Shown: positions 1 to 64,000 of the stretch, in pieces
Numbering within the stretch: position 1 is the stretch's first letter
Layout of the letters: each line of letters starts with the position of its first letter
Assembly: GCA_011605775.1 (NCBI GenBank)
Contig: JAAOZN010000092.1
Span: 547 to 64,546 of the forward strand
Source of the DNA: Nitrososphaerota archaeon
GTDB taxonomy: Archaea; Thermoproteota; Nitrososphaeria; Nitrososphaerales; JAAOZN01
Direction of reading: 5' to 3'
DNA length: 64,000 bases
The notes under the pieces: generated by a model
Seen by the model: the letters and a program-made list of their open reading frames with translations, nothing else
Databases searched by the model: none
Told to the model about the DNA's origin: nothing
Made by a program: the position numbers and the translations under genes

Positions 1-333
1 TCTGCTCGTGAATACTATGTGTGCGTGGCTTAGAGTCGACTCCTCCTCCCCTATCAGCTGGCTGAGAAGCGTTTGAAGCTCAAACCCATCGTATAATACA
101 CCTGAACCTCTAATCTCTCCTTTTAAGACGCGTTTCTCATACTCCACCTCGCCATAAAGGGGCTCTTGGTTGGGCATCTTGGTCAGCGGGTTCTTAACCC
201 TGATTGAAGCAAGCCTCCTGGCGAACGAATCGACCTCATAACCCTTAAGATGATATCTTGTGAACTCTGCTCTAGCATCCACAATCGCGTAAGGGATCTT
301 TTCGCTCACATACTGCTTGATTACGTTGATATC
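1..333 (-). CDS. hypothetical protein, partial (runs off the window; 5' end uncertain, possibly TTG near 387 overlapping the thi4 stop)
   Basis: Uninterrupted minus-strand frame to position 1 (..DINVIKQYVSEKIPYAIVDARAEF..GSGVLYDGFELQTLL..HIVFTSR). Protein-like composition, no family recognised. Confidence 0.3.
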
Positions 334-340
334 TAGAGTC

Positions 341-1159
341 TTAGCTGACGGGTCTTCGTACAGGTGTATATACCTGCAGCTCTTCAAGCTTCTCCAATGC
401 ACATTCAGCAGCCCTCCTCCCTGAGAGCAGCATAGCGCCGAACGTGGGGCCCATTCGAGGCAGACCGTAGGTGGTTGAAACCGCCATTCCAGCGACTATC
501 AGCCCAGGGTAAACTTCACCCGTATGCTCGACGATAGCGTCCTCTGATCTACTCACCCACATAGGGCCCATACCACCTGTCTTAACCAACCCCCTAGCCT
601 CAAGCTTCCTCACGGCTACCGCATCGTGCCCACTCGCATCTATCACTATCTTCGCTTCGAGACCTATCGGGTCTACGCAGGTGATCTGACGCGGCAGAGC
701 TTGCACAGGGGTCCAGTTAACGACCACCCCACACACCCGCTTATCGTGGATCATAAGGTCTTCAAGCGTCGTCATATTAAGGAACTTAACACCAGCGTCA
801 CAAGCCGCAGCAATCAGCTTTGAAACCGCGTGAGGTGCTGGGGTCACGTAGAGTTCTCTGGAGTGTTCACGGTAGGGTACGCCCAACTCATCCAATATTT
901 TCTGAGATGGGTGTCTGAAGGTAGCTGGATTCATTAGAAAGCCCCCTATCCAGAACCCCCCACCAAGATAGTTATTCTGCTCTATGATGAGCGTCTTAAC
1001 GCCCCTTCGAGCAAGATCTCTCCCAGCCATCAACCCAGCGGGACCAGCACCTATTATGATGACATCGCTCTCAGCGAAGTTCATAAACTCCTCTATGAAC
1101 ACTGCTGAAATAGCCCTCGTGATCTCCTTTTCACCAGCAGCTGAGCCGAAGATAGGCAT
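341..1159 (-). CDS. thi4: thiamine thiazole synthase (archaeal Thi4 / ribulose-1,5-bisphosphate isomerase-like)
   Basis: 272 aa. Dinucleotide-binding [10 protein letters not shown], then LGGGFWIGG and DASGHDA motifs typical of Thi4. TAA stop. Confidence 0.85.
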
Positions 1160-1182
1160 ACAACAATCCTACCTCTCCAATC

Positions 1183-1190
1183 TTTATAAA
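1183..1190 (-). promoter_or_regulatory. TATA box (TTTATAAA) for thi4, leaderless-type spacing
   Basis: Palindromic TTTATAAA lies 24-31 nt upstream of the thi4 ATG (1159). No SD in between. Confidence 0.4.
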
Positions 1191-1589
1191 CGACGCGATA
1201 ACCCGCTTATAATATCGCTTTGGATGCGAGCTTAGGATTCTTACTAAATGGTATCTTTCTGGCCGATATTCGCTTGGACGGATTTTCTAATTCTTGCGCT
1301 GAAAACGCCTTCTTAACATTTGTTAATGGGTAGACTAATCTCAGCCGCACCACTCTTATTCCCAAGCTGGGGTTGCATTAAAGGGCTCATAAAAGGAGTG
1401 TTAACGAGGCGTAGTTCAGATGGTTACTAGAGCGGATTACGCTATAGCCTGTTTTGAAACATATGAGGCTAAAATATACTCTAGCGCTCTTAATTAGAGA
1501 GTTTGTTCTTGGGCGTAGGTTTTAATCTCTTATCTTACGCTAGCGTATGTTATACCCCTTCAGAAATAATTAGCTACTTCCGCATAAAT

Positions 1590-2246
1590 CTAAGCTAGAC
1601 CGATCTTCTGTTTTATCAAAGCTATTTCTCTCTCAAGTCTTTCGAACCTTCTCTCCATGTATTGTTTTAGATCTTCTCTCAGGGCCCTTATCTCCTCCCT
1701 AGTAGCTCTTATTTCATCTCTCGTTGCCCTTATTTCTGCTAACGTTTCATCCTGCTTCTTTAACATTGTTTTCATGTCTCCCTTCATCTCCTTAATGTCT
1801 CCCTTCATCTCCTTAATGTCGCCTTTCATCTCTTTAACGTCGCCTTTCATCTCTTTAATGTCGCCCTTCACCTCCTTAATGTCGCCCTTCACCTCCTTAA
1901 TGTCGCCCTTCATCTCCTTAATGTCGTCTCTCATTTCAACGCCGACTGTTGCGATCTTCACTAGTTGTTCTAGGCTTAGTTGCTCCCTGTATTCTTTCAC
2001 CTCCATTACCTCGCCATCATACCCCTCCACGAGAACTTCGCTTACTTCTGCTAGCGGGGGCTTCTCAGCCTTGACGGTTTGTGTGAATCTTTTGACGCTA
2101 TCTTCTTCTCCTTCGATCAAGAGTATGAGGTCTTCGCCTATGTTCGATGCCTCGAACCCCTTTAGGCTGCGCGCTCTACTTAGTAAGAAGAGTCTGTATC
2201 CCACATCTTGGACTCTCTTTCCTTTGATTATGATTTTGGTCTTCAC
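1590..2246 (-). CDS. acylphosphatase-like domain protein with KGDIKEM heptad tandem repeats and a C-terminal coiled coil
   Basis: N-terminus IKGKRVQDVGYRLFL resembles the acylphosphatase V-x-G-x-VQGVGFR signature. About 8 copies of KGDIKE[MV], then EIRATRDEIRATREEIRALRE. TAG stop. Confidence 0.5.
   Translation of the reverse strand: MKTKIIIKGKRVQDVGYRLFLLSRARSLKGFEASNIGEDLILLIEGEEDSVKRFTQTVKAEKPPLAEVSEVLVEGYDGEVMEVKEYREQLSLEQLVKIATVGVEMRDDIKEMKGDIKEVKGDIKEVKGDIKEMKGDVKEMKGDIKEMKGDIKEMKGDMKTMLKKQDETLAEIRATRDEIRATREEIRALREDLKQYMERRFERLEREIALIKQKIGLA
1774..1941. repeat. 21-bp tandem repeat, 7 full copies plus 1 degenerate (coding, in frame)
   Basis: Unit atgtc[tg]cc[ct]ttca[tc]ctc[ct]tta starts at 1774, 1795, 1816, 1837, 1858, 1879, 1900 and 1921. 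It encodes the heptad repeat of the 1590-2246 protein on the minus strand. Confidence 0.9.
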
Positions 2247-2296
2247 AGCCTTGTATTGTTGTGTAGGCTCGTAGATAAGCCTTACTAACCTTCTTG

Positions 2297-2824
2297 CTAA
2301 GCGGCTAGGGGTTCTTGATGTTCTTCGGATGCCTTATGTTCAACCTCCTTTAGCACCTCTTCAACCTGCTTGTTACTTATCGAACCTTTCTCCGCTCTTT
2401 TCTGGGATGTAGCTACATCGCATAAGATTTCAGTAAGCTCTCCGAGGGCGTCAGCGTCTACACCGACTGGTATCTGCCACAGTGTCCCGAGTAGGTTGCT
2501 GAGTGATGCGGTTAGCTGCTTCGATTCAAGCAGAGTCTCCAATCTTACGCTGAGCTGTGTCACGTGGTTTCTGATCTCTTTTACAGATTGGCGTAGCCGC
2601 CTCAGGTAGTGGACTTCAGAAGCATAGATCGATGCAGAGACCCTATCACCACTCTTAAGCCGCCAAACGGCTTTAGAGAAGCAGTCGGATTCAAGGGTCT
2701 CTAGTCTGGCTAGCGAAAGGTCTAGCTTTGCTGCTTGCTTCTTGAGCGAGTGTATGCATTCGATTAGCCGCCTTCTAGCCTCTTCTTGACTTACATCATC
2801 TTGTGCACATCGGTTAGGCAACAC
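2297..2824 (-). CDS. ESCRT-III / Snf7 (CdvB)-like helical protein (tentative)
   Basis: 175 aa, all-helical. The segment AVWRLKSGDRVSASIYASEVHYLRRL resembles the ESCRT-III alpha2 pattern (A..alk.Gd...Ariya.e.i..rk). Acidic C-terminus. TAG stop. Confidence 0.4.
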   Translation of the reverse strand: MLPNRCAQDDVSQEEARRRLIECIHSLKKQAAKLDLSLARLETLESDCFSKAVWRLKSGDRVSASIYASEVHYLRRLRQSVKEIRNHVTQLSVRLETLLESKQLTASLSNLLGTLWQIPVGVDADALGELTEILCDVATSQKRAEKGSISNKQVEEVLKEVEHKASEEHQEPLAA

Positions 2825-3027
2825 CTAAGTCCTAGTGGGTTCTGCGTGGGTTTAGCAAGGTTTATGCAATCTTTTTGACCAAGAGATGTGAAGATTCACA
2901 CCGATCTCAAGCTGAGGTGTATGTTATGCGCTGTCTTGCGTATTCCAGTAAGCATATACCAACATTGTGTTGTTTTACCTTATTTTCCTAATTTATTACA
3001 AAAATACGCCCTTCTTTGAAGAATTAA

Positions 3028-3035
3028 TTTAAATA
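3028..3035 (+). promoter_or_regulatory. TATA box (TTTAAATA) at the left edge of the viral gene block
   Basis: AT-rich region 2940-3040. TTTAAATA lies 24-31 nt upstream of the ATG at 3059. Confidence 0.4.
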
Positions 3036-3058
3036 TTTGCAGGGAAGGTCAAAGGTTG

Positions 3059-3292
3059 ATGACGAAGAGGGAGAAGCCGAGAAGCTTGGCAAAGAGCGGA
3101 TTAGATGGACTAGGGTCGAAAGAGGGCTCTTGGGATATTAGGGTGCAGCTGCTCTGGCTTGCTAAGCATGGGTTGACCGAGTCAACGATCCTGGAGCATA
3201 GGAGGCTCGTACATAGGGATGGTAGGCTTTCAGAATATGTACCCAGCTCCGCTAGGGAGTTGAATGGGTATGAGGTACTGCTCACTGAATGA
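3059..3292 (+). CDS. hypothetical protein (first gene of the viral block)
   Basis: ATG at leaderless distance from the TATA box. 77 aa, no recognised domain. Confidence 0.35.
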   Translation: MTKREKPRSLAKSGLDGLGSKEGSWDIRVQLLWLAKHGLTESTILEHRRLVHRDGRLSEYVPSSARELNGYEVLLTE

Positions 3293-3608
3293 CGTTAAGG
3301 TGTGGTTGAACCTATCAACCTCAGATACCCAATACGACTTTGAGATTCAGCAGATCGCTTCGAATGTTGAGAGTCAGATAGATGAGGCGCTCAAACCATA
3401 CACACCAATACCGCTAAAGGAGGTGCCTGAGGAGATTAGGTGGATAGCTGCCGAGTGGACGGCAGGGATCTTCAGGCAGAAGAGGGCTGGCTTAGATGAG
3501 TCGAAGGAGCAGCCTTTCGTAGTTGAAGCTAAGGAGAGGCTGAAGGCGTTCATCCGCTCCAACTTCACCTCTGGGTTGGCTGCTTCTACGGGTGTTGCTG
3601 TTAGGTGA
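3264..3608 (+). CDS. head-tail adaptor (phage gp6-like connector family)
   Basis: YCSLNDVKVWLNLS..D..I..I...VE..ID matches the usual N-terminal pattern of gp6-like head-tail connector proteins. Its stop overlaps the next start (GTGA). Confidence 0.5.
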   Translation: MGMRYCSLNDVKVWLNLSTSDTQYDFEIQQIASNVESQIDEALKPYTPIPLKEVPEEIRWIAAEWTAGIFRQKRAGLDESKEQPFVVEAKERLKAFIRSNFTSGLAASTGVAVR

Positions 3609-4036
3609 GGTGTTTGGTTTACAGCGAGATAGTGCAGAAGTATATTGATGTGATGCGCTCAAACCCAGATCTAAAAGAGGTATCAGCATACCACTTCGGC
3701 GCACCAACCACCATACACCAATACCCTCTGATCTATGTTCAGTGGCTTGGTAGAGAGTATAGCGGGAGCTCCGACCTACACCGATTCCAATACAACCTAA
3801 AGTTTGAGATAGGTGTCGTTATGCGCCACGCAGTAGCCGAAGAGGCTGAGAAAGGGCTCCATAGGCTTGTTGAGGCAATAGAGGCTGCCCTTAACTCCAA
3901 CCCCACTTTGGACGGGTTGGTGGAGGGCGATCCTGAGCCTCGAAGTATAGAGGTTATGCGTGGCTCTGAGCAGGACTATGCTTTAGCTCTAGCTAGGATA
4001 ATTGATGTGAAGAAGGTGTGGTTACCTTATGTTTAG
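3605..4036 (+). CDS. neck / tail-terminator-like protein (tentative)
   Basis: 143 aa. The call rests mainly on position between the adaptor and the tail tube, plus size and a mixed alpha/beta pattern. Confidence 0.3.
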   Translation: MRCLVYSEIVQKYIDVMRSNPDLKEVSAYHFGAPTTIHQYPLIYVQWLGREYSGSSDLHRFQYNLKFEIGVVMRHAVAEEAEKGLHRLVEAIEAALNSNPTLDGLVEGDPEPRSIEVMRGSEQDYALALARIIDVKKVWLPYV

Positions 4037-4116
4037 AAGGTCTGCTGACGAGCCGGTGAAACTCCGGCGAAACACCAGAGGATGGTGTCCAGACCGAATA
4101 GGAGGTGAGTCATAAT

Positions 4117-5073
4117 ATGGCTAATTATCTAAGAATGGGTAAGGAGCAGATCTATGGAGTACCAGCAACCAACCTCAACACACACGTCAGAATCCTCTCA
4201 GAGGGTCTGAAGTTTCAGCCTGGCGTTGAGTATCTGCGGACCGTTGAGGGCGGAAGGTTCATTACGCAAGCAGACCTATCTAAGGCTAAGACCACAGGCA
4301 GCATCGAGCTCTACCCGGTTTACGATAAGGGGTTGGGAGAGTTCCTATACGCCGCACTGGGCGAAGTTTCTACGACTCAGCCAGATCCGAATGGCAACCC
4401 TAATGTCTATAGGCACGTCTTTACACCTAGGAGCAGCGTTTCCTCAATACCTTGGCCGAGCTATACCATAGAGGTTGGCTTGGGTGACGTTGCTGCTAAG
4501 CGTGTAGCAGGCTGTGTCGTAAATAGGCTAATCTTGGAGGGGGAGGCTGGGGACCATCTTGGTGTGACAGCTGAAATCTTGGGCGGAGAAGAGAGTAAGG
4601 TTTCATTATTCTCAGGACCCTTCAACTTCTCCCAACTGGGCTACATACACACAGCACAGGTGGTTGAGCAAAAGATAAACAACACATCGGTGAAGTTTGA
4701 GCACTTCAGCCTGGAGTTGAATAATAATTTTCCAGAGGGCTACAAGTTCGGCTCAAGGTTCCCTCAGGAGATCGATGTTGCGCCTTTGGATGTCAAGGGC
4801 TCGGCGACGATCAAGTTCGACAGCAGCACACATCTAGACAAGTTCCTTGCTTCAGAGGAGTGTTCGATCAACCTGAAGTTTCAAGGTGGGGTTATATCTG
4901 GTAGCTACAGGTATGAGTTGGAGATATATCTGCCTAGGGTAATCTATGATGAAGGGGACGTGAATCTTAAAGGGCAGGATAGGCTTACGCAAACCCTAGC
5001 GTTCACAGCGCTCAAGCACGGCACAGAAGGCGTGGTTAAGATTACGCTTCAGAACAACCAGAGCGGGTACTAG
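4117..5073 (+). CDS. major tail (tube) protein
   Basis: SD GGAGGTGA (4101-4108) then ATG at 4117. Beta-rich 318 aa with tail-tube-like segments (GSIELYPVYD.GLGEFLYAALG; SLELNNN...GSRF..EI..G..DVKGSATIKFDS). Sits directly upstream of the chaperone and tape measure. Confidence 0.5.
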   Translation: MANYLRMGKEQIYGVPATNLNTHVRILSEGLKFQPGVEYLRTVEGGRFITQADLSKAKTTGSIELYPVYDKGLGEFLYAALGEVSTTQPDPNGNPNVYRHVFTPRSSVSSIPWPSYTIEVGLGDVAAKRVAGCVVNRLILEGEAGDHLGVTAEILGGEESKVSLFSGPFNFSQLGYIHTAQVVEQKINNTSVKFEHFSLELNNNFPEGYKFGSRFPQEIDVAPLDVKGSATIKFDSSTHLDKFLASEECSINLKFQGGVISGSYRYELEIYLPRVIYDEGDVNLKGQDRLTQTLAFTALKHGTEGVVKITLQNNQSGY

Positions 5074-5216
5074 GTTGCCCAGCTGCTCGCTCTGTGGCGC
5101 ACAGCTAACATCCGAGGATTTCACCATAGTTGTGAAGGTTAGAGTCAATAAAAACACCTCTCATACAGCGGTCTTCTGCTCATGGTTGCACTTCTCCGAA
5201 TGGTTCGGATTAAAGC

Positions 5217-5543
5217 GTGGGTTGGGGAGGCTTGAAAGAGGTCAGAGTTAATGGTGTAACATATAGGCTGAAGGTTCCTCAGGCTTGGCACTACGCTCTC
5301 ATACAAGTCTATGCTAATCTATTCAAGAGAGCCCAGAGTCTAGAGTCTGTAGAAGAGGCTGTTAAGGTGTCGGGTGAGATAGAGAGGATTGTGAACTTAC
5401 TCTGCGAGAGCCTCCTTGAGCCTAAGCCGAATGGTGAAGACGCCACCTACCTGTTCAATGAGATCCTCAAGTACTGCATCGAGCTCTACGGAGAGGCTGG
5501 CTGGTGTGCTGAGAAATTTCGCTTCGAGCAGCCTGGGCTCTAA
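5217..5543 (+). CDS. tail assembly chaperone candidate (G-like)
   Basis: 108 aa, helical and acidic, between the tube and tape-measure genes. The overlapping +1-frame ORF 5416-5757 fills an otherwise empty 193-nt gap (see findings). Confidence 0.4.
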   Translation: MGWGGLKEVRVNGVTYRLKVPQAWHYALIQVYANLFKRAQSLESVEEAVKVSGEIERIVNLLCESLLEPKPNGEDATYLFNEILKYCIELYGEAGWCAEKFRFEQPGL

Positions 5544-5735
5544 AGCTGGGTTGCTTGGTTTGCTTACTCATCGTGCACCCAGCTCTATACTCGGCCTTGA
5601 GGAAGGGAGCTTACTCAGCTTGCTTGTGGACGATCTATGCCTCGCCGCTGGCTTGAATCTGCTTAGGGAAGCCGATGTGAGAACACCTTCGCCGATAGAG
5701 GAGTCGAAGTGTAGGATAGAGAGGAGGAGACGCCT

Positions 5736-6194
5736 ATGGAGCTCAGAGTATCTCTAGAAAACCTCTGGGACTACAGGTACGCGATGGTGGAGGGAGCGAA
5801 GGAGCTGAAGAAAGCTTGCGACGCCGTACTCAGAAGATACAGCGAAGCCGCAGCCTTGACAGCGAGCAGATTAGCGCCGAAGCGCACTGGAAGGCTTGCA
5901 GCGAGCATAAGATATAGGAGGGAGGGTGAGATGAGCTACTCAGTAGGCTCTGAACTCATATATGCACCATTCGTCGAATGCGGGACGAAGCCGCATGTAA
6001 TAAAGCCTGTCTCGGCTAAGGTTCTTGCATTCACGGTAGGTGCAAGCAGAGTCTTTGCTAAGGTTGTCAACCACCCTGGCTCGAAGGAGAGACCCTTCCT
6101 CAGACAGGCGCTTAAAGAGATCGAACCTAGGCTTAAGGCTGAATTAGCCGCTGAGGCTGAGGGGCTCTTTAGGTTGAAGTTCCGCTTTAGGTGA
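5736..6194 (+). CDS. HK97 gp10-family tail/neck component
   Basis: APKRTGRLAASIRY...YAPFVECGT matches the HK97 gp10 family core (..TG.L..si......Ya..vE.Gt). Confidence 0.5.
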   Translation: MELRVSLENLWDYRYAMVEGAKELKKACDAVLRRYSEAAALTASRLAPKRTGRLAASIRYRREGEMSYSVGSELIYAPFVECGTKPHVIKPVSAKVLAFTVGASRVFAKVVNHPGSKERPFLRQALKEIEPRLKAELAAEAEGLFRLKFRFR

Positions 6195-6198
6195 TCGG

Positions 6199-8019
6199 TT
6201 GCCGACCTTCGATCTTGTCGCTAGGATCAAGGCGGTTGATCAGGCGAGCAGCGTCTTCAGGTCTGTGGCAGATAATGCGAGCAGACTTTCACGGGGCTTC
6301 AGTCAGCTTGGGCAGATAGCGAATATCGCAGGTGGGTTTATAGTCGCATCTCTTGGGTTGAACGCAGCTTCAGCGGTCAGAAGCTTCCTCAGCGAGGCTG
6401 TAAACACGGTGATCGAAATGAAGACCCTCAGCAGCGTCTTAAAGAAGACTATCGAAAACATGGGCTTAAGCTGGAGCGAGTGGGGACCTAAGATAACGAA
6501 GCAGATAGATGAAATGAGGGCATCAACGCTCTACACCAAACAAGAACTGCTCGAGGCTTTGACGATCCTAGTAAGATACGGTTTGGAGCCTGAAGAAGCC
6601 TTAAGAGCGCTTGCTGTTGCTATAGATACTGCTGCTGGCTCAGGTAGATCGTTGAAGCAGGTTGCTGAAGATCTTGGGCAAGCCTTTAGCGGGCAGACTT
6701 CTGATCTCAAGAATAAGTATGGTGTAGAGGTTGAAAAGACTTCTGAGAGGCTTCTTAGCTTAAAGGAGAGGGTCGAAAGCCTGGGTGAGAGGTATGGTAG
6801 GCTGGTGCTGGTAAGTGATGAAGTGGTGCAATCTTTAGCTAGTATGGGGATCACGATAGATGAAGCCTCAAAGCAGACGTTAACATGGGGAGATGTGGTC
6901 GAGCAGATAAAGAGTAGGCTGGATACGCTCGATGCCGCCGCTATAGAAGAGTTCTTAGAAAGGTATGGTGCAGCGAGCAGCAGAGCTGAGAAGTCAGCCC
7001 TAGATTTCGCAGAAATACTCTCGAGGTTGGATGAGAAGTTTAGGGGGAGCGCCTACGCAGCCTATGAGGCTGGAGGAGCCTACGCAAGGTTCGGTAACTT
7101 AATGGAGGAAGTTAAAGAGGTCGTTGGGGCTGGGCTTATACCTATACTCGAAGCACTAGGCAATACGCTTGTTATGTGGGCTAAACCCGAGGGGAAAGAG
7201 AAGATCTTCGCACTCATGAAAAGGGACTTCTTCTCCTTTGTCGCAAGCATAGACGAGGCTGCAGCAAGCATCCAGATGATCAACGAGAGGCTTAAGACCT
7301 CGTTAATCAGCGACTACAAGGCAGTCTTTGATACAATATCTTCAGCAGCCAACAACGTGCTTAATCTGATACTTAACACCTTTACACCATTTTTATCAGC
7401 TTTGGTTGAAGCTACATCAAACACGTTCAGAATAGTAACAGAGGTTGTGTTAAACAGCCTAGACAGGCTCAGGCAGAGCGCAGATCAAACATTCAGAGCG
7501 ATCGTGGAGAATCTCCTTTCACTCTCAACCTCTTGGACCCAGATAGTGGAATGGATAGTAGAGAGGAGTGAGGGGATCTTGAACCCCATCGAACAGATTC
7601 AACTGCGCCTAACTACGTTGAGAAGTGTGGCTGGTGAGGTTTGGTCCTCAATTTCGGCATCGATGTGGAGGTTTTACACAGAAGCTTTGATCCCTATCCA
7701 AAACGCCGTTTGGGGCTTCGTCAACTCAGTAGTAGCGGCATTCAACTGGCTCTGGGATGTTTTAGCGAAGAGGAGCATCTGGCCCGATATATGGGCTGAG
7801 ATGCTGAGCCAGGCTAAGAGCGGTCTAATGGCTATCGAGAGGACAGTTGAGCCAGCCCTTCTTGATCTAGCGCATATGTTTGCTGCGTTGAGTACTGTGA
7901 ACATAGGGTCTATTAACATAACAACCCACGCCATATCATCAAGCATCGATATTAGGAGATTGGCTGAGCAGGTTGGGTATGAGGTAGCGAGGCAGCTGAG
8001 CCTTAGGAATAGAATCTGA
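6199..8019 (+). CDS. tail tape measure protein
   Basis: 606 aa, almost entirely helical. Central segment ELLEALTILVRYGLEPEEALRALAVAIDTAAGSGRSL resembles the tape-measure core. Hydrophobic C-terminal third. Canonical position. Confidence 0.7.
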   Translation: MPTFDLVARIKAVDQASSVFRSVADNASRLSRGFSQLGQIANIAGGFIVASLGLNAASAVRSFLSEAVNTVIEMKTLSSVLKKTIENMGLSWSEWGPKITKQIDEMRASTLYTKQELLEALTILVRYGLEPEEALRALAVAIDTAAGSGRSLKQVAEDLGQAFSGQTSDLKNKYGVEVEKTSERLLSLKERVESLGERYGRLVLVSDEVVQSLASMGITIDEASKQTLTWGDVVEQIKSRLDTLDAAAIEEFLERYGAASSRAEKSALDFAEILSRLDEKFRGSAYAAYEAGGAYARFGNLMEEVKEVVGAGLIPILEALGNTLVMWAKPEGKEKIFALMKRDFFSFVASIDEAAASIQMINERLKTSLISDYKAVFDTISSAANNVLNLILNTFTPFLSALVEATSNTFRIVTEVVLNSLDRLRQSADQTFRAIVENLLSLSTSWTQIVEWIVERSEGILNPIEQIQLRLTTLRSVAGEVWSSISASMWRFYTEALIPIQNAVWGFVNSVVAAFNWLWDVLAKRSIWPDIWAEMLSQAKSGLMAIERTVEPALLDLAHMFAALSTVNIGSINITTHAISSSIDIRRLAEQVGYEVARQLSLRNRI

Positions 8020-8033
8020 GGTCTGTTGCTTAG

Positions 8034-9476
8034 ATGCTTTACGCAAGGGTTGAGATAACCGATTTGAATAACATTACGCGTGTAGTGGGTAGTGAGAACC
8101 GAGGCTTTGAGCTGAGGCTACACCACAATAGCGCAAGCACCTTTAGGTTGGTGGTCAACGACTCCGCTGGATTCTACAGGGAAGCATACGGAATAGGCTC
8201 TATTGTGAATGTTTTCTGCGACTCTGCAAACCCGCCTAGGCAGCACGTGTATCAAGGGCAGGTTGAGGATGTGAGTGTAAGGTTTGAAGGAGGGCGTAGA
8301 CTACTTGTCGTAGACGCTGTGGAATACGCATATACGGTGATTCTGAATAGGTATGTGGTTGAAACGTATCAAGATAAGAGCTTCGACTACATCGTGCAAG
8401 ATCTGTTCGCCAAGTATGCTCCTGAAGTTGACACACGCAACGTACAGCCCCCGAACACGAGTGGGAGGAGCTTCGTCTTCAACTATGTTACGCTGAAGGA
8501 GTGTTTGGATCAGCTCGCTGAGTTGGCTAACTGCCAATATTACTTCACACCAGACCTTGAACTCTACTTTTACCCTAAAGGCTCTAGGCGCTCCGGGTTT
8601 ACGTTGACCTCAGAGAACATTCTTCAGCCGATAGAGGTGTTAGAGAGCATACGTGAGGTGCGTAATGTAGTCTATGTGATAGGTGGGTATGAGTTAAGGG
8701 TTGATCAGAGCCAGACCAACATAGGTGGCTACGTAACCCTAAACGAATACCACTACGCAGCAAGATTCACACCAACTCAGAACAATCTGCGCATGTTAGC
8801 ACTCTACTTGGAGAAGCAGGGGGAACCAAACGAAAACATAAGTGGTCAGATCGTAGAAGAGTTGGATGGGGCTCCGAAGGGTAGGAGGGTAGACTACTTC
8901 ACCATTACGCCTCGTGATGTAGGTGAGGAGGGGTCACCGGGCTGGGTCTCTCTTCCGCTGCAAGCGGATGTTGAACCTGGTAAGGCTTACTGGATAACTC
9001 TATCAAAGAGCGGAACTCAGACAGAAACTTATCGCTGGTATCACGATGCCTCAGACCAAGGAATACACGCATACTCATCTAATGGCGAGGATTGGAGTGT
9101 TGATGAGGGTAGCTGGGCGCCTACATTCAAGCAGTTCTGCGGAGTTCCGGTCTTGGCACAGGCAGTCAATGAAAGCAGTGTTAAGAAGTATGGAAGGAGG
9201 GAGTTGGTGTATGTCAACACCAACCTCATCGACAGATCTACCGTCAAAGCGTTAGCGCTGAACCTTCTTGCTGCATCGGCTGAAAAGAGGCTTAATGTTG
9301 AAAGCCTTGTGGTAAGGGGTCTACCCGGGCTGCCGAAGGTAGGTGAGAGCGTTAGGGTTACGCTGCCAGAGATAGGGTTGGACAAAGAGTTCAAGATCAA
9401 AAGTGTAGTTGCTGAGTTCAGCGCTGGTGTGCCCTCGTTAGAGGATTTTAAGCTGGAGTTGGAGGACCTTGCCTGA
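8034..9476 (+). CDS. distal tail / baseplate protein (Dit-like, tentative)
   Basis: 480 aa and beta-rich, immediately downstream of the tape measure. Called from position and the N-terminal pattern. Confidence 0.4.
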   Translation: MLYARVEITDLNNITRVVGSENRGFELRLHHNSASTFRLVVNDSAGFYREAYGIGSIVNVFCDSANPPRQHVYQGQVEDVSVRFEGGRRLLVVDAVEYAYTVILNRYVVETYQDKSFDYIVQDLFAKYAPEVDTRNVQPPNTSGRSFVFNYVTLKECLDQLAELANCQYYFTPDLELYFYPKGSRRSGFTLTSENILQPIEVLESIREVRNVVYVIGGYELRVDQSQTNIGGYVTLNEYHYAARFTPTQNNLRMLALYLEKQGEPNENISGQIVEELDGAPKGRRVDYFTITPRDVGEEGSPGWVSLPLQADVEPGKAYWITLSKSGTQTETYRWYHDASDQGIHAYSSNGEDWSVDEGSWAPTFKQFCGVPVLAQAVNESSVKKYGRRELVYVNTNLIDRSTVKALALNLLAASAEKRLNVESLVVRGLPGLPKVGESVRVTLPEIGLDKEFKIKSVVAEFSAGVPSLEDFKLELEDLA

Positions 9477-18670: not shown

Positions 18671-19641
18671 ATGGAGTACCACGTGATCAACTTGGTTAAG
18701 TCACTTGTTGGAAAGGAGGCATCAGATTCTGAGAAGGCGCATCTTATCAAGATCCTATGGAATGTGGGTAGAGTTCTTCAGCCCCTAGAGATCAACCAAA
18801 TAATTAACAGTTTACCAAAAGAGTTGGTTGCGGATAAAGAGAAGTTGATAAGGTTCTTATTGTTGACAGCCTTTCTTGATCAACAGGCTGATTCGCCTTC
18901 TGCACGGAGCACAGCAATAAAGATACATCAACTATTTGGTGATGACTTGTTTTCAAAACCCCAAGAATGCCTTATACAAATAAATAAGTTGGCAACCATC
19001 AAGGATGAATACAAGATTTCACCTGCTATAGGCAGAGTATTGCCCCGTTTTGGCTGGTTCATCTTAAGGGTCGGAGGCTTTTTAACCTATCAAATGATGT
19101 TGAATAAGAGTAGGCTGTCCGAAAAGTTCGCTGAATGTAAAACGCCGAAAGAGGCGATTATGCTGCTGCAGAGCAACCCTCTTGTTGAGTCATTCTTAGA
19201 GAGAAGGCCGTTAGAATGTATATTTCTTGGATAGGGCACCCTGATTTGGGAATAGATGTATCTAACGGTAAATGGCATAAGTCGCTCTTTGAAATGCCTG
19301 TTGATGGACACGTTGGCAAGATTTTCTCGAGAACTGGACTTGTTTCAGAGGTCGTCCACGAAGGGAAGCAGCATAGTGGAGGTCGCTGGAACATTATCGT
19401 AGCTTCTAAGATGCGGGTGCCAATACAAGAGGTAACAAACCAATATAGCGAGGATTGCATTATGGTTGACCACGGCGCTTTCCAAATAGGTATTAATTGC
19501 TGCCCAGACAATTTAGTAGGCATAGCGTGTGACGTCTGCCCAAGATCCTCCGTCTGTCAAATCAAGTCTAAAATTGGTTGTAAAGGCTATTGCATGCTTC
19601 ACGACTTTTGCAAAAGGAATTTGGTGTGGCGCGCATACTAA
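18671..19641 (+). pseudogene. EndoIII/HhH-GPD-like protein with an Fe-S cluster loop, split by a -1 frameshift near 19200-19234
   Basis: Fragment 2 has PVDGHVGKIFSRTGL (like vDtHv.Rv..RlGl) and C-x8-C-x2-C-x5-C (CPDNLVGIACDVCPRSSVC), close to the EndoIII 4Fe-4S loop. Fragment 1 ends ..SNPLVESFL and frame 1 continues REKAVRMYISW. Confidence 0.45.
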
Positions 19642-19690
19642 TCAGATAATATTAAATACTATCACAACATATGATAATGTGAGGAAAACT

Positions 19691-19849
19691 ATGCCTATGG
19701 TTTACGTTTCAGAGAGAACTAAAAAGTTGTTAGAGAAGATTGTTGAGATACTACGTAAGAATACAAACACGCCAGCTAGAATAGTGAAGAGTGATGCAAT
19801 CCACGCAGCTGTTGAGGAATATGCTAAAAAGCTGGGTGTAAAAGAATGA
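19691..19849 (+). CDS. ribbon-helix-helix (CopG-like) small DNA-binding protein, possible controller
   Basis: 52 aa. N-terminal beta strand MVYVSERTKKLLEKIVEIL followed by two helices. ATGA overlap with the methyltransferase start. Confidence 0.4.
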   Translation: MPMVYVSERTKKLLEKIVEILRKNTNTPARIVKSDAIHAAVEEYAKKLGVKE

Positions 19850-20814
19850 TCTCTACTTGGCATAAAATAATCTTTGGAGATTGCAGAGATATGCACGAAA
19901 TCCCAGACGATTCCATTCATCTAATGGTTACCTCTCCACCCTACTATAACGCTCCATTTGACTACCCAGACCTTTTCAAAAGCTACGATGAGTTTCTCGA
20001 ATTGATGAGGGCATTTGCAAAGGAGCTCTACAGAGTTATGGCTCCAGGGAGAATCGCAGCCTTCGTTACAGACGACATGCTTGTCAAAGGAGAAAAGTAT
20101 CCAGTAGTTTCTGATATCACAAAGATCATGATCGAGGCCGGCTTCAGATACAGAGATAGAATCGTTTGGGAGAAGCCTGAAGGATATATTAGGATTAGCA
20201 GGAGGAGTGGCGTGCTTCTGCAGCACCCTTATCCTATGTACTTTTATCCAGATAACATACAGGAGAGCATCATAATATTTCAGAAAGGCAGATTTAATTT
20301 TGACTATATTAAAAGTTTGGACCCAAAGATCGTGGAAGCCTCGAGAATAGATTTAAAGAAGTACAGTGAGGAAAAATGGTATCTTACCATCTGGAGGATC
20401 ACAAACGTTCTTCCATTCGAAAATAGGCTTGAAAAGGGCGTAGCCGCCTTCCCAGAAGAGATACCAAGACGCCTAATAAAACTATACACATTTGTAGGCG
20501 AAACAGTCCTAGACCCTTTTCTCGGCTCAGGGACCACGACGAAAGTAGCTAAAGAGCTGGGGAGAAACAGCATAGGCTATGAGATAGACCTTGAACTCAA
20601 GGATACCATTTTAAAGAAGATAAACTATAATCAGACCACCCTCGCAAACCACAGATTTGAGATAATAGAGCGCTCAGACGCTAAGAAGCTCAGAACATTC
20701 CTCCAAGAAAAAGTGAAAAACCAACGCTCAGTAGTGAATAAAAACACAATCAAGATTACATCAGCAACATCAACAGATAACAACTACGCCAAAACCCACA
20801 TAAACACACTTTAA
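19846..20814 (+). CDS. beta-class DNA methyltransferase (SPPY motif; N4-cytosine or N6-adenine)
   Basis: Motif IV MVTSPPYYNA precedes motif I LDPFLGSGTT (IV-to-I order means beta class). Confidence 0.8.
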   Translation: MISTWHKIIFGDCRDMHEIPDDSIHLMVTSPPYYNAPFDYPDLFKSYDEFLELMRAFAKELYRVMAPGRIAAFVTDDMLVKGEKYPVVSDITKIMIEAGFRYRDRIVWEKPEGYIRISRRSGVLLQHPYPMYFYPDNIQESIIIFQKGRFNFDYIKSLDPKIVEASRIDLKKYSEEKWYLTIWRITNVLPFENRLEKGVAAFPEEIPRRLIKLYTFVGETVLDPFLGSGTTTKVAKELGRNSIGYEIDLELKDTILKKINYNQTTLANHRFEIIERSDAKKLRTFLQEKVKNQRSVVNKNTIKITSATSTDNNYAKTHINTL

Positions 20815-20936
20815 TCACAATAATCAAAAAAGCTGTTCGCTGGCGAGTTTGTAAGTTTTACTTGAAAACTTTGATCCAATTGTCTTCCGCATATTCACCA
20901 TTTTTAGAAGGAGATGAAGATGCGGGCCCGCCGGGA

Positions 20937-20960
20937 CACCCGGAACCCTCTCTTGGGTTT
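20937..20960 (-). other. tRNA intron 2 (24 nt, T-loop position 59/60), BHB motif with one extra unpaired C
   Basis: The outer helix is the T stem CCGGG/CCCGG. Central helix UCCG/CGGG. Bulges AA|A and UG|U. Inner hairpin AACCC-AAGAGA-GGGUU. Confidence 0.7.
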
Positions 20961-20989
20961 TTCGGACCCGGGACCCCCGGGTTAAAAGC

Positions 20990-21011
20990 TTCACCGAGGC
21001 TCTTTGCCTCA
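20990..21011 (-). other. tRNA intron 1 (22 nt, position 30/31), canonical hBHBh' motif
   Basis: Central helix CACC/GGUG. Bulges GG|U and AA|G. Inner hairpin GAGGC-AAAGA-GCCUC. Outer helix GAG/CUU. Confidence 0.8.
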
Positions 21012-21088
21012 CCGGTGCTCTACCTGGCTGAGCTACGGGCCCGCTGTATGGAGGGTTTAAGTAGGGACTATTATCTCTTTATGTTGGT

Positions 21089-22102
21089 TTGGAGAGTGGG
21101 TTGCTGGCTGAGTTTCCTTTTAAGAAGGCGGAGAATCTTAGGCGTGTGCTTGTGGTTACTCATAGGAATGCTGATGTTGATGCCTACGCTTCAGCGTACG
21201 GTGTTGCGCATATTCTGAGGAGGCTTAACTCTAGGTGTGTGGTTGCGGTTGCTGCTCCAGAGGGGCTCAGCGGTTTGGCTAGGGTTGTGCAGGCTGAGTA
21301 CCCTCTTGAGGTTGTGTCTTCGCCTCGGTTTGAGGAGCAGGATATGGTGGTTATAGTGGATACTGGGCACGCGCAGCTTCTGAGTGATTGGGTTGAGCCG
21401 ATTAAGAGCGTTGAATGTAGTAAAGTGCTGATAGATCACCACCCTCATTCGGAGAGTGTGAAGCAGCTCGTAGACCATCTGCTGGTAGATGAGGAGGCGA
21501 CCTCAACTAGCGAGATCGTGCTCTCCATACTTGAGGCGAAGCATATGAAGATACCTCAGAAGGTCGCTGAAGTGCTCCTATTGGGTCTTATGACAGACAC
21601 AGCTGGTCTAAACTTAGCCGAATGCACAACGCTTGAGAACGCCGTCAAACTCTGCAGATGTGGCGCTTCACTCGCCAAGGCTAGGCAGATGCTCCGAGTC
21701 AAGAAGGATGCGTCTGAGAAGATAGCTAGATTAAAGGCTGCTCAGAGGCTTAAGATCTACAGGCTTGAGGACTGGATCGTAGCGGTAACACACGTAGGCT
21801 CTTACCAAGCCTCAGCAGCAAGAGCTCTAATAGACTTGGGTGCGGATGTAGCTGCAGCGTTGGGTGAAGTCGATGATGAGGTGAGGGGGAGCCTTAGGGC
21901 TACTCAAGAGTTCTGTGAGAAGAGTGGCATACACCTTGGGGTGGATGTTGCTGAGAAGGTTGGTGCTGCGCTACAAGGTGCAGGTGGAGGTCACGCTGGT
22001 GCGGCATCATTCACAGCAAAAAGACCTCTACAAGAAGCTGCGGATAAAGTATTGCTCACCTTGGCTAGGAAGGTTGATGCTCCGCTTCAGGAGATAACTT
22101 AG
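21089..22102 (+). CDS. DHH-family phosphoesterase (NrnA/RecJ-like)
   Basis: Motifs THRNADVDAYAS, VIVDTGH and LIDHHPH, with a C-terminal GGGHAGAA (DHHA1). Confidence 0.75.
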   Translation: MESGLLAEFPFKKAENLRRVLVVTHRNADVDAYASAYGVAHILRRLNSRCVVAVAAPEGLSGLARVVQAEYPLEVVSSPRFEEQDMVVIVDTGHAQLLSDWVEPIKSVECSKVLIDHHPHSESVKQLVDHLLVDEEATSTSEIVLSILEAKHMKIPQKVAEVLLLGLMTDTAGLNLAECTTLENAVKLCRCGASLAKARQMLRVKKDASEKIARLKAAQRLKIYRLEDWIVAVTHVGSYQASAARALIDLGADVAAALGEVDDEVRGSLRATQEFCEKSGIHLGVDVAEKVGAALQGAGGGHAGAASFTAKRPLQEAADKVLLTLARKVDAPLQEIT

Positions 22103-22149
22103 TTTAGGTAAGGATTTAATATAGCTGGTTTTGCAGCACGATATGCGCC

Positions 22150-22992
22150 TTGCCGAAGATCATTGAGATAAAAGGGTTCACATTCTACTACTCAGGCTCA
22201 ACAAAACCAGCACTCAAAGACATAGAGTTGAGCATAGAGGAGGGGGAGATAGTAATCATCGCAGGCCCGAGCGGATGCGGCAAATCAACGCTACTAAGAA
22301 GCATAAACGGGCTCATACCACACATGTACAGCGGCACATACATAGGTGAAGTCTACGTCAACGATCTGAAGGTGAGCGAACACCCGATCTCTGAAATAGC
22401 TAAGCACGTGGGCTACGTCTTCCAGAACCCTGAGAACCAGATCTTTATGTTCACGGTTGAGAGGGACGTAGCCTTCGGCTTAGAGAACCTCGGCTTACCT
22501 AGGGATGAGATTAGGAAGCGGGTTGACTGGGCTATCGACCTACTCGGCATAAGAGAGATTGCGCATAGAGCGCCCCACGAGATTTCAGATGGGCAGAAGC
22601 AGAGGGTTGCGATAGCTGGTGTGTTGGCTATGAAACCCAGACTGCTGATACTCGATGAGCCAACCTCTCTCCTCGACCCACTCAGCGCACTCGACCTCAT
22701 AAACACGGTCAAACATCTACACGACACACTAAACCTTACCGTGCTCATCGTGGAGCACAGGCTTGATCTCCTAGTTTCGATAGCGGATAGGCTCGTGGTT
22801 ATGGATGAGGGTAGAATCCTCTACAACGGTAAACCGAGGGAAGTGCTGAGCGACGAGAGCCTCATAACAATAGGTGTTGGTGTACCTTCAATCGTAAGGT
22901 TGCAGCACCTCTTAAAGGACGCCTGCAACTTTAAGACGCTCGCTCTAACACCCGCTGAGTTTGTGGAGCAGATAGTTGAGGTCTTAAGATGA
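22150..22992 (+). CDS. ecfA1: ECF transporter ATPase component
   Basis: Walker A GPSGCGKST, signature ISDGQKQR, Walker B LLILDEPTS. Followed by a second ATPase and a T component. Confidence 0.85.
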   Translation: MPKIIEIKGFTFYYSGSTKPALKDIELSIEEGEIVIIAGPSGCGKSTLLRSINGLIPHMYSGTYIGEVYVNDLKVSEHPISEIAKHVGYVFQNPENQIFMFTVERDVAFGLENLGLPRDEIRKRVDWAIDLLGIREIAHRAPHEISDGQKQRVAIAGVLAMKPRLLILDEPTSLLDPLSALDLINTVKHLHDTLNLTVLIVEHRLDLLVSIADRLVVMDEGRILYNGKPREVLSDESLITIGVGVPSIVRLQHLLKDACNFKTLALTPAEFVEQIVEVLR

Positions 22993-23804
22993 TCGAGTTC
23001 ATCAACGTCTCCTACATACACCCGACAGGCGTAAAGGCATTAGATGATGTTACTATTCAGTTTAGGCAAGGCGAACTAGTAGCAATAGTGGGTGCGAATG
23101 GTGCCGGGAAGACCACGCTGGTTAAGCATATGAATGGGCTTCTTAAACCGACGAAGGGCACGGTCAAGGTCTTCGGCTACGACACGACCCAGCAGACTGT
23201 AGCATCGCTTTCAAGGAGGGTCGGGATAGTCTTTCAGAACGCAGACCACCAACTCTTCTCAGACACCGTTGAGCACGAAATAGAGTTTGGGCTGAGGAAC
23301 TTTGGCTTCAGCGAAGATATCGTAGCGCAGAGGGTAGAGTGGGCACTAACCTTCTTCGGGCTAAAAGAGTATGCCAACACTTCACCTATGATGCTAAGCG
23401 GAGGCGAGAAGAAGAGGCTCTGTTTGGCTGCTGTGTTAGCTTGGAATCCAGATGTGCTGGTGCTCGATGAACCCACCGTGGGTCAAGACCTCCTTCACAA
23501 GGAGAAGCTGGAGCAGATAATCCGCCTACTATTAACCCAAGGTAAGACCGTGATCGTGGTTTCACACGACATAGAGTTCCTCTGGCCTATGCAGCCCAGG
23601 ACAGTCGTTATGAGTAGGGGTAAGATCGTAGCTGATGGTCCTGCGAGTAAAGTTTTCACCGACGATTTTATCTTGTCTACAGCTAGGCTGATAAAGCCTC
23701 AGCTAGTTGAGCTTTCGCAGCGCCTCAAGGTGGATAGCGTAGATATTTTCGACAACATATATACAGCGAAGCGCTGGATCTTGAGTAGAGTTAGGTGTTC
23801 GTGA
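22989..23804 (+). CDS. ecfA2: ECF transporter ATPase component
   Basis: Walker A GANGAGKTT, signature LSGGEKKR, Walker B VLVLDEPT. ATGA overlap with ecfA1. Confidence 0.85.
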   Translation: MIEFINVSYIHPTGVKALDDVTIQFRQGELVAIVGANGAGKTTLVKHMNGLLKPTKGTVKVFGYDTTQQTVASLSRRVGIVFQNADHQLFSDTVEHEIEFGLRNFGFSEDIVAQRVEWALTFFGLKEYANTSPMMLSGGEKKRLCLAAVLAWNPDVLVLDEPTVGQDLLHKEKLEQIIRLLLTQGKTVIVVSHDIEFLWPMQPRTVVMSRGKIVADGPASKVFTDDFILSTARLIKPQLVELSQRLKVDSVDIFDNIYTAKRWILSRVRCS

Positions 23805-24532
23805 TGTATTGGCTCGCTAACGCCTTCATATTCCGAAGAAGGTATTCACCCATACACATCCTAGATCCACGTATAAAGCTCCTTATTTCAATCGAACTAT
23901 TTACGCTCTCACTAATCAGCTCAACCGTAGCACACATAGCTATAACCTTAGCTGCGATCTTCGCGGTAGCAGCTTTAGCCAAGATCTTGGAGCGGATGTA
24001 CCGCACCCTCTTGTTCTCAGCAGCCTTCTCCATACTCATCTTCGTAATAAACTTCTTGGTAGGCTACTCCATCCTAACATCTCTTGTACTAGCCGCTAGG
24101 TTCGTAGCCATCGTAGGCTCAACCTCACTATTCTTCCTAACAACCTCACCAGACGAGCTGGAGTATGTGATGAAGTGGTTCAGACTACCGCAAGATGTGG
24201 TCTTCGCCTTCGTCACAGCGGTCAGATTCGTACCAGTCCTCATGCTAGATGCCATCCAAATCATGGATGCGCAGAAGTCTAGGGGGCTGGAGCTTGAGCG
24301 AGGGAACTTCATCAACCGAATCAAGAAGCTAGCACCCATACTAATACCACTAGTAGTAACCGCCGTAATAAGGAGCAGCGAGCTAGCAGAAGCCATGGAG
24401 GCGAGAGCATACGGCGCGGTCAAGAACCCAACATCACTATACACCCTAACCCTAAAGAGAAGAGATAAGTTGGTCGGGATACTAAGCGTAGTGATCTTTG
24501 CAGCGTTCCTAATATACTTCCTCAGAGGCTAA
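23795..24532 (+). CDS. ecfT: ECF transporter transmembrane (T) component (CbiQ family)
   Basis: 245-aa polytopic membrane protein containing the ...A.RF.P.......I..A...RG motif region (AVRFVPVLMLDAIQIMDAQKSRG). Confidence 0.75.
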   Translation: MFVMYWLANAFIFRRRYSPIHILDPRIKLLISIELFTLSLISSTVAHIAITLAAIFAVAALAKILERMYRTLLFSAAFSILIFVINFLVGYSILTSLVLAARFVAIVGSTSLFFLTTSPDELEYVMKWFRLPQDVVFAFVTAVRFVPVLMLDAIQIMDAQKSRGLELERGNFINRIKKLAPILIPLVVTAVIRSSELAEAMEARAYGAVKNPTSLYTLTLKRRDKLVGILSVVIFAAFLIYFLRG

Positions 24533-24654
24533 CACAGCGAAACCAACAAAAACAATGTCGGCGAAGTTGTGAAGAAAACTTTTTTAGAGGGTGTGTTGTG
24601 GCGAACCCCGTGTGATTCTTGGCTGCCACTGTTGGTGGGGAAGTAAAGAGTAGC

Positions 24655-25233
24655 ATGATAGGACTTCTAACACTTATCACACAGACCGTATCCCAGATTT
24701 CAGACGAGGAGATAGGTAGGTTTGTTGAGAAGATAATGGAGCACAGGCAGAGCAAAATACTAGTTATGGGTGCTGGTCGAAGCGGGATGGTCGGCAGAGC
24801 CTTCGCACTCAGGCTTCTACACCTAGGCTACCAAGTCTACATACTTGGAGACACACTTGTGCCATCAATAGGTGCCGAGGACCTCGTTATAGCCATCTCA
24901 GGCTCAGGCGCAACCAAGCTCGTAGTCACAGCTGCTGAAGCAGCCAAAGCGGTTGGCGCAGAAATCGCGGCTGTAACATCTTTCCCAGACTCCCCGCTAG
25001 CCAAGCTAGCGGATCTAAAGGTTATAGTTAAAGGTAGGGTTATGGACCAAAAGCAAAGTAGAGAAGACTACTTCGCACGGCAGATATTGGGGCTACACGA
25101 GCCCCTAGCACCCCTAGGCACACTATTCGAGGACTCCTGCATGGTGTTCTTCGACGCTGTAGTTTCTGTGCTGCTTGAGAAGCACAAGCTCAGCGAAGAG
25201 GAGATGAGAAACAGGCACGCAAACATCGAGTAA
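24655..25233 (+). CDS. hxlB: 6-phospho-3-hexuloisomerase (SIS domain)
   Basis: KILVMGAGRSGMVGRAFALRLLHLGY...VIAISGSGATK is typical of PHI. SD GGTGGGG lies upstream of the ATG at 24655. Confidence 0.7.
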   Translation: MIGLLTLITQTVSQISDEEIGRFVEKIMEHRQSKILVMGAGRSGMVGRAFALRLLHLGYQVYILGDTLVPSIGAEDLVIAISGSGATKLVVTAAEAAKAVGAEIAAVTSFPDSPLAKLADLKVIVKGRVMDQKQSREDYFARQILGLHEPLAPLGTLFEDSCMVFFDAVVSVLLEKHKLSEEEMRNRHANIE

Positions 25234-25260
25234 ATAGGCGCAACACTGGCTGAAAACATC

Positions 25261-25268
25261 TATAAATA
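25261..25268 (+). promoter_or_regulatory. TATA box (TATAAATA) for aEF-2
   Basis: Lies 47-54 nt upstream of the ATG at 25315, with the purine-rich SD GAAGGTGGTGGG at 25301-25312. Confidence 0.45.
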
Positions 25269-25314
25269 CTGGCGGTAATAGGCTGATGATTGGGTTAGAA
25301 GAAGGTGGTGGGCG

Positions 25315-27537
25315 ATGCCGAGGTTCAAGACCACAGCAGAAATCATGAAGATCATAGGCAATAAGAGCCAGATTCGAAAGGCTTAGCCGATTTTGGCTAG
25401 CCCGAATGATTTTGGCGTTATTGCCCACGTAGATCACGGCAAAACTACTATGAGCGATAGCCTACTCGCTGCCTGTGGGCTTCTAAGCCCTTCTGTTGCA
25501 GGTCAAGCCCTAGCCCTCGACTACATGGATCTTGAGCAGCAGAGGCAGATGACGATCAAAGCGGCTAACGTGACCCTCTACTACGAATACAATAACATAC
25601 CCTATGTGCTTAACATGATAGACACCCCTGGGCACATTGACTTCACAGGCAGGGTTACGAGGAGCCTGAGGGCTATCGATGGAGCGGTGGTTGTTGTAGA
25701 TGCCGTTGAGGGTGTTATGACGCAGACCGAAACAGTCACTAGACAGGCGCTTGAGGAGAGGGTTAGGCCGGTGCTCTACATAAATAAGATAGACCGCTTG
25801 GTCAAGGAGCTGAGGCTTACACCTGAGCGGATGCAGCAGTGGCTTGCCGGGATAGTGAACGACTTTAACCACCTTATATCCATCTACGCTGAGCCAGAGT
25901 ATAAGGAGAAGTGGAAGGTGAGCATTCAAGACAATAGCGTAGCCTTCGGCGCAGCCAAGGACAAGTGGGGCTTCAATCTAGAGATAGCGCAGAAGAAGGG
26001 TGTGAGGTTCAGCGACATCTACGAAGCATACACAAAAGGAGCAGTCGCTCAGCTCGCAGAAAATTACCCGCTGCACGAAGCCATCTTAAGTATGGTGATA
26101 AAGCATCACCCACCACCTGATGTAGCGCAGAAGTATCGTATCCCAAGAATATGGAGAGGCGACCTAGACTCAGAAGTTGGTAAAGCGCTCCTAAACTGCG
26201 ATGAAAACGGACCAACAGTAATGATGGTTACAAATGTGGTAGTAGATCCTCAAGCGGGTGTGGTAGCAACTGGAAGGCTCTTCTCCGGCACCGTTAGAGA
26301 TGGCGACAAAGTGTATCTTATAGGCGCTAAGAGGGAGGAGAGGATCCAATCCGTCAACATGTTCATGGGACCTTATAGGGAAATCGTAGGCGAGCTAGGT
26401 GCAGGGAACATACCAGCGCTGCTTGGACTTGAGCACGCCAGGGCTGGTGAAACAGTATCATCAATAAAAGACCTCGTCCCATTTGAATCCATAAAGTATG
26501 TTTCTGAGCCCGTGGTGACGGTAGCTGTGGAACCTAAGCATCCAAGGGATCTGCCCAAACTCGTTGAAGCGCTCCATAGGCTCAGCATAGAAGACCCTAA
26601 CCTCGTGGTGAAGATAAACGAGGAAACAGGCGAGATGCTTATGTCTGGTATGGGTGTGCTGCATCTTGAAATAGCTACCACACTGATTCAGCAGCAGGGG
26701 CTAGAGATCGTCACATCGAAGCCCCTCATCAACTACAGGGAGACGATACGGAGGGCTGCAGGTCCTGTTATGGCTAAGTCGCCCAATAAGCACAACAAGA
26801 TCTACATTAGAGTCGCTCCGCTTACAGAAGAGGAGATCGAACTCATAAGGACTGGGAGGATAAATGAGAACCTAGATAGGAAGGAGATCGCAAAGATCCT
26901 TAGAGAAAAAGGCTGGGACGCTGAAGAGGCTAGAGGTGTGGTAGCGGTAGATGAGCGTGGTAACCTCCTGCTTGACTTGACTAAGGGTGTGCAGTTCCTC
27001 CAAGAGTCTCTGGACTCGATAAGAGCAGGGTTTGTGGATGTGATGATGACAGGCGCACTCGCCCACGAATATACGAGAGGGGTCAAGGTTATTCTGCACC
27101 ACTTTGTACCGCACGAAGACCCTGCGCACAGAACCTACGCCCAGCTTATGCCAGCTACCAGAAGGGCGATCTTAGGTGCGATCCTCTCAGCAGACCCAGT
27201 TCTACTCGAGCCTATGCTTGGTATAGAGGTTAAGTGCCCTGTCGACATGATCGGCGCGGTTGCGAGCGTCATATCATCTAAGCGTGGTAAGACGCTGAAT
27301 ATTATCCAGAAGGAGACGATGGCTATAGTAGAAGGTGAAATACCAGCCGCCGAAACCTTCGACCTATCAGAAGTTATGCGAGGAGCAACCGCAGGAAAAG
27401 CCATTTGGAACACCCACTTCAAATGCTGGTCACCAGTCCCAAGCTCCATGATGATGAATGTGATAAAAGAGATCAGAAAGAGGAAGGGGCTGCCAGAAGA
27501 GCCGCCTAGAGCAGAGGAGTTCATAGACAAAGAGTAG
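25315..27537 (+). CDS. fusA: translation elongation factor 2 (aEF-2), coding sequence interrupted by a 30-nt BHB element containing an in-frame TAG
   Basis: G1 AHVDHGKTT, DTPGHIDF, NKIDR and the full EF-2 domain series through the diphthamide-loop region. The conserved N-terminus MPRFKTTAEIMKIIGNKSQIR is encoded upstream of the TAG at 25384 in the same frame. Confidence 0.85.
25379..25408 (+). other. candidate bulge-helix-bulge intron within the aEF-2 mRNA
   Basis: Outer helix GCCAGA/UUU[U]GGC. Central 4-bp helix UUCG(25373-76)/CGAA(25403-06). Bulges AAA(25377-79) and UGA(25407-09). Inner helix GGCU[U]AGCC/GGCUAGCC with loop GAUUUU. Excision leaves 30 nt fewer, in frame, without the TAG. Confidence 0.6.
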
Positions 27538-27545
27538 AAGAAAGA

Positions 27546-28079
27546 TCAACCCAACGCCTCAAGCAGACCCCTAACCACGCCGCCTTTAATACGCTCCGAG
27601 GCAAACCGTTTAAACTCAGCAAGCCTACTTCGATCAAACCCACTACGAGCATACTCCTCAGCCTGCAGCGCCATTTCAAACGCATCGACCTCGCGCACAA
27701 GCCTCGCTTCGCTACTCTCGCCATCAACCCACTCTCGCCAAGCTTCGAGGTAGAGGGGCTGAATCTGCTCCGGTAGATCTTTTAGGATGCGTACCATAGC
27801 CTCCTCTTCCATAGAAGATTTGTCTAAGCCCTCCTTAACCTCATCTGGTGTGAGATCTCCAATAGACGATTCGGCGAGGTCGTGTATGAGCGCTATTCTA
27901 ACAGCCTTAAGTGTGTCTAGCTTGAGTAGGTCGCTTAGAATCATCGCAGCCAAGCCGACCCTAAAGCTGTGGTCAGCTACGGATTCAGCACCCTTGATGC
28001 CTGCTTTAGTTACCCAGCCTCTGCGTGGTATCTGCTTCAGCCTACCCGCTGCTGAAAGAACCTTCAAGATGCCTATCAA
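27546..28079 (-). CDS. HD-domain phosphohydrolase (YfbR-like 5'-deoxynucleotidase family)
   Basis: Motifs ESVADHSF and ALIHDLAES..GD. Confidence 0.7.
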   Translation of the reverse strand: MIGILKVLSAAGRLKQIPRRGWVTKAGIKGAESVADHSFRVGLAAMILSDLLKLDTLKAVRIALIHDLAESSIGDLTPDEVKEGLDKSSMEEEAMVRILKDLPEQIQPLYLEAWREWVDGESSEARLVREVDAFEMALQAEEYARSGFDRSRLAEFKRFASERIKGGVVRGLLEALG

Positions 28080-28097
28080 AAGGTTTCCCCAGATTCT

Positions 28098-28841
28098 TTA
28101 GCTGATGTATCCAAGATCCTTCTCTGGTTGCGTTTCCGTGGACTTCTTCATCGACTCAAGTATGCTTCTTAGAACCTCACCTTGCTTAGCCCGCTCCTCA
28201 AGTGGTGTGAGGTCGATATCGAGCTTTATCACCTTCTTGAGCAGCGAGAGCACGGCGTGTGACGCCTTTGGATCCATGACATAGCCAGAGGTTTCTCCTA
28301 GTAGGCAAGCTCCCTCCATCCCCTTGAGCGCAGCTAACCCTATTATCAGCCCGTTCATCCCCGTAATTGTGCCTTCGCTCATAACGAGCGCACCGTTCTG
28401 AACGAGAAGCCTAAGCAGGTCTTGATTAGTAGCAGTTCCAAAGACCCTCGGTGACTTCACAAACTGTCCTGTGATGTATGCTGCGAGTGTAAAGACCCTC
28501 TTGACACCAAAATCAGCAGCGAAGTCCAGAACCCTGTTGGAGAGCTCGTATTCAGCTTGAGGGTTTATGGGCTGCGCATCTCCAGTGTAGAGAAGCAGAT
28601 CACCATTCTGCCCCCTCACATAAGATAACTCGTGCTTACTCAGCTCAGCAGAACCATCTGGTCTAATCAAGACCTGAGGAGGGAAGTTGTATGAGTAGAT
28701 CGTTGCAAGGGGAGAAGATTTGAGCTCGCTCACAAGAAAGTCAAGCGCGATCTTAGCAACATACCCACTCCCAGGTAGACCACAGATCAGCACAGGCTCC
28801 TTTAGTATAGGCTTATCCCAGACCTTGATCTGAATGGTCAA
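28098..28841 (-). CDS. PAC2-family proteasome assembly chaperone-like protein
   Basis: The N-terminal LICGLPGSGYVAKIALDFLV pattern and ~245-aa length are typical of archaeal PAC2/PbaA-B proteins. Confidence 0.6.
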   Translation of the reverse strand: MTIQIKVWDKPILKEPVLICGLPGSGYVAKIALDFLVSELKSSPLATIYSYNFPPQVLIRPDGSAELSKHELSYVRGQNGDLLLYTGDAQPINPQAEYELSNRVLDFAADFGVKRVFTLAAYITGQFVKSPRVFGTATNQDLLRLLVQNGALVMSEGTITGMNGLIIGLAALKGMEGACLLGETSGYVMDPKASHAVLSLLKKVIKLDIDLTPLEERAKQGEVLRSILESMKKSTETQPEKDLGYIS

Positions 28842-28929
28842 CGCTGATCACTACCTTATGCGCCCCTCTAACTTATAACCATAGTTGTATCTGTTGAAGC
28901 AAAGAGGGTTAAATACCGCCTAAGACAAA

Positions 28930-29295
28930 GTGGATGGCAGCAGATTGGGCATAACCTACATCGTAGGTAGGGTTAAAGGACCTTTAGGCGAAGAGGAGGT
29001 TCGGTTTTTAGTAGACAGCGGAGCGACCTACACCCTATTACCTGAGAAGGTCTGGAAAAGCATAGGGCTCAAGCCGATCAGAGAGCACGACTTCACATTA
29101 GCAGATGGAACGATCATCAGAAGGAGCGTATCAGAATGCTACATATCCCTTCCACAGGGCGAATGCCACACACCCGTTGTATTAGGCGAAGCAGACGACC
29201 AACCTCTACTAGGCGTCGTCACACTAGAAATATTGGGGCTGGTATTTAACCCATTTAAGAGATCTCTGCAACCTATGAAGATGCTTCTCATCTAA
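28930..29295 (+). CDS. retropepsin-like (clan AA) aspartic protease
   Basis: FLVDSGATYTLLP contains the D-S-G-A active-site motif. ~120 aa, single lobe. Confidence 0.65.
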   Translation: MDGSRLGITYIVGRVKGPLGEEEVRFLVDSGATYTLLPEKVWKSIGLKPIREHDFTLADGTIIRRSVSECYISLPQGECHTPVVLGEADDQPLLGVVTLEILGLVFNPFKRSLQPMKMLLI

Positions 29296-30098
29296 GGCAG
29301 AAGACCGCTCATAGCGGCTAATAGGATCAAGAGACTAAGAGCGAGGACCAAGACCCAAGCCCTCTTACTCCAGAGCAAGACCTTGCGGCCATCTAGGGCT
29401 GAAAAGGGTAGAAGATTAAATACCGCTATTATAGCGTTCACATAGATACCATATCCTAGTATAAGAGCGAGCCAAGATAGGTTGGGCGGTGTTAGCATCC
29501 GTGCAAGATAAAATACGCCTATGAGAACTAGGTTGGTCAACGGACCGCTTAAGGCAACCCTACCTATCACGTCAACCCCAGCTGAGCCTACAATAAACAC
29601 AGCACCCGGAGCTATTATCTTCAGGGGCGAAACCACGCTTATCGCTGTTAAGAGAGCACCATAGGGCTCGAGCCTAAACTCAGCCCAGAGACCACGCCTC
29701 CTAGCTGCTATGCGGTGCGCGACTTCGTGCAGCATAAACGAGGCTAAGAAGACCAAAGCTGTACCAAACATGACCCTTACATCGCTACGCCAACCAGCCA
29801 AAGATAACCCAACGAACAGAACAAGCAGCGAAGCCAAAGCGAAATGCTTGGCTTCAGTGGAGCTTAGCCGAGCTAGGTGAAAACCTCCGCCTCTTTTAAT
29901 CGGAACGTAGTCTACCCTCCTCTCTTTCCTAGCTTCGCTCCAACGCTCTACAGGGGGTCTAGCCAACCAGATCTCTGGGCAGTTGTGGTTTTCTGGAAGC
30001 CTATGCTCAGAGCAAAAGGTGCCGCCACAATACCTACACCTATAGGGTAGTGGTTCAACCTTCCCGCAGATTTGGCAAGACAATACTATATCCGCCAT
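29292..30098 (-). CDS. AN1-type zinc finger fused to a membrane HExxH (M50/site-2-like) metalloprotease
   Basis: N-terminus CQICGK..YRCRYCGGTFCSEHRLPENHNC (AN1 pattern), then several TM helices with HEVAHRIAARR. Confidence 0.65.
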   Translation of the reverse strand: MADIVLSCQICGKVEPLPYRCRYCGGTFCSEHRLPENHNCPEIWLARPPVERWSEARKERRVDYVPIKRGGGFHLARLSSTEAKHFALASLLVLFVGLSLAGWRSDVRVMFGTALVFLASFMLHEVAHRIAARRRGLWAEFRLEPYGALLTAISVVSPLKIIAPGAVFIVGSAGVDVIGRVALSGPLTNLVLIGVFYLARMLTPPNLSWLALILGYGIYVNAIIAVFNLLPFSALDGRKVLLWSKRAWVLVLALSLLILLAAMSGLLP

Positions 30099-30131
30099 TA
30101 AGTAGTGAGGAGGCTCTTCTTAAGCGCTGTG

Positions 30132-30815
30132 CTAAAGGTCCTCCGGTTCGATTAAGGGCACAAACGCGCATTCAGTTACATCTTTAACATCGAACTTATC
30201 TGCTGAAATCTTGACGAGCTTCTTAAGCGTCTGTGACCACGAGCCGCCTACGGGTATCAGCAGTATCCCCCCTTGCTTCGTCTGCTTCTTAAGATACTTC
30301 GGTATAGTCGAGGCTGCGGCTGTTACTACAACCCGATCATATATCTCATCCTCTGACCTAGGTGGGTAGCCTAGACATCCATCACCCAAAACAACCTTCA
30401 CCACCCTATCGTAACCAAGAGAGCTGAGGTTGCGTAGAGCGAACTCGGCAAGCTCAGGGATACGCTCAACCGAGACCACAAGTCCCTCCGGACCTACGAT
30501 CTCAGCCATAAGTGCGGCTGAGTAGCCGCTCCCACAACCCACTTCTAGAACCTTAAGGCCTTTCTTGAGCTCGAGCTCCTCCAGCATAATCGCGACCATA
30601 TGAGGTGCTGAGATGGTCTGCATCGTTTTACCGAGAGGTAGGGGTGTGTCTAGGTATGCGTTCTCCACCTCATCTGGCCAGACGAACCGCTCCCTCGGCA
30701 CCTTTAGGAAAGCCGCTTCAACCGCCTCAGACCTTATTAGACCCTCTTCTTTCAGGTTTCTAACAAGCATCTGCCTCTGCTCCTCAAAGGACCTCAATCT
30801 ACCCAATTCATCCAC
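30132..30815 (-). CDS. pcm: protein-L-isoaspartate O-methyltransferase
   Basis: TISAPHMVAIMLE and VLEVGCGSGYSAALMAE (SAM motif I), ~220 aa. Confidence 0.85.
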   Translation of the reverse strand: MDELGRLRSFEEQRQMLVRNLKEEGLIRSEAVEAAFLKVPRERFVWPDEVENAYLDTPLPLGKTMQTISAPHMVAIMLEELELKKGLKVLEVGCGSGYSAALMAEIVGPEGLVVSVERIPELAEFALRNLSSLGYDRVVKVVLGDGCLGYPPRSEDEIYDRVVVTAAASTIPKYLKKQTKQGGILLIPVGGSWSQTLKKLVKISADKFDVKDVTECAFVPLIEPEDL

Positions 30816-30821
30816 ATCCAG

Positions 30822-31850
30822 CTAAGAGCCGAACCAGCGTTCAAGCGTTTCAGACGACCTTTCTTCGGCTTCTCTCAGCTTATTCAGAGCGGACCTCACA
30901 CGATCTTCTGAGAAGCTGTGCTCGCCGCAAAGGAAGTCTATGATGCCCTCCTCATCAACCCTCCCCCATTTAACCTCGATCTTGGAAGTGACCCTAGGGT
31001 TCAGAAAGATCGACCTAATCGCCTCATACTCTACTTCAGCCAAAGCATCCTTGATCTCAGGTATGTTTTCAAGCCTACCATACTGCTTAATATACTTCAG
31101 CGCCTTGGCTGGACCAATACCCTTGAAACCGTCTGGATTGAAGTCTGTGCCCACAAGTATGCCTAGGTCTATGAGCTGCTCCCTAGTCAAGCCGAGCTCG
31201 CTCAAAACACTTTGAAGCGTGATCTCTTCAGGCTCGATCTCGATGTAGACAGGCTTATTCGGAAGCTTCCTCCTACCAGAGATCGTTACATTCCTAACAA
31301 GACGTGGTGCACCGAACAGGAGTGAGTCATAGTCTTGGCTCGCTGTATGTGTGGCAACACCTATCTTAGTTAGGTGTGCTGCTGTTGCTTCGCCCTCAGA
31401 AGGAGCCTCAACCCAAGGTATGCCCATCAGATTAAGAAGCGTCTTGGTATCCTCTACCATATAGTCTTTAATGATTGAGGTCAGTTGAGCATACCTTCTC
31501 GCAGCCTCATAATCGCCCCTAGCAACAGCCTCAGCATACTTAAGAGCAGCCTCCTCCTTAACACGCCTCCTACGCGCTATCTCAGCAGCCTTAAGGCTTG
31601 GGGGCTGACCGTCTAAGATGTAAATCGGCTTGATACCTAAGGATAGTAGGTTCACGTTGCGGTAGAAGAGCCCACTAAGGTGGCTAGTCACCCTTCCGCT
31701 CCTATCTCTAAGCGGCTCACCTTGCTCACCGCGTATCACAGCTAAGAACTGGTAGAGGGCGTTATACGCATCTACCGCAAGTATGCAGCCTCGAAGCTCC
31801 TCGAGCTTAAGCCTCTTTTTTGGCACTATATCGCCTAAGTCTACTCCCAT
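30822..31850 (-). CDS. fen: flap endonuclease 1
   Basis: MGVDLGDIV...LAVDAYNALYQFL, GKPP-type region YILDGQPPSLK, and the H3TH region ILVGTDFNPDGFKGIGPKKA-like. Confidence 0.9.
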   Translation of the reverse strand: MGVDLGDIVPKKRLKLEELRGCILAVDAYNALYQFLAVIRGEQGEPLRDRSGRVTSHLSGLFYRNVNLLSLGIKPIYILDGQPPSLKAAEIARRRRVKEEAALKYAEAVARGDYEAARRYAQLTSIIKDYMVEDTKTLLNLMGIPWVEAPSEGEATAAHLTKIGVATHTASQDYDSLLFGAPRLVRNVTISGRRKLPNKPVYIEIEPEEITLQSVLSELGLTREQLIDLGILVGTDFNPDGFKGIGPAKALKYIKQYGRLENIPEIKDALAEVEYEAIRSIFLNPRVTSKIEVKWGRVDEEGIIDFLCGEHSFSEDRVRSALNKLREAEERSSETLERWFGS

Positions 31851-31909
31851 ACCTCTCTAAGATAGGGTCTGGATAGATTTATCTTTGGCTCTAACGTTCT
31901 TGTATGTAG

Positions 31910-32353
31910 TTGGTAGGCTGGCGCTGTGAGAACTGCAACTATCTACATATATCGACCAGCATATCTGAGCGCATACCTTCTAGATGCCCAGTCTGCGGCT
32001 CAAAAAGACTCAAGATACACAACGAAGATATACCGCACACAAACCTAAGCAACTACATAAGAAGGCTCTCCCGGTTAAAGCTGCTAAAAGCAGATGAAAG
32101 CGAAGAGGAGAGAAGGAAACTGAGAGAGGAAGGCATACACGTGCTTGTAGAAGACGAGAGCAGAGGTGAGCTAAAAGAGTATCTGACAAAAGAAGAAGCG
32201 GCAAGATATTTGAAGATGGTTAGAGAATACGATGCTGCCCTCGCTGTCTTGGGAGGGGCGGTGGTAATAGTGGAGAAGAACTCAAAGATCCGAGGGTTTG
32301 TTGGCATAAGCGCTGCGAAGCTGCACGAGTTATTTGAGGCTGCTGGACGCTAA
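31910..32353 (+). CDS. zinc-ribbon domain protein, function unknown
   Basis: CENC...CPVC at the N-terminus followed by a charged helical region. Confidence 0.4.
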   Translation: MVGWRCENCNYLHISTSISERIPSRCPVCGSKRLKIHNEDIPHTNLSNYIRRLSRLKLLKADESEEERRKLREEGIHVLVEDESRGELKEYLTKEEAARYLKMVREYDAALAVLGGAVVIVEKNSKIRGFVGISAAKLHELFEAAGR

Positions 32354-32354
32354 C

Positions 32355-32579
32355 CTACTCTGGCTGATACGGCTCTATGGCCTCGATCCTCCTCTTATCC
32401 TTACCGACCCAAGTTACACTTATTAAACCAAGTATCTCGAGCTTCAGCAAGATCCTGTTAAGTGTAGACATAGTCACCTCGAACCCACTTTTGGTTAGAT
32501 CATTCAGCAGATCAACGTCTGTAAGATTCCTTGCTTGTTTGATCTTTTCATAAACGACGTTCTTGAGTAGAGGCTTCAA
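32355..32579 (-). CDS. small winged-helix-like protein
   Basis: 74 aa. STLNRILLKLEILGLISV looks like a wHTH recognition helix plus wing. Confidence 0.35.
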   Translation of the reverse strand: MKPLLKNVVYEKIKQARNLTDVDLLNDLTKSGFEVTMSTLNRILLKLEILGLISVTWVGKDKRRIEAIEPYQPE

Positions 32580-32627
32580 CTCAGACTCCTCTATTTAGCC
32601 CCTTAAAATAGAGTCGAGCAGCACTAT

Positions 32628-34820
32628 TTAAGTGTAGAAGGTCTTCGAGGCGCCTCCTACCTTACTGTTAAGCACTTGATTCAAAGAGTTGTACCACGAT
32701 TCAACCTCCTTCGTTATAGATGGTCTGACCTTATTTAAAGCGTGCTGGAAGTCAATCAACCTAACTACGGTTGACTCATCACCTGTCCTTAATGCGTGGA
32801 GACCAGCCTCCCTGACCAGCGCCTGTAGGTCTGCGCCCGAATAACCTTGTGTCTGTTTGGCAATTTCCTCTAACTTAACATCCTCGGCTAGAGGCATCTT
32901 AGCCGTGAGTATACGTAGCACCTCCAATCTACTTGCTTCATCTGGTGGGGGGACATAAACCAAAAGGTCAAGCCTACCCGGTCTTATAAGTGATGGATCT
33001 ATTAGGTCTGGTCTATTGGTAGCTGCAACAACAAACACTCCAAAAGTGTTCCTCACGTTGTCCATCTCTGTCAGAAGCTGACTCAAGATCTTCTCTGATG
33101 CGTAATATTCATCCAAAGACGACCTTGATCTAGCAATAGAATCCACTTCGTCAAAGAAGAGTATGCAGGGCGAAGAGAGCTTGGCTTTACGGAAGATATC
33201 CCGAATAGCCTTCTCAGACTCACCAACCCACTTGGACAACACCTCAGGGCCACGTATGGTGATAAGATTGGCACCACTCTCATAAGCCAAGGCGTGCGCC
33301 AGCATCGTCTTCCCACAGCCCGACGGACCGTACAGCAATACACCTGAGGCAGGGGTTATCCCGAGCTTCTTGAACCGCTCTGGGTGTTTGATAGCCCATA
33401 TCACGTTTTCTGTCAAGGTATGTTTCACCTTATCCAACCCACCTATGTCGCTCCATCTGATCTTAGGCGACTCAACATAGAACTCCCTCATAGCGCTAGG
33501 CACTATCTGGTTCATCGCCTCTCTAAAATCAGAGAGCGTCACAACCATCTTATCAAGGATCTCAGGCGGAACCCTCTTGCTCTCAAGATCTATATCTGGG
33601 ATGTATCTACGCAGCGCAAGGAGCGCCGCCTCTTGGCAGAGTGCACGTATATCAGCACCCGTGTAACCGTGAAGCGAGGCGGCAAGAGCCCCCAAATCCA
33701 CATCATCAGCCAGAGGCATGCCCCTAGTGTGAATCTGTAGTATTTCAAGCCGTGCTTCTTGATTAGGTACGCCTATCTCGATTTCCCTATCAAATCTACC
33801 GGGTCTGCGTAGCGCAGGGTCTAGTGATTCAGGCCGGTTGGTTGCGCCGATTACTATGACTGAGCGCCTCTCCGATATGCCATCCATGAGAGACAGGAGC
33901 TGCGCGACTACACGCTTCTCTACATCGCCTATAACCTCTTCTCTCTTTGGGGCTATAGCATCTATCTCATCGATGAAGATTATACTCGGCGCGTTTTCAG
34001 ACGCCTCCTTAAAGATCTCACGCAACCTAGCTTCACTCTCCCCATAATACTTATTCATAATCTCAGGCCCGCTTATACTAAAGAAGCAAGCCTCACACTC
34101 ATTAGCCAACGCTCTAGCGAGCAGAGTCTTACCACAGCCAGGCGGACCATACAGCAGCACACCAGAAGGAGGCTCGATGCCCAAGCGTCTAAAGACTTCA
34201 GGGTGTTTAAGGGGCAGCTCCACGATCTCTCTTAAACGTTTGATCTCCTTGCTCAAACCACCTATATCATCAAAAGTAACACCAGACACCCCGCCTGCAA
34301 CCTTGGTTGAGTCGAGGTATATCTCCACAGACGACGCGTCATCAAGCACGACAAACCCCTTAGGATTCGTCTCTATGACTTTGAAGGTGACAGAGTTGCC
34401 TAGTATCATAATGCTAACATTCTGCCCCTCTACTAGGGGCATACCCTTGAGCCGGCTCTTAATGAACTCGGAGAAAGCTTCATCGACCACAAGCTTAGCG
34501 TCAGTAGGAGCGAGCTTAACAGATCTGGCGACTTTGGTCTGAGCCCTTCTTACTATAGCGTAATCGTTAAGCGAAAGCCCAGCGTTTCTCCTTGTCAACC
34601 AATCCAGCCGGATTATCTGACTATCCTGCTCTTCTTCATCGAGCGACCAGGCTATTGCAGCGGTGCTCTGCTTACCCACTATCTCCACTACATCACCATC
34701 CTTTATGCCCAGCATATTCATGACGAGCGGTGGTAGTCTTGCTCTGCATTTAGCAACATCTCTATGCTTCGCCTCAACGACCTTGAGCCTTATAGCATCT
34801 AGGCCTCTTGATCGCCCCAA
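32628..34820 (-). CDS. cdc48: CDC48/VCP-type AAA+ ATPase (two AAA domains)
   Basis: N-domain RLKVVEA...IVEI. D1 Walker A GPPGCGKT with [10 protein letters not shown]2 GPSGCGKT with ILFFDEVDS. Confidence 0.9.
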
Positions 34821-34872
34821 CTTCAGGTACCTATCTACTGCATCCAGCCGTCTTAAGATAAGCTTTATCGTC

Positions 34873-35151
34873 TTAGAGCGAAGTTGAAAAGCGGCTTACG
34901 CCTATAACATCAACTTGGCTTACGTGTTCCACCTCTTTGATCAATGACTCAAGCTTATCCAGAATACCCTCTTCCTCTGTAACCTTCACATCTAGTATTA
35001 GAGCTGAGAGCCCGAAAGCGATAGGCTCCTGAGTCCGTCTTAGAAGAGTAGAGCCTTGAGGGAGCTTACGGTCGATCTGCTCGGCAAGCTCGTCCAAAGG
35101 CACAGAAACATCGTCAGGAAGCACCTTTAATCTGACAAGCACACTACCCAA
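34873..35151 (-). CDS. ef1b: elongation factor 1-beta
   Basis: 92 aa. VLVRLKVLPDD...EPIAFGL.AL is typical of aEF-1beta, and the conserved Zn-ribbon neighbour is present. Confidence 0.8.
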   Translation of the reverse strand: MGSVLVRLKVLPDDVSVPLDELAEQIDRKLPQGSTLLRRTQEPIAFGLSALILDVKVTEEEGILDKLESLIKEVEHVSQVDVIGVSRFSTSL

Positions 35152-35164
35152 TCGAGTAAACCCC

Positions 35165-35356
35165 CTACGGTCCTTCGAAACCGCATTTTATGCATCTATA
35201 TGGTCTGAAGAAGACTCTACACTTCTCGCATCGCCAGATTAAGACCTCACCGCAGTCCGGGCAGTAGAACTTCACCGCTTCTTCACTAGGGGTTATAGGT
35301 TTATTGCAGGATGTGCAGATTGGTAGCTGTATCTGAGACATACCTGCCTTCCTCAA
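35165..35356 (-). CDS. four-CxxC zinc-ribbon protein (conserved aEF-1beta neighbour)
   Basis: CTSC..., CPDCG, CEKC and CIKCG in 63 aa. Confidence 0.65.
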
Positions 35357-35555
35357 CCATACAAGCCTTATAGTAAATATACTTTTGGTTTGAGAACTCT
35401 CTTCAGCTAGAATTAAGATGTATAAAATGCCCTAATTATCTTCCATTTTTAGCGCAGAGGCGCCTTTGAGCACACTTTAGTTGCTGATTAGTAACAAGGG
35501 TTGCGTAATATTACAATAGCAAGGTTTTAATCTTAAAGCACGGTAGCTGCAAACA

Positions 35556-35765
35556 ATGTCACAAAACTACTGCCCCGAATGCGGCGGAGCGATGACATAT
35601 GAGACGTCAACTAAAAGGTATATCTGCACAAGCTGCGGACTTTACTTAACGAAGGAAGAGATTCTGGATCTTAAAGAGAAGCGGCGACAAGAACTCTCTG
35701 AGAAGAAAAAAAGGAAGCAGGAAAGAGACGAGTATCTTGAATGGTGGTTGTCGAAGAAGAAGTAA
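35556..35765 (+). CDS. zinc-ribbon protein with a lysine/glutamate-rich tail
   Basis: CPECGG...CTSCG followed by a KEKRRQELSEKKKRKQERDE tail. Confidence 0.45.
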   Translation: MSQNYCPECGGAMTYETSTKRYICTSCGLYLTKEEILDLKEKRRQELSEKKKRKQERDEYLEWWLSKKK

Positions 35766-35802
35766 ACTAGCTCCGCTTCCTCGGAGAAATTAGCGAAAAG
35801 AG

Positions 35803-36981
35803 TTGGTGTCTAACGAGGCTTCGGTAGATAAAAGAATCTTAATGATGTCAGCATCGACTTTCATCATTATGCTAGGTGCAGGTATAGTTGTACCTATCTT
35901 ACCTAAGTATGCCGAAAGTTTCGGAGCATCTTATATGTACATTGGTTTCACCATTTCAGCCTTCGGCTTAGCTAGAATCATTACCGATATCCCGTCCGGA
36001 ACACTTTCAGATAGAGTGGGTAGAAGAGCTAGTCTACTCATCGGCACAATCCTATTCGTAGCAACCGGTCTACTAGCTGCCTACGCCACAAGCATAGAAT
36101 ATCTTATTGCAGCAAGGTTCCTTCAGGGCGTAGGTGCGGCTATATACACAACCTCAGCCTTAGCTTATGTAGCAGACATCCTACCTTCAAGTGGGAAAGG
36201 AAGGTACTTAGGCTACTACCAGAGTAGCTTCTTCTTAGGCTCAGCATTCGGACCAACACTCGGAGGCTTATTGGCGAGTGTAGGAGGGCTTAGGCTCCCT
36301 TTCCTCACACTTTCAGCAATATCTTTAGTGAGCGCTCTAGCAACCTATATGGGCATTACAACACCCACCTCTGCGAAAGACGTGGTATATAGGCGGGGAA
36401 GCGTCCTATCGATCATAACCGCGACCTTGCGTAGTAGAGCTATGATCGTTTCTTGTGTAGCCGCTGCTACTACTTTTATCTTATCTACAGCGATCAGGTT
36501 TACTCTTTTACCAATCTACTCTGAGAAGGCTCTTAATTTAAGTGAAGTCGAGATTGGATGGGTCTTAACCCTAATAGCGTTGGTGAATTTTCTCATGATG
36601 AGAAGATCAGGCTCAGTAGCAGATAAACTCGGAGCGGGGCCGACGATGATCTACGGCTTTATCCTATCAGGTTTAACAACGGCCCTTTACCCCTTCTCCT
36701 TTAACCTACCGGTTCTCCTTGCAATATCTGCTTGGTTTGGTGTCGCAACAAGCCTAATTATGCCAGCTCAAGTCAGCTTGGCTGTTGAATCCTCTGATCC
36801 TAAGCATCGGGGTCTATCTATGGGGATCTACAGGATCTTCTCTGACATCGGGCTTATCATCGGACCGCTGCTTTCAGGACTCTTAATAGAATATTTGCCA
36901 ATCGCTTACGCCTTCTACTTCATCGCTGGCCTATGCTTCTTCATCTCCTTATTCATCTACTTGTTGCAAAGGAGTGCTTGA
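35803..36981 (+). CDS. MFS transporter
   Basis: About 12 TM segments, with the MFS loop motif LSDRVGRR between TM2 and TM3. Confidence 0.8.
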   Translation: MVSNEASVDKRILMMSASTFIIMLGAGIVVPILPKYAESFGASYMYIGFTISAFGLARIITDIPSGTLSDRVGRRASLLIGTILFVATGLLAAYATSIEYLIAARFLQGVGAAIYTTSALAYVADILPSSGKGRYLGYYQSSFFLGSAFGPTLGGLLASVGGLRLPFLTLSAISLVSALATYMGITTPTSAKDVVYRRGSVLSIITATLRSRAMIVSCVAAATTFILSTAIRFTLLPIYSEKALNLSEVEIGWVLTLIALVNFLMMRRSGSVADKLGAGPTMIYGFILSGLTTALYPFSFNLPVLLAISAWFGVATSLIMPAQVSLAVESSDPKHRGLSMGIYRIFSDIGLIIGPLLSGLLIEYLPIAYAFYFIAGLCFFISLFIYLLQRSA

Positions 36982-37005
36982 TTCGATTCACTTATTGAAG
37001 ATTAC

Positions 37006-37680
37006 CTACATCCTTATCACATTCATCTCTTTAAGCCTTTGAAGTATCTGCTGCACCGTCTCCTCACGCATATTAAGCCTATCTGAGAGAACCCTTGCTG
37101 CCCAAATGTTACTGTTAAGGATGTGGTAAGCGACGATTCTCTCCTTCAGAGATAGGGGTTTCCCCTGTATGATTTCTTTAGCCACTCTTATGACACTGCA
37201 CCTCAGCTGGAGAAGCGCCGCCTTCTCTTTTTCCAACTCATCCAGCCTTCGGTCTATATCTGCCACCAGCTCAGCGTATTCGTTGATTTCGCTTCTTTGA
37301 CTTCTTTTCGCAAGGAGTGTGTCAAAGCGCTGCTCAAACTCTTCAAGCAGCTCATTCTTCTTAGGGTAGCGGATGTTCTGAAACGTTATGATCTGCTCTG
37401 TATAGAGATCGGGGGAGAATTCTATGCTGAGAGATACGCTCTTAGCCAACTCGTAGACCCTCCTATCAGGACCGTATGGGCTCGAGGCTCTTGTCGCTTC
37501 AACTATTTCAGCAGCCTCCATGACCTTCAGATGCTTCGTTACAAGCTGCTGGTTTATTCCGAGGTCGCTAGAGAGCTCAAGCGGGTAGCTTGGTTCGTGT
37601 GCTAGCCTCCTTATTATCTTCCTTCTAATAGGGTTTTCCACCACATTTAGGACTTGGTCAAGCGCTACTTGCTGGTTCAT
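37006..37680 (-). CDS. ArsR-type winged-HTH transcriptional regulator with a C-terminal coiled-coil, divergent from the thermosome genes
   Basis: NPIRRKIIRRLAHEPSYPLELSSDLGINQQLVTKHLKVMEAAEIVE. I place the start at the ATG at 37680 (MNQQVALD), because the upstream extension would overlap the thermosome promoter and CDS. Confidence 0.65.
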   Translation of the reverse strand: MNQQVALDQVLNVVENPIRRKIIRRLAHEPSYPLELSSDLGINQQLVTKHLKVMEAAEIVEATRASSPYGPDRRVYELAKSVSLSIEFSPDLYTEQIITFQNIRYPKKNELLEEFEQRFDTLLAKRSQRSEINEYAELVADIDRRLDELEKEKAALLQLRCSVIRVAKEIIQGKPLSLKERIVAYHILNSNIWAARVLSDRLNMREETVQQILQRLKEMNVIRM

Positions 37681-37708
37681 TTGCAGATTAGAGTATGGTA
37701 GAGCAACA

Positions 37709-37716
37709 TTTAAATA
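37709..37716 (+). promoter_or_regulatory. TATA box (TTTAAATA) in the regulator/thermosome divergent intergenic region
   Basis: About 30 nt upstream of the thermosome ATG at 37746 and about 30 nt from the regulator ATG at 37680. Confidence 0.4.
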
Positions 37717-37745
37717 GTTTACTACCGGAGGTTGTATACCAGGTG

Positions 37746-39407
37746 ATGTATATGGCGGCAACAGCTATTCCTGCAGTAACACAAACCGGGCAACCTGTTC
37801 TCATACTGAAGGAGGGCAGCACCGAAACCAGAGGACGAGCTGCGCAGCGTAACAATATCTTGGCTGCTAAGTTGATAGCTGAGATCGTCAAGAGCTCGCT
37901 CGGTCCACGTGGTATGGACAAGATGCTAGTCGACTCACTTGGAGACGTGACCATAACGAACGACGGCGCCACTATGCTGAAGGAAATTGATGTTCAGCAC
38001 CCCGCTGCTAAGATGCTCGTTGAAGTCGCTAAGGCTACCGACAATGAGGTTGGTGATGGCACAACTTCTGCCGTTGTGTTGGCTGGCGCGTTGCTAGAAA
38101 GGGCTGAGGAGCTCATAGCGAGAGATGTGCACCCCACACTTATCGTAGACGGATACAGAAAAGCCGCAGCAAAGGCGCTAGAGGTGCTTCAAAACATCAG
38201 CATAAAGATCTCACCAGAAGACAGAGAGTGGCTCATTAAGGTGGCTAAAACAAGTATGCAGAGCAAACTGGTCGCAAAGGAAGCAGTCGATCTAGCTAAC
38301 CTAGTGGTCGAAGCCGTGCTTGCCGTGGCTGAGAAGACACCAACAGGCTACAAGGTTGATGCGGATAACATCAAGGTGGACAAGAAGCCAGGTGGCTCAC
38401 TCAAAGACACGAGGTTGATTAAGGGTGTTGTGTTGGATAAGGAGGTTGTGCACGCTGGGATGCCTAAGCGGGTTGAGAACGCAAAGATAGCGCTCATAAA
38501 CGCACCCTTTGAGATAGAGAAGACCGAGTTCGATGCGAAGCTGAACATCACAGACCCCACTATGATGAAGAAGTTCTTGGACGAAGAAAACGCGCTGCTA
38601 AAGAGCATGGTGGACAAAGTCGTAGCCACAGGCGCCAATGTTGTTATATGCCAGAAGGGTATCGACGACGTCGCCCAGCATTATCTCGCGAAGGCAGGTG
38701 TGCTCGCTGTAAGGCGCGTAAAGGAGAGCGATATGACAAAGCTCGCCAAAGCTACCGGAGGCAGGGTTGTAACCAACTTTGACGACTTAACGGAAAAAGA
38801 CTTGGGCTACGCTGACCTGGTTGAGGAGAGGAAGATCGAGGAGGATAAGTGGGTCTTTGTCGAGGGCTGCAAGAACCCCAAGGCGGTCAGCATATTGATA
38901 AGAGGTGGCTCTCAGAGGGTTGTGGATGAAGCTGAGAGGAGCATACACGACGCAATCATGGTGACCAAAGACGTCATAGAGAAACCAGCAGTTGTAGTGG
39001 GAGGAGGTGCGGCTGAAGTTGAAGTCGCACACCAAGTCCTCAAGTGGGCTGAAACGCTCTCTGGTAGGGAGCAGCTGGCAGCCCAGAAGTTCGCAGAAGC
39101 ATTAGAGAGCCTCGCAATAACGCTTGCGGAAAATGCAGGTATGGATCCGATAGATGTGCAAGTCGAGCTAAGGGCTAAGCACGCAGAGGGTCAGAAGTGG
39201 TTCGGAGTTGACGTTAAGGAGGGTAAGTTAGCAGATATGTATAACAAGGAGGTCTTCGACCCGCTCGTTGTAAAGGAGCAGATCATAAAGGCGGCTACCG
39301 ATGCTGCCAGCATGATTCTGCGTGTCGACGATGTTATTGCTGCGGGTAAGATGAAGGAAACCAAACCGCCTAAGCCGAGCGAAGAAGGCGGTGGTGGAGA
39401 GGAGTAA
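37746..39407 (+). CDS. ths: thermosome (group II chaperonin) subunit
   Basis: [25 protein letters not shown] and the C-terminal GGGGEE tail. Confidence 0.9.
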
Positions 39408-39419
39408 AAGGGGAGGTGG

Positions 39420-41057
39420 ATGAGTATGGCGGCTGGTCAACCCATACTCATACTGAAGGAGGGCAGCAGCGAAGCCAAAGGCAGAGAAGCGCAGCGTAAC
39501 AATATCTTGGCTGCTAAGTTGATAGCTGAGATCGTCAAGAGCTCGCTTGGTCCACGTGGTATGGACAAGATGCTCGTAGACTCGTTAGGAGATGTCACGA
39601 TTACGAACGACGGTGCGACCATACTTAAGGAGATCGATGTTCAGCACCCCGCTGCTAAGATGCTCGTTGAAGTCGCTAAGGCTACCGACAATGAGGTTGG
39701 TGATGGCACAACTTCCGCTGTAGTCTTGGCTGGTGCGCTTCTTGAGAAGGCTGAGGAGCTTATAGCGAAGGATGTGCACCCGACGCTCATCGTAGACGGA
39801 TATAGGGCTGCTGCTGAGAAGGCACTCGAGATACTTGACAAGATCGCCATAAAGATAGACCCGTTGGATAGAACGTGGCTTGAAAAGATCGCTACCACAA
39901 GCATGCTCACAAAGATGGTCTCCGAAGAGAGCAGGTACCTAGCGAACCTCGTAGTAGATGCTGTCCTAACCGTAGTCGAAAAGACACCAACAGGCTACAA
40001 GGTTGATGCGGATAACATCAAGGTTGAGAAGAAGCCGGGCGGCGCTCTTAGCGACACGAGGTTGATTAAGGGTGTTGTGTTGGATAAGGAGGTTGTGCAC
40101 GCTGGGATGCCTAAGCGGGTTGAGAACGCAAAGATAGCGCTCATAAACGCACCGCTCGAAATAGAGAAGCCCGAGTATAGCGCCGAAATCAGAATAAGTG
40201 ATCCCTCTCAGATCAAGAAGTTCCTAGACGAAGAGACCGCGATTCTTAAGGGGATGGTTGACAAGATCAAAGATATCGGTGCGAATGTCGTCATTTGCCA
40301 AAAGGGTATCGATGATGTTGCTCAGCACTTCCTTGCGAAGGCCGGTATACTTGCAGTGAGGCGTGTAAAGGAGAGCGACATGACAAAACTCGCTAAGGCT
40401 ACTGGAGGTAGAGTAGTAACAAACCTCGACGATCTAACACCAAACGACCTAGGCTATGCTGAGCTGGTTGAGGAGAGGAAGGTTGAGGAGGATAAGTGGG
40501 TCTTTGTCGAGGGCTGCAAGAACCCCAAGGCTGTGACCATCTTAATCCGAGGCGGCTCTCAGAGGGTTGTGGACGAAGCTGAGAGGAGCATACACGACGC
40601 AATCATGGTGACCAAAGACGTCATAGAGAAACCAGCCTTGGTCGCGGGCGGCGGAGCACCAGAGGCTCAGCTGGCATACGAAATCAGAGAGTGGGCGAAT
40701 AAGCTTTCTGGTAGGGAGCAGCTAGCAGCCCAGAAGTTCGCAGAAGCATTAGAAAGCATCCCTCTAACGCTGGCTGAAAACGCAGGTATGGACACTATAG
40801 ACACACAAGTTGAGCTGAGAGCAAAGCATGGAGAAGGCAAGATCTGGTATGGCATAAGCGTCATGGATGGCGGCGTAGCAGACATCTACGAGAAGGGGGT
40901 CTTCGAACCAGTCAAGGTAAAGGAGCAGATCATAAAGTCAGCTACCGATGCTGCCAGCATGATACTACGTATCGACGATGTTATTGCTGCGGGTAAGATG
41001 AAGGAAACCAAACCGCCTAAGCCAGGCGAAGAAGGCGGTGGCGGAGAAGAGTTCTAG
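39420..41057 (+). CDS. ths: thermosome (group II chaperonin) subunit, tandem paralog
   Basis: Same motifs. SD GGGAGGTGGA upstream. Shares long nucleotide-identical blocks with the upstream copy. Confidence 0.9.
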
Positions 41058-41091
41058 CCCCACCTCATTATTCTAAACCCTACCTTTTTAT

Positions 41092-41670
41092 TTATTCAAG
41101 CCAAACCGTTTTGTTCTGGAAGGGTGTTCGGAAACCCTTCTGAGGTTGTGCATCCGGATACCCTAGGTAGATGAAGCCTAGCAGATATTCTCGATCACTT
41201 AAGCCGAAGAAATCCTTAACCTTCTTCCGATAAGCAGCTTTACCTGTCCTCAGGATCGCACCCAACCCTGGTGCGTGAGCCGCCAACAGCATATTCTGAA
41301 TGGCTGCGGAGGTTGCGACGATCTCCTCTAACTCGATCACATTCGGATCTTGCTTTGGCGAAGCCGCAACCGCTATTATCACAGGTGCTCTTAGTGGCCT
41401 CTGCTTCTCCGCATCGATCTTAACCCTACTTTCCTGAGAGTTTGGATCAGCCAGCTCTTCCGCTAGAGCCTGTGCCATGACCTCGCCTAGCTTCTCTCTA
41501 GCTCGACCTGTTAGGACGAAGAATCTCCAAGGCTCTGTGAGGTGGTGGGTCGGAGCCCACGTTCCAGCATCAAGAATCTTTTCAATAAGCTCCCTTGGTG
41601 GGGGATCGGGTTTAAACCGGCTTATACTTCTTCTCGTCTTTATGGCTTCAAACACATCCAACTGAGTCAC
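41092..41670 (-). CDS. nitroreductase-family oxidoreductase
   Basis: IKTRRSISRFK near the N-terminus, ..APTHHLTEPWRF.., ~190 aa. Confidence 0.75.
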   Translation of the reverse strand: MTQLDVFEAIKTRRSISRFKPDPPPRELIEKILDAGTWAPTHHLTEPWRFFVLTGRAREKLGEVMAQALAEELADPNSQESRVKIDAEKQRPLRAPVIIAVAASPKQDPNVIELEEIVATSAAIQNMLLAAHAPGLGAILRTGKAAYRKKVKDFFGLSDREYLLGFIYLGYPDAQPQKGFRTPFQNKTVWLE

Positions 41671-41711
41671 CGAATCTTTTATAGCGATTCCTTAAGATAT
41701 AAGAATATAGC

Positions 41712-42362
41712 CTACTTGATTGAGCGTTGAGCCTGCTTGCTCTTAATGTATTCGGTTATCACCTTCTTCTGCGCCCTCCTAAGCAGCTCTGATAAAGTGG
41801 GTGGGGACAGCTTGAGCATAGAAGCCAATGAGTGCAGATCTATTCTCCTCGGTTGATCAAAGTAACCCAGCTCGTAAGCCAAGAGCAGAACCTCCTCCTG
41901 CCTCTTTGTCAACATATTCGGGGTTCTGGCACGCTCTATCTTCTTAAGGGCAAATCTAACACCCTGCCTCTCAAGCTGATTCAGCAGTTTCTTAATAGAG
42001 GATTTATTCCCAAGCATCAGCCAACTTATAGTGCCGTCTCGATTTAAAGTAGATGAAATTAAGAAGCAGCCTGACGACGCTAGAACCCTACAGGCTGAAC
42101 AGGTATGTGATATAAGCGAACCTGTGATCCTACCATCCTTTACACCTATAACTTCAAGCCCCCTTATACTAGGGTCAGACTTAAGTTCCTTAAGAACAGC
42201 CTCCACCTGATCCTCTGGTACAAGTATCTCGAAGAGCTCTTGAACAGCACCGCCCCTCTTAACTGGCTTACAGTCTAAGATCTTCACCACAGCCTGGTAC
42301 TTCGGTGAAATATTATGTATCCAAGCCCTCTGAGGCGTTATCGAAAGTTCGACTTCGAACAT
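41712..42362 (-). CDS. HTH_10 (Bat/DmsR-like) transcriptional regulator
   Basis: C-terminal LTKRQEEVLLLAYELGYFDQPRRIDLHSLASMLKLSPPTLSELLRRAQKKV. Confidence 0.7.
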   Translation of the reverse strand: MFEVELSITPQRAWIHNISPKYQAVVKILDCKPVKRGGAVQELFEILVPEDQVEAVLKELKSDPSIRGLEVIGVKDGRITGSLISHTCSACRVLASSGCFLISSTLNRDGTISWLMLGNKSSIKKLLNQLERQGVRFALKKIERARTPNMLTKRQEEVLLLAYELGYFDQPRRIDLHSLASMLKLSPPTLSELLRRAQKKVITEYIKSKQAQRSIK

Positions 42363-42475
42363 TCCCCTAACATATTAGCGGGAGAGCGGCATATAATAGC
42401 ATATCTAGTATATGCCTAAAAGCTTAGGCGCAACACTTTACTACATCTTTCATCCAATGAGAGAATAGAGCGTAG

Positions 42476-43048
42476 ATGAAGCATACACAAAGAGACGACC
42501 CAATAACGATACTTATGGAAGAGCATAGGGTAATAGAAAGGGCCATACGCCTACTTCAGAAAGTAGCCGAAAGGATCGATGCTGGTAGAGATGTTGAGGC
42601 TACTGTGCTTGCTGACTTGGTAGATTTTGTCCGCAACTTTGCCGACCGATGCCACCACGGTAAAGAAGAGAAGATACTCTTTCAAACATTCGCTGAAAAA
42701 GGCATACCAGTTGAAGGAGGCCCTATTGGCGTTATGCTTTTCGAGCACGAGGAGGGTAGGAGAGCTGCTAGAGCGATGGCTGAGGCAGCGTCAAAGATTA
42801 AAGACGGAGATCGGTCGAAGCGGAAGGACTTCTCTGAGAACGCAAAGAGCTACGCGCAGCTACTAACCCAACATATCTACAAAGAGGATAACATACTGTA
42901 CCCTATGGGAGGGAGACTACTCTCTGAAGACGAGAAAGAAGGGCTACTAAGAAGATTTGAGGTGGTTGAGAAGGAAGAGATGGGCGAAGGCGTACACGAA
43001 AAATACATCAACCTAATAAAGGAACTCGAGCGCAGACTCAGCCAATAG
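42476..43048 (+). CDS. hemerythrin-like (HHE cation-binding) domain protein
   Basis: EEHRVIE, HHGKEEKILF, FEHEEGR and HIYKEDNILYP. Confidence 0.7.
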   Translation: MKHTQRDDPITILMEEHRVIERAIRLLQKVAERIDAGRDVEATVLADLVDFVRNFADRCHHGKEEKILFQTFAEKGIPVEGGPIGVMLFEHEEGRRAARAMAEAASKIKDGDRSKRKDFSENAKSYAQLLTQHIYKEDNILYPMGGRLLSEDEKEGLLRRFEVVEKEEMGEGVHEKYINLIKELERRLSQ

Positions 43049-43094
43049 GTTTCTGACAGCTACCTTTAATTTCCTATTTTGAATAGCCTCTAAT

Positions 43095-43775
43095 ATGCCC
43101 AAGATCAGAACACCAGCGCTCATAATAAACTTCAAGAACTATTTGGAGGCTGCTGGAGAAGGGGCGCTTAGACTAGCAAAGGTGGCTGAAGAAGTTGCAT
43201 CGGAGACTGGGGCATCTATAGTTGTCTGCCCGCCTCTGCCTAACCTCTCTCAAGTCTGCGCCTCGGTTAAGATCCCTGTGTTCGCTCAACATACCGATCC
43301 AGATAAAGCGGGTAGCACCACAGGCGCCATCGTAGCGGAAGTGATCAAAGCAGCAGGAGCCAAGGGCTCGATCTTGAACCACAGCGAGAAGAGGCTAGAC
43401 GCAAACAAGATTGCATCTACGATAAAGAGGCTAAGCGAAGTTGGATTAGCCACTATACTCTGCGCTAGAGAGCCGTCTGAAGTCTCTCTTTATGCAGAGT
43501 TTTCACCAGATTACATCGCTATAGAGCCGCCGGAGCTCATAGGGTCTGGCGTGGCTGTTTCGAGGGCTAAACCCGAGGTGATAACGGAGTCTGTCAAAGC
43601 AGCAGCAAAGAATCCATATGTCGAGATCATATGTGGCGCCGGTATAGTTGATGGCAAAGACGTCGAAGCAGCTCTGAGGCTTGGGGTATGCGGCGTGCTG
43701 GTAGCAAGCGGCATAGTCAAAGCGCCTGATTGGAGAAGCAAGATCCTAGAGATGTGTAAAGCGATGACCGAATAG
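43095..43775 (+). CDS. tpiA: triosephosphate isomerase (archaeal type)
   Basis: LIINFKNY, ILNHSEKR, IAIEPPELIGSG, ~225 aa. Confidence 0.85.
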   Translation: MPKIRTPALIINFKNYLEAAGEGALRLAKVAEEVASETGASIVVCPPLPNLSQVCASVKIPVFAQHTDPDKAGSTTGAIVAEVIKAAGAKGSILNHSEKRLDANKIASTIKRLSEVGLATILCAREPSEVSLYAEFSPDYIAIEPPELIGSGVAVSRAKPEVITESVKAAAKNPYVEIICGAGIVDGKDVEAALRLGVCGVLVASGIVKAPDWRSKILEMCKAMTE

Positions 43776-43867
43776 ATGTTAAAAGACGTAGATCATCGAC
43801 TATTATGCTAAGTGTTGTTACGAGAAGTTCCGGTGCAGCCTTATTTCAAACCGAACTTTAGCCGTTC

Positions 43868-45286
43868 TTAAAGTTTTGGCATGAGTGGGATTTGCAGGTA
43901 GAGCAGGGCTAAGGCTATGAAGAAGGTGAGGAGGGAGATAGGTAAGCCTAGGAGAATCCATCCGACCATTGAAAACGTACCATACCCCCTTCTCTCTACA
44001 AAGCCAGCTGCGACGATGTTCGCAGTAGATCCTATGACCGTCGCGTTGCCGAAGTAGGTTCCAGCTACCAGCATAGCCCACCAAATTGGGTAGCTCTGTA
44101 TTCCAGTTGCGGCTATCGATTGGACTATTGGGATCAAAGTCGCTACTGCTAACACGTTGTCCATAAATGCTGTAAGGATACCTGTTACTCCGCTTATTAG
44201 GAGTATAGCGTAGAGGAGGTTGCTCCCAACAACTTGAAGGAGTCCGTCCGCTATCAAATCAGTCACACCAGTATATTTTAAAGTACCTACACTGGAGAAT
44301 AGAAGTATGAAGTAGAGAAGGGTCCACCAATCCACTCTTCTCTCTACTAGATCACGAGCTTTTTGGCGATGTAGGAAGAGAGAGATGCCTGCTCCGATCA
44401 AGGGAATGGCGAGCAACAGGAGGTTTTTAGGCAAGTGAAGCATCTCCTCTACGTTATGGTGCAGGATTAAGCCAGCGAGCACACCAACGAACACTAGTAA
44501 CGGAGCGATAAGCTTCCTTGTGAACTTCACCTCTCTTTCTCCGTTGTTAGAATGGTTTAAAGCCATCACCTTTGATAACCCACCGATTTTGCTAAGAAAG
44601 GGTAGCCCAACCAGCGTTATTACAGCAGCATTTAGTAGGCCAATCAAGAAGACCCACCTAATAAAGTCCACAAAGGTGAGTCCAGCTCTAAAAGCTATCA
44701 TCACTCCGATGGGGTTCCCCACAGGAAGCATGCTACTGCCCACGTTAGTAGTAAACACCAGAAACAGGATGAAGGGTAGCATCTTGCTCCTTTCAACTCT
44801 ATAAGCGTCGAGAACCCTTAGCATGATCGCCATCATAAAGAGAATGGAGGTGACTTCATCCACTAAAGCAGCCATAACTGCACCAAACATCAAGATTATG
44901 CCTACTAAGGCTACTGGCCTACGATAGAAGGGCTTCGTCAAGGCACCTACAAGCCATTCAAAGAAGCCTTTCTCCTCAAGATACCCTATGACGGTCATCA
45001 TCCCAACTAAGAAGAGAATAAGGTCTAACTGAGCAAACTCTATCAGATGTGGTATATCTAGCACCTGAAATATCAAAAGGAGCGCCACACCGGCCAATGC
45101 AAAGGCGTTGCGAAAAGGCCAATAAAATAGCGAGCCAGCAATAAAGCTGACGAATATCGTTAAAGAAATTATTTGCTTGAAACCAAGCCCAAGAATAGTG
45201 CACAATAACAAAACACATATGACTATCGCAAGATACCCAATTACGCCAGCAAATCTCTTCAACATATTCTCACGACACACCATCAT
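43868..45286 (-). CDS. ArsB/NhaD-superfamily ion permease
   Basis: 472-aa polytopic protein. AALVDEVTS, NVGSS..PVGNP, and a repeated C-terminal half GNATVIGSTANIV. Confidence 0.65.
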   Translation of the reverse strand: MMVCRENMLKRFAGVIGYLAIVICVLLLCTILGLGFKQIISLTIFVSFIAGSLFYWPFRNAFALAGVALLLIFQVLDIPHLIEFAQLDLILFLVGMMTVIGYLEEKGFFEWLVGALTKPFYRRPVALVGIILMFGAVMAALVDEVTSILFMMAIMLRVLDAYRVERSKMLPFILFLVFTTNVGSSMLPVGNPIGVMIAFRAGLTFVDFIRWVFLIGLLNAAVITLVGLPFLSKIGGLSKVMALNHSNNGEREVKFTRKLIAPLLVFVGVLAGLILHHNVEEMLHLPKNLLLLAIPLIGAGISLFLHRQKARDLVERRVDWWTLLYFILLFSSVGTLKYTGVTDLIADGLLQVVGSNLLYAILLISGVTGILTAFMDNVLAVATLIPIVQSIAATGIQSYPIWWAMLVAGTYFGNATVIGSTANIVAAGFVERRGYGTFSMVGWILLGLPISLLTFFIALALLYLQIPLMPKL

Positions 45287-45635
45287 CCAAAGCTAGAGAG
45301 CACTTAGGCTGGGGATCATTTGCTGGAAAGTTGGTTGTACTGTTTACAGAAGTAGCGTATTTCAACACTTCTTCCTCATTTTCGATTTTATGTTTTCTAA
45401 AACTTTCTCCGGCATCCACATTTATGTCAATTCTCATTCAGCTCACGCCCAATTATTTCTTCTTAGGATTTGAACCTTGCCTCTTGTTTCCTTCTTAACT
45501 CCTCCGCTTCTACAAGGGTGATGAATCCGAACTTTATAAGGGCTCTCTTCGGAAATGCTTGAAACACCTTCCACACCTCAGCATAAGCTACCGTTCCCAA
45601 GATGACGTAGCCTCCTCGACAACTTCCACCAGAGT

Positions 45636-46907
45636 GTGGCTGGGATCATCTTTATGGCAACGGTCTTGGGTACTCTTATGTTCTGGAGGTTCAGACTCGC
45701 GATAGCATTCGCAGGAATAGGCGCCCTCCTCGCTACCCAAACAATAGACATAGAGCACGCGATCACTTTTATGAGCGTTGATGTCATAACATTTCTAGCT
45801 TCAATGATGATACTCGTCGAAATAGCAAAGCAGGGTGGATTCTTTAAGTGGTTCCTCCACAGGCTCCTTGCTGCCGCGAGGTACGATCCGGTGAAGGTCA
45901 TGATCGGTTTACTTGCGATATCGACCCTCATGGCTGCTATGGTTGACGAGGTGACCTCAATCATATTCATCACGGCGATAGTCTTCGAGTACTGCCGGCG
46001 CTTTAAACTTGATCCAGTACCGTTCGTCATATCCACAGTCCTAGCGACAAACATAGGGTCCTCGGCGACGATGCTCGGGAACCCTATAGGGATCCTGATA
46101 GGCTGAGGGCGGGCCTCACGTTCGAGGACTTCCTCCTCTACGCTACACCGGTGGCAGCCCTCTCGCTTGTCGTCATAATAGCCCTCTGCACATTCTGGTA
46201 CAGAAAAATGCTCAAGGAAGCGGAGGCAAAAGTGATGGTGACGGGCGACATGGATCTTGAATCTGGTGATTTGAATATGAGAGAAGCTGAGCGGGGCGCT
46301 TCTCCTAGCCACTGTATTTATGATCGCTATTCATTACAGGATCGAACTCCTCCTAAACGTTGAAAAGTCAACATTCCTCCTTGTCGCTGCCTATGCTGGC
46401 GCTGCGGTTGGGCTTATCTGGAGGAGGAGAGAGGCGCGCTTGATAGTGGATAGGGGGGTGGACTGGTGGACACTAGTGTTCTCCATGTTTCTATTCGCCA
46501 AGGCTGGGGCTCTTAAATACACCGGATTGACGGATACGCTTGCCTCTGGAATAGCGTCGATCGCCTCATCCCAGCACCAGATACAATCTTTCAGCCTCTG
46601 GTTCAGCGGGTTCGCTTCCTCGGTTCTCGACAACGTCGTCCTCGTCGCAGCCATAATCCCTGTAGTTCAGAGCCTCGGTGCCTTGGGCTTCACCACAGCA
46701 CCCCTTTGGTGGGCACTCCACTTCGGGGGAACATATGGAGGTAACATCACCGTGATAGGTAGCACAGCCAACATCGTCGCACTCGGTATGTTGGAGAAAG
46801 AGTTCGGTTACTACATGAAGTTCTTCAAGTGGCTTCCAATAGGGCTGCTAGGAGGTGTTCTGCCGATGCTTGTTGCACAGGCGTGGCTAATGGGCGTCTT
46901 CCATTGA
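45636..46907 (+). pseudogene. ArsB/NhaD-superfamily permease paralog, disrupted by two single-base frameshifts
   Basis: Three fragments (45636-46106, 46103-46363, 46276-46907) align to the intact neighbour. GNPIGILIG|LRAGLTF needs a C restored in ggc(c)tg at 46103. ..EAERG|ALLLATVF needs one G removed from the GGGG run near 46287. Confidence 0.7.
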
Positions 46908-47167
46908 AGTAAGAGAATGAAAAGAAAAATAGAGGGTTTGGGTTAGTCGTGTGAGTGTTTGGCAGGTGGATTTAGAAGAGGGACGGGAAGTCTGTAGTAA
47001 AGGAAGAATTTGAAACAAGCATACTATTGCCCGAAACTTTAGAAAGATTAGGGGTAAGAAAGGACTTATTGCTTCAAAATCACGTCTAAAGAAGTGCTTC
47101 CTAATCTTTAGAAGAGCGTAGAGGACTGTTAGGGAAGAGCGTAAGAACAAACTTTAACTTTCTTTGA

Positions 47168-48475
47168 ATGCTAAGAGATATTGCAGAAAATTTTTTAAAC
47201 GGGTTTAGCGTGACGATTGGTGAATTGGAAGCCGCACCTAACCCTTTCCAATCAGCGCTGAAGCAGTTGGATATAGCTGCAGACCTCTTAAAGATGGATC
47301 CTGACATATATCAGATGCTCAAAGAGCCGAAGAGAGTGGTTACGGTTGCTGTGCCTGTGCGTATGGATAGCGGGGAAATAGCAACATATGTTGGCTACAG
47401 GGTTCAGCATAATGATGCGAGAGGTCCCTATAAGGGCGGCATAAGATATCATCCTGAAGTCTCGTTGGATGAGGTTAAGGCATTAGCGTTCTGGATGACT
47501 TGGAAGTGTGGTGTAGTGGATATACCGTTTGGCGGCGCGAAAGGTGGTGTTGTCTGCAACCCGAAGGAGATGTCACGTGGAGAAAAAGAAAGGTTGACTA
47601 GAAGATACACAAGCATGATAGCACCTATTATGGGACCCTACATAGACATCCCAGCACCAGACGTCTACACCGACGCTCAGACAATGGCTTGGATCATGGA
47701 TACCTACAGCCAGCTCGCAGGTCGCCCTGAACCTGCGTGCGTCACCGGTAAACCTGTTGGTTTAGGCGGCTCAGAGGGTAGGGCAGAGGCAACCGGATTG
47801 GGTGCAGCCATATGTGCGCGTGAGGCTGCCAAGATCTTGGGTCTTGAGCTTAGAGATGTTACGGTTGCGATTCAAGGGTTCGGTAACGTAGGTTCTCACG
47901 CAGCCTTTGCCTTAGCTGAGATGGGTTGTAAAATAGTTGCGTTGAGCGATTCACGTGGCGGTATATTTTCACGAAAGGGGATAAATCCGCTCGCAGCCTT
48001 AAGATATAAGGAGAAGACAGGCAGCGTAGTTGGCTTATCAGGTTGTGAAGAAATAACTAATGAAGAGATCTTAGAGCTTGAATGTGACATTCTGCTACCA
48101 GCTGCCTTGGAGAACGTTATCACATCCTCTAATGCGAGCAGAATCAAGGCGCGGATCGTGGTTGAGGGCGCTAATGGACCAACAACGCCTGAAGCAGATA
48201 GAATATTGTTTGATAATAAGGTCTTTGTGGTCCCGGATATACTGGCAAACGCTGGTGGCGTAACTGTGAGCTACTATGAGTGGGTTCAGAACCTTAATAG
48301 GGATCACTGGTCGCTTGCTGAGGTTAAGAGGAAGTTGGAGGAGAAGATGATATCAGCCTTCAAAACCGTCTACGAAACATCGCTCAAGCATAACATCGAC
48401 ATGAGGGCAGCCGCACTGATGGTCGGTGTAGGAAGGGTAGCTGAAGCCATAAAGATGCGGGGGATCTGGCCTTAA
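47168..48475 (+). CDS. gdhA: glutamate dehydrogenase
   Basis: GPYKGGIRYHP, DIPFGGAKGG and GFGNVG (Rossmann). Confidence 0.9.
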   Translation: MLRDIAENFLNGFSVTIGELEAAPNPFQSALKQLDIAADLLKMDPDIYQMLKEPKRVVTVAVPVRMDSGEIATYVGYRVQHNDARGPYKGGIRYHPEVSLDEVKALAFWMTWKCGVVDIPFGGAKGGVVCNPKEMSRGEKERLTRRYTSMIAPIMGPYIDIPAPDVYTDAQTMAWIMDTYSQLAGRPEPACVTGKPVGLGGSEGRAEATGLGAAICAREAAKILGLELRDVTVAIQGFGNVGSHAAFALAEMGCKIVALSDSRGGIFSRKGINPLAALRYKEKTGSVVGLSGCEEITNEEILELECDILLPAALENVITSSNASRIKARIVVEGANGPTTPEADRILFDNKVFVVPDILANAGGVTVSYYEWVQNLNRDHWSLAEVKRKLEEKMISAFKTVYETSLKHNIDMRAAALMVGVGRVAEAIKMRGIWP

Positions 48476-48526
48476 AAGATATATGAGCGTTAGTTAAAGG
48501 GTTAGGTGTAGAAGGGTAGTTAAGGA

Positions 48527-48826
48527 TTGCCTCACGAGGGCCCTAACAAAGAAGGTAAATGCTGGCCCAGATGCATATCCTTTAAGTGCGGTAAAAGAGC
48601 GATGCTGATACGTGGGCAAACGATCTGGTGCAGCTGGTTGAACGATCTCTGTGCTGGCCCATCCTGCTCCTATGCTCTCTGTATAAGGAGTAAGCTTCTG
48701 CCGGATAACAGATGCGGGTTGGTTGTAAGGAGGATCACGACCGACGTTGTGAAGCCCGAGGACTTCACCTTGAACATAAAGCTCAGGGGTAAGCTCGCTA
48801 AGAAGCTCGATGGCGACATAGTGTAG
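48527..48826 (+). CDS. cysteine-rich hypothetical protein
   Basis: 99 aa with 10 Cys. TTG start. No family recognised. Confidence 0.3.
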   Translation: MPHEGPNKEGKCWPRCISFKCGKRAMLIRGQTIWCSWLNDLCAGPSCSYALCIRSKLLPDNRCGLVVRRITTDVVKPEDFTLNIKLRGKLAKKLDGDIV

Positions 48827-48832
48827 AGGTGG

Positions 48833-49405
48833 CTAACTCATCAGCATCTCAACCGCGAATGCTACGATCCTAGCTGAGAGTATAAGTGATGAGATCGCCT
48901 CTGGTATGGCGACGCCCTTCCACGGGAGAAGCCAGATTAACGCAGCAGCAACAGCCCCAATCAGCGTCAGCAAACCAGACAGCTTAGATGATTTGAGAAG
49001 AAGATATGAGCCAAAAGCCAATAGGGATAGCACGATTAGGACGAAGAATGCGACTGAGACGTAGAAGTGTATCTTACCGTAGTTCTCTGGGAACAGACCT
49101 ATAAGTGAAAGGAATATTGCCGAAGCGAACAGTAGAATGCAGCCTACTCTTGCGACTGAGCCAGCGGCGTGGATCATTAAGCCTACTGAGAAGACGAGAA
49201 GGAGGACCCCTCCTGAAATCAACGTAGCATTAAAGATTAGTGCTGAAACCCCCTTTACACCCAAGTCGCTTAGAGCGTTATCGAACCAGCTGAAGCCTGG
49301 GTAGTAAGATATCGCAAGCAAGATGAGTGGGTAAACCGCGACTACACCTACTATACCGCATACCGCCGCTGCCTTAACAAACCCTTCTTTACTCATCAAA
49401 AACAT
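48833..49405 (-). CDS. DUF998-like membrane protein
   Basis: 6 TM segments, with an N-terminal loop YPGFSWFDNALSDLG typical of the DUF998 family (from memory). Confidence 0.45.
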   Translation of the reverse strand: MFLMSKEGFVKAAAVCGIVGVVAVYPLILLAISYYPGFSWFDNALSDLGVKGVSALIFNATLISGGVLLLVFSVGLMIHAAGSVARVGCILLFASAIFLSLIGLFPENYGKIHFYVSVAFFVLIVLSLLAFGSYLLLKSSKLSGLLTLIGAVAAALIWLLPWKGVAIPEAISSLILSARIVAFAVEMLMS

Positions 49406-49454
49406 AGGAGTTGCACTTCCCCATAAGCTGAGCTATCTTAGGCTCTACGCGGAG

Positions 49455-49721
49455 ATGGGGTCTGCTAGGCTCTACCTATCTTTCGACAGCGGCAACCTCC
49501 AATGGTTCGGGAAGATAGAGAAGAATAGGAGCATCACAAGAACGCTGACGGATAAAGAGTACTTTGCTCATAGGCTCAAGCATCCCATTAGAAAGGTGTT
49601 GGCAGAGGATAAGGATGAGATTCTCATTGAAAGGAAGGATGGTGTTGAGGAAAGGTGGCTTAAGACTAGGTGGCTTCTTAGGGAAGTAAGGATAAAAAGG
49701 ACGGCTTTAAGAGGTAGGTAG
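49455..49721 (+). CDS. hypothetical protein
   Basis: 88 aa, basic, no domain recognised. Confidence 0.3.
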   Translation: MGSARLYLSFDSGNLQWFGKIEKNRSITRTLTDKEYFAHRLKHPIRKVLAEDKDEILIERKDGVEERWLKTRWLLREVRIKRTALRGR

Positions 49722-49727
49722 AAGGAT

Positions 49728-50573
49728 ATGAAGCAAACCGCCAATGTAACAACAGAGCTGTTAGATAAGATAGCTCTCTACGCGAAGATGGTCGATAAGG
49801 CTCTTAGTGAAGAGCTGCAGAACTACTTGGGCTCTGACTTCTACGAGCCTTTGAAATACGCCTTAGAAGGTGGGAAGCGCATACGACCAATAATACTTCT
49901 TCTATCAAACAAGGCTGCTGGTGGTTATGAGGCTGACGCTCTTAAGGAGGCCGTAGCAATAGAGCTCTTACACACCGAATCGATCATACACGACGATATA
50001 ATAGATGATGAGACCATAAGGAGGGGTAAGCCAGTCTTCTATGTGGTGTACGGTTTTAACACATCCCTACTTACAGCAGACTTTGTCTTCGGGATAATCT
50101 TGAGCATCGCATCTAAGTCAAAGAAGAACGTAGCCGAAGACTTGGCTTCAGCAGCCCTCCAGATGTGCGAAGGCGAGATCTTGGAGATGAAGGTTGAAGC
50201 CGATGATAGCGAAGTACCGCTCGAAAAGTATCTTCTAATCGTAAGTAAGAAGACGGCAAGCCTATTCGAAGCAGCAGCTAAGATCGGCGCCAAACTCGCT
50301 TCAGCTGACGAGAAGGTGGTGGAGGCGCTTTCTAAATACGGGTTCAACATAGGTATAGCATACCAGATTCAAGATGACATTCTTGATTGGAACAACGGGT
50401 CTAAGATAGCTAGAAGGGTTAAGGTGGGGGATGGCGATGCGAGGAAGACGCTTGCTGAGATCGCTGCTAAATACGCAAACGAAGCGAAGATGAATCTAAA
50501 GGATCTACCCGACTGTGAAGCAAAGCAGATATTATATGATATAGCAGACTTCGCCGTGAATCGCCTAAGCTGA
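49728..50573 (+). CDS. idsA: polyprenyl (geranylgeranyl) diphosphate synthase
   Basis: FARM LLHTESIIHDDIIDD and SARM IAYQIQDDILD. Confidence 0.85.
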   Translation: MKQTANVTTELLDKIALYAKMVDKALSEELQNYLGSDFYEPLKYALEGGKRIRPIILLLSNKAAGGYEADALKEAVAIELLHTESIIHDDIIDDETIRRGKPVFYVVYGFNTSLLTADFVFGIILSIASKSKKNVAEDLASAALQMCEGEILEMKVEADDSEVPLEKYLLIVSKKTASLFEAAAKIGAKLASADEKVVEALSKYGFNIGIAYQIQDDILDWNNGSKIARRVKVGDGDARKTLAEIAAKYANEAKMNLKDLPDCEAKQILYDIADFAVNRLS

Positions 50574-50576
50574 TCT

Positions 50577-52046
50577 TCAACCCAAGGCTAGAACAGCAGC
50601 TTTAGCGAGATCATATATCAGAGAAGGATAGACACCTACAACTATTATTATGGCTGTAGCCGCTAAGAGCACACCAGATATTACACGCGGCTCCTCGATC
50701 TTACCTTGCTCCATAGAGCCGACCGGCTCATCAATATACATCCGCTTGATGACCCAAGCGTAATAGCCGAGTGAGAGGGCGCTGTTCAAGACACCCGCTA
50801 AGGCAAGCCAAGCCATATCGCCTTGAATGGCTGCTGTGAAGAGCACGAGCTTGCTCCAGAAACCGTTGAGAGGAGGAATCCCCGCTAAAGCGAGCAGGGA
50901 GACCGCTAAGGAGAATGAGGTTATGGGCATCCTCCTCCAAAGCGAAGCAAAGGAATCAAGGCTAACTCTACCGGTGAGTCGGTCTACGGCAGCAGCAGCC
51001 AAGAAGGCAGAGGACTGCATAATCGCGTGGTTAAAGGCGTGGAATAGAACGCCTATTAGAGCTAGGGTCTTAGCCGGCTCTGTAGCTACGGCGAACCCTA
51101 TGAGGATGTAGCCTGCTTGTGCTATGCTGGAGTATGCGAGCATTCTGGTGAGTGAGCGCTGTGTTAGAGCCGCTACGTTACCTAGAGTCATGGTTGCAAG
51201 GGCTAGTATAGCGAAAGCGGTCGTCCAGTTGGTGCTGAGGAACGGGAGGGCTACCACAAACACCCTTATCGCGACGACGAAGCCAGCCTTCTTTGTGCCA
51301 GCTGAAAGGAAGGTGCTTATTGTGGTTGGTGCACCCTCATAAGCATCTGGTATCCACATGTGGAAGGGCACTACCGACATCTTTAACCCGAATCCTGCTA
51401 TAAAGAGCGCTAGGGCTAGTAGGGTTAGTGGGTCTAGGTGGGTTGCTGAGGCTTGTAGAGCTTGAAGCACAGCGGTTAGGTTTGTGGTGCCAGTCAATCC
51501 ATAGGTTAGTGAGATAGCATAAAGCAGGATGCCTGAGGAGAAGGCTCCAAGCAAGAAGTATTTTACTGAGGCTTCGTTCGAGAAGGGGTTATCCTTTCTA
51601 AGTCCGGCAAGCACATATGTGGGTATGCTCATCAGCTCCCAAGCGACTATTATCATAAGTAGGTCTGCGGCGAAGGATAGTAGAACCATGCCTAGCGTTG
51701 AAAATAGTAGGAGAGAAAAGTACACAGCCAAGTTGCGGTCACCCCACATGTAGTTTCTAGACGAGAGCATAACGAGTAGAGAAACGATCTGGACCGTGAG
51801 GGCGAAGAAGTATGATAAGGGATCTTCGTGGAACAGATTTGTGTAGCTGGGTCTAGAATTAGAGGCCAGGTAGATCGAGAAGTTGAACAAGGTGAAGAGT
51901 AGAGAGGCTGCGATAACCGCTAACGAAGCGTAGAAAGCTAGGTTCTGCCTTACAGCAGCCCGCCTAGAGAGTGTTAGTGAAGCTACAAGTAAACTGCCTA
52001 CTGTGAAGATAGCAGCATAATCCACTATCACTATATTTGCGCTCAT
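50577..52046 (-). CDS. nuoN: NADH-quinone oxidoreductase subunit N
   Basis: Antiporter-like, 14 TM. VAWELMSIPTYVLAG. Last gene of the operon. Confidence 0.75.
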   Translation of the reverse strand: MSANIVIVDYAAIFTVGSLLVASLTLSRRAAVRQNLAFYASLAVIAASLLFTLFNFSIYLASNSRPSYTNLFHEDPLSYFFALTVQIVSLLVMLSSRNYMWGDRNLAVYFSLLLFSTLGMVLLSFAADLLMIIVAWELMSIPTYVLAGLRKDNPFSNEASVKYFLLGAFSSGILLYAISLTYGLTGTTNLTAVLQALQASATHLDPLTLLALALFIAGFGLKMSVVPFHMWIPDAYEGAPTTISTFLSAGTKKAGFVVAIRVFVVALPFLSTNWTTAFAILALATMTLGNVAALTQRSLTRMLAYSSIAQAGYILIGFAVATEPAKTLALIGVLFHAFNHAIMQSSAFLAAAAVDRLTGRVSLDSFASLWRRMPITSFSLAVSLLALAGIPPLNGFWSKLVLFTAAIQGDMAWLALAGVLNSALSLGYYAWVIKRMYIDEPVGSMEQGKIEEPRVISGVLLAATAIIIVVGVYPSLIYDLAKAAVLALG

Positions 52047-53542
52047 CTACCACCACCTGCAGCCTGATAGAGCGAGAGGGAAAGCGGGTCTACAATTCCA
52101 AGCAGAAGTGAGGGGAAGATCAGTAGGAGAAAGAGGGGGGCTAGGTATAGTAGGAGCCCGACCATAGCCCTATTATGCAGATCGTGGTAGTGTGTGTGCT
52201 CTGGTAACGGACTTAGAACTGTTCTCTTTATCATCCATAAGAAATACGCCACTGTCAGTATGGGGATTAGGACCGTTAGGGCATACCATCTGTTGACAGA
52301 GATAGCGCCTAAGATAACCATCCACTCGCTGAGGAAACTGCTGTACATCGGCACGCTCATACCAGCTAGGGAGCCTAAGATGAGGACGAGCGCGGTCTTC
52401 GGCATACCAACCCTCAGACCCTTCAGCTCATCGATGTTCCTCGTGCCAGCCTGCTCGTGGATATAGCCTGAAAGCATAAAGAGGATCCCTATCGCTGCTG
52501 CGTGGTTAAACATCTGGAATATTGCTCCAGAGATGCCGTAGACAGCAGCTTGAGTGGTTGATGCTGAAATGCCGGCGAAGCTGCCTAGCAGAACAAAGCC
52601 CATGTGGTTTATGCTGGTTAGGGCGATCATCCTCTTCAAATCCCTCTGAACCATCGCTACAAGTGCGCCGTAGAACATTGTGAGGATGCCGAAGGCTATG
52701 AAGATCCAAGCGTATTGCCTAGATGCATCTGCTAGCAGACCCAAGTTGACTCTTACGAAGCCGTATCCACCCATCTTTAGGAGAAGACCAGCTAGGAAGA
52801 CGCTTATTGGCGCTGGTGCCTCTACGTGTGCGTCTGGGAGCCAAGTGTGTAGGGGTACGACTGGCAGCTTGACACCGAAGCCTGCGAAGGTTGCTGCTGA
52901 GGCTAGGAGTTGAACCCAGAACGGTATCTTACCTACAAGCTCTGGTATGTTGAAGGTGTTTGGTGTTGTGAAGAGGTAGATTAGTATGAAGCCTAGTAGC
53001 ATAACCACGCTCCCTACATATGTGAAGATTAGGAACTTCATTGCAGCATATTTACGCCTAGGTCCGCCCCAGACGCCTATGAAGAAGAACATTGGGATCA
53101 AGACGATCTCCCAGAAGACATAGAAGAGTATGAGGTTGAGTGAGCAGAAGACGCCTATTATGCTTCCCTCGAAGAGTAGGATGAGGAAGTAGTAGATGGG
53201 CTTCTTCTCGGTTATAAGGTCCCAAGAGCCGAGCACCACGAGAACCGAGAGTATGGATGAGATCAGTATTAGCGATGCGCTTAAGCCGTCTACACCAAGA
53301 TAGTAATCTACACCGAAGCCGCTCAACCAGCTGTAAGGCCCCTCTATGAAGCTGAAGGAAGCACCCTCTTTTGAGGTGAGTAGAGAGCCGTACATGTAGA
53401 TGGAGAGAGCGAAGACAACTATAGTTATCACTAGTGAAGCAAGCTCACAGAAGCGCTCCCTTACTCTGCCAAGCAGATAAACTACTATCGAGCCTACGAT
53501 GGGTATGAAGATCAACAAACTAAGTATAGGCACATCCAACAC
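52043..53542 (-). CDS. nuoM: NADH-quinone oxidoreductase subunit M
   Basis: FYVFWEIVLIPMFFFIGVWGG and WLPDAHVEAP. Confidence 0.8.
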   Translation of the reverse strand: MLDVPILSLLIFIPIVGSIVVYLLGRVRERFCELASLVITIVVFALSIYMYGSLLTSKEGASFSFIEGPYSWLSGFGVDYYLGVDGLSASLILISSILSVLVVLGSWDLITEKKPIYYFLILLFEGSIIGVFCSLNLILFYVFWEIVLIPMFFFIGVWGGPRRKYAAMKFLIFTYVGSVVMLLGFILIYLFTTPNTFNIPELVGKIPFWVQLLASAATFAGFGVKLPVVPLHTWLPDAHVEAPAPISVFLAGLLLKMGGYGFVRVNLGLLADASRQYAWIFIAFGILTMFYGALVAMVQRDLKRMIALTSINHMGFVLLGSFAGISASTTQAAVYGISGAIFQMFNHAAAIGILFMLSGYIHEQAGTRNIDELKGLRVGMPKTALVLILGSLAGMSVPMYSSFLSEWMVILGAISVNRWYALTVLIPILTVAYFLWMIKRTVLSPLPEHTHYHDLHNRAMVGLLLYLAPLFLLLIFPSLLLGIVDPLSLSLYQAAGGGR

Positions 53543-53545
53543 CTA

Positions 53546-55684
53546 TCACCTCAACAGCAGAGAGGGGTTCAGAACCAATATGATCAACACAACCACCACG
53601 CCTATTGCGAAGACGAGCAGATAGTTCTGCGTCACACCTGTTTGGATGCGTCTGCAGACTCTTGAGAAGAGCGCGCTAACGTAGGCTAAGCCGTTTATGA
53701 AGCCGTCTACGATGTATTTGTCGAACCAGTTTCCGGCTTTAGATGAAACTATGGAGGCTAGGGCTGTAGCATCGCTCCACCTATCTATTACGCCAAGCTC
53801 CAAGCCTCGCCACACTATTCGAGCAAACCTAGCCAAACCGTCTACGAAGATAGCGTAGTAGAGTGTGTTGATATACCATCTATTCTCTAGGAAGATGTAG
53901 AGCGCTCTAAGTAGGCTGCTTGAGTTCACAATCTTAGCTGGGTCGGCACGCCTCGCTATGTAGATATAGTAGCCTATGGGTAAACCGATCGCTAAAGCTG
54001 CTATAGATCCTCCTAGCGCCACTGGGTTGATTTCAAACCCTTTATGCGCAGCCTCAAACCCGAATTCGTGTAGGTAGTGCTCTAGTGATTCGTGCAGAGA
54101 GGTTTCTACAAACGGTCCTGCTACACCTATTGCTAGGGATGCTACTGCTAATATTGTGTAGGGTATCCACATGACTTTGGGCGCTTCGCCTAGGTGGTGC
54201 TCAGCTTCGCTATGCGAATCATGCTTATGCTCGAGCTCCTTAAGATACTGGCTCTTTTCGCCGAAGAAGGCTAAGCCGATCATCCTAAAGGTGTAGAACA
54301 CTGTCAACATAGCGGTTACAACAGCCAAAGCGAAGAGAATAGGGGCGTATGGTGTAGAAGCCTCCCAAACCGCAGCCAAAACAGCATCCTTGCTCCAGAA
54401 GCCGCTCAGAGGCGGTATACCAGCTAGGGAGGCTGAGGCTAGAAGCATAGAAATGAAGGTGATCGGCATAACACTCCTCAAACCACCCATATCAGAGAGA
54501 TACTTGCTTCCGCAAGCGTGGATGAGTGCACCAGCAGCCATAAAGAGCGAAGCCTTAAAGACGGCGTGGCTCATTAGGTGGAAGAAAGCTGCTGTGAAGC
54601 CCCCAGCGAAAGCCGTGCCCTCGCTGACCAAGCCGGCAGCGCCTAAAGCGAGCATCATGTAACCTATCTGTGAAACCGTTGAGTAGGCTAAGACCTTCTT
54701 TATCTCCCTACCCACAACGGCTTGGGTAGCGGCTAAGAAGGCTGTAAAGGCACCTATCCAAGCGACCACCTCAAAGAAGAGAGGCGCTGCGTTTACGGCT
54801 TGGAAAGCATTATAGAAGATTGGGCCTACTCTTGCTACCAGAAAGACACCAGCCTTCACCATCGTTGCTGCGTGTATGAGGGCTGAGACGGAAGTGGGTC
54901 CAGCCATGGCATCTGGGAGCCACTCTTGAAGCGGGAACTGTGCCGACTTACCTACCGCTCCTCCGAAGATCAGTATGGTTACTGGTATGAGTAACCCGGC
55001 TGAGGCTAGGCTGCTCGCCCAATCTGTGTGTTCAGCGAGTTGTGTGAAGCTGAAGGTGTGTGAGTAGGTGTAGAGTATGAGTAGCCCGATGAGGAAGGCT
55101 GAGTCACCAACCCTAGTCGTTATGAACGCTTTCATGCCTGCGTGGCTCGGCGAGTAGGCTTGCTCACGCCCCCAAGCCCTTCTTCCCCCTTCTTCAACAG
55201 GTGTCCCAACCCAATACTTCTTCTCGTCACTATGCCAGAAGCCGATGAGCGCGTAAGAGCATAGCCCAACACCCTCCCAGCCGAAGAAGAGTTGGAGTAG
55301 GTTGTCTGAGAGGACTATGAGCTGCATGTTGCCTATGAAGAAGTTCATGAAGAACCAGTATCTGGTTAGATTCGGTTCGCCCTTCATGTAGCCTAGGCTG
55401 TAGACCATGATGAGGAAACTGATCCAAGCGACCACGTTAGCCATCGCTATGCTGAGCGGGTCTGCTAAGACACCAGCCTTCAGACCTATCGAAGGTATCC
55501 AGTCGAATGTGCTGTGTATGACTTCTTTTGAGGGGATCATTAGGGCTGCTGAAACCGCTGGAGCTAGGGAGAAGAGTACGGCAAGGTAATCTCTAACCCT
55601 ATCCCCTATCCTAGCGAATATAGGTGTGAGTATCGCACCCACTATCGGCAGAACCCACACGAGCCAAGGCAGAGCTTCATTCAA
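53546..55684 (-). CDS. nuoL: NADH-quinone oxidoreductase subunit L (long form, 712 aa)
   Basis: FFGWEGVGLCSYALIGFW and WLPDAMAGPT, with a long C-terminal extension and a terminal TM (lateral helix region). Confidence 0.8.
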   Translation of the reverse strand: MNEALPWLVWVLPIVGAILTPIFARIGDRVRDYLAVLFSLAPAVSAALMIPSKEVIHSTFDWIPSIGLKAGVLADPLSIAMANVVAWISFLIMVYSLGYMKGEPNLTRYWFFMNFFIGNMQLIVLSDNLLQLFFGWEGVGLCSYALIGFWHSDEKKYWVGTPVEEGGRRAWGREQAYSPSHAGMKAFITTRVGDSAFLIGLLILYTYSHTFSFTQLAEHTDWASSLASAGLLIPVTILIFGGAVGKSAQFPLQEWLPDAMAGPTSVSALIHAATMVKAGVFLVARVGPIFYNAFQAVNAAPLFFEVVAWIGAFTAFLAATQAVVGREIKKVLAYSTVSQIGYMMLALGAAGLVSEGTAFAGGFTAAFFHLMSHAVFKASLFMAAGALIHACGSKYLSDMGGLRSVMPITFISMLLASASLAGIPPLSGFWSKDAVLAAVWEASTPYAPILFALAVVTAMLTVFYTFRMIGLAFFGEKSQYLKELEHKHDSHSEAEHHLGEAPKVMWIPYTILAVASLAIGVAGPFVETSLHESLEHYLHEFGFEAAHKGFEINPVALGGSIAALAIGLPIGYYIYIARRADPAKIVNSSSLLRALYIFLENRWYINTLYYAIFVDGLARFARIVWRGLELGVIDRWSDATALASIVSSKAGNWFDKYIVDGFINGLAYVSALFSRVCRRIQTGVTQNYLLVFAIGVVVVLIILVLNPSLLLR

Positions 55685-55690
55685 CTCAAC

Positions 55691-57235
55691 TCACCCTCCT
55701 AGCAGAATCTTAACAGCGGGGAAGAGGCGCTCAGTAAACAGCGTCGGGTAAATCCCAATAAGCAGCCCAACAACAGCTAAGAAGAGCAGAGGCACGGTAA
55801 TCGTTGGGGGCGCCTCCCTTACCTCATGTAGATTCTCGGGCAGTCTGCCGAAGAAGATCCTCTTCATCGTCCACAGTGAGTAGCCGGCTGTTAAAGGTGT
55901 GGCGAAGAGCGCTATGCCGCTTATGATCAGTTTCGCCAAGTCTCCTCGCTCTATCGCGCCTGCAAATGAGCCGTAGAAGATCATCCACTCAGACTGGAAG
56001 CCGTTGGTTGGTGGGATGCCCATTATGGTTAGGAAGCCTAGTAGGGCTGCTGTAGCAGTTATAGGCAGTCTTCGAGCCAAGCCGCCCATCTTACTTATGC
56101 TTCTTAACCCGTGTGCTTGGAGGATTATGCATCCCGCTGTCATGAAGAGGATAGCTTTGCCTGTGCCGTGGCTGACATACTGCAGCACAGAGCCAGAGAC
56201 TCCTATGTAGTAGGCTGAGGCGACGCCGAAGATTATGTAGCCCATCTGGCTTACACTTGAATATGCTAGGAGCCTCTTCACATCATCCTGCATAAGCGCC
56301 ATCAAACCTCCGTAGATGATTGTAACAAGACCCCAGATGCTTATGGCGAAGAAGATGTATTCGTATGCTGAAGGTAGGAGGTAGAGTAGGATTCTCAGAT
56401 AGGCGTAGCCTCCTATACCGATCATCGCTGGTGAAAGCAAGGCGCTTATGGGTGTGGGTGCTTCAGCGTGCGCATAGGGGAGCCAGATGTGCAGACCGAA
56501 TGAGGCAAGCTTAACAAAGAGCCCAACCGTTATGAGGATGGCTATCGCTTGTATGTATCCGAAGGGGATCGATAGGGTATCGATATTCTTCACCAACTCT
56601 CCGCTAGGTAGAAGGGTGACCATATCGAAGGTCAGGGCCCTACCACTATACCAAGACGAGAGGAAAGCTGTGGTCAGGATCCCGGCTAAGAGAAGTAGGG
56701 CGCCTACGTGAGTCCAGAGGAAGTACATTAGAGAGATCTTGGCTCTGTCTCCGTAGCCGAACTCCGCTATCAGAAGGTATGATGGAATCAGCATAATTTC
56801 GAAGAATATGTAGAATTGGATGAGGTTCGTAGCAAGAACCGTACCGAGCATACCAGCAGCGTAGACTAGGTAGAGCAGATGGTAGATTCCGTGCTTTGAG
56901 TTTGCGGCTTGCTGATCTTTAACCTCTTCTTCGATTCGATGCTTCATATAAGGTATGGAGTAGACCGCTAGGACTGTTGATAGTAGGTAGATGGTTATCG
57001 CAAAGGGTAGGCTTAGCCCATCTAATCTGAGCCCAAATACCCCGAAAGGCTGCCAAAAGTAGAGTTCAAAGTAGTCTGGGCTGAGAGAAGCTGAGTAGAT
57101 GAGGAGGAGGGTAGAGTAGGCTAAGATTGCGAATGAGAACCAACCAACCCTACTACCTATCCTCCTCCCAACCAGATAGACGATCGGTGAAAGCACAATA
57201 GGTAAGAAGACAGCTTGGAGAAGAGGATTTATCAT
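55691..57235 (-). CDS. nuoM: second NuoM-like antiporter subunit
   Basis: FYIFFEIMLIPSYLLI and WLPYAHAEAP. Located between nuoK and nuoL. Confidence 0.7.
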   Translation of the reverse strand: MINPLLQAVFLPIVLSPIVYLVGRRIGSRVGWFSFAILAYSTLLLIYSASLSPDYFELYFWQPFGVFGLRLDGLSLPFAITIYLLSTVLAVYSIPYMKHRIEEEVKDQQAANSKHGIYHLLYLVYAAGMLGTVLATNLIQFYIFFEIMLIPSYLLIAEFGYGDRAKISLMYFLWTHVGALLLLAGILTTAFLSSWYSGRALTFDMVTLLPSGELVKNIDTLSIPFGYIQAIAILITVGLFVKLASFGLHIWLPYAHAEAPTPISALLSPAMIGIGGYAYLRILLYLLPSAYEYIFFAISIWGLVTIIYGGLMALMQDDVKRLLAYSSVSQMGYIIFGVASAYYIGVSGSVLQYVSHGTGKAILFMTAGCIILQAHGLRSISKMGGLARRLPITATAALLGFLTIMGIPPTNGFQSEWMIFYGSFAGAIERGDLAKLIISGIALFATPLTAGYSLWTMKRIFFGRLPENLHEVREAPPTITVPLLFLAVVGLLIGIYPTLFTERLFPAVKILLGG

Positions 57236-57241
57236 AGACTC

Positions 57242-57550
57242 CTACCCCCTCAACCCCTTAATTTCCGACACATCAACATCCTTCCTCAACCTAAAGACCG
57301 CTAAGATTATCGCCAACCCGACAGCAGCTTCAGCTGCAGCCAAAGCTATGGAGAACATAGCCAACGATTGCCCAGTGACCGTGGTGGGGTGAAGGTAGCG
57401 TGTAAAGGCTACGAAGTTTAGGTTGGCCGCGTTTATTAGAATCTCGACCGCGAAGAGCATCCTCAACGCATTCTTCTTAGTAACCAGACCATAGACGCCT
57501 ATAGCAAAGAGCGCAGCGGAGACGAACAAGTAGTTCACAAGCGGCTCCAA
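57242..57550 (-). CDS. nuoK: NADH-quinone oxidoreductase subunit K
   Basis: 3 TM. LFAVEILINAANLNFVAF. I place the start at the TTG at 57550, right after the nuoJ stop. Confidence 0.75.
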   Translation of the reverse strand: MEPLVNYLFVSAALFAIGVYGLVTKKNALRMLFAVEILINAANLNFVAFTRYLHPTTVTGQSLAMFSIALAAAEAAVGLAIILAVFRLRKDVDVSEIKGLRG

Positions 57551-57551
57551 C

Positions 57552-58040
57552 TCAATCCCTCTCCAGCTTAGCCAAGACCACAGCACCGATCACAGCAGAG
57601 GCTAAGACGAGAGCTAAGGTGATGAAGGCGAACCAATATTCTGATAGGATCTGCGAACCTATGAGCGTAAAGGGTGCTTGCTCAACAGATGAGGTGACGT
57701 GTGTTATCGTCGATGCGTAGACCAAGTAGCCCAAGCCCAGGGCGACTATGATGGCAACTAACACACCGAGCACACTATGCACACCCTCCTTAGCCTTAAG
57801 CCACTGCTCTCTCCGCACAAGCATAACTGTAAAGAGAATAAGTACAGCGATCGCCCCAACATATACTGTAAGCTGAAACATCGCTAAGAAGACCGCGTCA
57901 AGAAGCGCGAAGAAGCCTGCAATCCCAACAAAAGAGAGGGATAGCGCTATGGCGCCGTAAACGACCTCCTTGGCCTCTAAAGCTAGTATGGCTGATATTA
58001 CGGTTATTATGGCAAGCAGAGCGAAGGCGACATCAATCAA
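57552..58040 (-). CDS. nuoJ: NADH-quinone oxidoreductase subunit J
   Basis: 5-TM pattern. TTG at 58040 preceded by GGTGAT. The upstream ORF extension overlaps nuoH. Confidence 0.7.
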   Translation of the reverse strand: MIDVAFALLAIITVISAILALEAKEVVYGAIALSLSFVGIAGFFALLDAVFLAMFQLTVYVGAIAVLILFTVMLVRREQWLKAKEGVHSVLGVLVAIIVALGLGYLVYASTITHVTSSVEQAPFTLIGSQILSEYWFAFITLALVLASAVIGAVVLAKLERD

Positions 58041-58054
58041 CCCTTTATCACCTT

Positions 58055-59200
58055 CTATGGTTTGAATCCTCCTAAGACGACGGCTGCTGCTATAACCAGA
58101 TTTATGAGGGCGAGTATGAAGTATCTCGCCCAACTCTGCTTCAGCAGTAGATCTATTCTTAGCCTCGGGAAGACACCTCTGGGTATGAGTAGGAAGGTTG
58201 TGACGATGAATGCTTTAAATATGAACCAGAAGTCTGGTGGTAGAGGCTGAGGACCTAACCAACCACCTAAGAAGAGTAGGGTAAAGAGAGCTGAGAGTAC
58301 ATAGAGTTTTATGTAGACCGCTATACCCAATATCAACCCGAAGTTCATACCACCATATTCGGTCAACCAACCTGAAACCAGCTCAGGCTCGGCTTCAGGT
58401 AGATCAAAAGGTATCCGCTCGAGCTCAGCCAAAGAGCAGATGTAGAAGGTCAAAGCGGAGATCGGGGCTAGCAGAATGAACCAGAGGCTCGACTGCTTCT
58501 CCACGATATCGAGTAGGTTCAGCGAGCCGGTGAGTACTACAGGTGTAAGTACAGAGAGTATGAGGGGAATCTCATACGCAACCATCTGGTGCAACGCTCT
58601 TAGCCCTCCGAGCATTGGATACCTGCTGTTAGAGGACCAAGCAGCCATCAAAGCAGTTAGAGGAAAGAAAGCGAGCACAGCGAAGATAACTAAAACACCG
58701 ACATCAGACCGGGCGATCACCCACCTTTCAGTAACGGGTATAACAGCAACAGCAGCTGTAGCGATCGTCACAGTTAGTATTGGTGCGAGGATAAAGAAGA
58801 ATCGGTCAACCACCTTAGGGATAACCAGCTCTTTAGAGAGAAGCTTCATCACATCTGCGATAGGCTGAAGAATACCCTCGAACTTACCCGCATACAAGGG
58901 GCCTACCCGTAGCTGCATCTTAGCCAAGAGCTTCCTCTCCCATAAACCAGCTATAGCAGCATAGAGCGCTACAAACGTAAACCCAGGGAAGACCACTATT
59001 CTAAAAAAGTCTGTATCCATAAGCGCGAATGTGAAGGCTAATGCTTCCTGAGGGTTGATCAGCATAGAGGGCGTAATAGGTAAGCTTGGACCAATCAAGT
59101 AGTACGCTGCTGAAATCAGAATTAATCCTAAGACCAGGATGACTAATACCAAAACCACTATTCTAATTAAGAATCCTATGAGGGTTCTGATCATGGGCAT
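58055..59200 (-). CDS. nuoH: NADH-quinone oxidoreductase subunit H
   Basis: AERKLLAKMQLRVGP-type segment (WERKLLAKMQLRVGPLY) and FDLPEAEPELVSG. Confidence 0.85.
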   Translation of the reverse strand: MPMIRTLIGFLIRIVVLVLVILVLGLILISAAYYLIGPSLPITPSMLINPQEALAFTFALMDTDFFRIVVFPGFTFVALYAAIAGLWERKLLAKMQLRVGPLYAGKFEGILQPIADVMKLLSKELVIPKVVDRFFFILAPILTVTIATAAVAVIPVTERWVIARSDVGVLVIFAVLAFFPLTALMAAWSSNSRYPMLGGLRALHQMVAYEIPLILSVLTPVVLTGSLNLLDIVEKQSSLWFILLAPISALTFYICSLAELERIPFDLPEAEPELVSGWLTEYGGMNFGLILGIAVYIKLYVLSALFTLLFLGGWLGPQPLPPDFWFIFKAFIVTTFLLIPRGVFPRLRIDLLLKQSWARYFILALINLVIAAAVVLGGFKP

Positions 59201-59245
59201 AAAACCACCTCTAGAGTAAAGAGGGGATGAGGGAAACTGGTTTGT

Positions 59246-59614
59246 TCACCATAGCTCACGCCTCGCTGCATGATAAAGCGTAAAGGCTAATGGGATCAGC
59301 AAAATGCCGATAAACAGGATTACAGCTAAGAGCCCACCTAGCCCAGCGTTAGATATGGAGGTACCCCAGGCGAAGAGAAACATAGACATCACGTCGAAGG
59401 CAACGAACATAAGTAGGTAAGCGTAGTACTGCATCATTAATGAGAGCTTACCTGCGCCGCTTGGTATCTGACCGCATTCGTACTGCGTTTCTTTTGGCTT
59501 ATTGGGTTTCTTAGGTGCGATTATTAATGGTATGATAAGCATAGGCACAGAAGCTGCAACCGCAAAACCAGCGGTGTATAAAATTAATAGTAGATCCGAG
59601 CCCATGCCCCTCAA
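59246..59614 (-). CDS. nuoA: NADH-quinone oxidoreductase subunit A
   Basis: YECG and the FDV motif (VAFDVMSMFLF), 3 TM. Confidence 0.75.
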   Translation of the reverse strand: MRGMGSDLLLILYTAGFAVAASVPMLIIPLIIAPKKPNKPKETQYECGQIPSGAGKLSLMMQYYAYLLMFVAFDVMSMFLFAWGTSISNAGLGGLLAVILFIGILLIPLAFTLYHAARRELW

Positions 59615-59695
59615 ATCCTCCTACTAAAACCATATTTAAGGCTTGACATTCACACTATGTAGAAAGGGTTTTATCCAAGCGAGGTAGAGGTAGGC

Positions 59696-59980
59696 ATGAT
59701 GCCAATACACCTCTCTAAGAAGGGTGATGTGCTCGAAGTCAGCCTCGTAAACGAAGATGTAGCGTTAGCCGACATAATACACCACGAGCTTCTAAAGGAT
59801 GACAAGGTGATATTTGCTGGGGTCGCTCCTACTCATCCTCTATTGGCTGAAACCAAGCTAATTATTCAAAGTAAAGAAGATCCTACTAAGACCTTGTTGG
59901 CAAGCGCAGAAAGAGCCGCTGCGACGATAAAAGAGATGCTGGACAAAACTGAATCTAGTCTGAAGAAGGGAGGTGTGTGA
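59696..59980 (+). CDS. rpoL: DNA-directed RNA polymerase subunit L (Rpo11)
   Basis: 94 aa. L.V.L.NEDVALADIIHHELLKD..V.FAGV...HPL is typical of RpoL. Confidence 0.75.
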   Translation: MMPIHLSKKGDVLEVSLVNEDVALADIIHHELLKDDKVIFAGVAPTHPLLAETKLIIQSKEDPTKTLLASAERAAATIKEMLDKTESSLKKGGV

Positions 59981-60327
59981 AGATGAAGTTCTGCCCTAAG
60001 TGTGGAACGAAGCTAAGGTATAGGCAGGTGAAGACCGAGGGGAAGAGCGAACCCGCTTTAGCGTGTGATAAATGTGGCTACTGGGAGCCTATAGCGAAGA
60101 GTACCACAAAACCAGTGCTAAAGGAGGCAGAAGGTGAAGGGGTGATTAAGGTCGTTGGGGATGAGGAGAGGGAGATCAAGACGATGCCCACCACAACGAT
60201 AGAGTGTCCCAGATGCCACAATAATGAAGCGTACTGGTGGTTTCTGCAAACGAGAGGTAGAGATGAGCCTACCACACAGTTTTACCGATGCACGAAGTGT
60301 GAATATACTTGGAGGCTCTACGCTTAG
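59977..60327 (+). CDS. tfs: transcription factor S / RpoM-like
   Basis: N-terminal ribbon CPKCG..CDKCG. C-terminal ribbon CPRC...QTRGRDEPTTQFYRCTKC with the acidic DE loop. Confidence 0.75.
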   Translation: MKMKFCPKCGTKLRYRQVKTEGKSEPALACDKCGYWEPIAKSTTKPVLKEAEGEGVIKVVGDEEREIKTMPTTTIECPRCHNNEAYWWFLQTRGRDEPTTQFYRCTKCEYTWRLYA

Positions 60328-60815
60328 AGCTGCAGATCTCCGAACCGCTTTATATAAGGTATCAGCCCACCTACTTCTAAAATCTTCTTCATAGTATCGG
60401 GCAAAGGTGGGAAGCGAATCTCCAAACCTTTTGTGTGGTTAACCACTACTCCTGCTGAAAGGTCTAGTGACAGGGTGTCCCCATCCTCTATCAGAGAAGT
60501 GTCACAGATCACAGCAGGCAGACCTATGTTAATGGCGTTTCTGTAGAAGATTCTAGCGAAAGATTTAGCCAGCACTGCCTCTACACCCACAAGCTTTATT
60601 ATAGTGGGGGCGTGCTCTCGGCTCGAGCCTGATCCGAAGTTGACACCAGCAACCACGAAGTCACCCTTCTTCACATTTAAGGGGAACTCTGGCCTAGCAT
60701 CCTCAAGCACGTGCTTAGCCAACTCCTCTAAATTGGAGCGGAGATGGAAGTATCTACCAGGCGCTATATGATCTGTGGTTATATTATCCCCAAACTTCCA
60801 CGCCCTACCAGCCAA
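60324..60815 (-). CDS. leuD: 3-isopropylmalate/homoaconitate dehydratase small subunit
   Basis: GDNITTDHI and NFGSGSSREHA. Confidence 0.85.
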   Translation of the reverse strand: MAGRAWKFGDNITTDHIAPGRYFHLRSNLEELAKHVLEDARPEFPLNVKKGDFVVAGVNFGSGSSREHAPTIIKLVGVEAVLAKSFARIFYRNAINIGLPAVICDTSLIEDGDTLSLDLSAGVVVNHTKGLEIRFPPLPDTMKKILEVGGLIPYIKRFGDLQL

Positions 60816-62069
60816 CTACACCACATCCCTAGGGTCTGCAATCCTACCTTTTAAGGCGGTCGCGGCGGCGGTGGCTGGAGAACCAAGATAGGTGTATGCA
60901 GCTGGGTTACCCGTTCTACCCAAGAAGTTGCGATTGGTCGTTGTGAAAATAACTTCGCCGTCAGCAGGGATTCCTCCTAATGCGCCGAAGCATAAGCCGC
61001 AGCCCGGTGGTGTTATTAAAGCGCCTGCCTCGATCAGCGTACTTAACGTGCCATCAGCCATCGCTTTGATGTAGATCTCTTTTGAGGCTGGTGTAACTAT
61101 CAACCTTGTTTCTGGGTGGATCTGCTTACCCTTAAGCACCGACGCCGCCACATGAAGATCTTCAAGCCTTGCGTTGGTACAGCTGCCTATGAAGACCAGG
61201 TCCACCTTGACCCCCTTAACCTCGCTTACTGGCTTGACATTATCTACAGAATGTGGGCACGCAACCTGCGGTTCAAGCGCTGCAGCATCAATCTTGATGA
61301 CACGCTCGTAGGATGCGTTGTCGTCGCTTCTGATCTCTCTGAACTCCTCAACCCTACCCCGTTCAGCTAAGTACTTCTTGGTAACATCGTCAGAGGGTGT
61401 GAAGCCTACTTTAGCACCAGCCTCAACCACCATGTTGCATAAGACCAACCGCTCAGAAATCGGCAGTGAATCTATAGTATCGCCTACGAACTCAAGCGCC
61501 TTATAGGTGGCACCATCTGCGCCGAGCAATCCTATGAGGTGAAGTATGATATCCTTCGCGTACACGCCTTTTTGCAGAGAACCATTAACCTCGACTCTGA
61601 AAGTTTCAGGTACGCGGAGCCACGTCTTGCCGAGTGCTGCGGCCACAGCTACGTCTGTAGCACCCATGCCTGTTGCGAACGCTGCTAGTGCACCTGCTGT
61701 AACCGTATGTGAATCTGTGCCTACTATGATCTGACCGGGTGAAGCGTAGTATTCAGCCATGAGTTGGTGGCATATCCCTGAGCCTGCTTCGTGAAATCTG
61801 CAACCCGCTTCAGCAGCAAACCTCCGCAAGGCGCTCTGCTCATTCGAGATCTCTTTCCTAGGGCTTGGAACAACGTGATCGATGAAGATTATTGTGCGCA
61901 GGGGGTTATGGAGCTTTGATACACCGAGCTCCTTGAGCTGCTTCAATAATAGTGGTCCGCTTGCGTCGTGTGTAAACACATAATCTACTTTGACGACTGC
62001 CACTTCACCCGCAGACACGCTGCGAGCAGCATGCTCGCTCAAAATCTTTTCAGCGATTGTCTTACCCAA
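60816..62069 (-). CDS. leuC: 3-isopropylmalate/homoaconitate dehydratase large subunit
   Basis: Aconitase-family motifs: GTDSHT, IGSCTNAR, and the Cys ligands GCGLC. Confidence 0.85.
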   Translation of the reverse strand: MGKTIAEKILSEHAARSVSAGEVAVVKVDYVFTHDASGPLLLKQLKELGVSKLHNPLRTIIFIDHVVPSPRKEISNEQSALRRFAAEAGCRFHEAGSGICHQLMAEYYASPGQIIVGTDSHTVTAGALAAFATGMGATDVAVAAALGKTWLRVPETFRVEVNGSLQKGVYAKDIILHLIGLLGADGATYKALEFVGDTIDSLPISERLVLCNMVVEAGAKVGFTPSDDVTKKYLAERGRVEEFREIRSDDNASYERVIKIDAAALEPQVACPHSVDNVKPVSEVKGVKVDLVFIGSCTNARLEDLHVAASVLKGKQIHPETRLIVTPASKEIYIKAMADGTLSTLIEAGALITPPGCGLCFGALGGIPADGEVIFTTTNRNFLGRTGNPAAYTYLGSPATAAATALKGRIADPRDVV

Positions 62070-62162
62070 CCCGCTACCCCAACCTGTTAGCCATTATATA
62101 AATTGCTTCGTTGCTTACTATAATCTTTTCTGAGTAAGCGCTGCTTGGGTTAAACTTACGTA

Positions 62163-63110
62163 GTGGCTGAAAACGGCTTAGAGACAATCACTTATATAAC
62201 AGGGCATTACGCATCCAGACCGATGCTTGAGGTTACTTCTCAACTTACCCTCCTCGGATGGACATTTGTAGCCGGCTTCCTAGGTGCTCTTATGGGAATA
62301 GGAGGTGGAATAATTATCGTACCAGCTCTAACAATAATATTCGGAGTTCCGATAAAGGAGGCTATCGCGATAAGTATCGTTACGGTCGTAGCTACAAGCA
62401 TATCAGGAGGCTCTTCATATGTTGAGCAGAGAATCACTAATATCCGCCTAGCCATCTTCTTAGAGACCTCAACAACAATAGGTGCGTTCATCGGCGCTCT
62501 ACTCGTCTTGATCGTCTCAGGGAACTACTTGTATGTGGTATTTGCGTTACTAGCCTTCTATCTCGCCCTTTCTCAGATACTCTCAGTTAAGAGGGAGGTC
62601 AAGAGGACCGAAAGCAACGACTTTATGAATATAAGCCAGGACAGGGTCTCAAAGTACTTTAATCTTAGAGGAGATTACTTCGATATGTCTATCAATCATA
62701 AGGTAGAATACCTTGTCAAAAACTCTATCATAGGTTGGATAGTGTCATTCCTCGCAGGCTTAGGCTCTGGTTTGCTTGGTGTAGGAGGGGGCATATTCAA
62801 AGTTTCTGTAATGAACATATTCATGAATGTGCCGCTTAAGGCTGCTGTTGCTACAAGCAAGTTTATGATAGGGGTAACAGCAGCGACAAGCGCCATATTA
62901 TATTTTGTAGCGGGACTTCTAAACTTAGAGTATATAGCGCCAGCAGCATTAGGCACTATGTTAGGTGCGAGCGTTGGGACCGCTTTGATGAATAGGATCA
63001 GGGTTAAGTGGCTGAAAGTCTTCTTTTTCCTTCTCATGTGCTACATTGGCTACAACATGCTCGGCAAGGGTCTGCTTCTCACGCTTGGCTTGAGGCTGCC
63101 ACTTATCTGA
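62163..63110 (+). CDS. TauE/SafE (TSUP) family anion exporter
   Basis: Internally duplicated 4+4 TM protein with GIGGG and GVGGG motifs. Confidence 0.7.
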   Translation: MAENGLETITYITGHYASRPMLEVTSQLTLLGWTFVAGFLGALMGIGGGIIIVPALTIIFGVPIKEAIAISIVTVVATSISGGSSYVEQRITNIRLAIFLETSTTIGAFIGALLVLIVSGNYLYVVFALLAFYLALSQILSVKREVKRTESNDFMNISQDRVSKYFNLRGDYFDMSINHKVEYLVKNSIIGWIVSFLAGLGSGLLGVGGGIFKVSVMNIFMNVPLKAAVATSKFMIGVTAATSAILYFVAGLLNLEYIAPAALGTMLGASVGTALMNRIRVKWLKVFFFLLMCYIGYNMLGKGLLLTLGLRLPLI

Positions 63111-63121
63111 GGTGAGCGGAG

Positions 63122-63418
63122 TTGGATATAAATAAGCCGATCTATCTTGTGCTGATAACTGGGGTTATAATCAGCAGCCTACTATTCGCCTCAGCTTTGG
63201 CGCTACACATCGCTCTGCCAAATATGACAGAAGTGGTTTATACGTTAGCGCTGATGGGTGCTGCTGTACTTATACTCACACCCTACCTAAGGGTTGCTGT
63301 GGCTCTAGGTGCATTCCTCTTTAACAGAGAATATAAGTTTGCGATCTTATCGCTTGTAGTGTTGCTTATGATGGTCATAAGCTTCATATCTGGCTTCGTC
63401 TTCCATATAGCGCCTTGA
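63122..63418 (+). CDS. DUF1634-like small membrane protein (usual TauE partner)
   Basis: 98 aa, 3 TM, immediately downstream of the TSUP gene. Confidence 0.45.
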   Translation: MDINKPIYLVLITGVIISSLLFASALALHIALPNMTEVVYTLALMGAAVLILTPYLRVAVALGAFLFNREYKFAILSLVVLLMMVISFISGFVFHIAP

Positions 63419-63496
63419 TGAGAAAATGTTATTTAGATTAGGAGGAAGAGTGTTTACCATCGAGTGTGTTTGGTGGTGGAAAGGGTGGAGGAGCAG

Positions 63497-64000
63497 ATGT
63501 TTAAACCTAGAGTCGAGGAGAAGCGTTGGGATCATAGGCTAGAAGAGGAGGTCGCAGCGACGTGGGTTGCTGAAGGTGTTTACACGTTCAACCCAGATAC
63601 GGATAAGGAGATCTTCGTTATCGACACTCCTCCGCCCTACCCTTCTGGTAGACCTTGGCACATAGGCGCAGCTTCTCACTACGCTCAGATCGACATGATA
63701 GCTAGAACAGCCCGCATGATGGGTTACGAAACATACTTTCCCATCGGTATCGATCGCAACGGCTTGCCTGTAGAGATCTATACCGAGAGGAAGTATGGGG
63801 TTAAGATGCACGACTTGCCTAGAGAGAAGTTCATAGAGCTCTGTAGGCACGCGCTCGACGAGTTAGAAGCTGAGATGATTGATGTTATGAAGAGCATGGG
63901 GCTAAGCGGAGACTTTGCACACTACTATAGGACAGACTCCATAGAATACAGAAAGTTGACCCAAGAAACCTTCATAGAGCTATGGAATCGGGGGCTGATC
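63497..64000 (+). CDS. valS: valyl-tRNA synthetase, N-terminal part (runs off the window)
   Basis: SD GGTGGAGGAG then ATG at 63497. EKRW...W...VY.F.......FVIDTPPPYPSG.PWHIG (HIGH-like) and FPIGIDRNGLPVE. The open frame continues to 64000. Confidence 0.7.
   Translation, partial: MFKPRVEEKRWDHRLEEEVAATWVAEGVYTFNPDTDKEIFVIDTPPPYPSGRPWHIGAASHYAQIDMIARTARMMGYETYFPIGIDRNGLPVEIYTERKYGVKMHDLPREKFIELCRHALDELEAEMIDVMKSMGLSGDFAHYYRTDSIEYRKLTQETFIELWNRGLI

Follow-up and report, generated by a model that had tools for sequence, protein, structure and literature searches.

A putative bulge-helix-bulge intron within the elongation factor 2 gene of Nitrososphaeria and Bathyarchaeia

We propose that, in an uncultured thermophilic archaeon of the Nitrososphaeria, the gene for archaeal elongation factor 2 (aEF-2), an essential translation factor, consists of two exons separated by an archaeal bulge-helix-bulge (BHB) intron of 30 nt, which would be removed by endonuclease splicing. 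From the sequence and its comparison with relatives, we put the probability of this reading at about 0.9. The gene lies on the plus strand of a 64,000-nt stretch of DNA, hereafter the window, to which all positions refer. Exon 1 (25315..25378) would supply 21 codons (MPRFKTTAEIMKIIGNKSQIR) and the first base of the Asn22 codon, the intron would span 25379..25408, and exon 2 (25409..27537) would supply the last two bases of Asn22, carrying the reading frame through codons 22–730 to the stop. The intron position is thus phase 1 of codon 22, immediately ahead of the P-loop.

A TATA-box-like element, tataaata (25261..25268), reads as a candidate promoter 47 nt 5' of an ATG at 25315–25317, and a Shine-Dalgarno-like sequence, GAAGGTGGTGGG (25301..25312), ends 2 nt short of this ATG. 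Upstream translations suggest that the Shine-Dalgarno-like motif is retained in one relative (L001) and in large part in another (L002). The ATG opens a 23-codon ORF, MPRFKTTAEIMKIIGNKSQIRKA, which is closed by a TAG at 25384–25386. The long EF-2 ORF of 714 amino acids runs from a TTG at 25393 to 27537, and the original prediction that no Shine-Dalgarno-like sequence precedes this TTG was confirmed. The positions that it gave for the TATA box, the Shine-Dalgarno sequence, the ATG, TAG and TTG codons, and the pairings and bulges described below likewise hold on re-reading the sequence. It had further proposed that removing 25379–25408 would keep the frame and create an AAT codon. Deletion of these 30 nt in silico indeed yields ...SQIR-N-FGVIAHVDHGKTT within a 730-aa ORF, the product of which scores 863.9 bits against the TIGR00490 aEF-2 model (cutoff 738.45), with residues 3–718 matching profile positions 2–719 of 720. 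The predicted spliced RNA would read ...CAGATTCGAA joined to ATTTTGG..., and the predicted junction peptide is NFGVIAHVDHGK, whose N-terminal Asn codon would be created only by splicing; the peptide stretch SPNDFGVIAHVDHGK would be at odds with the splicing reading.

The sequence upstream of the insert is conserved as protein. Exon 1 aligns with TIGR00490 profile positions 2–22, its peptide is kept in 80 relatives, and its pairwise codon differences comprise 1459 synonymous vs. 910 non-synonymous changes. A conserved peptide despite so many synonymous changes indicates that exon 1 is still coding.

The insert and its flanks can be folded into the strict form of the motif, hBHBh'. In the outer helix h, GCCAGA of exon 1 (25367..25372) pairs with UUU[U]GGC of exon 2 (25410..25416, the last base of Asn22 and the Phe23 and Gly24 codons), leaving one bulged U. 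The central 4-bp helix H is formed between an exonic strand, UUCG (25373..25376, the last two bases of Ile20 and the first two of Arg21), and an intronic strand, CGAA (25403..25406). It is flanked on opposite strands by the 5' bulge AAA (25377..25379), with predicted cleavage at 25378/25379, and the 3' bulge UGA (25407..25409), with predicted cleavage at 25408/25409. The inner hairpin h' (25380..25402) has a stem of 25380–88/25395–402 with U25384 bulged and a loop at 25389–94, and the in-frame TAG falls inside it. The 30-nt intron therefore consists of the last base of the 5' bulge, the inner hairpin, the CGAA strand and the first two bases of the 3' bulge. Flanking helices of at least 2 bp are expected beside the bulges; the inner helix has 8 bp with a bulged U, and the outer helix has 3 bp, a bulged U and another 3 bp. 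The outer helix is weak in the window (A-U, G-U, A-U, bulged U, and three G-C pairs).

A 66-nt region around the insert folds at −23.8 kcal/mol (z = −4.07), and none of 200 shuffles folded as well. The BHB conformer, at −17.8 kcal/mol, lies ~6 kcal/mol above the minimum free energy (MFE) structure of this fragment. Both the MFE fold and the RNAalifold consensus contain the outer and inner helices, and at the center both prefer an internal loop over the 4-bp helix with two bulges. It is common among BHBs that the BHB conformer is not the optimal fold, but the preference for an internal loop still counts against the BHB reading; in one relative (L201), the MFE structure includes H, the 5' bulge and h'. 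In this single sequence, the BHB motif is not significant by itself, as the window contains 187 loosely defined BHB motifs vs. 139–158 in shuffles, and 107 BHB candidates whose removal also merges two ORFs. The significance of the EF-2 insert comes instead from the restoration of the conserved EF-2 N-terminus and from comparative data. Scans of the whole window for BHBs and for ORF-merging BHBs, in which chance hits dominated, gave no second convincing mRNA intron.

Twenty-one other Nitrososphaeria species-level genomes and four Bathyarchaeia MAGs (both class names being the depositors' labels) carry an insert at the homologous site. The insert lengths are 30, 31, 32, 36, 37, 39, 42, 45, 49, and 63 nt, most of them not divisible by three, and the loop sequence shows no conservation. 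By contrast, a strict BHB, with a 4-bp helix between two 3-nt bulges on opposite strands, is found in 26 of 26 inserts, and in all 26 genes a cut after the second bulge nucleotide restores the ...[IV][RK]N[FLI]G..AHVD frame in silico, giving spliced ORFs of ~730 amino acids that are complete wherever the contig spans the whole gene. A comparison of related genomes had been suggested as a check, and the homologous inserts of the 25 further genomes do keep the BHB while sequence and length vary. The central claim, that a BHB intron interrupts the aEF-2 coding sequence and that its removal is needed for EF-2, is supported by these 26 same-site BHBs. Within the insert, the exon-1 frame ends at TAG, TAA or TGA in 22 of 22 genomes, the in-frame stop sitting two to six codons into every intron. 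In 16 of these 22, the first start after the insert is an ATG 41 nt downstream, past GHVDHGKTT, with none before the P-loop. Judged by these reading frames, the unspliced RNA of most relatives cannot give a P-loop-containing EF-2.

The pairing is maintained by compensatory change. Across the helices, 91.1% of cells are paired, compared with 27–53% when the partners are slid, and the covariation score of 0.268 exceeds that of shuffles (0.142) and is reached by none of 500. Seven pairs have changed on both sides, among them six of the nine inner-helix pairs. By helix, paired cells amount to 97.7% for the outer (22 sequences), 83% for the inner and 72 of 72 for the central helix. MAFFT places L012 by coding homology, one base off the structural register, and therefore the central helix was tabulated on structure-anchored columns. 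Its compensatory variants are TTCG/CGAA, TCCG/CGGA and CAGG/CCTG, and TCCG/CGGG also occurs. The 5' bulge is AAA or AAT in every sequence compared. Further, the codons on the exon side of the helix and bulges are frozen in intron-bearing genes (ATT in 21/22, CGA in 21/22, AAT in 22/22) and in these genes only, whereas intron-less genes use three Ile codons, have seven codons at the Arg21 position (six for Arg and, in two genomes, AAG for Lys) and encode Asn mostly by AAC.

The intron is present in every sampled Nitrosocaldus genome. Besides Nitrosocaldus, many other deep lineages of Nitrososphaeria share it at one site, as do Bathyarchaeia. It is precisely absent from intron-less close relatives such as L003, whose protein is 81% identical and reads ...ATTAGAAACTTTGGC. 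The intron is probably old and seems to have been precisely lost several times, including from all sampled Nitrososphaera, Nitrosopumilaceae, and Nitrosotalea. In public databases, EF-2 of the intron-bearing lineages is annotated as truncated or as a "partial GTP-binding protein" (P0083, P0116, P0122, P0101–P0110), since gene-calling programs have no model for BHB introns.

The window also contains an internal control. On the minus strand at 20923–21042, removal of 20990–21011 and 20937–20960 by the BHB rule gives a tRNA-Lys(UUU) that ARAGORN accepts, in agreement with the earlier reading that the cutting rule applied to EF-2 also resolves this tRNA. The two tRNA-Lys introns, of 22 and 24 nt, are comparable in length to that of EF-2 (30 nt). 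ARAGORN, with or without its intron mode, detected nothing in the window, the unspliced locus included, and Rfam at gathering thresholds likewise gave no match anywhere in it; the tRNA was spliced by hand because both tools are blind to such introns. The conversion to tRNA-Lys(UUU) indicates that BHB splicing is indeed in use in this genome at sites other than the canonical one, and the doubly interrupted tRNA implies that the splicing machinery is present in the host. A broad-specificity (alpha-beta)2 splicing endonuclease (EndA) has been reported to be conserved in Thaumarchaeota (PMC5829648). The 64-kb window itself holds neither an EndA nor an RtcB gene, and an RtcB motif scan of it was negative. 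Group I introns, group II introns and catalogued RNA families were also considered for the EF-2 insert and rejected, given the lack of an Rfam match and a length of 30 nt, far below the size of a ribozyme core.

Protein searches with spliced N-termini of the window's lineage and of Nitrosocaldus returned truncated calls only, with no full-length N-terminus from an intron-bearing lineage; the lists from these searches pointed to the Bathyarchaeia cases. Metagenome contigs were scanned for the junction 17-mer CARATTCGAAATYTKGG, which is so short that chance matches prevail, and there was no cDNA-like spliced sequence among the matches listed. These comprised two EF-2 genes (L143 and L192), both intron-less genomic copies, the rest being chance matches.

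Alternative to splicing, the insert might be a disabling lesion or an untranslated spacer, with EF-2 beginning at TTG 25393 or another internal start and exon 1 persisting as a remnant or a separate ORF. The TTG is in frame, and public annotations in relatives do list truncated proteins that start from MSDSLL or MAHVDHGK (P0083, P0116, P0122). However, the TTG is available only in the lineage of the window, and an internally initiated product would miss the G1 motif in the 16 of 22 intron-bearing genomes that have no start ahead of the P-loop. Internal initiation also sits poorly with the missing Shine-Dalgarno-like sequence, with exon codons frozen to keep an RNA helix, and with an exon 1 that is conserved at the protein level, amid abundant synonymous change, among lineages whose EF-2 proteins are only ~75–80% identical. 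We therefore regard it as very unlikely. Still less probable is that the ribosome hops over an uncut insert in the manner of T4 gene 60, a mechanism that would suit the shortness of the untranslated gap, its stable hairpin and the stop codon soon after the take-off region. The sole matched codon pair (CGA 25375–77 and CGA 25403–05) would land the ribosome out of frame (R-M-I-L...), the gap varies from 30 to 63 nt, and hopping needs no 4-bp helix with two 3-nt bulges, yet exactly this is kept with compensatory changes.

Two other readings are given almost no weight. As MAGs commonly contain single-base errors and the source organism is uncultured, the insert or its TAG could be an assembly or sequencing artefact, or reflect population heterogeneity within one MAG. 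However, 25 genomes that were assembled independently in different studies have an insert at this site, with covarying structure, which effectively refutes such an artefact. The insert could also be translated, by stop readthrough (e.g., with TAG as pyrrolysine) or as a mini-intein, as its 30 nt are a multiple of three with a single TAG in the window. The inserts of relatives argue against this, as their lengths are mostly not divisible by three, their stops are TAG, TAA or TGA, and their loop sequence is not conserved; a genuine intein of the same gene in L029 is ~1.8 kb long, has the C...HN form, lies within the P-loop, and is wholly unlike the insert.

Under the preferred reading, a spliced BHB intron, transcription would proceed from a promoter near 25261, and the intron, together with ~12 nt at the end of exon 1 and ~8 nt at the start of exon 2, would fold into the hBHBh' structure, which we find in silico and through covariation. 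EndA would then cut both 3-nt bulges behind their second nucleotide, at 25378/25379 and 25408/25409, and an RtcB-type ligase would join the exons and probably circularize the intron. The exon junction would make the AAT codon of Asn22, giving an mRNA for the 730-aa EF-2, whereas unspliced RNA would give only a 23-aa peptide because of the in-frame stop within the intron.

It is conceivable, although we consider it rather improbable, that the intron acts as a conserved checkpoint that ties EF-2 synthesis and translation capacity to EndA/RtcB activity, or to temperature- or ribosome-dependent folding of the BHB. Such a checkpoint would explain the retention at one site in Nitrososphaeria and Bathyarchaeia, the early in-frame stops and the frozen exon codons. 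By analogy, it would be an archaeal counterpart of regulated unconventional mRNA splicing of the HAC1/XBP1 type.

In the literature that we found, only cbf5 and the 5'UTR of Haloferax HVO_1309 are named as carrying mRNA introns of this kind. If confirmed, the EF-2 intron would raise to two the number of protein-coding sequences known to be interrupted by an intron that the archaeal endonuclease splices. It would also be the first such coding-sequence intron from beyond the Crenarchaeota and the first to lie in an essential GTPase at the core of translation. That it is conserved at a single position over two classes would show that such mRNA introns can last for very long times, and its repeated precise losses would provide a clean system for studying the gain and loss of archaeal mRNA introns. 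The truncated annotation in intron-bearing lineages has practical consequences as well, EF-2 serving as a standard marker for phylogeny and completeness.

Among known systems, the cytoplasmic HAC1/XBP1 splicing of eukaryotes resembles the proposed EF-2 case in that a protein enzyme, rather than the spliceosome, initiates the excision of a short mRNA intron, with the reading frame altered, and in that a tRNA ligase, which is RtcB in metazoa, seals the exons (PMC13149111; PMC2965688). However, the endonuclease is IRE1 instead of EndA/TSEN and recognizes stem-loops instead of a BHB, and the splicing is a regulated stress switch, whereas regulation of EF-2 splicing is speculative.

The closest precedent is the cbf5 pre-mRNA intron of Crenarchaeota, in Desulfurococcales and Sulfolobales (Watanabe et al., 2002; Yoshinari et al., 2006; Yokobori et al., 2009, PMC2738675); the original prediction had named cbf5 as the documented case, which agrees with the literature. 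Both introns are short, lie inside an archaeal coding sequence, are bounded by a BHB, and occur with a patchy distribution of gains or losses in lineages with an (alpha-beta)2 EndA, and both host genes belong to the translation and RNA-maturation apparatus. They differ in gene and lineages, cbf5 coding for the pseudouridine synthase Cbf5. Membership of the cbf5 intron family by homology was rejected, the host gene here being aEF-2 and the lineages Nitrososphaeria and Bathyarchaeia, so that the two are of the same kind but of different families. They also differ in the motif, which is a strict hBHBh' in EF-2 and has been described as relaxed in cbf5, and in that splicing has been experimentally demonstrated for cbf5, whereas we infer it for EF-2. 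A later case, HVO_1309 of Haloferax volcanii (Schwarz et al., 2020, PMC7714728), is likewise an mRNA BHB outside Crenarchaeota and is processed by EndA, but its intron lies in the 5'UTR rather than the coding sequence, and the enzyme is of the alpha2 type. With the BHB introns of archaeal pre-tRNAs (Marck and Grosjean, 2003), the EF-2 intron shares an identical motif geometry and cleavage rule; by contrast, its substrate would be an mRNA without a tRNA body, in which coding places a further constraint on the exonic helix strands.

On the forward strand of the window, a TATA-like element (tataaata, 25261-68) and GAAGGTGGTGGG (25301-12) precede an ATG at 25315, from which a 23-codon ORF, MPRFKTTAEIMKIIGNKSQIRKA, runs to a TAG at 25384-86, and a long EF-2 ORF of 714 aa stays open from a TTG at 25393 to 27537. 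These and all other sequence features on which the original prediction of a spliced 30-nt insert had been built were found in place by direct reading. Deleting 25379-25408 in silico gives a 730-aa protein that scores 863.9 bits in a profile search against TIGR00490 aEF-2 (cutoff 738), with residues 3-718 matching profile positions 2-719 of 720. Because the spliced product spans nearly the whole profile, exon 1 would supply the family-typical N-terminus; alignments of solved archaeal EF-2 structures to it start at residue 3-9. We consider it very probable (about nine in ten) that an endonuclease-spliced intron occupies 25379-25408 and is needed for EF-2 expression.

Structure evaluation formed every pairing that had been proposed, namely an outer helix (GCCAGA with UUU[U]GGC), a central helix (UUCG with CGAA) with bulges AAA and UGA, and an inner stem (25380-88 with 25395-402), and the stability of the 66-nt region greatly exceeds that of shuffled sequences (z = -4.07). 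Thermodynamic prediction recovers the outer and inner helices, with an internal loop at the centre rather than the 4-bp helix with two bulges, the BHB conformer having an energy of -17.8 kcal/mol vs. -23.8 for the MFE fold. Loosely defined BHB motifs number 187 in the window vs. 139-158 in shuffles, and 107 BHB candidates in the window also merge two open frames when removed. The window sequence by itself is not enough to establish the intron and, with loose BHB motifs common by chance and a non-BHB centre in the predicted fold, the argument therefore depends on relatives. The window also has, at 41115-41170 (+), a very strong hairpin of BHB-like geometry (11-bp inner helix, 7-bp outer helix). 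A 545-aa ORF, presumably a thermosome/chaperonin subunit, ends 58 nt upstream of it, and on the other strand the hairpin overlaps the 3' end of a 192-aa ORF (41092-41670); it interrupts no ORF, and could mark a 3' end or act as a terminator.

With each species represented by a single genome, a scan found 80 EF-2 loci, all from Nitrososphaeria, with protein identities to the window of 96 and 94% for two uncultured MAGs (L001 and L002, respectively). EF-2 is interrupted at the identical site in 21 of the 80, by 30, 31, 32, 37, 42, 45, 49 or 63 nt, and since most of these lengths are not divisible by 3, the two exons lie in different frames. All 22 genes, including that of the window, have a strict BHB with a 4-bp helix and a 3-nt bulge 3' of the helix on each strand, and in silico cutting after the second bulge nucleotide invariably gives ...IRN[F/L]G.[I/V]AHVDHGK in an ORF of about 730 aa. 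When the intron-bearing genes are aligned, the stems covary and the loop sequence is unconserved: 91.1% of cells are paired vs. 27-53% with slid partners, seven pairs have changes on both sides, and the covariation score is 0.268 vs. 0.142 in shuffles, none of 500 reaching the observed value. For example, the central helix of the relative L012 is CAGG/CCTG in place of TTCG/CGAA, and its intron lies one base further 3' (phase 2, not phase 1), with R-N-F-G still produced. The original prediction had looked to EF-2 of related genomes for an insert that keeps its BHB while covarying; the 21 relatives carry one, and by this measure the BHB fold can form and is maintained by covarying changes.

Through database proteins with truncated N-termini starting MGIIAHVDHGK, four MAGs labelled Bathyarchaeia were identified, in each of which EF-2 is interrupted at this site by 36 or 39 nt. 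Their BHB introns (L201:2954-3000; L202:2957-3000; L203 and L204:1457-1500), at the same codon as in the window, have TCCG/CGGA or TCCG/CGGG as central helix, and the same cutting rule gives R-N-I-G-I-I-A-H; in L201, the 4-bp helix and the 5' bulge are part of the MFE fold, together with an inner stem of 13 bp. Over the 26 genes, 72/72 cells of the central helix are paired, with compensatory variants at three of four positions. Two of these contigs carry CbiQ-like, SIS-domain, (amidohydrolase) and EF-2 genes; in the window these follow in the same order, minus the amidohydrolase. The order CbiQ-like, SIS, EF-2 is conserved, with neighbour genes only 42-53% identical to the window orthologues, and therefore these are distant lineages, not contaminating close relatives.

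As an alternative to splicing, translation might begin at TTG 25393, where the long ORF opens in the window. This TTG is peculiar to the window lineage: ATG, GTG and TTG are all absent between insert and P-loop in 16/22 genomes, in which the first start is an ATG 41 nt downstream, past GHVDHGKTT, and therefore an internally initiated protein would lack the G1 motif. We rejected this reading, and judge the TTG to be an accident of the lineage. The exon-1 frame meets a stop (TAG, TAA or TGA) within the insert in 22/22 genomes, usually at codon 24. Coding constraint on exon 1 evidently persists, its peptide being conserved and pairwise codon differences being 1459 synonymous vs. 910 non-synonymous. 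A gene-60-type hop from CGA to CGA was also rejected, as direct reading places the landing out of frame. For the preferred reading, splicing, the exon codons of the central helix and bulges are informative; as aligned here, they are frozen solely in intron-bearing genes (Ile ATT 21/22, Arg CGA 21/22, Asn AAT 22/22), whereas intron-less genes use three Ile codons, mostly AAC for Asn and, at the Arg21 position, seven codons, six of them for Arg and the seventh, found in two genomes, AAG for Lys.

The cut positions that restore EF-2 are those of the canonical EndA cleavage rule. EndA would cleave at 25378/79 and 25408/09, an RtcB-type ligase would join the exons, creating an AAT codon, and the 30-nt intron would be set free, probably in circular form; from unspliced RNA, only the 23-aa peptide would be made. 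Regulatory use of this dependency is speculative. The tRNA-Lys(UUU) locus on the minus strand (20923-21042) has two BHB introns, in the anticodon stem (20990-21011, 22 nt) and the T-loop (20937-20960, 24 nt). Neither ARAGORN nor Rfam recognizes the unspliced locus, and in silico removal of both introns by the same rule, proposed earlier as an internal control, leaves a 75-nt tRNA-Lys(UUU) that ARAGORN accepts. We take both positions to be non-canonical, which would imply a broad-specificity BHB-splicing system in this organism. This agrees with the (alpha-beta)2 EndA reported for Thaumarchaeota (PMC5829648). The mature T-loop would be UCCGAAU, unusual in having C, not U, at counted position 55. 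Elsewhere in the window, three consecutive ORFs at 5736-9476 (+) match PHROGs tailed-virus structural families (tail completion/Neck1, E = 6e-16; tail length tape measure, E = 1e-8; baseplate hub, E = 3e-8), suggesting a provirus or virus-derived tail module, for which the interrupted tRNA-Lys at ~20.9 kb could be the attachment site.

On an NJ tree of spliced EF-2 proteins, the lineages with the intron are the Nitrosocaldus group (eight genomes), its sister (L015, L016, L021, L026), the window clade (the window, L001, L002), L004, L012, L022/L023/L025 and L027/L031. Within this sample, Nitrososphaera, Nitrosopumilaceae and Nitrosotalea lack it, as do the interspersed lineages L003 (sister of the window clade), L005-L007/L010/L013/L020, L028/L030 and L032/L054; the absences are precise, e.g., ...ATTAGAAACTTTGGC in L003. 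The pattern across Nitrososphaeria and Bathyarchaeia fits an old intron, repeatedly and precisely lost, with repeated insertion at one site as another possible origin. Three loci differ in other ways. The Nitrososphaeria EF-2 at L029:1087-3010 lacks the BHB intron and has a ~1.8-kb in-frame insertion in the P-loop (AHVDHGK/C...VHN/TT) with the hallmarks of an intein. In L055:347-470, EF-2 residues 1-40 and 67-730 are encoded by segments that overlap in different frames, which probably reflects a frameshift or an error of assembly and not the BHB intron. In L054, the intact EF-2 gene is followed after ~730 nt by a diverged second copy of its last 37 codons (5914-6024; 57% identity). Integration at ef-2 is reported for thaumarchaeal casposons (PMC6563490), and the copy looks like the target duplication that these leave.

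Public records of EF-2 from intron-bearing lineages (P0083, P0116, P0122, P0134, P0042) have a truncated N-terminus or are frame-read-through "GTP-binding protein, partial" entries. Annotated starts are MSDSLL or MAHVDHGK in P0083, P0116 and P0122, and MGIIAH in P0101-P0110, while P0042 starts with MWAINRRFEWLSSNKLSPNNFGVIAH, i.e., the intron translated in the wrong frame. The matches listed in searches of public protein records and metagenome contigs included no spliced EF-2 sequence from an intron-bearing lineage. In searchable full text, including Caldiarchaeum, thaumarchaeal mobile-element and EF-2-evolution papers and leaving subscription-only literature aside, no report of an EF-2 intron was found, in line with the original prediction, which knew of none. 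What emerges clearly is a predicted mRNA intron conserved in an essential gene and, as far as can be searched, unreported, with consequences for annotation and evolution. Papers of 2020 and 2023 name only cbf5 and HVO_1309 as archaeal mRNAs spliced at BHBs, and the 2023 review expects more (PMC7714728; PMC10485636). The mechanism is therefore established, not new: the intron in the cbf5 coding sequence of some Crenarchaeota and that in the 5'UTR of HVO_1309 in Haloferax are also BHB mRNA introns, and here the gene is EF-2.
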